DNA of 64,000 bases, from assembly GCA_963720565.1 (NCBI GenBank), contig CAVRFW010000005.1:288001-352000 (forward strand), written 5' to 3'. A program made the position numbers and the translations under genes. The notes under the pieces are model-generated. The model was not told the origin of the DNA and made no database searches. It saw only the letters and a program-made list of their open reading frames with translations. This document shows, in pieces, positions 1 through 64,000 of the stretch. The stretch's first letter is position 1. The number at the start of each line of letters is the position of its first letter. The DNA is from Candidatus Bathyarchaeota archaeon. GTDB lineage: Archaea; Thermoproteota; Bathyarchaeia; Bathyarchaeales; Bathycorpusculaceae.

Positions 1-373
1 GATAGAGTCACTTGCAAGGTTCAACAGCTTGACGCAGGAAGTTGAAAAGGAAAAGAGAATGTCGGTTCGCCCTTACGTAATGATGCCGTACTTAGCGTCA
101 ATCTTGCTTGTGGCAACAACCATCATGATGATGAGTTTCACAACCGGCACGCTAACCGTTGGTATGCCTGGGCAGTCAAGTACACCTAAAGATTACAGCA
201 TGATGAAAACGATATTCATGACTTCAGTGATTTTCCACAGCTACCTCATAGGCATTGTAGGTGGAAAGATAAGTGAGGAATCAGTTGCCGCCGGATTCAA
301 GCACGGCACAATACTGGTTATAGTAGCATTAGCAGCGGCAAAAATCATCCCAATGTTCATAAACCTTGGATAG
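1..373 (+). CDS. Type II/IV secretion system F-family (TadC/FlaJ-like) membrane platform protein, 3' part only
   Basis: Frame is open from the window edge (IESLARFNSLTQEVEKEKRMSVRPY...). It has three hydrophobic segments and ends GIVGGKISEESVAAGFKH, typical of archaeal TadC/FlaJ C-termini. Directly upstream of pilin-like genes. Confidence 0.8.
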   Translation, partial: IESLARFNSLTQEVEKEKRMSVRPYVMMPYLASILLVATTIMMMSFTTGTLTVGMPGQSSTPKDYSMMKTIFMTSVIFHSYLIGIVGGKISEESVAAGFKHGTILVIVALAAAKIIPMFINLG

Positions 374-386
374 GAGCGGAGAAGAC

Positions 387-1256
387 ATGCAAATGGGTCA
401 AATTCAGAGTTTCCGGAGGGACAAGAGGGCGATTAGCCCTGCCATTTCAACTGTAATACTGACCAGTGCCGTGGTAGTGATGATTCTCGTAGCGATGAGC
501 TTTGCAAACACCATGATAGACTCACGTTTGGCAGAAAATGAATTCAGCGCTAACAAGCAGTTCATGCTCACAACAGCACTTCAAATTGACGATGTTGCAT
601 GGACCATTGGACGTACGCAAACACTTCGCTATTCGAGCATTGTGGGAAACATGAAGTCTGAGAACGCCACATTGAGATACACGTTCGAAGTAGATTACGG
701 TACAGGATCGTTTGACCCCGACCCACTCTTTATCCAAGAAACGGGCATTATTCTTTTCAACATTCCTGTTAGCTCGTACTCGTTGGGCAACGGTTATTTC
801 CAGCGCATTTCAACTTCATCTAATGGTTCCATTCTGCAAGAAGGTGCATCGGCACCTGTAAGCGATGTATTTTGTGTTGAGAGACTGCCAATGACAGACG
901 GAAGTTACGCAAGAATAGTTGTGGTTCCCAAGATAAGATTATTGCATTCTACAATAGGGTCGACGCTGGGCTCAACGAATTATGAGAGATTTTATCTTCC
1001 AATCCTCATCAATGGAAGACACCTCTACCAATCGCAATCCATAACTCTATCCGGAGAAGGTGTCACAAAAGTCATAGAGAGTGGAATCAGCCGGGTTCGA
1101 ATTAATGTCACTTCCACGTTTAATGGAGAGGCATTAGGATTTAATTCCAGTTTCTTCAAGTTTGACCAGACTAGTGAAACCATCAGCTTCTCCAACACTA
1201 ATTCCGTTGTCGAATTCTACATCGGCAGAGTACTCGTTAAGATAGGCCAAGCATAG
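387..1256 (+). CDS. Pilin-like protein with class III signal peptide
   Basis: N-terminus RRDKRA|ISPAISTVILTSAVVVMILVAMSFA: basic leader, A|I-S cleavage site, hydrophobic helix. Start moved to ATG 387. Confidence 0.75.
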   Translation: MQMGQIQSFRRDKRAISPAISTVILTSAVVVMILVAMSFANTMIDSRLAENEFSANKQFMLTTALQIDDVAWTIGRTQTLRYSSIVGNMKSENATLRYTFEVDYGTGSFDPDPLFIQETGIILFNIPVSSYSLGNGYFQRISTSSNGSILQEGASAPVSDVFCVERLPMTDGSYARIVVVPKIRLLHSTIGSTLGSTNYERFYLPILINGRHLYQSQSITLSGEGVTKVIESGISRVRINVTSTFNGEALGFNSSFFKFDQTSETISFSNTNSVVEFYIGRVLVKIGQA

Positions 1257-1272
1257 GAATGGAGGGCGATTT

Positions 1273-1758
1273 TTGACCCAGATTACAATCGAATACATGA
1301 TTATGGCGCCTGTTTTGATAATGATGATATTTCTTTTACCGTTTACAGCCAATTTGATTATGAACGGCTGGGCGGATTCGCGCATGACTCTGGCGCTTAA
1401 GGAAACGGGAGGATACTTGGGTAGTTCAATAGAGCAATTTTATTCTTCCTTGAGTCATGAGTCTGTGAAAGCTGGCATCATAAAGAATGAGTTGGATACT
1501 CCGCCTTTCATAGAAGGTTACGCCTATTCGGGAAACGCTACATTAAGCCCTGTTTCAGAAACTGCTTCGAGTTATAGCAAAGTTTTGCACTTAACATTGA
1601 GTTTCATTGGTAGCAAAATAACGACTACAACCTCTGTGATACTGGGATCCAATGCCCAGTGGACCCCATCAACATTCATAAGCAACTCCACTGGCAATTG
1701 TCTAAATGCCGAAAAGATGTCAAATGGCACAATCCGATTTTGGTTTGGAGAAGATTAG
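1273..1758 (+). CDS. Small pilin-like protein
   Basis: MTQITIEYMIMAPVLIMMIFLLPF resembles a mature QxxxE pilin N-terminus followed by a hydrophobic helix. Operonic position. Confidence 0.65.
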   Translation: MTQITIEYMIMAPVLIMMIFLLPFTANLIMNGWADSRMTLALKETGGYLGSSIEQFYSSLSHESVKAGIIKNELDTPPFIEGYAYSGNATLSPVSETASSYSKVLHLTLSFIGSKITTTTSVILGSNAQWTPSTFISNSTGNCLNAEKMSNGTIRFWFGED

Positions 1759-1760
1759 AC

Positions 1761-2984
1761 TTGGTGAGCTCAACAACGGATCATATGGCTGCTATCACGA
1801 TTTTTCTAGCTGCCACACTGCTTTTCATTGGCCTTTTCAACGATACTATTTCGACAGCAGTTGTTTACCAACGTAACAGAGCAGTCGCCATAAAAGCTAC
1901 CAATCTATTGGACAACATTCTTTTGAACCCTGGGATTCCGGATAATTGGGGACAGATCGACAGTCTACCTTCAGGTTTTGGTCTACAAGATCCCGAATTT
2001 ACACAGTACAAAATTAGTTCCCTTTCCCTTATGCGTCTGAATTCTGCAAGCGGGACAGTTGTTTTCTATCCAAAAACTGGAAATTACTACAGCAACATAA
2101 CTATGGGCACCAAAAACTTTCTGCTATTATCGCAAAACAGCGTTCTTAATTATTCTACCGCGTTGGAGCTTTTAGGAATCAGAAACCAATATGGTTTCCA
2201 GCTTTCCTTCAATCCGATTGTGACCGTTTCCGTTACAGAAGCACAGAGAGATAGCCCACTGCGTCTGTCCTTGAGTGTATATGGAACCGGGTTTCCATTA
2301 GCGAACGCGCATGTGACCTATTGCTTAGTAACAGTTGATTTGACTGGAGGCGCCGAGGGTCACCCTGCCTACTTCACTGAGTATGGAACCCGTACCGCAG
2401 ATGAAACAGGTTTTGTCACATTGACCTTCGACCAAGTTAGCGATCCCAATCAGAGTTATGCGTTGATTGCCTATGCTAGCCTCAGCGGTTTGACAGGAGT
2501 AGGATACTATGAGCGCGTTTCTTCAGAGGACGAGTATGTACTTCCTCTTATTGACAACGTGGCGGAGGGCAAAATCTTAATCGCGCACAGTTATGACCTC
2601 GAGTATTCTGATCCTCCGAGTTCTGAAGTGCAATATAACGCATCACTTGTTTACTTGGCGGAAGATTTCACATTGCGCGAAATGCCTTTGGAGAACTCCT
2701 ACGGCCATGTTAATTCGGGTGAAGGTTATCCCTATGAAATCGTCAACATTCCGACGGATAATCCGGGAATCTTGATAATTACCTATAAGAAGAGTTCAGT
2801 TGAAGGAGGAATAGTCATGATGCCTTGGGGAGTTAGTTCTATGGCTTTCCCAGTCAAATTTGGCGGTGATCCTTCACAGTATGAGTGGGTTGCTACAGAC
2901 ATGCGTCAGGTCACAATTGGTAACATCGCGTACCAAGCAAGTATTGCAGTATGGAGTATGGAAGGGTATCAGGTGATGGGCTAG
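1761..2984 (+). CDS. Pilin-like / membrane-anchored surface protein
   Basis: Likely start TTG 1761 just after the upstream stop. N-terminal hydrophobic helix, then NLLDNILLNPGIPDNWG and a beta-rich extracellular region. Confidence 0.6.
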   Translation: MVSSTTDHMAAITIFLAATLLFIGLFNDTISTAVVYQRNRAVAIKATNLLDNILLNPGIPDNWGQIDSLPSGFGLQDPEFTQYKISSLSLMRLNSASGTVVFYPKTGNYYSNITMGTKNFLLLSQNSVLNYSTALELLGIRNQYGFQLSFNPIVTVSVTEAQRDSPLRLSLSVYGTGFPLANAHVTYCLVTVDLTGGAEGHPAYFTEYGTRTADETGFVTLTFDQVSDPNQSYALIAYASLSGLTGVGYYERVSSEDEYVLPLIDNVAEGKILIAHSYDLEYSDPPSSEVQYNASLVYLAEDFTLREMPLENSYGHVNSGEGYPYEIVNIPTDNPGILIITYKKSSVEGGIVMMPWGVSSMAFPVKFGGDPSQYEWVATDMRQVTIGNIAYQASIAVWSMEGYQVMG

Positions 2985-2985
2985 T

Positions 2986-4290
2986 ATGATGCGCACAATA
3001 GAAGTTTTGATCGTGATAGCTATTATGGCTGGTGCTTTCATGGCAGTGTCTTACTTTGCGGTTTTACCTACGCCGAGGGAAGTTGCGCCTGAAAGTCTTA
3101 GACGTTTATCATTCACAACTTTACAGATGTTAGATTCGAACTACGACCTGAGCACAGCCGCTTTTGATGAAGATAACTCTGCAGTTTGGAGTCAGCTGCA
3201 AGTTGCACTTTCCGCTTCCTTACCGCCAAACGTCGTTTACAATCTGACAGTCTATGAAGTAGGCGGTAGCGCAGGCAATGCCGAGTTGTACACTACCTTA
3301 ACCACTATTTCAAACACCGAGAGTATAGGCGCAACTTCAGACGCTTCTTCCTATATGACTTCCTCTTCAAACGTAACTTTCAATGTCATTCCTGAAAAAA
3401 TAGGCGAGCACAGCGGTGGCGGAACACTTTACATCATGAACTGCAGCGACGCACCAGGCTGGTGGGTTACAGGCTACACGGCACAAAGTCTGTCCCAAGA
3501 TCTTTACAAAATGCTTTCACCATACTTCTGTCAAACAGTGATGGTTCAGAGCACAGCAGAATTCGCCCAAATATTGGATGGAAACAGTCTTCATGGAGAA
3601 ACTCTTCAAAACGCCGTAGTCATAAATACTTGTGGAGAAGCTGTACCTATCCCATCATCATATGCAGATTTGTACAATGACAACTCATATGCAGAGTACT
3701 TCTATGAAGTAGGTAAAAGAGTCAATCAGTACAACTGGACTTGGACAAGCATAGTGGGTTGGCCTTTTTACTACGTCAGCAACACTGTCAAATTCTCAAG
3801 CAGCCAAAACAGCTGGGGAATCTATGGGACGGTCCAAGTAGGCAATCCTGGTTTAAACGCGTTTCTACAAGGTTTGGACAATCGAACATCATACACGCCT
3901 GGCAGTAGTTCGACTAGTAACCCCGGAGTTGTTTACTTATCTACGAAAGTCTTGGATAGCAGCAACTACTACGGCATTTATCCTTCGCCATATCAAACGT
4001 CAACAAGAGCATTGCCCACATCAATTCTTGCCAATTACAATCTAGCGGTAACTACTCACGTCTTTAACCCCTCTGGGGGCTCGATTCCAGCTGCTGTATA
4101 TCGACACAGGGGAACGAGCGGTTATCAAGGTGGGTTCTACGCGATAGGTCTAACACGAACACCCGATATCAGGCTTGCTGCTCTGGGTCTTTTAGCGGAT
4201 TACCAGCCTAGACTTTACCGTTCTGAGTACACAATCTTCGGGACTTCCAGGCTTGTCGTTTTGCAACTTGGATTGGTGGGAGATATCTAA
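2986..4290 (+). CDS. Pilin-like / surface protein
   Basis: MMRTIEVLIVIAIMAGAF: Glu near +5 followed by a hydrophobic helix. S/T/Y/N-rich body. Abuts both neighbours. Confidence 0.6.
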   Translation: MMRTIEVLIVIAIMAGAFMAVSYFAVLPTPREVAPESLRRLSFTTLQMLDSNYDLSTAAFDEDNSAVWSQLQVALSASLPPNVVYNLTVYEVGGSAGNAELYTTLTTISNTESIGATSDASSYMTSSSNVTFNVIPEKIGEHSGGGTLYIMNCSDAPGWWVTGYTAQSLSQDLYKMLSPYFCQTVMVQSTAEFAQILDGNSLHGETLQNAVVINTCGEAVPIPSSYADLYNDNSYAEYFYEVGKRVNQYNWTWTSIVGWPFYYVSNTVKFSSSQNSWGIYGTVQVGNPGLNAFLQGLDNRTSYTPGSSSTSNPGVVYLSTKVLDSSNYYGIYPSPYQTSTRALPTSILANYNLAVTTHVFNPSGGSIPAAVYRHRGTSGYQGGFYAIGLTRTPDIRLAALGLLADYQPRLYRSEYTIFGTSRLVVLQLGLVGDI

Positions 4291-7103
4291 TGAAAAGGTT
4301 TGAAAATAACATAAGAGGTCAGTTCTCAATTATCGCAGCCCTACTCGTTGCGGTTGTCCTGATTGCAGCCGTAATGAGTACATATTCTACCATTCGATAC
4401 GGCACAATGCAGGATCAGCCTCAAGTGATGAGTTCGGTAGACGAAATGAACTTGGCACTCAAACAGGTTGTAGGATTTACAGTAGGCTATTATGGCTCAG
4501 TCCTGCAAGTAACAGGCAACACGTCATATGCGAGGCAATTGGCCTCCAACTACCTGCAAAGTGGTTTGAGAAACATAGGCGACATAAGACCTGAATGGGG
4601 AGCTTCATTTAGTGTCGATGTTCTAAACTTGAGGACAAACTGGTTCTCGAACAAAAGCTACAGTTCAGGAAACTTGGCCATTACGTATAATTTGACAGGA
4701 ATAGGCTTGTACAACATGACATACTTTGCATCATCTAGATTGGACGTGGAAGTTTTCGAGTCTTCTTCAGATCAAGCATTGCTGAGCGTAACCAAAGATG
4801 AGAGTGAGCCACTGATCAGTTTGTCTAAGCAGAACTTGCGCTTCTACCACTACGTCAACTCTGAATCAATGTGGGAACTATTGACTCCAAGTGCTAACCC
4901 CATAGTCTATGCAAACGGCACTTACATCATCACTGTTCCCGCTGGAGTAGATCCTGACTCATATCTCATAAAGATTGAGGACCAGAGAGGAATAATAGTT
5001 GTGGCTTCATCTTTTGGCAGCTACAAATCTACAATACAAAACGGCACATATTCCATTGCAGATTATGTAGACACAAACGATTCAGATGTGGATTCGTCGG
5101 CGGACAAAGGCACTCAATCGGGTTTTGCTGCTCAACAGTCAGCGCCCGACACGGTCTACGATACACTAACCGAGATCAACTATGGTGGTGGTTTGTCCAA
5201 TGCGACGCTGATTGATGCTGAATCTTTCGAAGGAACTTGGCAACCATCAGGATGGAGTTACGAAAGTAACTGGAACAGAGAAAGCAATCGAAAATATCAA
5301 GGCACTTATTCTGCGGACTTCGATGGATCTGGATCGGGAAGCCTGTACACTCCGGTATTAGATTGTTCAAATGCGGTGGCAATATACATAGATTTTTGGT
5401 TCTATGATGAAGGTTGCGCGAACGATGGATTTAGACTATATTATCACGATACATCTGGGTGGGTCCAAATTGTCCAATTAGGAGCATATACTGAAAATCA
5501 ATGGGTTCACTATCAACAAAAAATCACAGAGAGTAGATATTTTGTAAATAACTTTCAAGTGCGGTTCCGTGCGTCAAGCCTTTCGAGCGGTCAACATGCT
5601 TACGTTGATTTTGTAACAGTTAAAAAAGAATTGGAAACCTCTAGTTTCCAGTTGGACCTTGAAGAGCAATTTATAAACGTCAACTATACTGATCCCAATC
5701 AAGATCTTTGCATTAAGGCAAGTTCATTAGGCTCTGAACCCTTGAGGATTGATGCGTGGACCGGTAGCACATGGGTTAACATTGCTTCACTTACTGGACT
5801 AGTCAACGGATGGAAGAACGTATCCGTCGCTTCATATCTAACTTCCTCGACTTTCACCTTCAGATTTAAAGGATCCAGCGAAGCCTTGGATTCCAGCCAA
5901 GACTCTTGGAAAATAGACTCTGTGTTGCTGGGTCCTCATCCTGACTTCAGCTTCTCCTTGCCACAGCGAGACTCAACAATAGTTGTAGAATGGCTGCAGA
6001 ATGGCACGATGAGATTTCTAGGGCAAAACTTAGAAATGACCACAGAGACAAAAGCCATTCCTCCAATTTCCGTTAAGGCCTTGCATCTGAAGCAGACCCG
6101 AAACGGTGTGAGCCAGGAAGTGCCTTTCCAAGTCGAAGATTGGGCATCAGAATACAGAATTCCAATGGGCTTAACAAGTAATTCAACGGTTTTTTCCAAC
6201 AGCCAAATGATTGTTTTTCTCTTAGACAACAGTGTATCGGAATTTACACTCTGGTGGGATGGAAGTGACGAAGCCATTCAAACATCCTTAGCATACACTA
6301 ATCGATACTTCACTGACAATCCCTCCACCAGAACACTAAGCAACGGTCAACTTGCACTCCAATTCGCTGGATCCGGTTTCACGGTGACGTCAACAGCCCC
6401 TGGAGGCACATCGAGTACCACAAGATTAATGCGTGTCAATAACCAGGATGACGGTACGGATCCCGAGTTGGCATACGTCATATACAATGGTGTGATCAGA
6501 GATATCATTCAGGGTGAACCAGAATACTCTGGGGGTGCGGTAAACTGCCCAAACATTTACGCCAATGTCGTAATAACCTTACCAGCTAACGCGACATATT
6601 ACACGTACCAGCTCAGGTTCATGTTCTTAGATTCAGCACAAACCAGAAGCATCACAAACCTATGTCCGATTAGACTATCAACTTCTTTCAGCTCGCTTCA
6701 GACTGAAAACGGAACAGCAAACGGCAGTCCAATCGTAGCGACTGGAGCAGGTACATTCTACAATTCTTCAGCCAGTTCTGCATTGCATCATTGGAGCCAG
6801 ATGATTTCCGGCGCACAGGGTGCAGGAATCATGTTCACGGATACTGCAAACCAGAGACTATACGCCTTCGACTATACAACGCCTGGAACCCCGACAGGAG
6901 CATTGAAAACAAACAATGGCTTAATCGAACTTTTGCCCGTGACTCTAAGGAATGTTGAATTCAGTTATCCAATGGACATAGTTTGGCGTGGCGCTGTGGT
7001 CACATTCGGTAGCACAACTCCGATTTATCAAACCAGCGATGGAAGTGGTCTGTGGGTCCTTGTCGAATATCCGCCAACAATCACAATGACTGCAGAGAAG
7101 TAA
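4290..7103 (+). CDS. Large pilus-associated adhesin-like protein with class III signal peptide (937 aa)
   Basis: MKRFENNIRG|QFSIIAALLVAVVLIAAV is a class III signal. Internal Trp-rich jelly-roll-like modules and many N-x-S/T sequons. Confidence 0.7.
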   Translation: MKRFENNIRGQFSIIAALLVAVVLIAAVMSTYSTIRYGTMQDQPQVMSSVDEMNLALKQVVGFTVGYYGSVLQVTGNTSYARQLASNYLQSGLRNIGDIRPEWGASFSVDVLNLRTNWFSNKSYSSGNLAITYNLTGIGLYNMTYFASSRLDVEVFESSSDQALLSVTKDESEPLISLSKQNLRFYHYVNSESMWELLTPSANPIVYANGTYIITVPAGVDPDSYLIKIEDQRGIIVVASSFGSYKSTIQNGTYSIADYVDTNDSDVDSSADKGTQSGFAAQQSAPDTVYDTLTEINYGGGLSNATLIDAESFEGTWQPSGWSYESNWNRESNRKYQGTYSADFDGSGSGSLYTPVLDCSNAVAIYIDFWFYDEGCANDGFRLYYHDTSGWVQIVQLGAYTENQWVHYQQKITESRYFVNNFQVRFRASSLSSGQHAYVDFVTVKKELETSSFQLDLEEQFINVNYTDPNQDLCIKASSLGSEPLRIDAWTGSTWVNIASLTGLVNGWKNVSVASYLTSSTFTFRFKGSSEALDSSQDSWKIDSVLLGPHPDFSFSLPQRDSTIVVEWLQNGTMRFLGQNLEMTTETKAIPPISVKALHLKQTRNGVSQEVPFQVEDWASEYRIPMGLTSNSTVFSNSQMIVFLLDNSVSEFTLWWDGSDEAIQTSLAYTNRYFTDNPSTRTLSNGQLALQFAGSGFTVTSTAPGGTSSTTRLMRVNNQDDGTDPELAYVIYNGVIRDIIQGEPEYSGGAVNCPNIYANVVITLPANATYYTYQLRFMFLDSAQTRSITNLCPIRLSTSFSSLQTENGTANGSPIVATGAGTFYNSSASSALHHWSQMISGAQGAGIMFTDTANQRLYAFDYTTPGTPTGALKTNNGLIELLPVTLRNVEFSYPMDIVWRGAVVTFGSTTPIYQTSDGSGLWVLVEYPPTITMTAEK

Positions 7104-7429
7104 CACGAACCCAACAAATCCCTCACTAATTCCACAGCAGTTCAAAAGCATATGGCTGAAGAAAACGCAACCGGTTTTGATTAGCACTCCACCAATGGCA
7201 TTAACAAATTCTGCCCATAGAATTTGACTATTACCATCTAGCAGTCCCACTGCAACAGCGACTGCAGACACCCAAAATACCCATATTTGAACCCCCAGTC
7301 AAGTGGAGATGTCTCCCGCAAAACCCCTTCTTCTCCCTTGAAAAATCGAATATAATTTTGCCTAGACTCCTCATAGATTCCCATAGATTTGGAGGCGTTA
7401 CCCTGCGGCGTCAAAACATGTGTCATTAA

Positions 7430-7455
7430 CGGTGTCATATACGTATATCACACCG
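7430..7455. promoter_or_regulatory. 26-bp near-perfect palindrome (candidate protein-binding site)
   Basis: CGGTGTCATATACGTATATCACACCG is self-complementary except for one pair. It lies in the ~790-bp intergenic gap. Confidence 0.45.
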
Positions 7456-7889
7456 ACCCACAAAAATGGCTGGGGACAAGACCAAACTATTAAACAATGA
7501 ATAGTAGACACCCGACGGAAAATGACGGACAAGCGCGCTCGAAAGACCTCTTATGTTGATGCATGTGGTGGGATTTGAAGCTTAAACGATTCGGAAGTCA
7601 AATCTCGTCTTAGCAAAGTTGATGAAGAAAATAGCTTTCTGACTCTGCAAACGCGCGTAGTACAAACAGATCCAATATTTATCATCAATCCAACCAGAAA
7701 ACGGAGCAAGCAACAATTTTTTTAAAAAGTGCTCAATGGGAAGACAAGCTGACATCAACAACGGGCGCAACAACTAGATGTTTTCGGATCTTTTCGGTTC
7801 ATTTTATGGTTCCAATTCGAAGCTGACGGCAAAATCTTAAAACCCAGTATAAGAATAAGTCAGACATCATTTAACAGTCCTGAAGGTGT

Positions 7890-8714
7890 ATGGCAAGTTT
7901 GCAGATTGTCCTTACGTCCGCAAGAGTAATAATTTCACTGGTCTTCCTTCTTTATGCATCTTGGAGTGATTACAAAACCAGAGAAGTGTCAAACCGGGTC
8001 TGGATGTTCTTCGCACCATTAGCGCTTATGCTTTCTCTTGCAGAAATGCTTCTTTTTAACCAGGCAAAACTCTCAGGATTTGGGTTAAGCTTCGTCGTGA
8101 CAACGGTTATTGCACTGCTATTGTTCTACGCGGGAGCCTTCGGCGGAGCTGACTCAAAAGCGCTTATCTGTATCTCTCTCGCGTTGCCTTTCGCTCCAGA
8201 AGATTTGTTTACCCCTGTTCTATACGGTGGGGTTTCTCCCTTGGCTCAAAACATCTATCCATTCACAATCCTCAGCAACTCTGTTCTTGTTGCAGCTGCA
8301 AGCGCAGTTGTAATGTTGTTGCTGAACGCTAAATGGCGTCTGAACACCGGAAAAAATATTTTTGAAGGAACATTAGCATCTGAATCTATCGGAAAAAAAA
8401 TCCTCGTTTTGGCGACGGGCTATAAGATGCCTATTGTCAGGCTGCAGGAGAAATGGCATATTTATCCATTGGAAGACATTCAAGAAGAAGACAGCAAGAA
8501 CGCGCCTACCAGAAAACTAGTAGTCATGCCGCGAGATGAAGGACGGCAAGAAATAGTTGAACGTCTCTCTAGAGCAGCGGACACAGGAAAAATCGACGCT
8601 TATGTGTTAGCTACGCCAGGCTTGCCGATGCTCATATTCATAACCGTCGGATTGCTAATAGCCTTGCTTTTTGGAGATATGGTCTGGCTACTAATCCGAT
8701 GGTTCCTCGGCTAA
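7890..8714 (+). CDS. Prepilin/preflagellin peptidase (A24, FlaK/PibD-like)
   Basis: Catalytic motifs ASWSDYKTREV and FGGADSKAL, multiple TM helices, and a C-terminal TPGLPMLIFI motif. Confidence 0.9.
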   Translation: MASLQIVLTSARVIISLVFLLYASWSDYKTREVSNRVWMFFAPLALMLSLAEMLLFNQAKLSGFGLSFVVTTVIALLLFYAGAFGGADSKALICISLALPFAPEDLFTPVLYGGVSPLAQNIYPFTILSNSVLVAAASAVVMLLLNAKWRLNTGKNIFEGTLASESIGKKILVLATGYKMPIVRLQEKWHIYPLEDIQEEDSKNAPTRKLVVMPRDEGRQEIVERLSRAADTGKIDAYVLATPGLPMLIFITVGLLIALLFGDMVWLLIRWFLG

Positions 8715-8731
8715 AACGTAGCTACTTTAAC

Positions 8732-8941
8732 TTAGAGATTCTGCGGAACGTAGTCTTTGCTCCGCTTCGAGTAAGATATTGATGCAGCAGTCATCAAGAC
8801 CGAGCCAAACCCAAGAAACGTTAAAGCGTAGCCTCTATATGGGTAACTGAAGCTTAAACTTAGAGATACGGATTCAGTTCCCGCTGAGTAAGAATAGAAA
8901 AACGAACTTGCTACGAACAATACTATCGCTGTTAGTAGCAA
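8732..8941 (-). CDS. Small two-TM membrane protein
   Basis: Two hydrophobic segments flanking YPYRGYA. Fills the gap between genes. True start uncertain. Confidence 0.55.
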   Translation of the reverse strand: MLLTAIVLFVASSFFYSYSAGTESVSLSLSFSYPYRGYALTFLGFGSVLMTAASISYSKRSKDYVPQNL

Positions 8942-9054
8942 ACAGATTTCAGCTTTGAACTTCGAATCAACCCTCTCCTACTTCAGATTACACCAAGTTC
9001 TTGAAGAGTCTGAGATTATAATCGCAAAGGTTATTTTAGCTTTGCGGAGAATAG

Positions 9055-10167
9055 GTGACAGGGAGCTTTCCAACGATGAAAATGACTTGCAAGAGTGAAT
9101 TGTTGAATTTTCTGGAAGAAAGCAATGGAAGAAGAGTTGTGGTTATGCCCGATTTTTTCCTCGACAGGATAATCAGCCTAGATTGTGATGTGACAAAGTT
9201 TTCCTCGATGCTTTCAGGCGTGGCTACTCGAAAGGGCGGAAGCATAGACGGTATCCCACAAGTAGACGTCATTGGGGGGAACGCTGTCAACACGGCCTCA
9301 GCTTTGGCAGCGCTGGGAGCAAAAGTTACTCCGATTATTTGCACTGGCAAGCTTGGATTACAGCAGATAAAACTCCTTCTTGGGCAATATAACGGTGATT
9401 GTTCTCACGTCAAGATTGTTGAAAAAACATCCGTAACAACGGCACTGGAATTCGATACCGGAAACGAAAAAAAGAATGTAATGCTCAGAGATGTAGGTAG
9501 CCTATCTAACTTCGGTCCTTCTGATCTAAACGACAGCGATTACGAGTTGATTGAAAACGCGGATTATGTTTGCCTCTTTAACTGGGCAGGAACAAGAAAA
9601 TTCGGCACAAAACTAGCTGAAACCGTTTTCAGCAGAACAAAAACAAAAGGGAAAGGCAAGACCTACTTCGACACTGCAGACCCAACCCCTAACAGAGAAA
9701 AGATTCCTGAGTTAATGGAAACTGTATTAAAAAAACGGCAAGTAGACATTTTAAGTTTGAACGAGAACGAGGCAATCAGCTACGGAACCCTGCTGGACGA
9801 TGAAATAGCGAAACCGCGTGAAAAAACACAACTTGAAACGTTGGCGATGGACGCTGCCAGAGTCTTAGCCAAACGCTTGTCAGCCAGAATTGACTTGCAC
9901 ACCACTGCTTTCTCGGTTACGTTCACAAGAAAACAAGAGATTACTGTTCCTGCATTTAGGATTAAACCATTAAGGGCTACAGGCGCAGGTGACGCTTGGA
10001 ACGCGGGAAATATTTTGGGCGATGGAAGTGGTCTTTCAGACGAAGCCAGATTAACTCTAGCTAATGCGGTTTCCGCATGCTACTTAACTGATCCTCACGG
10101 CCTGCACCCCACAAGAGAGAATCTAACCCGGTTCATACAGAAATGTGAACTAACGCCCGCCAAATGA
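9055..10167 (+). CDS. PfkB/ribokinase-family carbohydrate kinase
   Basis: GGNAVNTASALAALG and ATGAGDAWNAG signature motifs, plus NENEA. Confidence 0.85.
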   Translation: MTGSFPTMKMTCKSELLNFLEESNGRRVVVMPDFFLDRIISLDCDVTKFSSMLSGVATRKGGSIDGIPQVDVIGGNAVNTASALAALGAKVTPIICTGKLGLQQIKLLLGQYNGDCSHVKIVEKTSVTTALEFDTGNEKKNVMLRDVGSLSNFGPSDLNDSDYELIENADYVCLFNWAGTRKFGTKLAETVFSRTKTKGKGKTYFDTADPTPNREKIPELMETVLKKRQVDILSLNENEAISYGTLLDDEIAKPREKTQLETLAMDAARVLAKRLSARIDLHTTAFSVTFTRKQEITVPAFRIKPLRATGAGDAWNAGNILGDGSGLSDEARLTLANAVSACYLTDPHGLHPTRENLTRFIQKCELTPAK

Positions 10168-10259
10168 AGAAGTAAGTGGCAAAATGTTTTCCTGAGTCGT
10201 AAAAATCAAAGATAAATAGTTGTACTGCACATTCTGTAAGAATGTATGGAGGATAAAAG

Positions 10260-10682
10260 TTGTCTGTAGCTCAGAGGAAGTTCTTCACCGAAGTTGCAGC
10301 GTTGGCAGAAAAAACCGTCATTGTTACAACTACAGCGGGAAAAACGTTCACAGGTACTCTCGTTGGAATTAATCCTGACAATCTAAGCCTTTGCATGGCT
10401 GAGGCAAAGGACGAGACTGGAAAAGTTTCACACAGGGTTTTCCTGAGCGGAAACGTTATCGCCCAAATATCCAGCACAGAGAAGCCATTCGACCTGAAAG
10501 CATTGGCAAATCGCTTGGAAAAAGTCTTCCCGACGATGGTTAAGCTGTACGAAGACAAAGGGTTCATATGGGTTATGGAAAAAGTCAAGCTCACGGAAAG
10601 AGGTGTTGCAGAAGGTTCTGGTCCTGCTGCTGAACGTGTGCAAAGAGTTTACGAACAGTTCATAAGTGAAGCAAAAAGCTAG
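10260..10682 (+). CDS. Lsm/Sm-like RNA-binding protein with C-terminal extension (SmAP3-type)
   Basis: Sm1 motif GKTFTGTLVGINPDNLSLCMAEA, plus a C-terminal domain (VKLYEDKGFIWVMEKVKLTERGV..GSGPAAERV). Confidence 0.85.
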   Translation: MSVAQRKFFTEVAALAEKTVIVTTTAGKTFTGTLVGINPDNLSLCMAEAKDETGKVSHRVFLSGNVIAQISSTEKPFDLKALANRLEKVFPTMVKLYEDKGFIWVMEKVKLTERGVAEGSGPAAERVQRVYEQFISEAKS

Positions 10683-11431
10683 ATAAACCAGCGCATCTGC
10701 TCTTCTTCCTTCTTCTTTTCCTCAACTATATTTCTAATCAGTCCGAAAGACTCAAGAGTTCTTTTTGTCTCATCCGCGACAGTGTCCAGCTTGGACACAT
10801 CGATGGTCAAATTCAAATACTTGCCAAGAGCCGCCAAGGCATGACGCGTGGCGTTCGCGTCTGGATACATACCCAGTGTGTCAACCAGCAGAGCAAAACC
10901 TCGGAAGTTTCTCAGTTTGCCTAATCCAACAAGGAGCCCAGCAATTCCAAATATGTGTCCCACCATTATTTTAGTTCCCAAGTCCAAAGCTTCCTTCAAT
11001 GACTCGGGATCTGTCGCAGCACTGTAGATAGCTGGGATAGGCTGAACTTCATCTTTCTTAAAACCGCCAATAGATATTATGGAGCGGCAACCGAGTTCCT
11101 GCACAATGTCAAGTATTTTTCCACATAACTCGTACTGCCCAAAAGTTGTCAAAGCCTGACTATTTCCATGCCAAATTATCAAGTCGCGACCCCCATCCTC
11201 CCTTTTCCAGTAGTACAACTCATTTACTGGCGAACTAATGCCTCCTCCATCCGTTGTCGCCGCAAAATCTTGGAAGGAAGCAGAAACAATTTCGGCGAAA
11301 CGCTTTGCCTTTAATTCCTTTATCAGATGCAGCGTTGCGATATTTGCTACAAACCCTATTCCAGGTAACCCCTCGATTAGAATCGGATCGTTGAGCTGTG
11401 GCTTTTCATGTATTTCTATCGTGCAAACCAT
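10679..11431 (-). CDS. PAC2-family proteasome assembly chaperone-like protein
   Basis: LIEGLPGIGFVANIATLHL, ISIGG and YPDANA motifs. Confidence 0.85.
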   Translation of the reverse strand: MVCTIEIHEKPQLNDPILIEGLPGIGFVANIATLHLIKELKAKRFAEIVSASFQDFAATTDGGGISSPVNELYYWKREDGGRDLIIWHGNSQALTTFGQYELCGKILDIVQELGCRSIISIGGFKKDEVQPIPAIYSAATDPESLKEALDLGTKIMVGHIFGIAGLLVGLGKLRNFRGFALLVDTLGMYPDANATRHALAALGKYLNLTIDVSKLDTVADETKRTLESFGLIRNIVEEKKKEEEQMRWFI

Positions 11432-11649
11432 GGTTTAGCCCCTTTGAGTCAAGAATGGTAATAGCGAAAACATGTCATATAAGGGTGTCGAGACAGAGCT
11501 CAGGTCACCGTTTATGTCAACAAAACTTTCCAAGAGAAATTATCACTAGGCACATCGACGCGCAAAGCATCGATACACTCAGGGATTAGGGTCACAAAGA
11601 GGCTAGTGTTTTTTATAATCGTCTCAGCAGATTTGTTAAAGATTCACTA

Positions 11650-13275
11650 ATGAGTTTCGAAATTAAGGAAAAAGATCTGCTCGGGCGCATTGGAAAACTC
11701 AAGACCAAGAGCGGCGTTATCGAGACTCCGCTGTTGTTTCCCGTGATAAACCCGAGTATTCAGCCTATACCGCCCAAACGACTGAAGGACGAGTTCGGTT
11801 TTGAAGCTGTGATAACAAATGCTTACATTCTCAAAAAACGCTTCCAAGACAAGCCCTGTACGGTAGGTCTGCACAACTTCCTTGGTTTTGATGGTGCTAT
11901 AATGACTGATTCGGGTGCTTACCAAATTCTCGTTTATGGCAACGTGGATGTAAACCAAGCAGAGATAGTGAAGTACCAAGAGCAGATAGGCAGCGACATT
12001 GCAACAATACTAGATATCCCAACAGGTTGGCAAGTCACGCTGGAACAGGCAGAGGAAACGGTCTTAGAAACCCTGAAGAGGGCTAAAGCCTTCTTCAAAC
12101 TAAAAACTCGAGACGACATTCTCTGGGTTGGTCCAGTCCAAGGCGGGAGGCACATAGACCTAGTTAAGAAATCCGCTTGCGCAATGGGAAAGCTGCCCTT
12201 CCAAATCCACGCACTGGGCAGCCCAACAGAAGTCATGGAAAACTACCGCTACGACGTACTAGTAGACATGATTGCTACAGCAAAAATGAATCTGCCACTA
12301 GAGCGTCCGCTGCACCTTTTCGGTGCAGGACACCCAACAATGTTCGCTTTGGCCGTGGCTATGGGTTGCGACCTATTCGATTCAGCTGCCTACGCTTTGT
12401 ACGCTCGAGAAGGCCGTTACATGACAGAAAACGGCACATGGAGACTTGGTGAACTAGACTATTTACCTTGCCAATGTCCAAAATGCGCAAGCACAACGCC
12501 AAAAGCAGTTCTCGAGATGCCCCAGAAAGAGAAGGTGACTTTTCTAGCAGAACACAATCTTCACGTCTGCAATGCAGAGCTACGACGCATAAAACAAGCC
12601 ATAAAGGACGGCAGACTCTGGGAACACGTGGAAATGAGGGCACACGCACATCCTGCATTGTTCACAGCTCTGAAGAAAATAGGGAACTACGGAAATTTCC
12701 TTGAAAAGCACAGTCCAACAGTCAAGAGAAGCGGGGTTTTCTTCTTCGATTCAATTGGATTAGCTCGTCCCGAAGTTGCCCACTTCAGAAATCGACTAAA
12801 GCAACGCTACTCGCCGCCGAAAACCGCAAAAATTCTGTTGCTCGTCCCTCAAACTAGAAAAAAGCCTTTCCACAAAGCTCAAGAATTTAGCAAGATTAAA
12901 CAGGTCTTAAGACACCTGGACAAAAAAATTTCAGCCAAGATTCACGTATGCTTCTACGCTGCTCCATTTGGCTTGATTCCCATAGAGCTTGACGAGGTCT
13001 ACCCACTCTCACAGCATGAGACTGCCTCGCCACTTGACCATGAAACCAGAGAATACGTTGCAAATCAAGTATCCGACTACATAGATAGAACGCAATATGA
13101 GACTGTAGTTCTCCTTCAAGACGAACAACAATGGAGTGACATTGTCAAACGACTCTGCAGAAAGGTATGCCGAGAAAATGGCATAGGCTTCAAACACATA
13201 AACGTCAAAGCTGAAGGAACCAAAACAATTTTAACTCGACTAGAGATGACTCTGCAGAAATGCATGAGTGAATAA
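11650..13275 (+). CDS. tgtA: Archaeosine tRNA-guanine(15) transglycosylase
   Basis: MTDSGAYQ, HLFGAGHP, GCDLFDSAAY and the zinc site CQCPKC...H. Confidence 0.95.
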   Translation: MSFEIKEKDLLGRIGKLKTKSGVIETPLLFPVINPSIQPIPPKRLKDEFGFEAVITNAYILKKRFQDKPCTVGLHNFLGFDGAIMTDSGAYQILVYGNVDVNQAEIVKYQEQIGSDIATILDIPTGWQVTLEQAEETVLETLKRAKAFFKLKTRDDILWVGPVQGGRHIDLVKKSACAMGKLPFQIHALGSPTEVMENYRYDVLVDMIATAKMNLPLERPLHLFGAGHPTMFALAVAMGCDLFDSAAYALYAREGRYMTENGTWRLGELDYLPCQCPKCASTTPKAVLEMPQKEKVTFLAEHNLHVCNAELRRIKQAIKDGRLWEHVEMRAHAHPALFTALKKIGNYGNFLEKHSPTVKRSGVFFFDSIGLARPEVAHFRNRLKQRYSPPKTAKILLLVPQTRKKPFHKAQEFSKIKQVLRHLDKKISAKIHVCFYAAPFGLIPIELDEVYPLSQHETASPLDHETREYVANQVSDYIDRTQYETVVLLQDEQQWSDIVKRLCRKVCRENGIGFKHINVKAEGTKTILTRLEMTLQKCMSE

Positions 13276-13277
13276 CT

Positions 13278-13884
13278 TTGATTAAAGCGGACCTACACAT
13301 TCACACCACGTACTCGGATGATTCAACTGTAACGCCTAAGACACTCGTGGAAAGAGCTCTCCGCCCATCCTTCCGTTAAAGTTGCAGCCTTAACTGACCA
13401 TAACACTGTTCAAGGCTACCAGTCAACGCAGAAGTTGGCTTCCGTCTACCCGGATATTCTGATAATTCCAGGAGTCGAAATAAGCACTCCCCAGGGAGAC
13501 ATAGTAGTCTTGGGCACAGAGGAACTACCATCTGAACCTTGGACGGTCGAAAGTATAGTTGACTTCGCCCACGAAAATGGCAGCGTTTCCGTAGTCGCAC
13601 ATCCCTACCGCGAATACGGTATGGGCGATCTGGCAAAAAATTACAAGTTTGACGCCGTCGAAGTCCTAAACGGAGCTTCATCACCTCTCGCCAACAAGGC
13701 TGCCCAAGACCTCGCTAAACTTATGGATTTGCCCGGCGTCGCAGGTACGGATTCCCATCAGCCCGAGGACCTATTCACCGTCTGCACAGAAGTCCAAGCA
13801 GACTTAGATGTTGAGGAGATCCTTAAAGCTCTGAAAAAGGGCTTGGTAAAAGTATCCACTTTAAGAGGGTCAATACATTTTTAA
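13278..13884 (+). CDS. PHP-domain metal-dependent phosphoesterase (apparent frameshift near 13352)
   Basis: TTG 13278 gives MIKADLHIHTTYSDDS. After a +1 shift the frame continues ALTDHNT, PGVEIS, AHPYR and GTDSH. Confidence 0.85.
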
Positions 13885-13942
13885 AATAGCGCACCTGATT
13901 CTTGACTGTTCATTAACTGCTGTGCAGAAGGATTGGTCCTGA

Positions 13943-15199
13943 TTGAGGATTGGCTTTTTAGGTGGAGCACGCGAGGTCGGCAGGATAGGAATATCCGTAA
14001 AATCCGAAAAGACACAGGTTTTGCTAGATTACGGTGTGATGCTTGATCGTGAACCTGGCTTTCCCATGCATATACCGCCGAAAGAAGTAGACGCCCTAAT
14101 CCTTACTCATAGCCACCTTGACCATTCTGGGGCGCTCCCGATGTTTTACATCGAGGGCAAGCGGCCTCTGTACACTAACAAACTAAATTTGGAGTTAACC
14201 CAACTTCTAATAAGAGATTTCATTCACCTTTCCGGTTACTACCTGCCTTTTGAGTATCTTGAATTGGGAACAATGATGAGAAGCAACAAGCACTTGGATT
14301 TCGGCGAGGAAGAAAAAGTAGGAGACATGCGATTTCAGCTTCTAAACGCAGGGCATACCCCCGGAAGCGCCCATGTACTAATAGAGACAGAGGGCAAAAG
14401 GATACTTTACACTGGTGACTTCAACACCGACGAAAGCAAACTTCTCGCAGGATCCACAATGGATTACGGCGATTTGGACGCAGTGATAATAGAGAGCACC
14501 TACGCAAATGAAGACCATACGGACCGCGATGAACTCGAAAAGCGTTTTGTGGAATCGGTTACAGAAGTAGTGGAGAAAGGGGGCATCGTTCTGGTACCCG
14601 CATTCGGGGTCGGCAGGTCCCAAGAGATGGCCACAATCTTGGCTGCGCATCATTTTGAATACCCCATCGTGTTGGATGGTATGACCCGTGAAGCAAGCAG
14701 GATAATTATGAATTACAAAGAGTTTCTAAGAGACCCAAAGATATTCATGGATGCCATGCACTCTGCAGACTGGGTTGAAGGTTGGAGAGATAGGCGACGA
14801 GCACTCAAGAACCCGAGCGTTATCATCTCAACCGCCGGCATGCTAAAAGGCGGTCCCGCCTCGTTCTACCTGTCGAAAATCGGGAAGAAAGCCAACAACG
14901 CAATTTTCCTGGTTAGTTACCAAATCCCAGGGACTCCTGGCAAAGAATTATTGGACAAGGGCATCTGCACAATCGATGGAAAAGTGCGCAGAGTTAAAGC
15001 CCGCTATGAACATTTTGACTTTTCCTCTCACTGCGGCGCAAGCCAACTTAGGAACGCCTTGAGGACTATAGGTGGAAAGCCAAAAGTCTTCTCAGTTCAC
15101 GGCGCCGAAGGCAATTGTGAATTACTCGCGAATTGGGCCAAGAGTGAACTGGGCTTGGAAGCTTACGCGCCCAAAACTGGAGATTACTTCGAGGTCTAA
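13943..15199 (+). CDS. Metallo-beta-lactamase / beta-CASP ribonuclease (aCPSF2-like)
   Basis: GGAREVGR, THSHLDHSG, AGHTPGS, YTGDF, ESTY, GRSQE, FSSH and VHG motifs. Confidence 0.9.
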   Translation: MRIGFLGGAREVGRIGISVKSEKTQVLLDYGVMLDREPGFPMHIPPKEVDALILTHSHLDHSGALPMFYIEGKRPLYTNKLNLELTQLLIRDFIHLSGYYLPFEYLELGTMMRSNKHLDFGEEEKVGDMRFQLLNAGHTPGSAHVLIETEGKRILYTGDFNTDESKLLAGSTMDYGDLDAVIIESTYANEDHTDRDELEKRFVESVTEVVEKGGIVLVPAFGVGRSQEMATILAAHHFEYPIVLDGMTREASRIIMNYKEFLRDPKIFMDAMHSADWVEGWRDRRRALKNPSVIISTAGMLKGGPASFYLSKIGKKANNAIFLVSYQIPGTPGKELLDKGICTIDGKVRRVKARYEHFDFSSHCGASQLRNALRTIGGKPKVFSVHGAEGNCELLANWAKSELGLEAYAPKTGDYFEV

Positions 15200-15305
15200 G
15201 TATCCTGTTCTGAAAATCAACGTTTAACTCTCGGATTAAAAAGAGGGCCTTTAGTCAAACAAATCTTGGTTTGCCTTTCATAGGAAAAGGACGGGGTTTA
15301 GACAA

Positions 15306-15896
15306 TCAAGACTGAGCCTGAGCGAACCATTCTCTAAAGACATCCGGGATCTTCTGAGGGTTTTCCAGCACGTGGACGTCTTCCATACGTTCAAGTCGCC
15401 TCACATTTTCTGCGTCTTCTTTTCTAACTCTCAGCTTCATCTCTTTGCCATTGGGAAGTTTTGTGTAGACTATTTTTTCTTCATAGTCAGTGGGCACGAT
15501 ATAAACGGGCACAAAAGCTTTCAGACTCATGCTCGCTGCGTTTGTGAGCACCGTGTCGCCTATTCCGAAGGCAATTTTAGCTACTGTGTTTGACGTGCCT
15601 GGAACAATAAGGAGAAACTCGTACTTGTGCATCTGCATCCACGCAGCAAGGAAAGGCGAATTGGAGTTTAGTTCTAAGAAGACCTTCTGGAAGTTTTTCT
15701 TCAAATCCTCTTCAAGCCCGTAGAATTTCATAACAGTTTCTGCAGCCTTGGAAAGGAAAACATGGATTTCGATAGTGTTCTCGTATTCTTTTTTGACGCT
15801 TTTCATTATGTCGATAATTTCGGCGATTTTATCGCCTGCACCCGATATTCCCCAAGCAACCTTCCTCTTTTTAGCTTCAACTTTGTCGCTAGTCAC
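15306..15896 (-). CDS. afpA: Archaeoflavoprotein (AfpA-like)
   Basis: VAWGISGAGD, NSNSPFLA and TSNTVAKIAFGIGDTVLTNA flavoprotein motifs. Confidence 0.8.
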   Translation of the reverse strand: MTSDKVEAKKRKVAWGISGAGDKIAEIIDIMKSVKKEYENTIEIHVFLSKAAETVMKFYGLEEDLKKNFQKVFLELNSNSPFLAAWMQMHKYEFLLIVPGTSNTVAKIAFGIGDTVLTNAASMSLKAFVPVYIVPTDYEEKIVYTKLPNGKEMKLRVRKEDAENVRRLERMEDVHVLENPQKIPDVFREWFAQAQS

Positions 15897-16503
15897 TCCC
15901 GTCTTGTCCCCCTTTGTATTTGTTGAGGTACTCTATGAATCTTTTAACTGTTTTCTTCAGACTCCTAAAGCCTTCTTCATCCTGGCGTGCGCCTTCCAGA
16001 GTGTCCTTGGTCCAAAATGTAGCTCCCAGGTTTGCGCCAAAAAACCCGCCGCTAACCGATATCATGCCGTTAAGGATGTAGAAGTTATGAATCTGCTGCA
16101 GAGCAGCTTCTTGCCCTCCTATACGATCCCCTCCGAGGGCTATTCCCATTCCAATCTTGAACTTGAAAAAATCTTTGTCTGCTGCCACAACTGCACGGCA
16201 CCTGTCCATAACGGTTTTGGTTTGCGCACTAACCCCTCCATTGTATACTGGCGTTGCAAATATTATCCCATTCGCCTCTTTCAGAAGCGCGTATAGCTCT
16301 TGCATGTCGTCTTTGAAGATGCATTCTTTCTTCTTGAGGCAGTAGTCGCAGTGTGTGCAGAAACCAATATTCTTTCCGCGGACACTCCAGAAGCGTGTCC
16401 TAACACCTTTTTCCTCCAACATCCTCAAAGCTTCTCTCAAAACATGCTCAGTAGCTTGCTGCCTTGGGCTGCAACAAATGCCAACGATATTCATAATGAT
16501 CAA
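15889..16503 (-). CDS. Iron-sulfur flavoprotein (flavodoxin-like, Isf family)
   Basis: GICCSPR, CTHCDYC...C Fe-S motif, ATPVYNG and GGDRIGGQE. Confidence 0.85.
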   Translation of the reverse strand: MIIMNIVGICCSPRQQATEHVLREALRMLEEKGVRTRFWSVRGKNIGFCTHCDYCLKKKECIFKDDMQELYALLKEANGIIFATPVYNGGVSAQTKTVMDRCRAVVAADKDFFKFKIGMGIALGGDRIGGQEAALQQIHNFYILNGMISVSGGFFGANLGATFWTKDTLEGARQDEEGFRSLKKTVKRFIEYLNKYKGGQDGSD

Positions 16504-16654
16504 AACTCAATACTCTTCTGTGGGCATTAAGCTTTCCCAAAACCAACCGTTTCAAAATTCAAGTTCTATTCTGAAAGTGTTTCTTATGCGCAGACTGCAA
16601 TGCACTTGATATCGAAACAGAAGCGGAAAAAAAATGGAAAAGAAGGTTTGTGGT

Positions 16655-18871
16655 TTATTCTGACTCAAAGTATTCTTCTGGTTTTGGCGGAATCGGAGTC
16701 AAGCCTCTGCGTTCACGTATTTGCTTTATTGTGTCAGCCTGCATCTGTTCTGGTACCTGTGCCCAACGCGCAAACTGTGTCGCCCAGAATGCTCTGCCCT
16801 GCGTTGACGACCGTAGTTCGTCGGCGATTCCGAAGCTTTCTGAAACTGGCATTTCGGCTTTGACGGTTATTATGTCTTCTTCTGATGGCATATCTAGAAT
16901 CTTTCCTCGTCTCTTGTTTAGAAGAGTGATTACGGAACTGACGAAGTCACTAGGAACTTTGCATTCGAAGCTTAGGAGTGGTTCGAGCATTTTGGGGTCG
17001 CTCAGCAGAATGGCGCAGTATATGGGTCGCCAAGTCATAGGTATAACTTGCGCTGGGCCTCTGTGAACGGGGTCTTCGTGCACGGTAACGTCTTCGAGAT
17101 TAATCTTTAGGCCGTAAGCGGGTTCTTTGGCTAACGGTGACGTGTGAACGGCTTCGCGGAAACCAGTTTTAACGTGGTCAAGAATTTCCTCCACGTATTG
17201 TCTTCCTCTAATCCGGTTGACCAGTATGTTGTTTTCTTCGACGGCGACTGCGCCCTTTGCTTCATCCGGTGCCCAGCCTAAGCCTCTCAGGATTTTGGTT
17301 CTTTCGTCTTTGCTTTGCATGTCGGTGATTTTTTCGGATTTTATTGCCTCTATCACGTCTTCCGACAATTTCTCGATTGTTATCCAGAGCTTGTTATGCT
17401 TGTTAGGACTCTTGCCCATAATTGCGGAGCCCCTATAATCGTGGCTGATAGTTTCGCGATAATTGACGATGGGTTTGCTAAGCTTCACTTTTAACCCTGC
17501 CTCCTGCATACGGTAGGCAGTGATCTCAAGGTGAAGTTCGCCCATTCCACTTAATAGAAACTCGCCGCTTTCCTTGTTCATCTTGAAGTGCAAGTTAGGA
17601 TCTTCAGTAGTTAGTTTGTGCATAACTTTGTCGAACAATGGCAAATCCTTAACGTCCTCAGGCTCGACTGCAACTGTTACTACAGGATCCGAAACGTATC
17701 TCAGCCCTTCGAACGAGTGTGTTTCAACGCCGTCTTCAGCTATTGTTTCTCCAACGTGGATTGATGGTAAGCCTGATATAGCTGCAATGTTTCCGGCTGG
17801 AACGCGATCGATTATAACCCTGTCAGTAGCCATACTCATGTAAACCTGTTGTATCGTGCCTTTCTGGTGACTGCTTACAAGTTGCACGACCTTGCCCTTA
17901 GTGACTGAACCGCTGAAAATGCGCCCTATGGCTACAGTTCCACTATGGGGATCAACTTCAATTGTTGAGATGCACATAAGCAATGGCCCGTTTGGGTCCA
18001 CCTTAGCCATGCCGATACCTGTTGGGCTATCAATTTCACCCGGCCAAATTTGAGTCTGCCTGTAAGGTTGAGCTTGCAGAGGATTGGGTAAATGCTCAAC
18101 GAACATATCTAGAATTGGATCCGGTAAGGGAGCTTTCTTACTTAGTTCGTCAACTTTTCGTCCCACTTCTTCTGGCGCCCCAGAGTAAGCCTCTATGATG
18201 TCTCTAAATGAAATCTTCTTCATTTTCATGTGGATTGAGTTCAAACCCCATTTATGGAGGGCTGAACCGAAAGCTACACGTCCATCTTCGACTGTTACCT
18301 GCCAATCTTTCTTATGTTCAGCAGGAGCATACTTCTCTATCAATGAGTTGACTCTAAAAAGTATTTTTGCGAATTTACGTTGAATCTCTTCTGGTGTTAA
18401 TTTTATTTCTTTAATGAGTCTGTCAACCTTGTTTATGAAGAGGATTGGTTTAACGCGTTCTCGTAGAGCTTGCATCAGGACAGTTTCTGTCTGAGTCATG
18501 GGGCCTTCAACCGAATCTACAACTACAAGTGCGCCGTCAACCGCTCTAAGACTTCTCGTTACCGCTCCGCTGAAGTCAATGTGACCGGGAGTGTCAATTA
18601 GGTTGATTAGATAATCCTTCTCCTTGAATGTGTGAGTTAAACTGACGTTTGATGCAAAGACTGTCATCTGTCTTTTCTGTTCAAGATCCCAGGAGTCTAA
18701 GAACAGTTTTTGTCCTGCTGTTTGTGTACTAATTATCCCGGCTGCAGCTAACAAGCTGTCAGACAAAGTTGTCTTGCCATGGTCAACATGGGCTATGATG
18801 CTGGTGTTCCTTATTATGACAGGATTGTTCATCAGTTTGACGATTTCTTCTGTTTGTCTATAACGTGCCAT
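16655..18871 (-). CDS. Elongation factor 2 family GTPase (probably an EF-2 paralog)
   Basis: AHVDHGKT, DTPGH, NKVD, GMGELHL and HEDPVHRGPAQ. Switch I reads KRQMTV instead of RGITI. Confidence 0.9.
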   Translation of the reverse strand: MARYRQTEEIVKLMNNPVIIRNTSIIAHVDHGKTTLSDSLLAAAGIISTQTAGQKLFLDSWDLEQKRQMTVFASNVSLTHTFKEKDYLINLIDTPGHIDFSGAVTRSLRAVDGALVVVDSVEGPMTQTETVLMQALRERVKPILFINKVDRLIKEIKLTPEEIQRKFAKILFRVNSLIEKYAPAEHKKDWQVTVEDGRVAFGSALHKWGLNSIHMKMKKISFRDIIEAYSGAPEEVGRKVDELSKKAPLPDPILDMFVEHLPNPLQAQPYRQTQIWPGEIDSPTGIGMAKVDPNGPLLMCISTIEVDPHSGTVAIGRIFSGSVTKGKVVQLVSSHQKGTIQQVYMSMATDRVIIDRVPAGNIAAISGLPSIHVGETIAEDGVETHSFEGLRYVSDPVVTVAVEPEDVKDLPLFDKVMHKLTTEDPNLHFKMNKESGEFLLSGMGELHLEITAYRMQEAGLKVKLSKPIVNYRETISHDYRGSAIMGKSPNKHNKLWITIEKLSEDVIEAIKSEKITDMQSKDERTKILRGLGWAPDEAKGAVAVEENNILVNRIRGRQYVEEILDHVKTGFREAVHTSPLAKEPAYGLKINLEDVTVHEDPVHRGPAQVIPMTWRPIYCAILLSDPKMLEPLLSFECKVPSDFVSSVITLLNKRRGKILDMPSEEDIITVKAEMPVSESFGIADELRSSTQGRAFWATQFARWAQVPEQMQADTIKQIRERRGLTPIPPKPEEYFESE

Positions 18872-19125
18872 AACAATGCATTCTCCATTCTGAATGATTA
18901 ACTATTAACTTGCAGAGTTGAGGTTTTGCGAATGAAAGCATTCTATTTCTCTCTTAAATAGATAGGCTACATGGAAATGAAAACTGTCGCCTATTAACCT
19001 TATGGCATCAATTTTTGAAAACAAAAATATGACAAAAACTGTTCTCTCTGCGAATAACGAGAATATCCGGGCGATTTTTGTCTGATTACTGTATTGGGAA
19101 ATATGTTTGGCTCAGATGTAGCTCT

Positions 19126-19401
19126 TTATCTGCTTGATCTTCGCACCATTAATGTCTGAACTTGGCTAACGCCTTTAATCTTTGCTAGGTCGACCTCGAA
19201 CTCGTCTACGATGCCCGTCTTGTCTTCTGGAAATCGCACTTGAACGAGAAGTGCTTTGAGTCCAAATGCTATAGGTTCCTCGCCGTATCCTTCAAGTGAA
19301 GAGAACTCGGGCAAACACTTCTCAACCTTTTTCTTCAAAGGATTAAAGCTTTTAACAATATCTTCTGGAAAAACCTTGTAGGTGACAATAACACTGCCCA
19401 T
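19126..19401 (-). CDS. ef1b: Elongation factor 1-beta
   Basis: MGSVIVTYKVFPED...EEPIAFGLKAL. Start moved to ATG 19401. Confidence 0.9.
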   Translation of the reverse strand: MGSVIVTYKVFPEDIVKSFNPLKKKVEKCLPEFSSLEGYGEEPIAFGLKALLVQVRFPEDKTGIVDEFEVDLAKIKGVSQVQTLMVRRSSR

Positions 19402-19417
19402 TCTAACCTCTCCTGCG

Positions 19418-19609
19418 TTACGGTCCAGTGAAACCGCATTTAGGACACTTGTAAACGCGCCCAAACTGCCTGCACTTGCCGCAACGTTTTATCTGTATCT
19501 CTCCACAGTTCGGACAAAGAAACTTTGTAGCCTCTGTTCCCGGTGGAATTGGTTTGCCGCAACTTGTGCATGTAACCAATGATAATGTTGCTGTTTTCTC
19601 AGACATCAT
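19418..19609 (-). CDS. Zn-ribbon RNA-binding protein (DUF1610-type)
   Basis: CTSCG...FLCPNCG...RCGKCR...[11 protein letters not shown]. Conserved position upstream of aEF-1beta. Confidence 0.9.
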
Positions 19610-19912
19610 GCTTAACTCCGTGTCGCGTTTTGTAAATGCAAGACTTCCTTATATCTGCTATGCTTATCTTTCTTAGATGTTTAGACTACTGTATTGCTCA
19701 ACAATAAGACTAAGCATGGAATTAGGCCGAGGCTGATAATGGTTTTTTGATAGACAAATAGACTGTCCGTCGCTTTAGATCTTTCTCGTTCACTGTCCTC
19801 TCAAAAAAGTTTGAAGGTGAGCGTCTATTGAAAAATTCAAGCTATCTTCTAAACTGTTTTTGTTTCACAAGTTTATTATTTTGGTTTTCTGTCTATGTTC
19901 TGTGGGATAATT

Positions 19913-20947
19913 TTGGGAGTGAATATTCGAGAAATAGTCCCTAAAGCGCCTGTTAGACTAGAGGACCTGAGCGGGAAGTCAATAGCCATAGACGCCTACA
20001 ATGCCTTATACCAGTTTTTAGCGATAATCCGCCAACCAGACGGTACGCCATTGAAAGATAGCACGGGAAAAATCACCAGCCACCTCAGCGGTTTGTTTTA
20101 CAGGACTAGCAATCTCTTGGAGATGGGGTTGAAACCCGTTTATGTTTTCGATGGTGTTCCGCCTGTCCTCAAAGAAGCGGAGATCAAGAGGCGTATGAAA
20201 GCCAAAGAGGAAGCCACGATTATGTACGAACGTGCTTTGGCAAGGGGTGACATGTCCGGAGCGCGTGTCTATGCTCAAGCTACTAGTCGTCTGAAGGATT
20301 ACATGGAGGAAGACAGCAAGAAACTCTTGTCTCTTATGGGTTTGCCTTGGGTTCAAGCGCCCAGCGAAGGAGAAGCACAAGCTGCCCATATGACCAGGTG
20401 CGGAGACACAGACTACTGTGCTAGCCAAGACTATGACAGTTTGCTTTTTGGAGCACCAAAATTGATTAGAAACCTTACGATCTCTGGTCGAAGAAAACTG
20501 CCGAGCAAAAACGTTTACGTTGACGTCGTTCCTGAGCTTGTTGTACTCAACGATGTCTTGAAAGAATGTGCCATAACATATGAACAACTAATCGATGTGG
20601 GTATACTCATAGGAACGGACTTCAATCCAGATGGTATCAAAGGCTTAGGACCTAAGACTGCCTTAAAACTCATAAGAGAAAACAAAACACTCGAGAATGC
20701 TTTACCTCATATCAAGAATGCCGAGTTTCCAGTTGAGCCCCAAAGAATCCGTGACATTTTTATCCACCCTAAAGTCATTGATGACTATGTTCTAGACTGG
20801 AAAGACCCCGATGCGGAAGGCACCATTGATTTTCTCTGCAGGCAAAAGGACTTCTCGGAAGATCGAGTTAGAAAAGCGCTGGAAAGAATGCGGGACGGAG
20901 CTGAGAAGCTTAAAGGGAAAACCACCTTAGAAAAATGGTTTGGGTAA
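19913..20947 (+). CDS. fen: Flap endonuclease 1
   Basis: IDAYNALYQFL, SEGEAQAA, SQDYDSLLFG, GTDFN and a C-terminal PIP box TTLEKWF. Likely start TTG 19913. Confidence 0.95.
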   Translation: MGVNIREIVPKAPVRLEDLSGKSIAIDAYNALYQFLAIIRQPDGTPLKDSTGKITSHLSGLFYRTSNLLEMGLKPVYVFDGVPPVLKEAEIKRRMKAKEEATIMYERALARGDMSGARVYAQATSRLKDYMEEDSKKLLSLMGLPWVQAPSEGEAQAAHMTRCGDTDYCASQDYDSLLFGAPKLIRNLTISGRRKLPSKNVYVDVVPELVVLNDVLKECAITYEQLIDVGILIGTDFNPDGIKGLGPKTALKLIRENKTLENALPHIKNAEFPVEPQRIRDIFIHPKVIDDYVLDWKDPDAEGTIDFLCRQKDFSEDRVRKALERMRDGAEKLKGKTTLEKWFG

Positions 20948-20958
20948 ACCTTAAGAAA

Positions 20959-21636
20959 TTAAGCCTTTTGCCCGTATTCACCGGTCAAGGGTACGAACGC
21001 CACCCCGCCAAGGTTTTCATGCTTGACTTTCCCATCAATTTCCTTAATGACTTTGATGAGGTTTTGGAACAATGACATACTTCCAACTGGAATCAACATT
21101 ATGCCCTTAGGCTTCAACTGGTCAACAAGAGGGATGGGCACATTCGGAGCTGCAGCAGTAACAAGGATGCGGTCGTAAGGAGATTTAACAGCATACCCTT
21201 TGGAACCATCGCCTAAAACTATGGTCACTCTATCGCTGTAGCCTGCGTTCATAATGTTTTTTCTCGCAACTTCAGCGAGACCTTGAACTGTTTCTACAGT
21301 ATACACGTGACCATACTCGCTTCGAGGAACTTCCTTCGGAGCAATTATCTCTGCTATCGTGGCGGCATGCCAACCTGAGCCTCCTCCGATCTCCAGAACC
21401 CTCATTCCGACTTCGAGCTGCAACGCTTCATTCATAATTGAAACCATATGCGGTGCCGATATTGTCTGGCCGAAACCAATAGGAAGAGGCGTGTCCACGG
21501 CGTTGTATGACTGAACGTCCTCCGGAAGAAAATTCGTACGGGGAACAGACTGCATTGCCTTTATTACTTTGGGCGAATGCAGAACACCCTGCCTTATCAG
21601 ACTATCAACTAGTCGTTCCCACTCGCTTTTCTCCAA
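20959..21636 (-). CDS. pcm: Protein-L-isoaspartate O-methyltransferase
   Basis: GQTISAPHMV, VLEIGGGSGW, PYDRILVTAAA and FVPL. Confidence 0.92.
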   Translation of the reverse strand: MEKSEWERLVDSLIRQGVLHSPKVIKAMQSVPRTNFLPEDVQSYNAVDTPLPIGFGQTISAPHMVSIMNEALQLEVGMRVLEIGGGSGWHAATIAEIIAPKEVPRSEYGHVYTVETVQGLAEVARKNIMNAGYSDRVTIVLGDGSKGYAVKSPYDRILVTAAAPNVPIPLVDQLKPKGIMLIPVGSMSLFQNLIKVIKEIDGKVKHENLGGVAFVPLTGEYGQKA

Positions 21637-21711
21637 TTAGAACCACAATAAGAATACTGTAGGCGAGCCCTTTTTAACGTATCCGTGTCAAGATAGGGTG
21701 AAAAGCAAGGA

Positions 21712-23541
21712 TTACTTTACAGTGACTGACTTTGCCAGGTTTCTTGGTGTGTCCGGGTTGTGTCCTTTCTCCAAGGCCATGTAATAAGCTAGAAGTTGCA
21801 GTGGTACCGAGAAAGGAATGGGCGACAAAACTTCGGGAATACCTTTCGGAACCTCAATGTAGTCATCTGAAAGTTCTTTTATTTCTTCGTCACCTTCTTC
21901 CACGACAGCGATTATAGAAGCGCCTCGTGCTTTCATCTCCATTATGTTGCTAATTAACGTCCTGTGTGAGCCATCTTTTGGACAAATGAATACTACCGGA
22001 AAGCCAGGTTCGATTAGACTGATCGGGCCGTGTTTGCTTTCGCCAGCTGGAAAAGCTATTGATGGAACATAGGATATCTCCATTAGTTTGAGTCTGCCTT
22101 CGTAGGCTGTTGCGGTGCTTATCCCTCGACCCAAGAAGAAGAAAACCTTAGCATTCTTGTATTTCTTGGCGAGTTGCTTGGCCTTCTTCTCCTGTTTTTG
22201 CACTATTGTATCCACAATATCTGGCAAGTTCTCCAGTCTTTCCTCAAGTGCATCCATTTCGTCCTGTGAGATTTTGCCCCGCTTCTTAGAAAGCCTAAGC
22301 GCCAGTTGAGCTAGCACTGAAAGTTGTGAAGTGAATGTTTTCGTTGCCGCAACCCCTATTTCTGGACCAGACTGTTGGCCAATATAAACTCGAGAAACAC
22401 GCGTCAGAGTTGAGCCAATCACGTTAGTTAAGCCCAGAATAGTTGCAGCACGTTGTTGGGCACAAGTGACTGCTGCAAGAGTGTCTGCCGTTTCACCTGA
22501 CTGGCTTACCGCCAAAATTGTGCTGTCTATGTTCACTGATTTGCCATGCTGTTCCACAAATTCGGAAGCATATACTGGATAAGTTGGCAAGAAGGCAAGT
22601 TTTGAGAACATGTAAGACGCTGCCAAGCAAGCGTGGTAAGACGTCCCGCAAGCAACAAGAAAAACTTCGTTAGCGCGATCAAGAAACGTGGCTATCAAGT
22701 CAAGATAGTGTTCTTGCATCCTCAAGGTGTTACGGAGAGTTGCTGGCTGCTCATGAATCTCTTTGATCATAAAATGCGGATAGCCCTGCTTTACAGCCAT
22801 TTCAGGGGTCCAATCGATAATTTCTGGCTTTCGTGAGACAGGGCTTGAGTCACGGATTTTTTTTATCTCGTAACCTGCCGATGAAAGAACTATGAGTTCA
22901 CCATCGTTTATCAGAACTGCTTTGTTAGTCACTGGGAGGAATGCTGGAATATCGGAAGCGCAGTAAACGCCATCTTTGCTTACTCCAAGAACTAGTGGGC
23001 TTTCGTTTCTGGCGCATATTATTTTGTCCGGCTCTCTGGTTGAGATTACTGCAATGGCGTAAGAGCCTTCAAGAGCTTTGACGGTTTCAAGCACGGCGTC
23101 AGCCAGACTGAGTGACGAGTCTTTCTTTAGAGTTTCTTCTATGAGATGAGGTATGACTTCAGTGTCAGTTTTGGAGACAAAACGATGACCGAGATTTTCT
23201 AATTCAAGCTTTAGTTCGCTAAAATTCTCAATGATTCCATTGTGGACAACGGCTATTTGCCCTGTGCAATCCAAGTGGGGATGTGCGTTGATTTTAAGTG
23301 GCGCGCCATGTGTAGCCCAACGCGTGTGGCCGATGCCAATTTTTCCGGGAAGATCGTCAAGATTTATGATCCTGTGAACTTCATCGATTTTTCCCTGATC
23401 TTTTTTCAAACTAATTTTGTTCTTGTTTATAGTGGCTATTCCCACTGAATCGTAGCCACGGTATTCAAGACTTTTCAGCGAAGCATGAATTAACGGTGCC
23501 GCTGTTCCTTCTTTCAATATGCAACCAAAAATCCCGCACAT
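21712..23541 (-). CDS. glmS: Glutamine-fructose-6-phosphate transaminase (isomerizing)
   Basis: MCGIFG (start 23541), LEYRGYDS, GHTRWATHG, SQSGETADT and PRNLAKSVTV. Confidence 0.97.
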   Translation of the reverse strand: MCGIFGCILKEGTAAPLIHASLKSLEYRGYDSVGIATINKNKISLKKDQGKIDEVHRIINLDDLPGKIGIGHTRWATHGAPLKINAHPHLDCTGQIAVVHNGIIENFSELKLELENLGHRFVSKTDTEVIPHLIEETLKKDSSLSLADAVLETVKALEGSYAIAVISTREPDKIICARNESPLVLGVSKDGVYCASDIPAFLPVTNKAVLINDGELIVLSSAGYEIKKIRDSSPVSRKPEIIDWTPEMAVKQGYPHFMIKEIHEQPATLRNTLRMQEHYLDLIATFLDRANEVFLVACGTSYHACLAASYMFSKLAFLPTYPVYASEFVEQHGKSVNIDSTILAVSQSGETADTLAAVTCAQQRAATILGLTNVIGSTLTRVSRVYIGQQSGPEIGVAATKTFTSQLSVLAQLALRLSKKRGKISQDEMDALEERLENLPDIVDTIVQKQEKKAKQLAKKYKNAKVFFFLGRGISTATAYEGRLKLMEISYVPSIAFPAGESKHGPISLIEPGFPVVFICPKDGSHRTLISNIMEMKARGASIIAVVEEGDEEIKELSDDYIEVPKGIPEVLSPIPFSVPLQLLAYYMALEKGHNPDTPRNLAKSVTVK

Positions 23542-23767
23542 TTCTGTAGCCTCATTTGCTCCATACCATGTCTTATAAGCCACTATCAATCTGATTTTTC
23601 GCTAATAAGGGTTTTTAGGAATAAACTTTCAGTTCTGAAAGAAATTTTTTAGGAGCTTTACCAGATTATCCGTAATAAGGTATTCTGGAGATCGACAAAG
23701 CTCGGGTTTTTGCTCAGCCTTATAACAAAATTTTTAATAGTGCATACTCACCTACTTTAAGAACAAT

Positions 23768-24733
23768 ATGTACAAGAAAATGCTTCTCCAAAACGACGAT
23801 GGTGCCCAAAAAGCAAAAGAAATCAGCATTATGCGAGACGCCCAGAAACTAAAAATGATTCTGGGCAACTTGAGCTGGAAAATCCTAACGATGCTGTCAG
23901 AGAAAGAAATGTATCCTCTAGAAATCGCCCGAAAACTGGGGGTGCACGAACAGAAAGTCTATTATCACATCCGGAAACTGGCAAAAGCAGGAGCGATAGC
24001 CGTTGAAAAGGAAGAAAAGAAAAAGGGCGCAACAGCAAAATACTACAAAACAGTTTCCCCAGCCTTCGGAATAGAATTCCCACAAGGATACAAAACAATC
24101 CAGCCCCTTTCACTCCTAAGTTCAGAAAAACATATCCAACTGTTCTTCAAAGAATTTGTAAACGGAAATGGAGCTTTTGAGGGAAAAATAGTTGTTGGAA
24201 GCCCCACACCTCACGGTCCTTTCAGAACCAGCGCGAGAGATGGTCATTACGCTGCACATTTAGCGCTTTTCATGGGGCAGTTCGCCAAGATGCCGACAGA
24301 CTTTGCAGTTAAGTTAGACGTCGATGTCAAAGCGGAAAAGGAAGAGAAGAATAATCTCATTCTAGTTGGCGGTCCAGGAACGAACCTGCTTGCGCAGGAA
24401 ATAAACGAGTACTTGCCAATCAGGTTCATTATGGAATCTACAGATCAAGGATTCTTGCTTGGCGGTTTGTCGTCCAACAAGACTTCCAGAATTTACACCG
24501 CTGATGTTGCTGGTTTGATAGCTAAAATAGCAAATCCGTGGGACAGTTCAAAGCGTATTATCGTCTTAGCTGGAAATAAGGCGGTTGGAACCAAAGCATG
24601 CGTTTTGGCCTTGGCAAACTTCTGGAGTAAAACATTGCGAGATTACTGTGGTGAAGACAGTTTCGCAACTGTAATTCAAGGTTTGGATTTGGACGGGGAC
24701 GGAAAAGTCGATTCGATCGAGGTAAATGAATAG
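23768..24733 (+). CDS. ArsR-like winged HTH protein with C-terminal S-layer-like alpha/beta domain
   Basis: YPLEIARKLGVHEQKVYYHIRKL HTH, NLILVGGPGTN motif and terminal DLDGDGKVD. Confidence 0.7.
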   Translation: MYKKMLLQNDDGAQKAKEISIMRDAQKLKMILGNLSWKILTMLSEKEMYPLEIARKLGVHEQKVYYHIRKLAKAGAIAVEKEEKKKGATAKYYKTVSPAFGIEFPQGYKTIQPLSLLSSEKHIQLFFKEFVNGNGAFEGKIVVGSPTPHGPFRTSARDGHYAAHLALFMGQFAKMPTDFAVKLDVDVKAEKEEKNNLILVGGPGTNLLAQEINEYLPIRFIMESTDQGFLLGGLSSNKTSRIYTADVAGLIAKIANPWDSSKRIIVLAGNKAVGTKACVLALANFWSKTLRDYCGEDSFATVIQGLDLDGDGKVDSIEVNE

Positions 24734-24735
24734 AA

Positions 24736-25170
24736 TTGGGCACGCATGAGGTAAAGGAGATACTTTTCGGGTACGGGCATGCAAACATCAAAGCCTCCCA
24801 TAGATCGACATTGGAATTCACAAAAGATAAAAATTTGACAAAGAATGGTGACTGCATTGTCGCGATAGGTACCGATAAAGCACTAGAGGATTTGAGCATT
24901 GATTTTAAGGAGAAAATGCGAAAACCAAACGCGAAATTGATTGTGCTGATTGAGGCGGATGGAATCTCGGAACAGTTGACTGCAGTTGGCTCTCCGGAAC
25001 TGAGATTGGTTCATCCAAAAGATATTGTGATAAGGAAAAGTGACTACATATCTGACAGAACGCTAGCTGTTCACGCAGACAAAGCATCGCAGGATTTAAC
25101 CAGAAAACTCGTTGAAAAACTTCAGAATCCAAAACAAGAAGTGAAGATCACCCTCATTGTTCGTAGCTAA
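24736..25170 (+). CDS. DUF371 family protein
   Basis: GHANIKASHRSTLEFTKD..LTKNGDCIV and IVIRKSDYISDRTL. Confidence 0.85.
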   Translation: MGTHEVKEILFGYGHANIKASHRSTLEFTKDKNLTKNGDCIVAIGTDKALEDLSIDFKEKMRKPNAKLIVLIEADGISEQLTAVGSPELRLVHPKDIVIRKSDYISDRTLAVHADKASQDLTRKLVEKLQNPKQEVKITLIVRS

Positions 25171-26237
25171 AGAATCCTTGCGTCGATAACAAATTGCCAC
25201 TCATAAGGCGCGGTCTCACGGATAGTTTTTGCTAAGATTATCCTCTCCAATTTTCTTCCGTTTCTTTCCACTGCTTGAGCGAGAAGCAACTTCTGGTTTT
25301 CTAGTGAGTCAGGAAGGCGGAAGAAACCGTAGTAATGGACCGTGCCCCCTGTAAATTTTAGTGCCTTGCAGGCAACGTCAACGAATTCTGAAGCTTTTTC
25401 GGGCAAATTCATTATCACACGGTCCGCAACTCCTTGAAGTTTGACTTCAATGACCTGCCGTGCGTCTCCATGAATTGGGAAAACTCGGTCCTCCACCCTG
25501 TTGAGTCTAATGTTGGTGTTCAGAAGCTCTATCGCCTTCGGATTCATGTCGATAGCATAAACCTTCACGCCCACTTTGTTCTTTGCCAGCAATATCGAAA
25601 AAGGTCCTACACCTGCGAACATGTCCACGATGGTTTCGTCTTTTTGAACCAAGGCGGCGACTCTCTTGTGTTCTTGTGAAAGTCGGGGGGAAAAATACGC
25701 TCCAGTGACGTCAATCTTAAACCTGCATCCTTGTTCATTATGCATGGTTTCAGTCTTGTTCTTCCCAGCAATAACTCTTAATTCCCGAAGGCGGTATGTC
25801 CCGGTAACTGCACCCATCTTTGCAAGTACTGTCTGGACATTCTTGTGCGAGTCTAGAATAGCTTCACCGATGAGTTTTTCATAGGCTTTTAGTTCAGGAG
25901 AGGTTTCGACTATGGCTATATCCCCGATTATGTCAATCGCTCGTGGCAAACTAGGGATAAGATTTAGAGGCAATTGGTTGCGGACAGCTTCAGCTAGAGT
26001 TTTTCTATGTCTTGATTTTTTTGCGAAAAGGCATGTTGAAAATTGAAGATTAGGAATTTGTGCTTTTAGCATTAGTAACTCCTTTTCGTCTGGATTGCGA
26101 AAAAGGGGAATACAAATGACGTCATCTTCTCTCTGAATCTCTAATTCCTTATTGATCATTTCCAGCTTGTTAACCAGAGCTAACGCTGTTTGACCGTGGA
26201 TTTTGCCAATTATTGCACATAACGAGGTTTCTGGCAT
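25167..26237 (-). CDS. trm5: tRNA (guanine-37-N1) methyltransferase, Trm5 family
   Basis: DIIGDIA, YFSPRL, DMFAGVGPF and RVIMNLP. Confidence 0.85.
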   Translation of the reverse strand: MPETSLCAIIGKIHGQTALALVNKLEMINKELEIQREDDVICIPLFRNPDEKELLMLKAQIPNLQFSTCLFAKKSRHRKTLAEAVRNQLPLNLIPSLPRAIDIIGDIAIVETSPELKAYEKLIGEAILDSHKNVQTVLAKMGAVTGTYRLRELRVIAGKNKTETMHNEQGCRFKIDVTGAYFSPRLSQEHKRVAALVQKDETIVDMFAGVGPFSILLAKNKVGVKVYAIDMNPKAIELLNTNIRLNRVEDRVFPIHGDARQVIEVKLQGVADRVIMNLPEKASEFVDVACKALKFTGGTVHYYGFFRLPDSLENQKLLLAQAVERNGRKLERIILAKTIRETAPYEWQFVIDARIL

Positions 26238-26240
26238 TGG

Positions 26241-27275
26241 CTAATCTCCTTTTTCTATTCTGTAAAGCCCATTTATCCGGTGAACACAGAATTTTGGTTT
26301 AAGCATTTTTTCAGAGAGCCAAATATTCGTTTCTAAATGGTCAGATAAATCTCTTGTTAGAATTGTCGATTTGCCCTCTGCCAAAGCCATGTAAGGAATA
26401 AGCATATCTGCCATGTGAATATCAACGGCGGGCATGGCGGACAACTCTTTGAGTAGCTTTCCAGAAACGTCTCTGCCAATCGCTTCACTTGACTTCTTGA
26501 GCTCTCCAATCGAGTCAGCCCCCAATATAGCTCCTGTTGTGGTCTCTGCCCATAAAGTAATTGAGCTTCCTTTCTGAAGAGGGTTTGACCGATCATTCAC
26601 TATTTGAATTCTTGCAGCATATCCTTTTTCGAAAAGATAATTGTATGCCGCTTTTGCTTGGCGCTCCGCGACGTTTCTTCCATCAAGAAAAGTGCAGATT
26701 GAGACTCCTTTTATGCTTTCTAGTTTGCCGAAGCATCCTAGATCAATTGGTCGAAGTTGCTTCTGTGGCTTTGTCGTCATCGTTACTTCGCCATTTCCCT
26801 TCGGGTAATAGCCGTATCTATGAACAATTATTTCCACTTCAAAACCCATTTTCTTGATCGTTGGCAACAACACGCGCTGCAGATACGTAATGGTTGGAGA
26901 GTGAGACACATCCGTTCCGCCCGTCACACGAAGCCGTACCGCTTGTTTGGCAAATGCACATATGGGTAACACCGTCATCAAAAGCATAGGAATGCTTCCA
27001 GCAGTTCCAATTCCAACTTCGATGTCTCCGCCAAGTATCTCCCGTGGTCTAAACCAGATTTCGCGAGAATTAAGAACCGCGCCTTCCAATTCAGCATTAC
27101 AGATTTTTGCAGCTGCCAGCGTAGCATTCAAGTGTTGTGGTTTTAGTCCTGGTCCTGGTCTATTTTGTCTAATGTTGTAGATGTGTAACGGTTGGGAAGT
27201 GATTGCAGCCAGGGCTATTGCCAATCTAAGGATTGTACCGCTGCCACTTTTCTGGCTTCCATCAATTTCGAACAT
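26241..27275 (-). CDS. rtcA: RNA 3'-terminal phosphate cyclase
   Basis: IDGSQKSGSGTILR, GLKPQH, GGTDV, GYYPKG and AVDIHMADML. Confidence 0.92.
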   Translation of the reverse strand: MFEIDGSQKSGSGTILRLAIALAAITSQPLHIYNIRQNRPGPGLKPQHLNATLAAAKICNAELEGAVLNSREIWFRPREILGGDIEVGIGTAGSIPMLLMTVLPICAFAKQAVRLRVTGGTDVSHSPTITYLQRVLLPTIKKMGFEVEIIVHRYGYYPKGNGEVTMTTKPQKQLRPIDLGCFGKLESIKGVSICTFLDGRNVAERQAKAAYNYLFEKGYAARIQIVNDRSNPLQKGSSITLWAETTTGAILGADSIGELKKSSEAIGRDVSGKLLKELSAMPAVDIHMADMLIPYMALAEGKSTILTRDLSDHLETNIWLSEKMLKPKFCVHRINGLYRIEKGD

Positions 27276-27380
27276 TACACGCAGTTCTCCAACACTACAC
27301 TTTGGCTTTCATACTAATAGCAAGTTTCAAATAATTAATAAGCTCCCTAATTACTTTAGAAAACCTGGGGAAGGTTATTC

Positions 27381-27773
27381 ATGAGCGTCGAAAAAGAGAC
27401 AATAGACAGGCTTATTGAAAGAGTGGATGAGCTTCTATTAGTCCTAAAAAAGATTTCAGAAGATTTGCACTCTATTTCTGCGTCAGCAAAGTCGATTGCG
27501 GTTTCACAAATCACTCAGCCAATGCCTCAAACAACAGGTGTGGCTCATGAAACTCCTGGAAAAAGGACGAGACTGGAAGACGTTCGCATGGCTTTCCCAG
27601 AGGAATTGGAAAACCTTCTCAGTTTTGAAGAGAAAAGCGATTACGTAGTAATAAAACCGAGACAGTTTCTGGGATCTGAAAATTTTGCAAAAATAGCCTC
27701 TGCAGTTCGCGGTTTGGGCGGCGAATACATAAGTGCTGGAAAAGATTCGCATTTCAGAGTTTATAAGACTTAA
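27381..27773 (+). CDS. Conserved hypothetical protein (coiled coil plus small C-terminal domain)
   Basis: Protein-like composition, ending FLGSENFAKIASAVRGLGGEYISAGKDSHFRV. SD-like GGGGAAGG upstream. Confidence 0.65.
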   Translation: MSVEKETIDRLIERVDELLLVLKKISEDLHSISASAKSIAVSQITQPMPQTTGVAHETPGKRTRLEDVRMAFPEELENLLSFEEKSDYVVIKPRQFLGSENFAKIASAVRGLGGEYISAGKDSHFRVYKT

Positions 27774-27836
27774 TCGTTGCTGCACTGCTAAATCAAACAG
27801 AAGTCTCTTTCGCTTCTCTTGATGGCTATGAGAAAA

Positions 27837-28112
27837 TTAGTATAGTATTTCGAAATCTCTAAATTCGCCAACAAACCTCTCCCAAACTATAGTGAAATGA
27901 GTTACTCGAGCGTCCATTGGACCTATTCTGCAAAATTCAATCATTGTATCCACTAATTCACCTCGACCTTCGAAAACCGCTTCGACCTTGTTATCGGGCA
28001 AATTTCTAACCCAGCCTTTCAAGTCAAGGCTATCTGCCCTGCGCTTGGTTTCTGACCTGAAGAATACTCCTTGAACTTTGCCCTCTATGAAAACATGGGC
28101 TCTGACTTCCAC
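27837..28112 (-). CDS. acyP: Acylphosphatase
   Basis: GKVQGVFFR and GWVRNLPD. Start moved to GTG 28112. Confidence 0.9.
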   Translation of the reverse strand: MEVRAHVFIEGKVQGVFFRSETKRRADSLDLKGWVRNLPDNKVEAVFEGRGELVDTMIEFCRIGPMDARVTHFTIVWERFVGEFRDFEILY

Positions 28113-28266
28113 ACCTTTCCCTTCTATATCGTTCTCAGCACGTATATCTGTGGTTTCTGATTGCTTAGAAGCTTTCACTTTAACACATCTCTCTACTACA
28201 CGTATACGTCGTTGAGACACGCGTTTTAAAAGCGTTTTTGGAATGATTGAACTTTAGTGGATTGGA

Positions 28267-28605
28267 ATGTTTCAAAATAATATGGGGAAACTGCTGGTGT
28301 ACGCAACAAGTGGTGCACCTCATAGGAAGCGGTTGCAGTCTGTCAGGATGGCAACAGAGGAGACTGCCAAGCGTCTAAACTTGGATTTTGAAATAATCAA
28401 ATCTGACAAGGGGGCTTCACCAATCTATGTGTATTACGACGGCTGTGATGACGGTGAGCCTATTCCTCTTTACTGCGATAAGGGCAAGGCCGGCGACCTT
28501 GCTGATATTTGCATTGCTTTAAGAAAAATGATTTTTGTCTTGTCTTTTCACCCTAAACATTCGGCATTAAAGCAACTGCGAAACGAGATTATGAGACTTT
28601 CTTGA
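28267..28605 (+). CDS. Hypothetical protein
   Basis: Intact ORF convergent with the next gene. No recognised family. Confidence 0.55.
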   Translation: MFQNNMGKLLVYATSGAPHRKRLQSVRMATEETAKRLNLDFEIIKSDKGASPIYVYYDGCDDGEPIPLYCDKGKAGDLADICIALRKMIFVLSFHPKHSALKQLRNEIMRLS

Positions 28606-28915
28606 ACCTGACTGACTGGTTTTCCAAGAGTACTTCGTAAACTTGATTCACATCAAATCCTATGCCTAAATCGTCGTATTCTTGTTCCGTGAGAAACAGA
28701 AGTATTTTTGGCGTCGACAACTGCGTTCGCTGTGGAAGGAAAGGCATCTGCTGCTGCATCGCCTGGAGAATGTCCTGTGCCATTTTTGCTTCATCGGACT
28801 GAGGTCTAACCACAAAGTGCGAAACCTCGCGTTCTTCAACCAATTCTATTCGCTTCCCGAGGTTACCGTCTAAATCTCTGTTTGACTCGATTTTGTTTAC
28901 CCTTACTCGAAACAA
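28589..28915 (-). CDS. Arcadin-1-like protein
   Basis: The pattern D.DG..GKRIELVEERE...PKILLFLTEQEY..LG..FDV..VYEV.LEN matches my recollection of Pyrobaculum arcadin-1. Confidence 0.65.
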   Translation of the reverse strand: MFRVRVNKIESNRDLDGNLGKRIELVEEREVSHFVVRPQSDEAKMAQDILQAMQQQMPFLPQRTQLSTPKILLFLTEQEYDDLGIGFDVNQVYEVLLENQSVRFKKVS

Positions 28916-29002
28916 CTACTATCACGCTTGACAGAATATCCAAATCAAAGATTTTAACTTATGCCGTTTGCCTAGTTTGGTGAGCTAACAGATAGGCTTA
29001 AC

Positions 29003-29440
29003 TTACGATGCCAATTCTGCCACGGTTTCCTTATTTACATACTTGCCTCTGAATCCCAAGTTTTTTAGAATAATGCGTATGGTATCCGTGGATTTCGGGT
29101 TTGCAAGTTCTTTGAAGTTTCTGAACCGAACAAAAGTCATTTCAGTTCTTCCCTGAGCAAACTGGCAATACTCATCAAACGAAGCGAAACAGGTCTCGGC
29201 ACCGTACATAGCCCAAAGCTCCGATGTTGAACCAGTCAAACGTTCCACAAAGTCTGCGATTCCCAGAATCTGCATTACAGGTTTTTTGACGTAGAAGAGT
29301 AGTTTTTCAGCTGCTCTAGGTGCAACGTGATTTTTACGCACGAAAGCATGAACTCTAATGTCCGTTTTGCCGAGTTGGGAAAGTTTTTTCCAATATTTCT
29401 GGTCGGAAATGAGGATGAAGGCGTAACGCTCAGTTTTCAT
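29003..29440 (-). CDS. PUA-like (EVE/ASCH) domain protein
   Basis: LLFYVKKPVMQILGIADF...ELWAMYG...FDEY pattern typical of ASCH/EVE folds. Confidence 0.6.
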   Translation of the reverse strand: MKTERYAFILISDQKYWKKLSQLGKTDIRVHAFVRKNHVAPRAAEKLLFYVKKPVMQILGIADFVERLTGSTSELWAMYGAETCFASFDEYCQFAQGRTEMTFVRFRNFKELANPKSTDTIRIILKNLGFRGKYVNKETVAELAS

Positions 29441-29827
29441 CTTCCGTATCCTATATATCCCATAATGGTTTCATCCTGAAATAACAGTTTCGGCAACCAG
29501 CTCTATGAGAATATCGATCGCGCGCTATGTCGTAACCACCGGATTCGGATTCGACTGTTGATACTTTTGAAATAGCAACACAGAAAAAGAATCATCCTCA
29601 ACCAGATATAGTGTCCATTGAATTATGACGGCTAAAATTTCTGTTTCACACACTGTCTCTTTCTCATCTGAATGCTGAATTGCAGCATACAAAACTCGAT
29701 TTTCTGAAGAAGTTGCGGTAGCATACTATGATTTGATGCTAAGCGGAAATTGGTGTTTGGCCTGTTTGTTTGACGCTTTTAGGAGAAATCTTTAACATAG
29801 TCACATTTCCATTCTAGTAATAGAGAT

Positions 29828-31261
29828 TTGAAAGCCAAGGGAATGTTGATGAGTCTACTAACACATGACCGCTTTTGGAATGCTGTAATTAGCTTTCCAA
29901 CCACGAAAAAAATGTTAGACTTATCACTAAAAAAGTGCAGCGTGTGCGGAAGAACCGTTCTTGAAGCTGCACTGGATGATTACATGGGTACCCCTCATCA
30001 GAAGTGCAAAGAGTGCGGTCGCTTCTATTCCAAAATTATAAGATTCTGGATCGAGTTTCTTCGAAGAAGTCTTTCGCTGAAAAGAGAAAAAGTGGAAAAG
30101 CTCTTAGTTGACCCTTATGCGAGGAGGGCAATAATCAATATAGTTCGGTCTTTCAGCCACTTTGGAATAACGAAGCCTCTCTCCATATATGCGCCTTTTC
30201 TCGTCGTATGGGATTTTACGCACCGATGCAATCTAAGATGCAAACACTGTTACTCCAATTCGGGTGCAACTTCAGAGACCGAACTAAACACGAAAGAGGC
30301 GCTCGATGTTGTGGACCAACTCGCGGATTACGGAGTGACCGCCCTCGCTTTTTCAGGAGGGGAGCCCCTGGCTCGCGAGGACTTCTTCAAAGTCGCAAGC
30401 CATGCTGCTAAGCGCGGATTATATGTTTCTTTAGCCACAAACGGAACCATGCTTACTAAAGAAAACGTGAGAAAACTCAAGCAAGCTCAAGTAAACTACG
30501 TGGAAGTAAGTATTGACGGCGCCACAGCACAGACTCACGATTCCTTCCGAGGCGTCACAGGCGCCTTTGAAAAAGCAGTGGCTGGACTAAAGAACTGCGT
30601 GGAAGCAAACCTGTGTGCGTGTATCGCCACTACTGCAACCAAGGGTAACATCAACGAGATGCCCGGCATCTTGGATTTGGCGGAAGAAATCGGAGCGCAA
30701 AGATTTACCTACTTCAACTTTGTTCCGACTGGTCGCGGAAAAATGCACTACGACCAAGACTTATCACCTGAGGAAAGAGAAAAACTCATGATTTACCTCT
30801 TGAATAGAATGTCAAAGGGATGCAAAACGACAATTCTAACAACTGCCCCCCAACTAGCTAGAGTCGCTCTTCAGTGCCAAGGAACGCGGGGAACAGGGGA
30901 AGTAACGTTGTCAATGGCTCATATGCAAACTGCCCGTGTTAGCAAGAAAGCTGTGCCGCTTGGTGATTTTATCGGGGGATGCGGGGCTGGGCGATTGTAC
31001 TGTTCGCTCAGTCCAAATGGTGACGTGCACCCTTGTGTTTTCTTCCCCATTAATGTTGGTAGTCTGAAAACCTCAAAGTTCGGTGAAATTTGGCTCAACA
31101 GTAGTCTCTTCAACGAGTTAAGAGATAGGCGTAACCTAAAGGATGCCTGCGGAAAATGTAGGTACATATACATTTGTGGGGGTTGCCGAGCTAGAGCTTA
31201 TGCATATCATAATGATTATCTATCATCAGACGTTGGTTGTGTTCTGGCAAACAGAGAGTGA
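29828..31261 (+). CDS. Radical SAM/SPASM protein with N-terminal Cys pairs
   Basis: CNLRCKHC, SGGEP, and SPASM cysteines CGAGRLYC...PC...CGKC...CGGCRARA...C. N-terminal CSVC and CKEC. Confidence 0.9.
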   Translation: MKAKGMLMSLLTHDRFWNAVISFPTTKKMLDLSLKKCSVCGRTVLEAALDDYMGTPHQKCKECGRFYSKIIRFWIEFLRRSLSLKREKVEKLLVDPYARRAIINIVRSFSHFGITKPLSIYAPFLVVWDFTHRCNLRCKHCYSNSGATSETELNTKEALDVVDQLADYGVTALAFSGGEPLAREDFFKVASHAAKRGLYVSLATNGTMLTKENVRKLKQAQVNYVEVSIDGATAQTHDSFRGVTGAFEKAVAGLKNCVEANLCACIATTATKGNINEMPGILDLAEEIGAQRFTYFNFVPTGRGKMHYDQDLSPEEREKLMIYLLNRMSKGCKTTILTTAPQLARVALQCQGTRGTGEVTLSMAHMQTARVSKKAVPLGDFIGGCGAGRLYCSLSPNGDVHPCVFFPINVGSLKTSKFGEIWLNSSLFNELRDRRNLKDACGKCRYIYICGGCRARAYAYHNDYLSSDVGCVLANRE

Positions 31262-31273
31262 TGTTGTCACGAG

Positions 31274-32233
31274 ATGAGGCAAACCAGAGTTAAAATAACA
31301 CATGTCAGTGATTCAATTGCCGAATCTATAGATGAAGCGCTGAAAGACTTTCCCGTGCGCAGGAAAAGGAGAATTTTCATCAAGCCAAATATGTCTGACC
31401 CCAGCTACCTACCCGGTGTTGTAACCACACCCCAGCTAGTTTACGAGGTCGTTAGCAGACTACGCAATTCTGCTGAAGAAGTCATCGTTGGAGAATCTAA
31501 CGGATACAACTATCAATGCTGGCAAGCATTCAAGGGAACAGGAATAGAGACCGCTGTTAAGAAAGCCGGCGGCTCTGTGGTCAACTTGTCCGAAGATAAA
31601 GTCGTAGAGGTTAAAATAAGAGACAGCCCCGTAAAACGGCTATTTTTGCCCAAGACTTTGATCGACGCCGATTTTGTCGTGGATATGCCGGTTATGAAAA
31701 CCCATGAGTTCAAGATTTACAGCGGTGCCTTGAAAAACTTGTTTGGTTGTGTGCCAGACGACAGGCGAATCTTCATGCATCATCAACTGGACGAAGTGCT
31801 TTTCCAGCTCTATTCTATTCTCAATCCACAACTAACCGTGATGGATGCTATCGTGGCAATGGAGGGTAACGGACCCACCAAAGGCAAACCTGTAAGGATG
31901 AACTTGATATTGACAGGCAATGACGCGTTAGCGGTTGATATGACTGCAACGAAATTAATGGGAATAGATTGGAAAGAGGTAGATTATTTGAACCACGCCG
32001 CGAAGAAGACTGGTATAGAAACAGAAAGCATCAAGGTGGAGGGTTGTCGCATAGCAGATTACGCACGTAAGTTTGAGTTGGCAAGACGAGATCTTCCAGT
32101 TCAAGCGCAACTCCAAATTTACAAGAGTCCGCTGATGACGAAAGTCTTGTTCTGTCAATTGGGTTTAGTCAAAATCTTCCAGAAAGCTGCTAGTACATAC
32201 AGAAAGGCTGCGGCCAAAGAAACAGCTAGTTAA
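31274..32233 (+). CDS. DUF362 domain protein
   Basis: IFIKPN, VIVGES, MPVMKTH, GALKNLFG and DAIVAMEGNGP. Confidence 0.85.
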   Translation: MRQTRVKITHVSDSIAESIDEALKDFPVRRKRRIFIKPNMSDPSYLPGVVTTPQLVYEVVSRLRNSAEEVIVGESNGYNYQCWQAFKGTGIETAVKKAGGSVVNLSEDKVVEVKIRDSPVKRLFLPKTLIDADFVVDMPVMKTHEFKIYSGALKNLFGCVPDDRRIFMHHQLDEVLFQLYSILNPQLTVMDAIVAMEGNGPTKGKPVRMNLILTGNDALAVDMTATKLMGIDWKEVDYLNHAAKKTGIETESIKVEGCRIADYARKFELARRDLPVQAQLQIYKSPLMTKVLFCQLGLVKIFQKAASTYRKAAAKETAS

Positions 32234-33419
32234 GAGCTTCTTCGTAGACCCTGAGGACTTTCCGTACAATGAGGCGCCAGTCGAACCTTTCCTCGATTAC
32301 TTTTCTTGCGCAAAGAGCTATTTCCGATGCCTCACTAGGATGTTCTAGAAAATACAGAATTCTGTCTGACAGTTCCCGCGGGTTCGAAGGCTGCACTAAA
32401 AAACCGTTCTTGCCGTCTTCAATCATCTCTGGAATACCTCCAACATTCGTTGTCACAACTGGCAAGCCAGTTGCCAATGCTTCCAACACGGCGAAGGGAA
32501 GGTTCTCGTAGAAGGTCGAAAAAGCGAAAACATCCGCTGCCTGATAAAGCATCGGTAACTTCTTGTCTGGATAGTACCCAGTGAATAATATCGTATCTTT
32601 CACCCCGAGTTTCTCTGCGTATGCCACTAATTTCTTCATTTCATTGCTCTGCCCCTTGCCACTGATTATAAACTTGGCGCGGGGGAATCTGCGAGTGACA
32701 GCTGGCATGCTCTCTATTAGCGTAAACAACCCTTTCCGAGCGTAAAGCCTGCCGACCGAGAGAATGGCAATTTCATCTGTTTTCAAGCCAAGCTCCTCTT
32801 TCGCTCTACGTTTGTTACTCGTGGGCTGGAACTTGGTGACGTCGACGCCGTTGTGGATGACGCTAATTTTGTCTTCTTTGACCTTATAGTATTGAAGTAA
32901 CTCGCGCTTTGTGAAGTTGCTCACGGCGATTATCTTGTTTGATTTCTTTAGCATGCTTTCTTCGAAGAGGCGGAGGAACCAGTTGAAGCTAACCATAAAC
33001 TTCTCGTTAGGGTTAAGCCTGCTATAGGGTTCGCCCTTAATCGCTTCAGCTTCGCCCTTCCAAGTCGAGTGAACCGTAGATATTAGCGTCTTGCCAAAGC
33101 CCGTTGGAACCGCGAAATTTGGAACCAGAGGAAGATTAGCATGTGTGATGTCCACAGGAACGCGATTACGGAGACTGTTCAGTTTTCTAAATGACGACCC
33201 AGCAAAAACGAACGATTTTATGATAGGTGTTTTGGATGACTTAAGGAATAAAACAGAAAGCTTCTCGCTGACTCTGACATCCCCGGCTTGGCTGTAACCC
33301 GTAACTACACAAACTGAGTATCCGTGTTTCATGAGTTCTTTGGACAGGTAGTAAACGTAGGCTCCAGTGCCGCCCGACAACGGCAGATATTCTGGAGAGA
33401 TGAAACACACTTTTTTCAT
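32226..33419 (-). CDS. Glycosyltransferase family 4
   Basis: SPEYLPLSGG, IHNGVD, VGRLYARKG and ENLPFAVLEALATGLPVV. Confidence 0.9.
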   Translation of the reverse strand: MKKVCFISPEYLPLSGGTGAYVYYLSKELMKHGYSVCVVTGYSQAGDVRVSEKLSVLFLKSSKTPIIKSFVFAGSSFRKLNSLRNRVPVDITHANLPLVPNFAVPTGFGKTLISTVHSTWKGEAEAIKGEPYSRLNPNEKFMVSFNWFLRLFEESMLKKSNKIIAVSNFTKRELLQYYKVKEDKISVIHNGVDVTKFQPTSNKRRAKEELGLKTDEIAILSVGRLYARKGLFTLIESMPAVTRRFPRAKFIISGKGQSNEMKKLVAYAEKLGVKDTILFTGYYPDKKLPMLYQAADVFAFSTFYENLPFAVLEALATGLPVVTTNVGGIPEMIEDGKNGFLVQPSNPRELSDRILYFLEHPSEASEIALCARKVIEERFDWRLIVRKVLRVYEEALN

Positions 33420-33423
33420 TTAG

Positions 33424-34423
33424 CTACCGCCTGTCTCCTGTTATGTACTTGACTGAAGTAATAACTGCCCCTGCGAACCACGCACAAGATCTGACGAAGT
33501 ACAGTACCACTAGGCGCATAGCTGATTTATCTCTAAACTTGATTGACACCTTAACGGCTGAAAACAAATAGTACGCCAAGATGACCAACAGGAGTCCACC
33601 AGCAAGGTACCAGAAAAACCGGGTGAAGGCTGGAACACCGAGAAAGAAAAGAGCTAGAACTGCAAGAAATAAGATGGGTTGGATGTTCATACCGAAATCG
33701 GTTATTCCATCGCCCTTAGCCAGATTTTTATGTTTGAAGTAGAGCCTGAGAGTATTTTTTCCGTACTGGAGCTGCTGCCGGAAGTATGCACGCAACGTAG
33801 TCCTATTGAAATGGTGACACTTAGCGTTGGAGTCGTAGACTATCTTGTAACCTCTGCTGGTTATTCTGAAGCCAAGGTCTGTATCATACTGGGAAGGCAG
33901 ATTCTCGTCAAACCAACCTACATCTTCTATTATGTGTTTTTTTAGCAGAAGGTTCATGGTGGCAACACGAACAACATACTTTCTCAAGCGGGCATACCTG
34001 TTTCTCAAGTCGTACCCGATGCTTCGCGCCCAAGCATTCTCCGCATTCCATGTTTCTATGCCTCCGCTTACGCCAGCCACTTGTGGGTCATCCAAGTGTG
34101 GAACGAGTTTGGTGAGCCATTCTTTCTCGACTTTTGCGTCAGCGTCGATGAACCCGAGAATTTCGCTATTCGTATGTTTTATGGCATAGTTGTATGCGGC
34201 AGGAGCATTGAGAGGAGTTGAGACAACCCTAGTGGAGTATTCTTTTGCTATCTTAACCGTTGCATCCGTAGAGCCACCGTCGACAATAATTACCTCCAGC
34301 AAATCCTTAGGGTATTCTAGCTCAGAGACTGATTTGAGGCATTCTTCTATTGTCCGCTGGTTGTTGAGTGTTGTTATGATTATCGAGACCTTGGGGTTGG
34401 AAGCATTTTTGGTTATTCTTCAT
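33424..34423 (-). CDS. Glycosyltransferase family 2 with C-terminal TM helices (apparent frameshift at 34406-34410)
   Basis: The frame extends upstream as PKVSIIITTLNNQRTIEECLKS, then IIVDGGSTD, FIDAD and FRQQLQYG. ATG 34423 joins this frame if one base of the A5 run is removed. Confidence 0.85.
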
Positions 34424-35106
34424 CAACCTCCAGTGTAAGCCAGCACTATGGACAACAAAATCTTGAAACCATCAACCAGCGGATCCAAGCCGGATCTTCC
34501 GTATGTCCGTTGCTCGAAGCTTATGGGCACCTCGCTTACTCGAAAATCCCGCCGGGCTATCTTCACCAGCATCTCCGATTCTATCTCGTAACCGCTGGAC
34601 TTCAAATGCATATGCCTCAAGACTCTAGATTTCATCGCGCGATAGCCAGATTGGGAATCGGTAACTGTCTTTTTAGTGAAAAGCCTGATTAGAAAATCGA
34701 ACAGGCTGACGCCGAAGGCGTTGAGTTTTCTGGTTGAAATGGACTTTTGGTTCAAGTATCTTGATCCGATGATGAGGTCAGCCTTTTCGTGTAGTATGGG
34801 AGATAGTAAAAGTGGCAACTCCTCTGGGCGATGTGACCCATCTGAGTCTATTGTTACTATTATTTCACCCTTTGCCTTAGCAAATCCCACTCTCAAGGCA
34901 TACCCCTTGCCCATGTGCTTTCTTAACGAGTACACTTTAACGCCAGTCTTCTTTGAGTTTTCCAGCGATCGGTCTTCTGAACAGTCATCTACAACTATTA
35001 TTTCGATCCCAGAGTCAATTTTTTCTAAAGTCATTTTTACTCTTTCGATTATATTGCCTACTGTCAGTTCCTCGTTGAACACAGGAATTATGACGGAGAT
35101 TAGCAT
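34423..35106 (-). CDS. Glycosyltransferase family 2 (dolichol-phosphate mannosyltransferase-like)
   Basis: ISVIIPVFNEE, VVDDCSED, IDSDGSH, DSQSGYRA and YEIESE. Confidence 0.9.
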   Translation of the reverse strand: MLISVIIPVFNEELTVGNIIERVKMTLEKIDSGIEIIVVDDCSEDRSLENSKKTGVKVYSLRKHMGKGYALRVGFAKAKGEIIVTIDSDGSHRPEELPLLLSPILHEKADLIIGSRYLNQKSISTRKLNAFGVSLFDFLIRLFTKKTVTDSQSGYRAMKSRVLRHMHLKSSGYEIESEMLVKIARRDFRVSEVPISFEQRTYGRSGLDPLVDGFKILLSIVLAYTGG

Positions 35107-35203
35107 CTCTCAGGGACCCATTGCAGTATGATGCTGAATGAAAGAATTTATAAAGTTTGGCTGTGAGTTCTAACTGCTATTTATTGAACCAATACTATAT
35201 AGA

Positions 35204-35776
35204 ATGGAAGAAAGCATGTCTGACAGAATCGAAACAGACCGGACCATGTGGTTTTCGATGTGGTTTTTGGCTTCAATCGCTACTTTTGGTGTTGCGTTCT
35301 TCCCCATGTTCTATCGTCTAATCGAGAATAGAAACAGTCATTTTCGTAGGGAAGCTGACTTGGAAAAGCGGATTGCAGTTTTCGTTAAGAACCAAGGAAG
35401 AGAAGCTCCCGTGACAGTTGATAGGGTTCATGAGATGAATGCAAGGGCATGGGCTGCTGCTATTGTTTTTGTGATTCCTGTTTTTGTTATGGCATATTTC
35501 CTCTCTAAGGATTTGATTGTTCACGAAAAACATCAAGATACGTTCCTGTCAAGTGCGTTCCAAGGGCGCATGTTTATGCCTCAGACCGTGCCGATAAGAA
35601 AATATGTATTGTTAACTATAGTTACTATGGGTTGGGGAATAATCTATTGGCTCTACAAAATTATTAATTTGTATAACGCACACTTTAAGGCGCAGTGGGC
35701 CATAGAAAAAGAGATAGATACAATAATGGAGGATGACAAAAATTGGCAAGCACATGTAGGAAACGCAGGTTTGTGA
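35204..35776 (+). CDS. Membrane protein with duplicated TM-hairpin motif (DUF4234-like)
   Basis: Two similar units: SIATFGVAFFPMFYRLI...NSHF and TIVTMGWGIIYWLYKII...NAHF. Confidence 0.6.
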   Translation: MEESMSDRIETDRTMWFSMWFLASIATFGVAFFPMFYRLIENRNSHFRREADLEKRIAVFVKNQGREAPVTVDRVHEMNARAWAAAIVFVIPVFVMAYFLSKDLIVHEKHQDTFLSSAFQGRMFMPQTVPIRKYVLLTIVTMGWGIIYWLYKIINLYNAHFKAQWAIEKEIDTIMEDDKNWQAHVGNAGL

Positions 35777-36861
35777 GCCATGGCGGAGACGTCTGGGGCT
35801 TTAGCAGAAAATATAATATTCCGATAGAGACAGTGCTTGACTTTAGTGGACCAATTAACTTCCTAGGACCTTCGCCAAAAGCGTTGGAAGCAGTGGTAAA
35901 AAACGCTAGGTTTGTCAGGTTTTATCCTGATCCAAACCCTGTTGAGTTAAGGATGGAAATCGCCAAGTACGTTGGGCATGGTGTTGACGCGGCTAACATC
36001 ATCTTAGGAAATGGTTCGATAGAACTTATCTATATGATCGCGGAAATTTTCCCTCACAACTTCAAAGCTGTTATTCCTGTGCCGTCTTTCACCGAATACG
36101 AGAAAGCGGCATTAAGAGTTGGGGGTGAGCCGATTTTTGTGCAGTTGCCGGACAACTTTGCGTTGGAACCTGAAAAAATTATGAACGCGATAACGGATGA
36201 CACCCGGATATTGTGCATCTGCAACCCGCACAGCCCCTCGGGGACACTCTATAGCAAAGAAACGGTTTTGAAGCTTGTTGAGTTTTGCCATGAGAAGGAT
36301 ATAATCGTTAGTGTGGATGAGAACTACATTGAATTCACAGAAAAAGCTCAAGACTATACCCTGGCGGGCCAAATGCGAGATTATGATAATCTTTTTGTGA
36401 TACGATCAGTCACGAAATTCTATGGCATGCCAGGCATACGCTTCGGATACGGCATAGCTACTGAAGGGCTTATCGATACTCTTCAAACAGTCAGACAGCC
36501 ATGGAGCATCAATAGTCTGGCAGGTTTTGCAACGTCGGCAGCGTTCAAAGACAAAGAATTTATCGAAAATACCCGGCTTACTATTGCCAAGCAAAGAACA
36601 CAATTTGCCCAAATGCTCAGTCAAATTGGTGATTTGCACGTGTTTCCATCTGAGACTAATTTTCTGCTAGTAAAAATTCTTAACAGGAAAACAACATCAA
36701 CCGCATTGCGGGAAAAAATGGCTGAAAGGGGCATTCTGATCAGAGACTGCAGTACATTTGTAGGGCTAGATGACAGCTACTTCCGAGTTACCGTTAGGTC
36801 GGCTGAAGACAACAGAAAGCTTGTGAGAACCATGGAAAACATAATCAAAAAAGGAAAATAG
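35773..36861 (+). CDS. Threonine-phosphate decarboxylase (CobD) / HisC-like PLP enzyme
   Basis: HGGDVW, LDFSGPINFLG, GNGSIELI, CNPHSPSG and RSVTKFYGMPGIRFGY. GTG start overlaps the upstream stop. Confidence 0.8.
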   Translation: MSHGGDVWGFSRKYNIPIETVLDFSGPINFLGPSPKALEAVVKNARFVRFYPDPNPVELRMEIAKYVGHGVDAANIILGNGSIELIYMIAEIFPHNFKAVIPVPSFTEYEKAALRVGGEPIFVQLPDNFALEPEKIMNAITDDTRILCICNPHSPSGTLYSKETVLKLVEFCHEKDIIVSVDENYIEFTEKAQDYTLAGQMRDYDNLFVIRSVTKFYGMPGIRFGYGIATEGLIDTLQTVRQPWSINSLAGFATSAAFKDKEFIENTRLTIAKQRTQFAQMLSQIGDLHVFPSETNFLLVKILNRKTTSTALREKMAERGILIRDCSTFVGLDDSYFRVTVRSAEDNRKLVRTMENIIKKGK

Positions 36862-37002
36862 AACGTGGCAAGTCGGAAAGCTCCGAAATATCAAATTAAC
36901 CTTTCGTTCAGTTTTTGCCATTTGTTTCATGTGTGGGTTAATGCAAAAACTTGTTGGTAGCAAAGGAAATAATCTACCATGCAGCTTGGAAATTGGCTAA
37001 TG

Positions 37003-38376
37003 TTACTTTGAAAAATAGGTTGGGGCTTTTTTCAAGACTTTTAAGAAACCCTCACGCTTCATCTTTCTGAAAATTCTCCGGGGCGACTTGTTGAAGTTTC
37101 CGTGAAATCGCCTCTGAATTTCAAGCAGCGATTCATAATTGAACTCTTTTGTTTTTACGTAGGCTACGAAATCTTCAACACGGTCGTAGAGATGGTTCTG
37201 AATCACTTCTTCGTACAAGCTACTTCCTGGGACAGCTACAAAAACGTTGAATCTACACCAGTCAGGATCCAACTTTCTGGCAAACTTGAAGGTGGCGTTC
37301 ATGTCATCGACTGTTTCGCCGGGTATCCCGAGTATGAAGGAGCACGCGGTCTGAATCCCTTCTGCCCTGCAAATCTTGAATGCCTTTTCTGTTTGTTCAA
37401 GTGTAATGCCCTTGTTGATTTTTTCCAAAATTCGGGGCGACCCTGATTCTCCGCCAAACCATATTGTTTTGCAACCAGCTGCTTTCATTTCTCTTAGCAT
37501 TTCTCTTGAGATCATGTCCACGCGGGTGTCACAAACCCATTCAATTTCGAGTTGGCTTTTCTTCATTAAGGTGCATAGCTCAATTGTCTCTTTTTTTCGA
37601 ATGGTGAAATTGTCATTAATGAAGTAGATTCCTTTCGTGCCATAGTTTGCGATTAAATGCTTAATCTCCTCTACCACTCTTCGGGGGCTAAAAGAACGGC
37701 ACGTTTTTCCCCACAGTTGACGCGTCTCACAAAAAGCACAATTGAAAGGGCACCCTCGCATTATGTTCATGTTATCCACAGGTTTAACGTCTAGATACTC
37801 AATTGCTCTGTCGTAAAGGTGCATTGGCAACAAGTGTCGAGCTGGAAAAGGGAGTTCGTCCAAGTTGCTGATGAATGTGGCGGGCGTTTTCACTATTTTC
37901 CCTTTCCGTCTAGAGGCAACACCCGGTATTGCTGCAATAACTCCTTCTTCCGCGCCTTTGGAGAGGCATGTTGTAAGCTCAACCATCGCGCGTTCTCCTT
38001 CCCCCATTACCGCGAAGTCGATCTCAGGATGTTGTAACATGCTGTCCGGTTCGTATGAGGGATGCCATCCTCCGACCACTATCTTGCAAGAAGGAAGAAC
38101 TTGCTTTATTGCTTTAGCCGTTTCAACACATCGGCCATAGGTTGCTGAACCACATGTTATTCCCACAATCTCAGGGTTCAGTTTCGCTACTTTTAGTTTG
38201 ACTTCGTCAATTGGCCTTTCAAGCAGGTAGTTGTCAAAAACTTCCACTTGAAATCCTGCTTCTTCAAGAGCAGCGGCAACATAAGCAAGACCTAAGGGCA
38301 GAAATCCCCTTCCGTGAATCCATGGACCTGATGCAGGAGGCGCCGTGGTCATTAGTAAGATCACTTGTTGGTACAT
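37003..38376 (-). CDS. B12-binding radical SAM protein (class B methyltransferase-like)
   Basis: PLGLAYVAAAL, VVGGWHPS, GEGE, RGCPFNCAFC, GGESGS and FILGIPGET. Confidence 0.9.
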   Translation of the reverse strand: MYQQVILLMTTAPPASGPWIHGRGFLPLGLAYVAAALEEAGFQVEVFDNYLLERPIDEVKLKVAKLNPEIVGITCGSATYGRCVETAKAIKQVLPSCKIVVGGWHPSYEPDSMLQHPEIDFAVMGEGERAMVELTTCLSKGAEEGVIAAIPGVASRRKGKIVKTPATFISNLDELPFPARHLLPMHLYDRAIEYLDVKPVDNMNIMRGCPFNCAFCETRQLWGKTCRSFSPRRVVEEIKHLIANYGTKGIYFINDNFTIRKKETIELCTLMKKSQLEIEWVCDTRVDMISREMLREMKAAGCKTIWFGGESGSPRILEKINKGITLEQTEKAFKICRAEGIQTACSFILGIPGETVDDMNATFKFARKLDPDWCRFNVFVAVPGSSLYEEVIQNHLYDRVEDFVAYVKTKEFNYESLLEIQRRFHGNFNKSPRRIFRKMKREGFLKVLKKAPTYFSK

Positions 38377-38719
38377 CCCTTGTTTTTGAAAGCTGTGCAA
38401 TACACGCTGAATCTTTTAGATAAAAAGTTACTAAAATAATAACCTTTACTCAATAGCGTTTTCAGACGAGAATTCACTTCCAAACATAACTTATGAAGCT
38501 GTTTTTCCTTAACGCCAGAAATTCTGGAGGGTGTCTCAATACGGGTGCAGTTGGTACGCCTATAGAGCTATGTTAGAGCGACAGGATAATGGCAAATGAG
38601 GTCAATTCCAGTTTTTCTTCGGTCTTATCTCTGGATGCGGAAACAGTGGCGATATTCCGTTACTGTTATTTGGCAATTGTAGATTATTACGAAAATCGTA
38701 AAATGATTAATGAAAACGG

Positions 38720-38732
38720 AAAGATTTAAATA
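38720..38732 (+). promoter_or_regulatory. BRE/TATA promoter of the dap/lys operon
   Basis: AAAGA-TTTAAATA about 45 bp upstream of the dapA ATG. Confidence 0.5.
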
Positions 38733-38774
38733 AATAGTTGCTAGAAGTAAGCCTCCGAATGAGGAAAGAATGTC

Positions 38775-39812
38775 ATGACAGTGTTTAGCGGTTGCTACAC
38801 AGCACTAATTACTCCTATGACAAATATCGGTGAAGTGAATTACGAAGGTTTACGCACTCTAATAGACTACCAAGTCAAAGAAGGCGTAAACGGGATTCTG
38901 GCTGTTGGCACTACCGGAGAAAGCCCCACGCTAGACTGGAACGAACACCACAAAGTCACCGAAAGAACATACGAATATGCAGATGGACGTTGCCAAACCA
39001 TAGCGGGAACGGGAAGCAACTCGACACAAGAAGCCATAGAAGGAACAGCACACGCGCAACACGTTGGCATAGACTGCGTCTTGCTCGTTGACCCGTACTA
39101 CAATGGACCTAGCAGCTTGGAAATACGCAAGGAATATTTCGAACCAATAGCTCGAAAATTCCCAAAAGTACAAGTGATCCCTTACGTAATCCCTGGCAGA
39201 ACCGGAACACAGCTCTTGCCACAGGATATTGCCACACTTTATCAACAGTACCCCAACGTTAGCACTGTTAAAGAAGCAACTGGTGACCTCGAAAATATGC
39301 GACTCACTAGAAGACTCTGTGGTGCAGACTTCAACATACTATCAGGTGATGACGACAAAACCTTCACTATGATGATAACGCCTGAAATCAAATCTACTGG
39401 TGTTATCTCGGTCATAAGCAACATTGCACCACGTGCCGTGCAAAATATGACTCAATATTTATTGAAGGGTAAGATAGAGGAAGCAAGAAAAATCCATGAT
39501 GCTCTGCAACCGCTCTTTAGCATAGTCACTGTGAAAACACAAGAACAGACACCTTTTGGTCCAGTAACCTGCAAGGCGCGAAACCCTCTCGCATGCAAGA
39601 CGCTCATGAATATTCTAGGTATGCCTTCAGGTCCATGCAGGCAACCATTAGGGAAGATGACACAAAATGGTCTCGAAATAGTCCTTGCTAACGCTAGGAA
39701 GGTCTACGAGAACAACCCAGAAATCCTTTATCCAATTGAAGACTTCTTCAGCGTAAGCCTCAAAGACCGCTTGTACCAAGAAAAGTTTTGGAAGGGACTT
39801 ACATATGCTTAA
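38775..39812 (+). CDS. dapA: 4-hydroxy-tetrahydrodipicolinate synthase
   Basis: TALITP, GTTGESPTL, GTGSNST, PYYN, IPGRTG, VKEATG and ILSGDD. Confidence 0.92.
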   Translation: MTVFSGCYTALITPMTNIGEVNYEGLRTLIDYQVKEGVNGILAVGTTGESPTLDWNEHHKVTERTYEYADGRCQTIAGTGSNSTQEAIEGTAHAQHVGIDCVLLVDPYYNGPSSLEIRKEYFEPIARKFPKVQVIPYVIPGRTGTQLLPQDIATLYQQYPNVSTVKEATGDLENMRLTRRLCGADFNILSGDDDKTFTMMITPEIKSTGVISVISNIAPRAVQNMTQYLLKGKIEEARKIHDALQPLFSIVTVKTQEQTPFGPVTCKARNPLACKTLMNILGMPSGPCRQPLGKMTQNGLEIVLANARKVYENNPEILYPIEDFFSVSLKDRLYQEKFWKGLTYA

Positions 39813-40602
39813 GTTGTGTGTAGCTGGTGCGGCAGGTAGAATGGGTGAGGCAATCATTCGTGAAGCATCAGCCAAAGGGTACCAGATAGTCGGAGCAATC
39901 GATGCCTCAGACAATCCATCTCTCGGCAGAAGCCTAAAAGAAATGGGAATATGCGACTCTGACACACGAATCATCGGTGTAGAGAAAATCAGCGACGCCG
40001 TTCAGGATGCAGACGTTTACGTGACCTTCACAGCACCATATGCCGAAGTTGCTAATTTGCCTCTTGTTGCCCGCCTCGGCAAACGCATTGTATTAGGTAC
40101 GACGGGCTTTACAGAAGAGCAATCACGTTTAATCAGAAACGAAGTTAAAGATCGGGTTCCAGCTGTGTTCTCACCGAACTACTCAGTTGGAGTAAACATT
40201 TTCTTTAAACTCGCCCGGGCTTTGAAAGCGTTTCCGCAAGACTATACTTTCAGCATTAGCGAAATTCACCACACGGGCAAAAAAGACGCGCCAAGCGGAA
40301 CCGCGAAAAAACTAGGTGAAATAATATCTGATTCACGCGGTTACACGCGAACAATATACGGACGAGAGGGCATAAGTCCGAGGATGCCCGAAGAACTAGA
40401 AATCGCAGCATTACGCGCAGGTGGTGTTCCTGGAATCCACAGTCTTATTGTAGCGGGACAGCACGAGATGCTTCGTATAGAACATACTGCATTTTCCCGC
40501 AGCGTTTTCGCTCAAGGTGCAATCTACGCGGCAGAATGGCTAAGTCGCCAAACACAGCCAGGAATTTACAGTATGGAAGATGTCCTGGGTCTTTCGCAGT
40601 AA
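39805..40602 (+). CDS. dapB: 4-hydroxy-tetrahydrodipicolinate reductase
   Basis: GAAGRMG, GTTG, PNYSVG and EIHHTGKKDAPSGTA. Confidence 0.95.
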   Translation: MLKLCVAGAAGRMGEAIIREASAKGYQIVGAIDASDNPSLGRSLKEMGICDSDTRIIGVEKISDAVQDADVYVTFTAPYAEVANLPLVARLGKRIVLGTTGFTEEQSRLIRNEVKDRVPAVFSPNYSVGVNIFFKLARALKAFPQDYTFSISEIHHTGKKDAPSGTAKKLGEIISDSRGYTRTIYGREGISPRMPEELEIAALRAGGVPGIHSLIVAGQHEMLRIEHTAFSRSVFAQGAIYAAEWLSRQTQPGIYSMEDVLGLSQ

Positions 40603-40613
40603 GGTGGAAGCAA

Positions 40614-41795
40614 TTGGGCAACAGGGCAGTGATAAAGTTCGGAGGAGCTGACCTCTCCACGGGAGAAAAAATCTCCAAAGCAGCAAAAATGGTCACTGAA
40701 GCACATTATGAAGAAATCATTGTTGTAGTCTCAGCCATTGGAAAAACAACCGACGACTTGCTCACTACTATGTCTCAAATAGACAATCTAAGCGATTCCG
40801 ACTATGCAGAAATAATTTCTATGGGAGAAAGATCAAGCGCACGCTTTTTCTGCTCTGCTCTTCGAGCTATAGGTGCGAAAGCGGAGCTTTTTGATCCATC
40901 CAATTCCAACTGGCCTTTGATAACTGACTCCAACTATCGTAATGCAAAACCAGACATTGAGAAAACCACCGCAGCGACGAAGGCTTTTCTAGTGCCTATT
41001 CTGGGAACAGCAATAGCAGTCGTATGTGGCTTCATTGGAAAAAACGAGAACGGCCGAATAACTTGCTTAGGAAGAGGAGGAAGCGACACAACCGCCTTAG
41101 TGCTGGCAAAATGTTCAGACGCGGACGAAGTGATTTTAGTGAAAGAAACAAGTGGTGTTCTCTCAGCCGACCCAAAAATCGTATCTAACGCCAGGTCTCT
41201 GTCCAAGATAGATATTCACGAAATGTTTGACCTTGCCCAAGGCGGTGCGAAAATCGTAAAGCCCGAAGCTCTGAGATACAAGCTCCCCAGTCAAACGCTT
41301 AGAGTAGTTGACTTCTCCTCGGGCAATCTTGCGGCAGGGGGTACCGAAGTAACAGGCTCTTTTGACCTTAACTCAGCCGAAATCAATAGTCTTCAAGGAC
41401 TATTGGCAATTAACGTGGTCTGTGAAGTTAAAGCAGAGAACCTCACAAAAGTTTTTTCTGCACTAAGCCCAAAACCTATCTACGGCGTTAGTTCAGGCAG
41501 AAAATCCATAACGGTTCTTACCTCGGATGGCAACGTCACTGAGGTCATACGTAAACTACATGACATAAAAGACTTCAAGGCGGTTAGCCACAGGGAAAAC
41601 GTGGCTATGCTGCAGATTAGTCATCCAGAGTTTGTTGATTCGCCCGGAGGAGTTGCAGCAATAAGCAATGCTCTTAGCAGAGAGGGTATCAACATAATCG
41701 AGGTAACTACCAGCAAGGCTACCATCAACGTTTTTATCGAGGAAAGTCAACTCAACAGAGCAAAGGAAGCGACAAGTTATGTCTTCGCATCGTAA
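40614..41795 (+). CDS. lysC: Aspartate kinase with ACT domain
   Basis: VIKFGG, VVVSA, LGRGGSDTTA, GVLSADP and a C-terminal ACT domain. Start TTG 40614. Confidence 0.88.
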   Translation: MGNRAVIKFGGADLSTGEKISKAAKMVTEAHYEEIIVVVSAIGKTTDDLLTTMSQIDNLSDSDYAEIISMGERSSARFFCSALRAIGAKAELFDPSNSNWPLITDSNYRNAKPDIEKTTAATKAFLVPILGTAIAVVCGFIGKNENGRITCLGRGGSDTTALVLAKCSDADEVILVKETSGVLSADPKIVSNARSLSKIDIHEMFDLAQGGAKIVKPEALRYKLPSQTLRVVDFSSGNLAAGGTEVTGSFDLNSAEINSLQGLLAINVVCEVKAENLTKVFSALSPKPIYGVSSGRKSITVLTSDGNVTEVIRKLHDIKDFKAVSHRENVAMLQISHPEFVDSPGGVAAISNALSREGINIIEVTTSKATINVFIEESQLNRAKEATSYVFAS

Positions 41796-42837
41796 AGTAG
41801 CCATAATAGGCGCCACAGGCGCTGTGGGTCAAAGGTTTATTCAGCTGTTACAGGGACACCCCTGGTTTCAGATTGAAGTGCTGGCGGCATCAGAGCGATC
41901 AGCTGGCAAGAAATACCGAGAAGCATGCAACTGGACCATGGAATCAAGCATGCCTCAAGAAATAGCCGAGATGTCGGTGGTTGATGCGAGCGTAGAAGCG
42001 GTAGCGTCAGCAGGAAACGTGGACTTGATTTTTTCAGCAATGCCAGGTGAGTTAGCCGGACCAGTTGAGAAAGAGTTTGCTGCACTTTATCCAGTTTTCA
42101 GCAAGGCAAGCGCTCACCGAATGGACAAGGATGTTCCATTGCTCATACCTGAAGTTAACCCTGGCCACTTAGCTCTTATTCCGATTCAACAAAAACATCG
42201 AGGTTGGAAAGGCTTCATCTCTACAGACCCCAACTGCAGCACGATCCAGCTTGTCATATCCCTAAAACCGCTCATGGATTTCGGGGTCAAACAAGTGATT
42301 GTTTCAACCATGCAAGCGCTAAGTGGCGCGGGATACCCAGGTGTGCCTTCACTAGACATAATCGATAATGTTGTTCCTTTCATCTCTAAAGAAGAAGAAA
42401 AGATGGAAATCGAAGCTCTGAAGTTGTTAGGCACTTTCGACGGTAATGCAGTTAGAAATGCGGACTTCCAGCTCAGCGCCAGCTGCAACAGGGTCCACGT
42501 TAAGGATGGGCACTTGGAATCGGTGTTCGTCAAGTTGGAAAGCGATCCCTCTATTGATCAGGTTGAAGAGACCTTCAGGAAATTCAGAGGAGAACCGCAG
42601 GAGCTTAAACTGCCCTCAGCACCAATAAACCCGATTGTGGTTAGAAAGGAGCAGAACAGACCGCAGCCGAGGTTTGACAGAGACGAGGGGAAGGGCATGA
42701 GCGTTGTGGTCGGCAGAATTCGAAAGGACCCAATAATGACGTTGAAGTACATGTGTCTTGGTCACAATACGATTCGTGGAGCTGCTGGAGCGGGCTTGCT
42801 CAGCGCTGAACTCGCGGTTGCCAAAGGAATAGCCTAA
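41779..42837 (+). CDS. asd: Aspartate-semialdehyde dehydrogenase (archaeal/fungal type)
   Basis: GATGAVGQRF, PNCST, QALSGAGYPG and HNTIRGAAG. Confidence 0.95.
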   Translation: MSSHRKVAIIGATGAVGQRFIQLLQGHPWFQIEVLAASERSAGKKYREACNWTMESSMPQEIAEMSVVDASVEAVASAGNVDLIFSAMPGELAGPVEKEFAALYPVFSKASAHRMDKDVPLLIPEVNPGHLALIPIQQKHRGWKGFISTDPNCSTIQLVISLKPLMDFGVKQVIVSTMQALSGAGYPGVPSLDIIDNVVPFISKEEEKMEIEALKLLGTFDGNAVRNADFQLSASCNRVHVKDGHLESVFVKLESDPSIDQVEETFRKFRGEPQELKLPSAPINPIVVRKEQNRPQPRFDRDEGKGMSVVVGRIRKDPIMTLKYMCLGHNTIRGAAGAGLLSAELAVAKGIA

Positions 42838-42884
42838 GAGAAAGGACTTCCAATCACACATTCGCAAAGGAGGAGAGCGTTGTA

Positions 42885-44171
42885 ATGAGTGAATTACAGA
42901 TGGTGCGTGAGCCAATGGAGAATCGAAATGGAACGCTTTACTTTGACGGCGTTTCCGTTAGTGAACTTGCTCAGAGGTTCGACACACCTCTGTATGTTAT
43001 CAGTGAGTCACGAATCAGAGAAAACTACCGGCGCCTCTACAATGTGCTAGCCAATAACTATAGAAAAATCCGGATTTTCTACGCGATGAAGGCAAATTCG
43101 AACCTGGAAGTCCTAAAAATCCTGAAAAAGGAAGGTGCATACGTGGATACGGTTAGCCCGGGAGAAGTGTTCACGGCATTGACAGCAGGTTTCCCTCCGG
43201 AGCACATCTTGTTTACAGGCACCAGTGTCAGAAACGACGAGTTGCGGTTTATTATTGACTCAAACGTTACCGTGAACGTTGATTCGCTTTCACAGCTAGA
43301 CAGATTGCTAAAGATGACTACGCCTAAGGTTTTGTCAGTACGGATTAATCCTGAAATTGGCGCAGGTCATCATAGTCACGTCATAACTGCAGGCAAAAAT
43401 TCGAAATTTGGCTTATGGGAAGATGATGCCCTTGCAGCATATGCTCAAGCTAAGAAGGCCGGTGTTGAAAGATTCGGGATACATATGCATGTAGGCTCCG
43501 GAGTCCTCAACGTTGAAGCCTTTCTCATGGCTCTTGACAAACTTCTGAGCATAGCTCGAAAGGTCCACGATAAGATTGGAATAGACTTTGAGTTTATTGA
43601 CGTAGGAGGGGGACTCGGAGTTCCATACAAACCTGCAGAGAACGAGTTAGATCTAAAATTGTTCGGTGACGAGGTACTTTCACTGTTCAAGAACAAAATT
43701 GCAGAGTATGGTTTTGAAGAACCAACGTTCTGCATAGAACCTGGCCGGTACCTTGTCAGCGATGCAAGCATTCTATTGACTACAGTTAACACAGTAAAAA
43801 CCACGCCATTCAAGAAATTTGTAGGAATCGACGCTGGATTCAACACGCTAGTCAGGCCGACTATGTATGGGTCTTATCATCACATTTTAGTTGCAAATAG
43901 GTTGGGGGCTCCAGACGAAGAAGTATACGATGTTGTTGGGCCGATTTGCGAGTCAGGAGACGCGTTGGCAAAGGACAGACTATTACCCAAGGTCGAGGAG
44001 GGTGACCTGCTGGCAGTGCTGAACGCTGGGGCTTATGGGTTTGCCATGAGTTCACAATACAACTCCCGACCGAGAGCTGCGGAAGTATTGGTTAAGGATG
44101 GCGAGTATAGACTGGTTAGGGAGCGTGAACGATTTGAAGATTTGTTGTCTGGACAACGAAAAGCGGAGTGA
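42885..44171 (+). CDS. lysA: Diaminopimelate decarboxylase
   Basis: YAMKANSN, SKFG, HMHVGS, IEPGRY, GPICESGD and GAYGFAMSSQYN. Confidence 0.95.
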   Translation: MSELQMVREPMENRNGTLYFDGVSVSELAQRFDTPLYVISESRIRENYRRLYNVLANNYRKIRIFYAMKANSNLEVLKILKKEGAYVDTVSPGEVFTALTAGFPPEHILFTGTSVRNDELRFIIDSNVTVNVDSLSQLDRLLKMTTPKVLSVRINPEIGAGHHSHVITAGKNSKFGLWEDDALAAYAQAKKAGVERFGIHMHVGSGVLNVEAFLMALDKLLSIARKVHDKIGIDFEFIDVGGGLGVPYKPAENELDLKLFGDEVLSLFKNKIAEYGFEEPTFCIEPGRYLVSDASILLTTVNTVKTTPFKKFVGIDAGFNTLVRPTMYGSYHHILVANRLGAPDEEVYDVVGPICESGDALAKDRLLPKVEEGDLLAVLNAGAYGFAMSSQYNSRPRAAEVLVKDGEYRLVRERERFEDLLSGQRKAE

Positions 44172-44174
44172 GCA

Positions 44175-45003
44175 ATGATGATGTTTTGGAAGATGCATGG
44201 TTTAGGTAACGATTATGTGGTAATGGACAATCGAGATGGAAAAATTGTTGGTGCAGCGGCTACTGAACTAGCTCGGAAGCTCTGTGAAAGAAGATTCTCG
44301 ATAGGGGCAGATGGGCTTCTTCTTGTTTCCAATTCGTCGGTCGCGGATGTGAAGATGCGGATTTTCAACGCCGACGGGAGCGAGGCTGAGATGTGCGGTA
44401 ATGGTATCCGCTGTTTGGCCAAGTACTGCTTTGAGAACAACATAACCCGAGCAGTTGATTTTAGAGTGGAAACTTTGGCTGGTATAAAACGCGTGTGGTT
44501 AACTGTGGAAAACGGGCAGGTTAAGTCAGTCAAAGTCGACATGGGACTACCGATCTTGGAGCGTGGCAAAATCCCAATGCTCGGAGATGGAAACTGCGTA
44601 AACGAGGACCTGCTGGTCAACGGAGAAAACTACAAAGTAACCTGTCTATCCGTTGGCAACCCGCACTGCGTCGTATTTGTCGATAACGTGGACAGTTTTC
44701 CGGTGCAAACTATTGGTCCAAAACTCGAAAATCATCCTCTTTTTCCTAAACGAACAAATGTGGAGTTCGTGCAAATTCTGAACAACCACGAGATGAAAGT
44801 TCGAGTTTGGGAGAGAGGTTGCGGCGAGACGTTGGCTTGTGGCACAGGGGCTTGCGCATCGACCGTTGCTGGAAAATTAACCCGAAAGATTTCTAGGTAC
44901 AGTTGTGGTCCACTTGTTAGGGGGAGATTTGGAGGTGGAGTACAACAACCGGATATTTCTTAGTGGTCCCGCTGAAAAGGTCTTTGAGGGAACACTTTTC
45001 TGA
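44175..45003 (+). CDS. dapF: Diaminopimelate epimerase (apparent frameshift near 44896)
   Basis: KMHGLGNDY, EMCGNG, GNPH and ERGCGETLACGTG. The shifted frame continues VHLLGGDLEV...SGPAEKVFEGTLF* to 45003. Confidence 0.92.
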
Positions 45004-45028
45004 GAAAAAATGGATGTGATACGCAAAT

Positions 45029-46189
45029 ATGAGCTTTGAGTTTGCTGATAGGGTGAAACGGCTTCCTCCATATTTGTTCGCTGAGATAGAAAAAGCCATG
45101 AAAGAAAAGAAGGCTCAAGGTGCTGATCTTATCTCCTTGAGCATAGGTGACCCTGATCTTCCGCCGCCCCCATTCATTATTGCTGCCCTTGAAGAAGAAG
45201 TCGCGAATTTGAAAAATCATAACTATTCCTTCAGTCAGGGTGAACCCGGCTTTAGGCAAGCGGTTGCTGATTGGTACAAAAGAAGGTTCAACGTGGATCT
45301 GAACCAGGATGAGGTTATTGCACTTATGGGCTCAAAGGAAGGGTTGGCCAACGTTGCCAGGGCTTTCGTTAACTCTGGAGATCGTGTGCTTGTGCCTGAC
45401 CCGAGCTATCCAGTTTACAACAACGCCAGCACCATTCTCAACGAGGCAATGGCCGTTTCAATGCCGTTGCTTAGAGAAAACGGTTTCAAACCGGACTTTG
45501 AAGCGCTGCAGACTGAAAGGGTTAAAATGATGTTCCTCAACTACCCGAATAACCCGACAAGTGCTACTGTGGACAAGAATTTCCTGAAGGATGTCGTGGA
45601 GTTCGCGAGGAAAAACCACATTATTCTTTGCTACGACAACGCATATTCAGAGACAACCTTCGACGGGTACAAAGCTCCCAGCATATTGGAGATTGATGGT
45701 GCCATGGATGTCGCTATCGAGTTCAATTCTTGCTCGAAGACTTTTAACATGACGGGCGACCGCATCGCATTTGCCGTTGGAAACAAGCAACTGATAAGTG
45801 GACTCACGAAGATCAAGTCGCAGGTAGATTCTGGACCGCCCGTTTATACACAAAACGTCGCTGTTAAAGCCTTGGACAGCTACAAGAGTGATGAGCAGCC
45901 TGAGTTTCTGAAGAAGAACAATAGGGTTTATGCAGAACGTCGTGACCTGCTTGTCAGCCGTCTACACGCTATGGGATTTCCGTGTGACAAACCTAAAGCC
46001 ACTTTCTATGTATGGGCGAACTGCAAGGGCGATTCAATCGAGTTTGCTGCTAAATTGCTCAGCATCGGCGTAGTGGTTACACCCGGCATTGGCTTTGGAG
46101 AGCACGGGGAAGGTTATGTGCGATTTGCCTTAACCCAGCCCAGAGAACGAATAGAAGAAGCCTGCAAGAGGATAAGCGCACTTTTTTAA
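45029..46189 (+). CDS. dapL: LL-diaminopimelate aminotransferase
   Basis: LPPYLFAEI, IGDPD, GSKEG, NYPNNPT and SKTFNMTG. Last gene of the dap operon. Confidence 0.82.
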   Translation: MSFEFADRVKRLPPYLFAEIEKAMKEKKAQGADLISLSIGDPDLPPPPFIIAALEEEVANLKNHNYSFSQGEPGFRQAVADWYKRRFNVDLNQDEVIALMGSKEGLANVARAFVNSGDRVLVPDPSYPVYNNASTILNEAMAVSMPLLRENGFKPDFEALQTERVKMMFLNYPNNPTSATVDKNFLKDVVEFARKNHIILCYDNAYSETTFDGYKAPSILEIDGAMDVAIEFNSCSKTFNMTGDRIAFAVGNKQLISGLTKIKSQVDSGPPVYTQNVAVKALDSYKSDEQPEFLKKNNRVYAERRDLLVSRLHAMGFPCDKPKATFYVWANCKGDSIEFAAKLLSIGVVVTPGIGFGEHGEGYVRFALTQPRERIEEACKRISALF

Positions 46190-46253
46190 ATAAACGTAAC
46201 TTGCGGAAAGCAATAACGAAAAAAAGTGAGGATAAGCGGCAGTTTCATCGTGG

Positions 46254-47189
46254 CTATTTTGCTGCTGCTTTCGCTAGTTTCTTAAGAACTGCGGTTTTTC
46301 CTATTTCGTAAGCTACTGCGTAGTCAAAAAGCCCCTGCGGCTCCATCGTCGCTCGCTTGATCATTTCCATTTCAATCTTGATTTTCAACTTGCCAATAGC
46401 TAACGCGCCTATTCCGTAAACTCCAGGCCGGAGTTCTTTTCCTTCATCGTTTGAAGCGAGACCTTCAACGCCAAGCGGTTTAATTGCGTTGACATCGGCA
46501 ACTATTTTGCATTTTTCGCCGTGCTTGTCAATGTTTTCAGCTGAGAGCAGTTGGATTCCGCCTGCGCCAGCAGCAAGAATAATCTCTGCATTCTGAATGG
46601 CTGTTCCTGTTTGTTCTGGATTAGTAACTTCGACTACTTTGACACGTTCAGCACCAACTTCCTTGTTTATCTTCGCAGCTACTGCTTGACCTTTAGCCAT
46701 TGAGCGGCTGGTGATTGTAACATTAGCTTTTTCTGAAGCGTAGAGTTTGGCTGCTATTTGTCCGACTGGTCCTGTTCCTGCAAGTACAGTTACGTTCTTG
46801 CCTTCCAAGCTGCCGAGGCCTTTTTCAAGAGCCATACCGAGCGTCTTTGCCACTGCGGACGCTGCTGTTGAGTATGCACCGCGTGGATCAACGATTATCG
46901 AGTTTCCCCATGGGGCTGACGCCATGCATTTTTGTGTTGCGGCAACCACTTCTGCTACCGTGTCAAAATTGCTTCCGTTGATGAATATTTTAGTGTGTTT
47001 CGCACCTTCAGGTCCTCTCGGGAACAAAGCATCGAACACGATTCTTGCAGCATCTTCGCCTGTTACGTTCTCATATTTGAAAATCGTAGAGTCCGGGAAT
47101 GCGTCTACTGCCACGAGCATGTCAAATGGGCTACAGTACTTATCTGTGTCTAGGAAAACGAAGACTGTTTTGAATTTTGGTTCTGTCAA
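46254..47189 (-). CDS. NAD(P)-dependent methylene-tetrahydromethanopterin dehydrogenase-like (MtdB/MtdA family)
   Basis: SPFDMLVAVDA, FPRGP, DPRGAYSTAAS, GTGPVG, DVNAIKPLGVEG and IGALAIG. Confidence 0.82.
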   Translation of the reverse strand: MTEPKFKTVFVFLDTDKYCSPFDMLVAVDAFPDSTIFKYENVTGEDAARIVFDALFPRGPEGAKHTKIFINGSNFDTVAEVVAATQKCMASAPWGNSIIVDPRGAYSTAASAVAKTLGMALEKGLGSLEGKNVTVLAGTGPVGQIAAKLYASEKANVTITSRSMAKGQAVAAKINKEVGAERVKVVEVTNPEQTGTAIQNAEIILAAGAGGIQLLSAENIDKHGEKCKIVADVNAIKPLGVEGLASNDEGKELRPGVYGIGALAIGKLKIKIEMEMIKRATMEPQGLFDYAVAYEIGKTAVLKKLAKAAAK

Positions 47190-47363
47190 ACCTTAACACC
47201 TAACTTGTCTCTGAATGCAGTTTAACCATTTAAGAATTATCGCTTCAAAAACACTGTTGAGACCTACTGAAATCACAATTCAACATGCCAAGGCTGCTGA
47301 CCACAATTGTTTAATAATCTAATCCACAGAAATCTAAACACATCCAACAAAGAGGACAAACCA

Positions 47364-48407
47364 GTGACATTTAATAAGATTCTCGAACAGCTTTCCAACG
47401 CCTGCGGAGTAACGGGAAGAGAAGAAGAAATCAGAAACCTGCTGATTGAACAGATGAAACCGTACGCAGACGAAATAATTGTGGACAATTTTGACAACGT
47501 TATTGCCGTGAAAAAAGGTAAAACAGGCTCGCCAAAAGTGATGCTTGCAGCTCACATGGACGAAATCGGCTTAATGGTGAAAACAATCAACAAGGAGGGT
47601 TTTCTACAGTTCGCCAAAATGGGCGGCATTGACGATCGCATACTCTTGGCCCAAAAAGTAATAGTCTACACAAAGAAAGGGCCTCTCCAAGGAATAATTG
47701 GCTCAAAACCGCCCCACATACAGAAAGAGGAGGAACGTAAGAAGATTGTTGCCTACGACGAACTGTTCATTGATGTAGGGGCTGAAAGCCGTGAAGGGGC
47801 AAATACAATGGGCGTAGCCGTAGGTGATCCGATAGGCTTTGATGTAAAATACTCCCAAATAGGCAAAGACACCGTCATTGGAAAAGCATTTGATAACCGT
47901 GCAGGTTGTGCGGTTATGGTTGAAACCCTGAAACAGTTGAAAGAAACAGAATGTACTGTGTTCGCTGTGGGAACTGTCCAAGAAGAAGTGGGATTGAGAG
48001 GCGCGGGAACCGCTGCTTTCCGTTTAGACCCTGATGTTGCCCTAGCTTTAGACGTTACAGTTGCAGGAGATGTCCCGGGTGTACGAGAATTTGACACCAC
48101 GGTAAAGATGGGGAAAGGTCCAGCTATCACGATTTCAGACTCTGGATTAATTGCACATCCAAAAGTCCTGCGTTGGCTCCGCGAAGTTGCTGAAGAAACA
48201 AAGATTCCCTACCAGCTTGAAACTGGACTGCTCGGAACTACGGACGCAGCACGCATCTCGCTTACTAGACAAGGAATCCCAAGTGGCACAATTTGCATTG
48301 GAACGCGCTATATTCACAGTCCAGTGTCAATGCTTAATCTTAGAGATGCAGAAAACTCGGTAAAGCTAACCACAGCAGCAATCCGGAAGATCAAAAACTA
48401 CTTCTAA
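47364..48407 (+). CDS. M42 family (TET) aminopeptidase
   Basis: AAHMDEIG, KAFDNRAG, QEEVGLRGA, ALDVT, GTTDA and RYIHSP. Start GTG 47364. Confidence 0.92.
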   Translation: MTFNKILEQLSNACGVTGREEEIRNLLIEQMKPYADEIIVDNFDNVIAVKKGKTGSPKVMLAAHMDEIGLMVKTINKEGFLQFAKMGGIDDRILLAQKVIVYTKKGPLQGIIGSKPPHIQKEEERKKIVAYDELFIDVGAESREGANTMGVAVGDPIGFDVKYSQIGKDTVIGKAFDNRAGCAVMVETLKQLKETECTVFAVGTVQEEVGLRGAGTAAFRLDPDVALALDVTVAGDVPGVREFDTTVKMGKGPAITISDSGLIAHPKVLRWLREVAEETKIPYQLETGLLGTTDAARISLTRQGIPSGTICIGTRYIHSPVSMLNLRDAENSVKLTTAAIRKIKNYF

Positions 48408-48425
48408 AGGCTCCTAAAGAAACTG

Positions 48426-48447
48426 AGACGCATGAAATTATGCGTCT
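48426..48447. terminator. Hairpin downstream of the M42 gene (terminator or operator)
   Basis: AGACGCAT-gaaatt-ATGCGTCT is a perfect 8-bp inverted repeat about 20 bp after the stop. Confidence 0.4.
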
Positions 48448-48534
48448 TCCCCAAGTCCTCTGAAACCCAGCGGAATGGGCATAACGAAACTGTTTTTAGA
48501 TCTGCTCGAGTATTAGCTATTTGGCTTTGAAAAT

Positions 48535-48972
48535 ATGGATAAGATGGGAAGATACGAGTATCTGGAACACACCGCTGATGTTTACATAGCCGCGCACGGT
48601 AAAACTCTCATTGAGGCGTTTGAAAACGCTGCACTGGCGATGTTTGAAGCTATGACAGACACGGATAAGGTTGGCCAGATCGAGAAAGAAACAGTGGAAG
48701 TTGAAGCAGAAGACGAGTATGCTCTTCTCTACAACTGGCTCGAAGCTTTACTAGTGAAGTTTGAAACTAAAAACACGCTTTTCTCCAAATTTTGCATCTC
48801 AAGTTATGAAGAGAATAATGACGGTTTCAAAATCAAAGCTACCGCGTGGGGTGAAAAGTTTGATCCTGAAAAGCATGTGCAGAAAGTTGCAGTTAAAGCA
48901 GCCACATACCATCGGATGGAGATAATCCAAGAAATAGAGAAAGCCACTGTGGAGTTTATTCTCGACATCTAA
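48535..48972 (+). CDS. Archease
   Basis: YEYLEHTADV, VKAATYH and terminal FILDI. Confidence 0.93.
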   Translation: MDKMGRYEYLEHTADVYIAAHGKTLIEAFENAALAMFEAMTDTDKVGQIEKETVEVEAEDEYALLYNWLEALLVKFETKNTLFSKFCISSYEENNDGFKIKATAWGEKFDPEKHVQKVAVKAATYHRMEIIQEIEKATVEFILDI

Positions 48973-49622
48973 GACAAATTCAGCTTTCTAAGATCCTTCA
49001 AGATGGCGTCCACAATAGTCTCTGGTGGTGTATCCAGCTCGTCACAGCTTGCCACGACAAAAGCCACATCTCCTTCTCTGAAAAACTGCAGGATAGGTTT
49101 AGTCTGTTCTTCGTAAACTCCAATACGTTTCTTTATGACCTCTGGTGTATCGTCAGATCGTTGATATAACGGTCCTCCGCACTTGTCGCAAATCATATCG
49201 ACCTTGGGCTTCAGGAAACGTGTGTTGTAGACGTCCCCACAGTTTTTGCATATTCTGCGCGTAGACAAGCGTTCTATGATTATCCAGTCTGGAACGGTCA
49301 AGAGAATAACTACGTCTATTTTGGTTACTTTCTTTAGAGCTTTAGCTTGTTCTACGGTGCGCGGATAACCGTCAAGGATGAAACCTTTTCCTTTGGGAAG
49401 GCTTGCTAACCGTTTTTTCAGCACTTCTGTGACGATTTTGTCTGGAACAAGCAACCCGTTTTCTACGTAGCCCTTAACCTTCTTTCCCAACGCTGTCTCT
49501 TGTTTCATGATGTCTCGGAAAATATCGCCCATAGCAATTACTTCTACGCCGAGCTTTGCCTGCAATCTTGTGGCGTATGTGCCTTTTCCGGCGCCTGGCG
49601 CTCCAAAAATAATCCCTTTCAT
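48969..49622 (-). CDS. adk: Adenylate kinase (bacterial-type, Zn-LID)
   Basis: GAPGAGKGT, LDGYPRT, CKNC...CDKC and QRSDD. Confidence 0.92.
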   Translation of the reverse strand: MKGIIFGAPGAGKGTYATRLQAKLGVEVIAMGDIFRDIMKQETALGKKVKGYVENGLLVPDKIVTEVLKKRLASLPKGKGFILDGYPRTVEQAKALKKVTKIDVVILLTVPDWIIIERLSTRRICKNCGDVYNTRFLKPKVDMICDKCGGPLYQRSDDTPEVIKKRIGVYEEQTKPILQFFREGDVAFVVASCDELDTPPETIVDAILKDLRKLNLS

Positions 49623-49866
49623 TTCTTTTTCCCAGCTAGCCTGTTAAAAAGAGAATTCTTGCGTAATTAAGTTTTTGTGCGCTTATTATGGGCAAGAATC
49701 AATGGAGAATAGTAACCGCACGCGCAAAGGGCATCTTCAGTTTGAATGGAGAAAACACGATTAGCTCATGAGGCTTAATCGCATCTGCGGAAGGAACCCC
49801 AGAGGTAGTTTGTGCTCAAAACTGTTTTATATCTATCTTCGTTTCTTTGTTTGAAGGCTGAAGTTA

Positions 49867-51346
49867 ATGGGTGAAGGAGAAGGGCGTTCATCGCCAGAAA
49901 GAATTCCTTTGGAGAAATTGAATGATTACTCATGGCGTATCCCGAAATATAGACCAGGAATGTTTGTTCCAGGCATGATTTTCGCCAATGAAGCATTGTT
50001 GACGAAGATGCAAACTGATAGAACCCTTTGGCAGTGTGCTAACGTGGCGCATTTGCCGGGCATCTACAAACATGCTATTACTTTGCCGGATGGCCATGAA
50101 GGCTATGGTTTTCCGATAGGCGGCGTGGCCGCAACTGATTACGAGAAAGGTGTTATCAGTCCAGGAGGCGTAGGTTACGATATTAACTGTGGTGTTCGTC
50201 TCCTTAACAACGAGTTTGTCTGAGAAAGATGTGCGTCCCAGACTTGCCCAGTTGGCGGGTGCTATCTTTGAGAATGTTCCATCTGGTTTAGGTAGTCGTC
50301 GTAAAGACTTCAAGTTTAGCTCCAGCGACTTGGATAGGTTGGTGGTTGAGGGTTCGCATTGGCTTATCGACCGCGGGTTTGGTTGGCCTGAGGATGCTGA
50401 GCATTGCGAGGAAGGGGGATGCATGAAAAATGCTGATCCTGATATGGTTTCTATGACTGCTAAGAACAGGGGTTTAACTCAGATCGGCACTTTGGGTTCA
50501 GGCAATCACTTCTTGGAGGTTCAAAGAGTCGACAAGATTTTCGATTCGAGTACAGCGAAGGTTTTCGGGATTGAACATGAAGGGCAGGTTACGGTGATGA
50601 TTCACTGTGGCTCGCGAGGTTATGGGCACCAGGTGTGTTCTGACTATTTGAGGATAATGGAGCATGCAGTGCAGAAATACAAAATCTCCCTGCCAGATAG
50701 GGAGTTGGCTTGTGCTCCTGGGAATAGTAACGAAGCGAAAGAGTATTTTCAGGCAATGTCGTGTGCAGTTAATTACGCTTTCTCAAATAGACAGGCTATT
50801 ACTCATTGGGTTAGGCAGAGTTTTCAACAGGTTTATCGTGAGGAACCTGAAAAAATGGGGTTGAAGCTGGTTTACGATGTGGCGCACAACATAGCCAAGG
50901 TGGAAACACACAATACTGATGAAGGAGCGAAGAAGGTGTGGGTTCACCGGAAAGGTGCGACGCGGGCTTTTCCGCCCGGAAGCGTTGAGGTCCCGTCTGA
51001 TTATCGTTCGAAAGGACAGCCTGTGCTTATACCAGGTAGTATGGGCACTAGCAGTTGGGTTCTAGTAGGCTCAAACAAAGCTATGGAGTTGACTTTTGGG
51101 TCAACAGCGCATGGTGCAGGCAGGATGATGAGTCGGTCAGCCGCGAAGCGCAAATGGTGGGGCGGAGACATAAAATCTGGTTTGGAGAAGCGGGGAATCG
51201 TGGTTCGTGCCGCGAGCACAGTTGTGTTAGCTGAGGAAGCTGACTCTGCGTACAAGGATGTTGATGTTGTCACAGAAGTAAGTGATCAACTAGGGATTGC
51301 CACAAAGGTTGCAAGGCTTGTTCCATTGGCTGTAATCAAGGGTTAA
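49867..51346 (+). CDS. rtcB: tRNA-splicing ligase RtcB (apparent frameshift near 50202)
   Basis: [14 protein letters not shown] and GYDINCGVR, then in the shifted frame [28 protein letters not shown] and HGAGR. Confidence 0.95.
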
Positions 51347-51366
51347 AAGCTGCTACGGTGATGTGA

Positions 51367-51564
51367 ATGGTTGCCGAATACGGTTCAGGGTCTATTCGTA
51401 AGAAAAAGAATATCGTTGGCGTGGTCGCTATTGCCCTTTTGTTGCTTTTCACCGCTCTGGCTATTGCTCGCGTTCTATCCTTTGTGGAGTGGATAATTGC
51501 GGATTTGGTTGTGGCAGTAGTTGCAAATCTAATCCTGAAAACAATAGGGAAGCAAAGGCAATAG
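51367..51564 (+). CDS. Small two-TM membrane protein
   Basis: Basic N-terminus plus two hydrophobic helices. GGTGAT SD-like sequence upstream. Confidence 0.6.
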   Translation: MVAEYGSGSIRKKKNIVGVVAIALLLLFTALAIARVLSFVEWIIADLVVAVVANLILKTIGKQRQ

Positions 51565-51662
51565 TATTTTTTTCAGTTGTTTGTCAATTTCTGCGATGAA
51601 AGTTAATATTTCCTGCGTTGCATGATGATATCTGAGGCGGTTTCTGTAAGACGCCTGAGAGA

Positions 51663-52325
51663 GTGGTAGCTTTCAAAGATGAGTGTGGCATTTGCAGCAG
51701 GGTTCTAAGAACAACTTATTTGCGAAGGTGTGAGCGATGCAAACGCCTATACTGTCGAGACTGCATGACTCCCGATGTTTCCACCGGTGACTACACTAGA
51801 CTGCTTTGCCTGAATTGCGCTAGACGGGTTGTTTCGCCTCGGGTTGTTTCAAAATATGACGGGCTTTCAGGTCACTTGAGGTTTCGGGGCTCCTTCACTC
51901 ATCTTGTTAAGCTCTCTTTTGCAAGGATAGACGGATTAATTGGCAGTAATTTGCCAATGACCGCATTTAGGGAGCAGGGTTGGTGGACCAATTCCGCTGG
52001 GAGTGCCCATGCCCGTGGATGGTTGGATGCAGGTTGGGAAGTCCAGGAGGTAAACATCAAAGAAGGGTATGTTGTGTTCAAGAAGGTGCGGGAAATGCCT
52101 TCTAAAAGGGGAAAACGTGTCAAAAAAGAGGTCTTGAAACCATTTACGCCCGTACCGGTTCACGCTTCTAAACCCAAGATTCCGTCCAAGACGAAGGTGT
52201 CAAAGCTATACGCTAGAATTAAAAACATTGAGCGGCAGCGAACTGCGAATGAAAAGATTAGAGGTTTCAAGCCAAAATCGCAATATGAGAAAAAGCTTTT
52301 CAAACCTCACGAGAAACCACAATAG
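51663..52325 (+). CDS. Zinc-finger protein fused to a small DUF7662-like domain and a basic tail
   Basis: Four CxxC pairs, then SKYDGL...LSFARIDGLIG..LP..A....WWTN...HARGWLDAGW, then a Lys/Arg-rich C-terminus. Confidence 0.7.
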   Translation: MVAFKDECGICSRVLRTTYLRRCERCKRLYCRDCMTPDVSTGDYTRLLCLNCARRVVSPRVVSKYDGLSGHLRFRGSFTHLVKLSFARIDGLIGSNLPMTAFREQGWWTNSAGSAHARGWLDAGWEVQEVNIKEGYVVFKKVREMPSKRGKRVKKEVLKPFTPVPVHASKPKIPSKTKVSKLYARIKNIERQRTANEKIRGFKPKSQYEKKLFKPHEKPQ

Positions 52326-52353
52326 CTAAAACCAGAAAGAAAGGCGGTTTGTT

Positions 52354-52935
52354 TTGCAAGAAAAGATAGTCAATTTAGAAATTGAGAGAGCATACGTAGA
52401 ATTGAAAGCACATTTACTCAAGGAGAAAGGCAGAATAGTTGCCGAGGAACCGCCCACGTCTATCTGTTTCGAACAGGGTTCTATATGGGGTATGACTCCT
52501 CGAACAGCTAAAAAGCGGATGAGTTACAATTTTTTTTCACAGGATTCTGAAACGCGAATAGTTGCTTCTACCTCATTAGGTTCTGACTGGAAAAACTTGG
52601 GCATAATTGGCTGTGTATTTGCAGTTCTGGTGGCAACAATATGCTGGTGGATTTCTGTAGACTTGAAAGCGTTATTGGTTGCCCACATTGCGAGTGTGTG
52701 GAGCTGGATAGTAACAGTTAACGGTTACATCGATTTCCAGATTGCACAGGTTTTGATTAGTTTGACCCAGTCACTTGCAGTTTTTCTAGTAATCATAACG
52801 GTTCTCGAAGCAGCCGTACTCTTGTATGTGTGCTCCGGGAAAGACTCCTTCGCAGAAGACACATTAGATTCTTTCGTGCAGAATTTTGACGCGGCAAATG
52901 ACTATCTGTTCATGCGCCATGTGGCTATGCTGTAG
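52354..52935 (+). CDS. Hypothetical membrane protein
   Basis: Soluble N-terminal domain followed by 2-3 TM helices. Confidence 0.55.
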   Translation: MQEKIVNLEIERAYVELKAHLLKEKGRIVAEEPPTSICFEQGSIWGMTPRTAKKRMSYNFFSQDSETRIVASTSLGSDWKNLGIIGCVFAVLVATICWWISVDLKALLVAHIASVWSWIVTVNGYIDFQIAQVLISLTQSLAVFLVIITVLEAAVLLYVCSGKDSFAEDTLDSFVQNFDAANDYLFMRHVAML

Positions 52936-53342
52936 AGTGAGATTAACAAAATACCTGAGAGAACCACAATCTTGGCAATAGTGAAAACCTCAAGGATTGA
53001 AATTACCAGAAAAACAGATGGAACGAGCGCTAGCAGGCAGTATATAAAGCCGATAAATGCCAGTCTGGTTTTGCTGCTTAGATCTTTTGTGGGGACTCGG
53101 CCGAAAAACCAGCCTGAAAGCCTGCCGAAACCTGAGGTACAAGATGTGCAGTAGGCGCAGCTGCTGCAGCCAAGTCTCCGAAGCATAGCAAAAACCATGA
53201 ACGCGGCGAAGAGCAAGAATATCCAAAAGGCAAGCGGATTATAGAACCACAAGGCAATGGCTCCCAACAAAATCCAAAAAGAAAGAGTCAAGTTGCCGAA
53301 AACAAGTAGCGACCTCTTGAATTCAAATTTCTCTTGGCTCAT
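52902..53342 (-). CDS. Four-TM membrane protein with Cys cluster
   Basis: Four hydrophobic helices with loop CSSCAYCTSCTSGFG. AGGAG SD-like sequence upstream. Confidence 0.6.
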   Translation of the reverse strand: MSQEKFEFKRSLLVFGNLTLSFWILLGAIALWFYNPLAFWIFLLFAAFMVFAMLRRLGCSSCAYCTSCTSGFGRLSGWFFGRVPTKDLSSKTRLAFIGFIYCLLALVPSVFLVISILEVFTIAKIVVLSGILLISLYSIATWRMNR

Positions 53343-53479
53343 GATCTAAAGCTCCTTGGTACGAGCACGCACCTGCTGTCTTACATGTTAACCCATTTAA
53401 AGAAGTTTCGAAAGCTGCAAAGCCCTTTTGGCGCGCGATTGCGAGAAGAAGGATAGATTTTAGCTTAGATACGCTTAAA

Positions 53480-53758
53480 TTAATCTTCAAATATGGACTT
53501 AACCCAGAGCGGTCGTCGTCTAGCTGGTTTAGGACACAAGCCTTCCAAGCTTGCGATCACGGGTTCGAATCCCGTCGACCGCACCAAAAGATTTCTATCA
53601 TTTGAGTTTTGCAGAATGAACTGTTTGAAGTGGTTTTCCACGGTTTTTGACAAGTTAAATCCCAATTGTCTGGCATTTTCAACCAATTCTCTGTCTAAAT
53701 ACAACACAACATTTCTCTTTTTTCTCATTGCAACACGCTCGCCCTCTGAAACACTCAT
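53480..53758 (-). CDS. CcdA-like ribbon-helix-helix protein whose frame runs antisense through the tRNA
   Basis: RKKRNVVLYLDRELVENARQLGFNLSKTVENHF is an RHH/CcdA pattern. The tail VRSTGFEPV... is the antisense translation of the tRNA. Confidence 0.6.
   Translation of the reverse strand: MSVSEGERVAMRKKRNVVLYLDRELVENARQLGFNLSKTVENHFKQFILQNSNDRNLLVRSTGFEPVIASLEGLCPKPARRRPLWVKSIFED
53509..53586 (+). tRNA. tRNA-Gly (anticodon TCC), intronless, CCA encoded
   Basis: Acceptor stem GCGGTCG/CGACCGC, anticodon arm CAAGC-CTTCCAA-GCTTG, T-loop GGTTCGAATCC, ends ACCA. TTAAAT box about 30 bp upstream. Confidence 0.97.
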
Positions 53759-53934
53759 TGCATCCCCACCCAAGGGCACGCGAGGGGAAGTTCAATGTTA
53801 TATGTTTGGTCATTTTCCATTTTGCTGAATTCTAACCAAGAGAAAAACACTCATGCATCTTGCTTGGCGAGCTCTCTGAGAGCTCACTACTAATCATTGC
53901 TACGCATTGTCAACTATCATTTATTCAGGTAACG

Positions 53935-54025
53935 TTTAATTTCTAATTTCTAAAATTCTAACTAAAAGAAAAAAAGAAATTCTAAAAAAATAATACATTT
54001 AGAAAATAGAATTTAGAAAATCTAG
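53935..54025. repeat. AT-rich array of TTCTAA/TTAGAA motifs forming an imperfect inverted repeat
   Basis: tttctaatttctaaaattcta...aaattctaaa...tttagaaaatagaatttagaaaatctaga. Confidence 0.6.
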
Positions 54026-54149
54026 ACTAAACAAAACTCAAATCTCACTGGATTTCCATCAATATTGGAACAAGCTGCATCTGTTCTGGCGATAGCAAGT
54101 CTAATATCTGCTTTTCAAGCAATAACAGAACGGTGGGAGACTGTCTGTC

Positions 54150-55456
54150 TTGGATTCTAAGGCGCTAACCAAGATTCAATCCGTGGCGCTTATTGCCATT
54201 GTTGTTGTTGCGGCTGTCGGCGGAGGCGTCGCTTATGTTCTTTTCAATGCAAAAACACAAACAATGGAACCAATAAGAATAGGAGTTTGCGCTGACCTTG
54301 ATGCAGTTGAAGGACAAAACATTTTGCAGGCTGCTACTTTGGCTGCCGAACAGATCAACGCTGAAGGCGGAGTCTTGGGAAGAAACCTCACGGTAGTTGC
54401 AGAAGACGATGACGGTGAAACAGCGGGAGACATTGCAGTAGCAACGAATGCCATGACAAGACTGTTTACCGTTGATAAAGTGGATTTCACAGTTGCCTTT
54501 ATGGGTTTGTTTGCTATTCCTCTTCAGGACATCTGCGCTCAGCAAAAGAAGATTGTCATCTCAGTATATTCCAACTCAGTTGAGGAATCGCAGCGTGTTC
54601 TTGACAACTATGACAAGTACAAGTACTTTTTCTCAATGATGCCAAACACTACTTCCGTACATGATGGCAGACTTGACGATCTCATAACGCTGCGCAACTA
54701 CACTGGCTTTAGCAAGATTGCCTACCTAGACCAAGACGCCTCGACTTTTCAAGAGTTTAGGGACTCACTCTGTGAGTCTTTGACAGAACATGGTTTTGAC
54801 GTTGTCTATAAAAACTCAGCTACATGGCTGACTACTGACTTCTCAAGCTATTTTAGCGCGATAGAGGAATCAGGTGCAGAAGTACTTACTGGCGGCATCT
54901 TTGGTTCTCAATGTATTCCTTTTGTTAAGGAGTATTATAGTCGCCAATCGCCTTTTGTTGTTTGGGGGAGTTTTATGGGAGCGCAGCAAGAAAACTTTTG
55001 GGAGCTAACAGAGGGAAAATGCGAGTATGTAACTTTTGCTGGGCTGTCAACCATAGCTGGGTATCCTTTGACGAACAAAACAGTGGCAGCTAAAGAAGCG
55101 TATTTTCAAAGGTGGCATGGGACTCTAACAATGGGTGGAACATTAGCCTACGATGCTGTTAGATTCGTTTTGCCCGACGCCATCAAGCGGGCTGGGACAA
55201 CTGAAACTGAAGCCGTTATCAAAGCTTTGGAGAAAACTGATGTTGAGATCTCTGTGGCACGGCATTTTGTTTTCTCTTCCTCGCATGGGGTAATGCTTTC
55301 ATCTACGTAGCAAATAGACCAGATTCGAACTACATGGTAGCTTTACTGTTCCAATGGCAAAACGGAACCCAAGTGCCCGTCTATCCCAAAGAAATCATGG
55401 AGAAGGCAGGGGCAACCTACCAGTATCCGCCTTGGCGAGGACCTTGGAGCAAATAG
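54150..55456 (+). CDS. Branched-chain amino acid (LivK-like) solute-binding protein with class III signal (apparent frameshift near 55300)
   Basis: DSKA|LTKIQ plus TM helix, AAEQINAEGGVLGR, AYDAV and AIKRAGTTETEAVIKALE. The other frame continues FQWQNGTQVPVYP...PPWRGPWSK* to 55456. Confidence 0.85.
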
Positions 55457-55561
55457 CAAAACGTTGACATCGCATTTGTTATAGCAATCCAAGCAAAACC
55501 TTTTCAGCAGTCGTTTTCATAAATAGTTTGACACAAAACAGCTCCTGTTCCAACCCAAGGC

Positions 55562-58500
55562 GTGGCGCCAACAAAATTGAAATCGAACATATTATCAGAG
55601 CCCAACTTAGTAGGTAGAGAACGCGAACTTGAACAGTTAGAGTCATTCCTGAATTCCGCTTTAGAGGGGAATGGAAAAACCGTCTTCATCTCTGGCGAGG
55701 CAGGCAGTGGAAAGTCAAGGCTTGCCCGAGAATTCTTAGGATATGCAAGGAAAAAAGGCGTAACGGTGCTTACTGGTTGGTGCCTCAGCGAGGCTGCAGC
55801 TCCATATTTCCCTTTCATTGAGGCGTTTAATGCATACTTCGCTTCCGTGGAAGAGGCACAGCTAGGAAATGCTCAGCAGCCCGGATCTAAGATTGGAGAA
55901 GCTGTGCAAATTGAAGAGCGAGAAATAGCTGCTCTGCTATCTGGACCGAGACAAGTGGATAAAGCTGGAAGGGTCGAACCTCTTTCGCCTCAGGTTTGGA
56001 AGACCCAAGCATTTGACCGGGTTGCAAAAACCCTCCTAACAATATCCTTTGAAAGACCTCTTGTTCTCTTCTTGGATGATGTTCACTGGGCGGACTCGGC
56101 CTCCCTTGCACTTCTGCACTATATTTCGCGCATCGTGAATAATTCTGAAAAAATCCTGGTTTTGGCGACTTTCAGAAGAGAAGAAGTCACAGCAGACGAG
56201 GAAGGGCGTCCGCATCCGCTTGAAGAGGAAATGCGGGCGATGAGCCGCGAAGACCTCCATTCAGAAATCAAGCTGACAAATCTCAGCCAAGCCGACTTTT
56301 CCGTGATTGCCCAAAACATGTTGGGCGATCCAGTTCAGCGGGAGTTGGTCGAGAGGCTAATAAAAGAAGGCAATGGTAACGCGTTGTTTTTAGTTGAGTC
56401 TTTGAGGATGCTGGCTGAGCGAAAGGGACTTGTTCAGGAAAATAATGAATGGCGATTGTCGGTGGATGATTTTGGCATTCCCTCCAAAATTAGGGACATT
56501 ATCTTACGCAGATTGGCTGTGCTAAACTATGCGCAGAGGAGAGTTCTTGATGCAGCATCTGTCATCGGGGAGAAATTCAACGTGGAATTGCTTGCCTCAG
56601 TTCTCAACCAAGAGAGCTTGGAAGTGCTGGACATTTTGAACTTTATCGCTCAATCAACCGCTATTGTTAACGACGAGGAAGACTTTTACAGGTTTGACCA
56701 TGCAAGGTCAAGGGAAGTTCTGTATGAAGCGCTTTCTTTGTCCTTGAGGAAAGGGTATCACGCCAGGGTTGCCGAGAGGCTGGAAAGCACTAATAAGAGC
56801 GGGAAGTTGCCTTCTGCTGATTTAGCCTACCATTATGCGCAATCAGGAAATGATGAGAAAGCAGTAAGGTATTCTTTATTGGCTGGACAGGAGGCTTTGG
56901 TGAGATCCAGCAATAGAGAGGCCACAAACAAGTTTTGAATATGTCATCCGAAAAATCGGAGAAAACACGGAGTCTTTTGGCTGATAAAACCGTTGCTCTG
57001 GAGGGATTAGGTGATGCACTCTATGGCGATAACAAGTTCCTAGAAGCGAGGAAAACATTCGAGAAACTCGCTAAACTCCAAAATGGCAAGCCTAGACTAA
57101 GAGCTTTAAGAAAGGCAGTTGTAGCCGCTTTCTACCAGATCGATATACCAAAGATTCAAGAACTGACCGAAATGGCTGAAACCATTGCTGCCGCTGATCG
57201 TGTCGAGGCAGCAAGAATACTAGATCACAAGGGGCGGATTGCTGGATTACAGGGGAATCTCGAGTATTGTCTCAAGCAGGTGAAAGACTCGATTGGAGTC
57301 TATGAAGAAGAGTATTCTCTGCCCGATGCTGCCTGGGATCTCTTTGCACTCAGTTTCGGGGAAGCTTCGTTCGGAGAATTGGAGAGAGGAGTTGTGGCAG
57401 CTCTACAGGTCTCTCGCTCTGTACGAAACCCTTGGGGACGTCCATTCCCAGCTAGAAGCATACCTCTTTGCAGGTTGGTGCTTTGATTTCTGTACACTCG
57501 AAGAAGAAGCAGTCAAAATGTATTTGAAGATTATTGAGATTGACAGCAAATTCAAGCTAAATGATTATGTCCGCTTAATTCCAGCATATACTGGATTGGC
57601 ATATAACTGGCTTATGAACAAGCCCCAACAAGCAGATGCCATGATTGGAAAAGCGCTTGAATATTGTGAAAAGAGCGAAAACCCAAGAATTGCAGGAGTC
57701 TATCAATTCCTCGTTGTAAAGAGCATGATTGACGGAGATGTCGCCAAGGGAGAAGAGTATTTTGAAAAACTTCAACATCTGCCCCGGATGGCTTTGAGCA
57801 GTCAAACTGCAATTATTACATCTGAACAGACAAAAGCCATGTATTTTGCGGGGAAAAATCAATTCTCGGAAGCAGAGGAGTGTTTTCAGAAACATTTTGC
57901 TTACCTCAGGAAACATTTAGCGAGTCCAGGGATGGAAGCGGGTGCTATGGGCTTTTACTGGTGGCTCTTAAACAAGCAAGGCAGAATGAAAGAGGCAGAA
58001 ACAACGCTTAAACAAATAAATGCGTTAACCGAGAATGCACAAAAGAAGTTTGCCCATGTGAGTGTTCACAGCAGCCTTATGACTTTCACACATCCCGAAG
58101 TCAACCAAATTTTTGAAATTAGACTTGACTTGGTCAATCCTTCCAAGGCTCAAGGTTCCATTATCAGAGTAGAGAACTTTATCGTTCCAGAACTTCAGAC
58201 TTTAGAGGTATCACCGAATTGCTTTGTTCGTGATGTAAATGTTGAGTTTAAAGACAACGTCATTAAGCCTTTTGAAGTCAAAACAGCCATCCTGACTGTA
58301 AGAGCGCAAAAACCTGAAGTGTTCAATCTCATTCCAACAGTTGCTTATGTGGATGATTTGGGAAAGACAAAAACATCGAGTTGCAGAAATTTCACTATAA
58401 CCGTCAAGCCACTGCCTCAAGCAGCAGTTCAACCAGAATTTGAAATTCTGCCGGGGCGAGTTCCAACAGGCTTTTCAGACCTTGACGCTTTACTTCATGG

Positions 58501-59125
58501 TGGCATACCGGAACACTATGCCATAATACTCACGTCACCTTCAACAAACGAAAAAGAACTGATAGTCAAGAAATTTCTTGAAACAGGAGTCTCCGCTAAC
58601 GAAATAGTATTCGATATTACAACAGATGCGGCAGCAGGCAAAGAATTAGCCGAAAAGCACCCGTCAAAATTCTATTTGTTGCTCTGCAACCCCCAAGCCG
58701 ACGCCATGATCCAATCCGCACCTAACATCTCCAAAATTAAAGGCGTAGAAAACCTTACAGAAATTGACATCGCACTAACGAAAGCTTTCAGAACACTGAA
58801 CCCTTCGGCGAAAGGTCCGAAGAGAATCTGCATCGAAATAGTTTCAGACGTTCTGCTTCAACACCACGCCATCAACACTAGAAGATGGCTAAGCGCTCTC
58901 CTGCCAACGCTGAAATCAAAAGGCTTCACCATTCTAGCAGTTATTGACCCGCAGATGCATCCGCCTGAAGAGTTGCAGTCTATTGTTGGCATTTTTGACG
59001 GAGAAATACGGGTCACCGAGAAGGAAACGCCTGAAGGCATCAAACAGACGTTGAGAGTTCGGAAACTGCTTAATCAGAAATATTTGGACAAAGAGATAGT
59101 TCTCGCCAAGGAGAGTCTATCTTAG
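55562..59125 (+). CDS. STAND-type NTPase - TPR repeats - Ig-like domain - inactivated KaiC/RecA-fold fusion (frameshifts near 56935, 56978, 57406)
   Basis: LVGRERELEQL, Walker A GEAGSGKS, Walker B LFLDDVHWAD, GNALFLVE, YRFDH, helical repeats, beta-rich IRLDLVN...PTVAYVDDLG, then RVPTGFSDLDALLHGGIP. Three +1 shifts rejoin the ORFs. Confidence 0.75.
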
Positions 59126-59297
59126 TGTGTTTTGTCATTTTCTGATTTGATTGCTATTCTGTTCCGGAGCCCCAGCAAACCCTCAGAGTGTGATATTTAT
59201 TCTTTCAGGTCTATAGACTTGTCACCTTTTTGGGTCTACCCCCATTTGGTCTCATCGGAGGGTTGTTTTCCGAAATAAAGGTGTTTGTGAGGAGTGT

Positions 59298-59830
59298 TTA
59301 GCGCCCTATCTTGCCCCCGAATTGGTGTAAAATGGTGATAAGCCTTATTTTCAGATTTGAGGCAGATTTGAAGCGAACACTGCAACTTCTTCTCCTTGCA
59401 CCAACCGCCCTTCTCAAACCTGCAGATACTTCGTCTTGCATGCCAGCTTCATCGTGTTTTCGTCTCAGTTCCACATGCTCTGCCTCGATACGCCTACAAT
59501 CTACGCACTCGGCAAAGCGTTTCTGATAGATGCCAGATGCCTGAATTATACTCCTTAGACGTGCAATCTCCGTCTTAGATAACTCCTCGCTCTCCGAGGC
59601 GTTCATGCATCCGCCAGCTTCAGGAGAGCCTTTTCGACGCTGTGCAGCCTAAAGGGCAACGGCAAATCCAAACGAGAAGTTGTTGTTACACTTGAATTTG
59701 CGGATGTAACAACTTCTAATCCCAAACGCGCAATCTTCATGCTTACGCACTCTCTGGATTTGCCCATGATGCGCGATATGGCTCGTGCTGCGCGCGCACA
59801 AGCTTTCAATTCCCCTTTTTTAGTCCGTAA
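59298..59830 (-). pseudogene. Decayed HTH + coiled-coil gene of a mobile-element-associated type
   Basis: ISRIMGKSRECVSMKIARLGLEVV...LHSVEKALLKLADA and ...KTEIARLRSIIQASGIYQ...RRIEAE read as one protein split at 59603-59606, with a degraded N-terminus. The family link is from memory. Confidence 0.45.
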
Positions 59831-60026
59831 CAAACAATCCGAGCAACAAGCATCAAGAGGAGAAGATAGGCTGAATGGGCTCTGGATTAAACTCACGATG
59901 GCTTCGTAGTAGCCTTCGAAAAACATTCTCCTATTCTCCTTTCGGGCAGAAGCGCGCGCTGGGAGACGATCTTCTCTTTTTGCAGTAATCCTCACGAGAG
60001 GTCGGTCTAAATTCCGTATTGCTTAG

Positions 60027-61560
<1,534 letters not shown>

Positions 61561-61623
61561 GGAATAAAAACCGCTAATTCAGCTTTAGTTTACTTCTGAC
61601 AAACGTCTTTCAATGCCAACTAG

Positions 61624-63454
61624 CTATGATAAGGAAACATACTTTCGCAATTCTTTTGCGACGTTCGATATTCCAAGTTTGCTCAGCGTTGCTTTTTTGG
61701 GTACTCCTCGCTGGTCCCAGCCTCTCTTCTTGTAGTAGTTTTGCAGCATAATATCAAATCTTGCAGGGTCAAGCATAGAGCCTTTCATCGGTCCCTTCGT
61801 AAGCGGTTCCTTGAACCATCTCGGGGGTGGAACATCCATCTCTTTTGTCCATTCTCGGTTGTACTCGCGTATCCAGAAAGCTCTGATTATTGTCAGTACT
61901 CTGTCCGCGATGTAGTTCAGCGCATTCCATGTTAACTCCGTTCCAGTTGCAGCGAACAGAAACTTTGGATACCATTCAATCTCCAAGCCGAGTTGAGCGA
62001 GGGGAAAACGGCACAAGGTCAAATATTCAAGAATTCCTCCGCGGACACGCTGTAACTCGATGAGTTTGTCAACTTTGTCTTCACCATAACTTTCCCGTCC
62101 TTCCTTGACTTCCCAGCCAATTATCCACGCATCCTTGTGATGAGCTCCGATTGAGCTGGTGGAATAAGACAATGCCATAGCAGGAGCGGCATGACAATCG
62201 TAGGCACTTATCTCCAAACCCTTTACATGCATTGCCCAATCTGCTGATCCATGTCCAATTTTTGCTAGCAGCTGCTTGTACGCCATCAGCGAGAACATCG
62301 CCAAAACCGCGTCTATAAGCAATGTCTTCAATCAAAGCCTTGGCTTCCTGGAATTTTCCCCAATGGAGCTTCTCGGGGATTCGTTTCTTCTGGGAGGTTT
62401 CTATTGCGAACCCCAGAACGTTACCCAGAGAGATAGCATCTAATCCAAGCTCGTCTGCGATACGATTCAAAGTTGCTACTTGCTTGATATTCCCCAATCC
62501 GATGTTAGAACCAAGCATAACCACGTTTTCGTAGTCAAGTTCAGCCTCTTTTTTTTCAGAGTCTGTAACCACGTTTCCACACGTCATGTTGCAGGATGGG
62601 CAGCCTCTGTTTGAAACCTTGATTCTTTCCATGGCGAATCCCCCTATTTTCTGGGCTTCGTCAAAGACGCCTTCGCTGAAATTACAGGTCGGCAGAACGC
62701 TGTTTTCCTGGCTCCATTCAACAGTGGACATTGTACCTTGCTGTTTCCAAAAAGCATAGTTTGGTTTTGTCAGGATTTCCCTATAGCCTTCAGCGCTTAA
62801 GTCGTTCAATTCTTTCGGATAGGCGGTTGGTATATCCTCAGAACCTTGAAACACCACAGCCTTTAGATTCTTGGAACCCATGACTGCTCCCATTCCAGGT
62901 CTTCCGCCGGCGCGCCCTTCTTGAGAGATTACGGTGGCAAACTTTACGAGGTTCTCTCCTCCCGGACCAATGCTGACAAATCCCGCGTTGCGTTCGTTAG
63001 AGCTCCTTAGCCGAGCTTCGGTTTCGAAAGTACTTAAACCCCAAAAATCTTGGGCTTCCAGAAACTCTGTGACCTTGTTTTCTATGTGTAGAATTACAGG
63101 CGTTTTTGCTTTTCCTTCAATTATTACCGCGTCGAATCCGGCTTTACGCATATGAAGAGCAGCGTTGGTTCCTATGTTTCCATCTCCATAGCCGCCTGTT
63201 AGAGGACTCTTAGCGGCAACAACAAGTTTGCCGCTGTTGGGTAAACCCAAACCCGTTAGAGGGCCAGCAGCGAAGATTAGCTTGTTTTCCGGTGATAGCG
63301 GGTCTGTTCCAGGCTTAAGTTGGTCCCAGAGAATCTTGGCGGCGAAGCCTCTGCCCCCGATAAAATTCAAGGCTAAGCTCGAATCATATGATTCCGCTAC
63401 TGCCTTGTTCTTGCTCAGGTTGATTCTTAGAAAAACACCAGTCCAACCGAACAA
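61624..63454 (-). CDS. aor: Tungsten-dependent aldehyde:ferredoxin oxidoreductase (apparent frameshift at 62259-62263)
   Basis: KSPLTGG, GMGAVMGSKNLKA, CPSCNMTC, DELGLDAIS, MHVKGLE, LCRF and YYKKRGWD. Confidence 0.9.
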
Positions 63455-63650
63455 ACAGTTTCACCTACTGTGAGGCTTTGCTGTATTATTGAGTATTGCG
63501 ATAATAAAAGTCTAATGAAAACTGAATCGCTTTTAATAATCGTCGAACAAAAAGACAGCAATTTCTTTGGCTAAAATCTTAATCCAATGTTCCTTCGGAA
63601 GCTTTATAGTTTCGGAGAGCAAATTGTGCCTCTATAGTTGGTCTTAAAAA

Positions 63651-64000
63651 TTGGCAACGATTAAAGCAACGGCGAGAGCAAAAGGAATCGAGTATGCAAT
63701 ACGAGACGTCATAGCCCACACTGAACATCTTGTTAGAAACGGTAAGAAAATCTACTACCTAAACATTGGCGACCCAGCAGCCTTTGACTTTAAGACACCC
63801 CAGAACGTTAAAGACGCATTATGCAAGGCAGTTCAAGAGGACGACAACTACTATTCGCCTTCGGAAGGGCGAATTGAGCTTCGCGAGGCAATAGTAAGGA
63901 AGGAAAAAAGAGTCAACAACGTTGACATTACCGCAGATAATGTTTTAGTCACGGAGGGCATTTCAGAAGGTATTCAGATGCTTCTTGCTGCCCTCGTTGA
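63651..64000 (+). CDS. Class I/II PLP aminotransferase (alanine aminotransferase-like), 5' part; absent from the ORF track
   Basis: TTG 63651 gives MATIKATARAKGIEYAIRDV...YLNIGDP..FDFKTP...YSPSEG..ELREAI...VTEGISEGI, open to the window end. Confidence 0.88.
   Translation, partial: MATIKATARAKGIEYAIRDVIAHTEHLVRNGKKIYYLNIGDPAAFDFKTPQNVKDALCKAVQEDDNYYSPSEGRIELREAIVRKEKRVNNVDITADNVLVTEGISEGIQMLLAALV

Follow-up and report, generated by a model that had tools for sequence, protein, structure and literature searches.

The genes described here lie on the forward strand of the window, by which we mean the whole 64,000-nucleotide stretch of DNA analysed. A tRNA-Gly(UCC) gene was located with ARAGORN (53509..53586, + strand), and the cassette begins 564 bp beyond its 3' end. 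The first gene is preceded by a conserved block (54081..54149, +) that is common to co-directional paralogues and has 77-91% DNA identity with six other places in the genome. An alignment of 27 upstream regions also supports this block, and it contains a putative BRE/TATA-like element and a putative purine-rich ribosome-binding site. The first gene (54150..55456, +) starts with TTG at 54150 and encodes a solute-binding protein (SBP) of about 435 aa with a LivK-like fold. It matches Pfam PF13458 (Peripla_BP_6, E=2e-36), its PDB matches are SBPs of the HAAT family, and it combines this fold with an export/anchor signal, as is typical of HAAT SBPs. Its N-terminus carries a signal resembling class III, together with a single membrane helix. 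At least 120 homologues exist at 51-99% identity to one clade member; 118 of 120 have a single N-terminal transmembrane segment, a second was found in none, and an A-L-T-K motif is preceded by K or R in 94, which we take to resemble a class III signal. The SBPs also contain variable segments. The open reading frame as called ends at 55310, while the family C-terminus runs on in a different frame whose stop codon lies at 55456, and frameshift-aware alignment places a one-base deficit near 55309. No row from the related-population contigs covered this site. The initial annotation had given a distance of 105 bp between the two genes but did not mention this frameshift. The spacer (55457..55561, +) is indeed 105 bp long up to the GTG at 55562, yet only because the frameshift extends the SBP gene to 55456. 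We found no terminator-like site in the spacer; the scan for sigma-70 promoters and terminators across 53600-59700 performed at chance level.

The large gene starts with GTG at 55562 and comprises about 1186 codons after joining three +1 shifts, close to the roughly 1190 codons proposed earlier. It encodes a STAND-TPR-Ig-dead KaiC fusion. The STAND NTPase module (NBD-HD-WHD, 55562..56800, +) has an intact Walker A (GEAGSGKS, 55694-55717), Walker B (LFLDDVHWAD), sensor-1 arginine, GxP-like motif and WHD histidine, and matches AAA_16 with E=4e-30. Walker A is intact in 59/59 STAND homologues and Walker B was tallied likewise; the sensor-1 arginine is invariant, and the GxP motif is of the GNPLF type in 47/59 and of the GNALF type in 12/59, the window copy being GNALF-type. 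The initial annotation was right in treating the three frames as one gene and in calling the STAND motif intact. The module has a fold match to PH0952 (6mfv), and in the model a winged helix follows the NBD. Motifs and predicted fold together indicate a STAND protein of the MalT/PH0952-like, AAA_16 type with a TPR sensor. The arm and TPR solenoid (56801..58045, +), the predicted sensor, were delimited on the AlphaFold model of an intact paralogue and contain all three +1 shifts. TPR matches were found in the gene, and nowhere does the protein vary more than in the second half of the solenoid, where mean identity is 38%; the NBD reaches 63% and the KaiC domain 60%.

The solenoid is followed by an Ig-like beta-sandwich (58046..58405, +) of the BatD/DUF11/TRAP-beta-like type, which is common to the STAND-less helical partners described below. 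Its model is all-beta with a pLDDT of 94.5; 31/57 family members have a BatD match, and the structure matches generic Ig domains (best Z 11.7, rmsd 2.6 over 112 residues). The C-terminus is an inactivated KaiC-like domain (58406..59125, +; PF06745, E=3e-12) with PH0284 (2dr3) as top fold match. Alignment with five active KaiC proteins shows that the Walker A lysine and the arginine finger are missing and the lysine finger is kept. Among the 59 homologues neither GK[TS] nor K-x-R-G occurs in any KaiC-like domain. The hallmarks of an active KaiC/RecA-like ATPase (Walker A lysine, catalytic acid, K-x-R finger) are not found, in agreement with the inactive C-terminus claimed initially. The protein does show the hallmark of iKaiC signalling domains, a KaiC fold with a degenerate P-loop fused to sensor/regulator domains. 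The DNA-binding effector domain of MalT/LAL activators is likewise absent, the C-terminus being Ig plus KaiC fold. Some sister STANDs have a winged-helix-like end in place of the KaiC tail, as assigned by eye. A strongly hydrophobic 19-residue stretch occurs in 3/59 STAND homologues and 0/5 helical partners, which supports the earlier observation that no membrane transducer is in sight. The idea of a signalling rather than an enzymatic output is also supported.

Could the copies in the source genome be decaying pseudogenes? A break is present in 16 of the 18 family genes examined (one seen only by alignment beyond the gene's end), and we counted 96 shifts in 46 kb of family genes. In 84 other genes, spanning 93.7 kb, there were 13, which is a lower bound from a coarser method. 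However, single-base insertions account for 72 of the 96 shifts, and we came across just 7 stops, including two that lie where genes end. Housekeeping genes, among them rtcB and proS, are split as well. In the window, frameshift-aware alignment places the shifts of the STAND gene at about 56930, 56979 and 57406. Contigs from related populations are one base shorter at 56932/56936 (2/4 runs), at 56979/56982 (1/4) and at 57406 (3/4), an unbroken paralogue of 1175 aa exists, and the best 120 homologues of the STAND gene are open frames of 1010-1243 aa. The three shifts are for these reasons most likely assembly errors, and we regard decay as very improbable. Since only 28/96 shifts lie near runs of 3 or more, against a background of 36%, the type of error is not simple homopolymer miscalling.

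The neighbourhood of SBP and STAND noticed in the initial annotation does recur, but it is broader than STAND proteins. In 9 genomes, 43/50 SBPs of the clade abut a STAND-type or helical-repeat-type gene of the Ig-dead-KaiC family: 8/9 in the source genome (G000), 2/2 in G241, 3/3 in G136, 7/11 in G449, 1/1 in G479, 1/1 in G595, 21/21 in G610, 0/1 in G606 and 0/1 in G611. The 50 loci are not independent, as 41 come from three genomes. A single genome can thus hold up to 21 SBP-repeat protein pairs, and the dead-KaiC tail is present wherever the contig of the neighbour is long enough. In the source genome 6/9 SBP loci lie directly upstream of a STAND of the window gene's family, which is more than chance. 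The SBP-STAND pair is arranged head-to-tail in G000 and G241 and head-to-head in G000 and G610; the SBPs of the head-to-tail pairs form one subclade (SH-aLRT 98, from a quick tree search). The link to the SBP outlasts a change of partner and, for the STAND, arose more than once. What stays constant beside the SBP is the repeat-Ig-dead KaiC protein, with the STAND as one of two interchangeable fronts.

The pair is a recurrent neighbourhood, but not the fixed cognate unit that the first reading implied, because co-phylogeny is missing and many STANDs sit beside an MFS gene or beside neither. We found no co-phylogeny between the SBP and any part of the STAND in 9-11 pairs (Mantel p 0.21-0.93, with noisy read-through sequences), and with the helical partner only a weak signal that fades under within-genome permutation (rho 0.30-0.39, p 0.10-0.19). 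An SBP neighbour is found at 7/11 STAND loci of the source genome, leaving out the winged-helix-ended locus, and at 6/15 close STAND loci in other genomes, and about half of the STANDs have none. The closest STAND paralogue of the window gene (75% over the NBD) is among them. STANDs without an SBP often adjoin one MFS family, and both MFS copies of the source genome do so.

These observations bear on a reading in which ancestral neighbours were merely co-copied as they duplicated in tandem and recombined into variable sites, so that SBP and STAND would not be functionally coupled. Tandem arrays in G000 (contig 4), G449 and G610 and mosaic domain relationships together with the missing co-phylogeny are in line with this, as is the absence of SBP and STAND family from four same-genus genomes searched (65-96% complete). 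It would also fit that 6/11 family loci of the source genome have a tRNA less than 600 bp away, while 14% of random 5-kb stretches have one within 1.5 kb. Adjacency to tRNA genes is not general: in other genomes any tRNA was found in 9/60 loci, by a scan that overlooked at least one visible by eye. Repeats of at least 11 bases from the tRNA 3' end, as expected for attachment sites, were absent within 25 kb at 6/6 loci, and of three integrase matches none lies at the window cassette and one is a fragment on the far side of the tRNA at the C5 MFS-STAND locus. Against mere co-copying, the linkage is kept in two families, two orientations and with two unrelated fronts, and four dispersed single cassettes of the source genome retain both genes although their SBPs are about 50-68% diverged. 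We consider it unlikely that the genes only travel together.

Where does the SBP come from? It had been called an orphan, and indeed no permease or ABC ATPase gene lies next to it, but it is not an orphan by descent, because 5/50 SBPs of its clade have liv permease genes as neighbours; four of the five are in addition head-to-head with a helical-Ig-dead-KaiC gene. As to a grouping with orthologues from normal liv operons, which had been named as an objection, the clade is separate from the canonical liv SBPs even though these five adjoin liv permeases. HAAT importers (LivKHMGF) in which several SBPs serve one core have the same SBP fold, and the ratio of clade SBPs to a single clade permease locus is reminiscent of them (11:1 in G449, 21:1 in G610). 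In contrast to HAAT systems, most of the extra SBPs here have their own large cytoplasmic neighbour with repeats and a dead KaiC. The cassette likely descends from an ABC uptake locus.

Some lineages may have lost the permease. We found no liv-type permease or ABC ATPase in the source genome (88.8% complete): four LivH/LivM queries gave 0 tblastn matches, and both PF02653 matches are part of a different ABC operon, next to a gene that by eye looks like a nucleoside phosphorylase. G241 (85% complete) likewise yielded no liv permease, and none of the clade's type was found in G479 or G611. In such liv-less lineages the anchored SBP might signal to the STAND through a membrane partner or a pilus-like assembly without any uptake. 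The single subclade of head-to-tail STAND-linked SBPs, the number and spread of SBP homologues and the class III-like signal would agree with this, and type IV pilus ATPases are present in 5/5 genomes tested. However, all genomes concerned are only 85-92% complete, the pairs are not flanked by any conserved third gene or membrane protein, and the signal is not specific because canonical liv SBPs carry a similar one. We find signalling without uptake rather doubtful.

The archaeal KaiC hub is a standing prediction; Makarova, Galperin and Koonin are said to have proposed it in 2017, with DUF835, MEDS and iKaiC-REC as iKaiC families. In the class studied here the same dead KaiC domain is present in 72/401 genomes and is fused to winged-helix, FIST, CBM96, kinase-STAND and helical fronts. 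At 13/40 loci, as judged by eye, the locus ends tail-to-tail with a KaiC-like gene, and intact motifs were confirmed for five such proteins; the source genome has kept an active KaiC, on contig 11. As in other iKaiC proteins, a dead KaiC fold is set on varied sensor or regulator domains, often with an active KaiC adjacent. The fusions tabulated in PMC5847659, in the part available to us, are REC fusions from methanogens, Thermoplasmata and Nitrososphaera, not STAND-TPR-Ig proteins or SBP-linked arrays. The literature searched yielded no SBP-STAND-dead KaiC linkage, although figures or supplements of the 2017 work may list the fusion, and no defined input to the KaiC hub in this lineage.

In the Bathyarchaeia, which are uncultured sediment archaea, the SBP-repeat protein pairs probably serve as a set of nutrient sensors, with a working KaiC ATPase as the predicted recipient of their signals. 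In full, we propose that the two-gene cassette is one unit of a transporter-derived solute-sensing repertoire with MalT-like logic that reports to an active KaiC ATPase, and we hold this to be evenly poised between right and wrong. Each SBP would capture a different small solute outside the cell, and the solute would enter via a shared transporter encoded elsewhere, in lineages that have one the single liv operon of the clade; in G000 and G241 this step has no visible carrier, because no liv permease was found there. Like MalT, which responds to maltotriose and to MalK in this way, the TPR sensor might then bind the solute or read the state of the transporter, after which the STAND core would swap ADP for ATP and oligomerise. 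Oligomerisation would cluster the dead KaiC domains, which, having a lysine finger without the arginine finger, could dock on active KaiC and modulate it. The KaiC hub may finally relay the signal, for example to winged-helix regulators. In MalT/MalK a STAND switch with a TPR sensor is tied to an ABC uptake system, according to the parts of PMC6468293 consulted. MalT with MalEFGK2 in E. coli and PH0952 of Pyrococcus horikoshii (6mfv) are alike in STAND core, arm and TPR sensor; unlike MalT, the output here is a C-terminal Ig and dead KaiC instead of a DNA-binding domain, and unlike in the MalT system the SBP has a LivK fold, the cassettes are many and paralogous, and often no permease is nearby. 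A bolder version, in which an amino-acid-type ABC importer of the Bathyarchaeia was turned into a paired-receptor repertoire, appears to us unlikely. In it, surface SBPs whose pockets have diversified would stand in tandem arrays, each coupled to an NLR-like or TPR sensor of its own in the cytoplasm, and all would converge through dead KaiC on one KaiC hub, in some lineages permease-free. The loci supply candidate inputs (soluble, crystallisable SBPs), a switch (the STAND), a common output (the dead KaiC) and a likely target (active KaiC), so that the KaiC-hub idea can be put to the test in vitro with no need to grow the host. If the proposed sensing is real, an abundant sediment lineage would scan many organic solutes without two-component systems.

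Such sensing would also mean that NLR-like proteins which are variable and present in many copies can serve a purpose other than immunity. Avs proteins and NLRs likewise combine STAND and TPR sensor with variable repeats in many copies, and the TPRs might instead sense virus proteins or damage to surface proteins, with the dead KaiC triggering dormancy or death. The genes are numerous, patchily distributed and arranged in arrays, and their repeats vary, which does resemble immune receptor repertoires, and the sections of PMC13581612 seen by us associate at least 90 prokaryotic STAND families with defence. In those families, though, the effector is N-terminal, while the output here is C-terminal. 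Nuclease, protease or membrane effectors, or any other toxic domain, are not found, and the neighbours are uptake genes. PADLOC 2023 assigned 0 families to the intact paralogue and gave only a weak P-loop match, within noise, for another homologue (E 2e-4). The defence role suggested in the initial annotation thus gains no direct support, and we judge it quite improbable.

Searches for related loci seeded with the SBP gave no match, and those with the STAND alignment returned mostly distant bacterial STANDs, about 12/160 loci being of the close family. In the ESM Atlas the helical partner falls with TPR-like clusters (best score 0.88), which we note as a lead only.

The genome that holds the window (2.09 Mb, 13 contigs, 88.8% complete) encodes a LivK-fold solute-binding protein (SBP) on the forward strand at 54150-55456, which matches Peripla_BP_6 and reaches its stop via a shift near 55309. 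The STAND-TPR-Ig-dead KaiC gene (STAND; 55562-59125, same strand) starts after a gap of 105 bp, and its frame runs on to 59125 through three +1 shifts, both as the initial annotation had described. The SBP-STAND observation is real. Homologues with an assigned organism name come from Bathyarchaeia.

We read the frame breaks as uncorrected sequencing error that is concentrated in variable loci. On the same contig there is an intact paralogue of 1175 aa, itself preceded by an SBP gene. Of 892 STAND homologues, the best 120 (query excluded) have uninterrupted frames of 1010-1243 aa and 48-79% identity, and at each of the three STAND shifts one base is missing from contigs of related populations. 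In 18 family genes of this genome (46 kb) we counted 96 shifts, made up of 72 insertions and 24 deletions, and 7 stops; 84 other genes (93.7 kb) gave at least 13 shifts. The family genes may have been recently inactivated in this strain; it is the intact paralogue, the open homologues, the related contigs and the shift counts that lead us to prefer sequencing error. One shift also splits each of rtcB (49867-51346), proS (60045-61560) and an aldehyde:ferredoxin oxidoreductase-like gene (61624-63454), all named by eye.

AlphaFold models the intact paralogue (mean pLDDT 81.6) as a nucleotide-binding part, less certain than the rest, then a helical and a winged domain, a long solenoid of helices, a beta-sandwich of generic Ig fold and a RecA fold. 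Among PDB structures it best matches the KaiC-like PH0284 and the TPR-type STAND protein PH0952. Every one of 59 homologues has intact STAND motifs and a KaiC domain lacking both the Walker A lysine and the Arg finger; the Lys-finger position of this domain retains a basic residue. Variation in the STAND protein peaks in the second half of the TPR region (38% mean identity versus 60-63% in the nucleotide-binding and KaiC domains). The SBP, like 118 of 120 homologues, has a single membrane helix at its N-terminus. It is a conserved scaffold carrying short, highly variable segments, which probably line the ligand cleft by analogy with LivJ and with help from PDB alignments.

This genome has 12 STAND copies, one with a winged-helix-like end, together with nine SBP loci and two helical-Ig proteins that lack a STAND part. 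Six of the nine SBPs lie directly upstream of STAND; of the other three, one faces STAND head-to-head, another faces a helical-Ig-dead-KaiC gene in the same way (the STAND-less helical-repeat partner with the same tail), and the third is a fragment in the same cluster. Seven of 11 STAND loci have an SBP, and a tRNA lies within 600 bp of 6 of 11 loci. All PF13458 matches genome-wide are these SBP loci, and no liv permease was found in this 88.8% complete genome. Contig 11 carries an active KaiC. On contig 4 (67482-68858) an alpha/beta-hydrolase gene separates an SBP-STAND stub from the STAND that comes next; a related gene is located 3' of STAND in a relative (locus L032, 12275-14824).

The adjacency recurs in Bathyarchaeia, since 43 of 50 clade SBPs from nine genomes abut a family gene of STAND or helical type. 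In a quick tree the SBPs form one clade that excludes the 15 canonical liv SBPs with support 100. Liv permease genes adjoin 5 of the 50 clade members (nine genomes). One genome (G610) has the linkage at 21 of 21 SBPs, which form tandem arrays, and two of them lie head-to-head with a STAND gene; another (G606) has a single clade SBP within a plain livHMGF operon, and a third (G449) has four solo copies. Few reference genomes have the clade: 2 of 300 from the family (this genome not counted), 4 of 400 from the class at an identity of at least 44%, and 6 of 60 from a second family. In metagenomes it is common. Two metagenome contigs have the order SBP then STAND. Among the sizes of 49 long contigs that carry SBP homologues, 11 equal those of contigs with STAND homologues (chance 0.3), an indirect measure. 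The reverse linkage is weaker, with an SBP at 6 of 15 close STAND loci outside this genome, and many STAND loci without SBP carry an MFS gene. Locus L052 (3930-8777, minus strand) has a 1616-codon frame that resembles LivK-like binding proteins and may join several binding domains in one chain.

A tight SBP-sensor pair is disfavoured, because no co-phylogeny with SBP was found for STAND pairs and that of helical pairs is weak and genome-driven, the family domains are mosaic, neither gene was found in the four same-genus genomes searched, and the counted loci come mostly from three genomes.

Of 401 genomes of the class, 72 (this genome counted) have the dead KaiC domain, joined to many different fronts, and by eye a KaiC-like gene is tail-to-tail with a dead-KaiC gene at 13 of 40 fetched loci. 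Makarova 2017 reportedly proposed that archaeal inactivated KaiC (iKaiC) domains act on active KaiC. At loci L222, L225-L228 and L231, winged-helix-dead-KaiC and helical-dead-KaiC genes adjoin KaiC and a bactofilin-domain gene. Further fusions at L229, L234, L257, L258 and L252 are FIST-iKaiC (one with an additional winged-helix-like end), CBM96-Ig-iKaiC, N-terminal iKaiC-STAND-TPR and kinase-STAND-TPR-iKaiC.

The component parts are of known kinds. In the literature searched we found no mention of the SBP clade, of how it is linked to two kinds of dead-KaiC sensor, or of the arrays; supplements of the 2017 paper and of PMC13581612 could list the STAND family. As the most economical origin we infer an ancestral unit of a helical-Ig-dead-KaiC gene, SBP and livHMGF. 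SBP and sensor would have been amplified from it while the transporter remained single or was lost, and STAND-TPR would have taken the place of the helical front at least twice; this order of events is presumed, and the tree is midpoint-rooted. We likewise infer all steps from ligand to output. By analogy with MalT and MalK (PMC6468293), the sensor would respond to the solute once imported or to the transporter itself, and its dead KaiC would in turn act on active KaiC, the role put forward for iKaiC domains of archaea (PMC5847659).

Between tRNA-Gly and SBP lies a small CcdA-like antitoxin/ribbon-helix frame (53590-53779, minus strand; PF07362, E 8e-6) with no toxin partner seen; contig 9 has a similar stretch. 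Short DNA repeats of 50-150 bp occupy 59130-59950, between the STAND stop and proS; sites on five further contigs resemble them at 75-97%, and they are possibly miniature mobile elements. A zinc-finger and DUF7662 protein is encoded at 51663-52325 on the plus strand, and it adjoins rtcB in a relative too.
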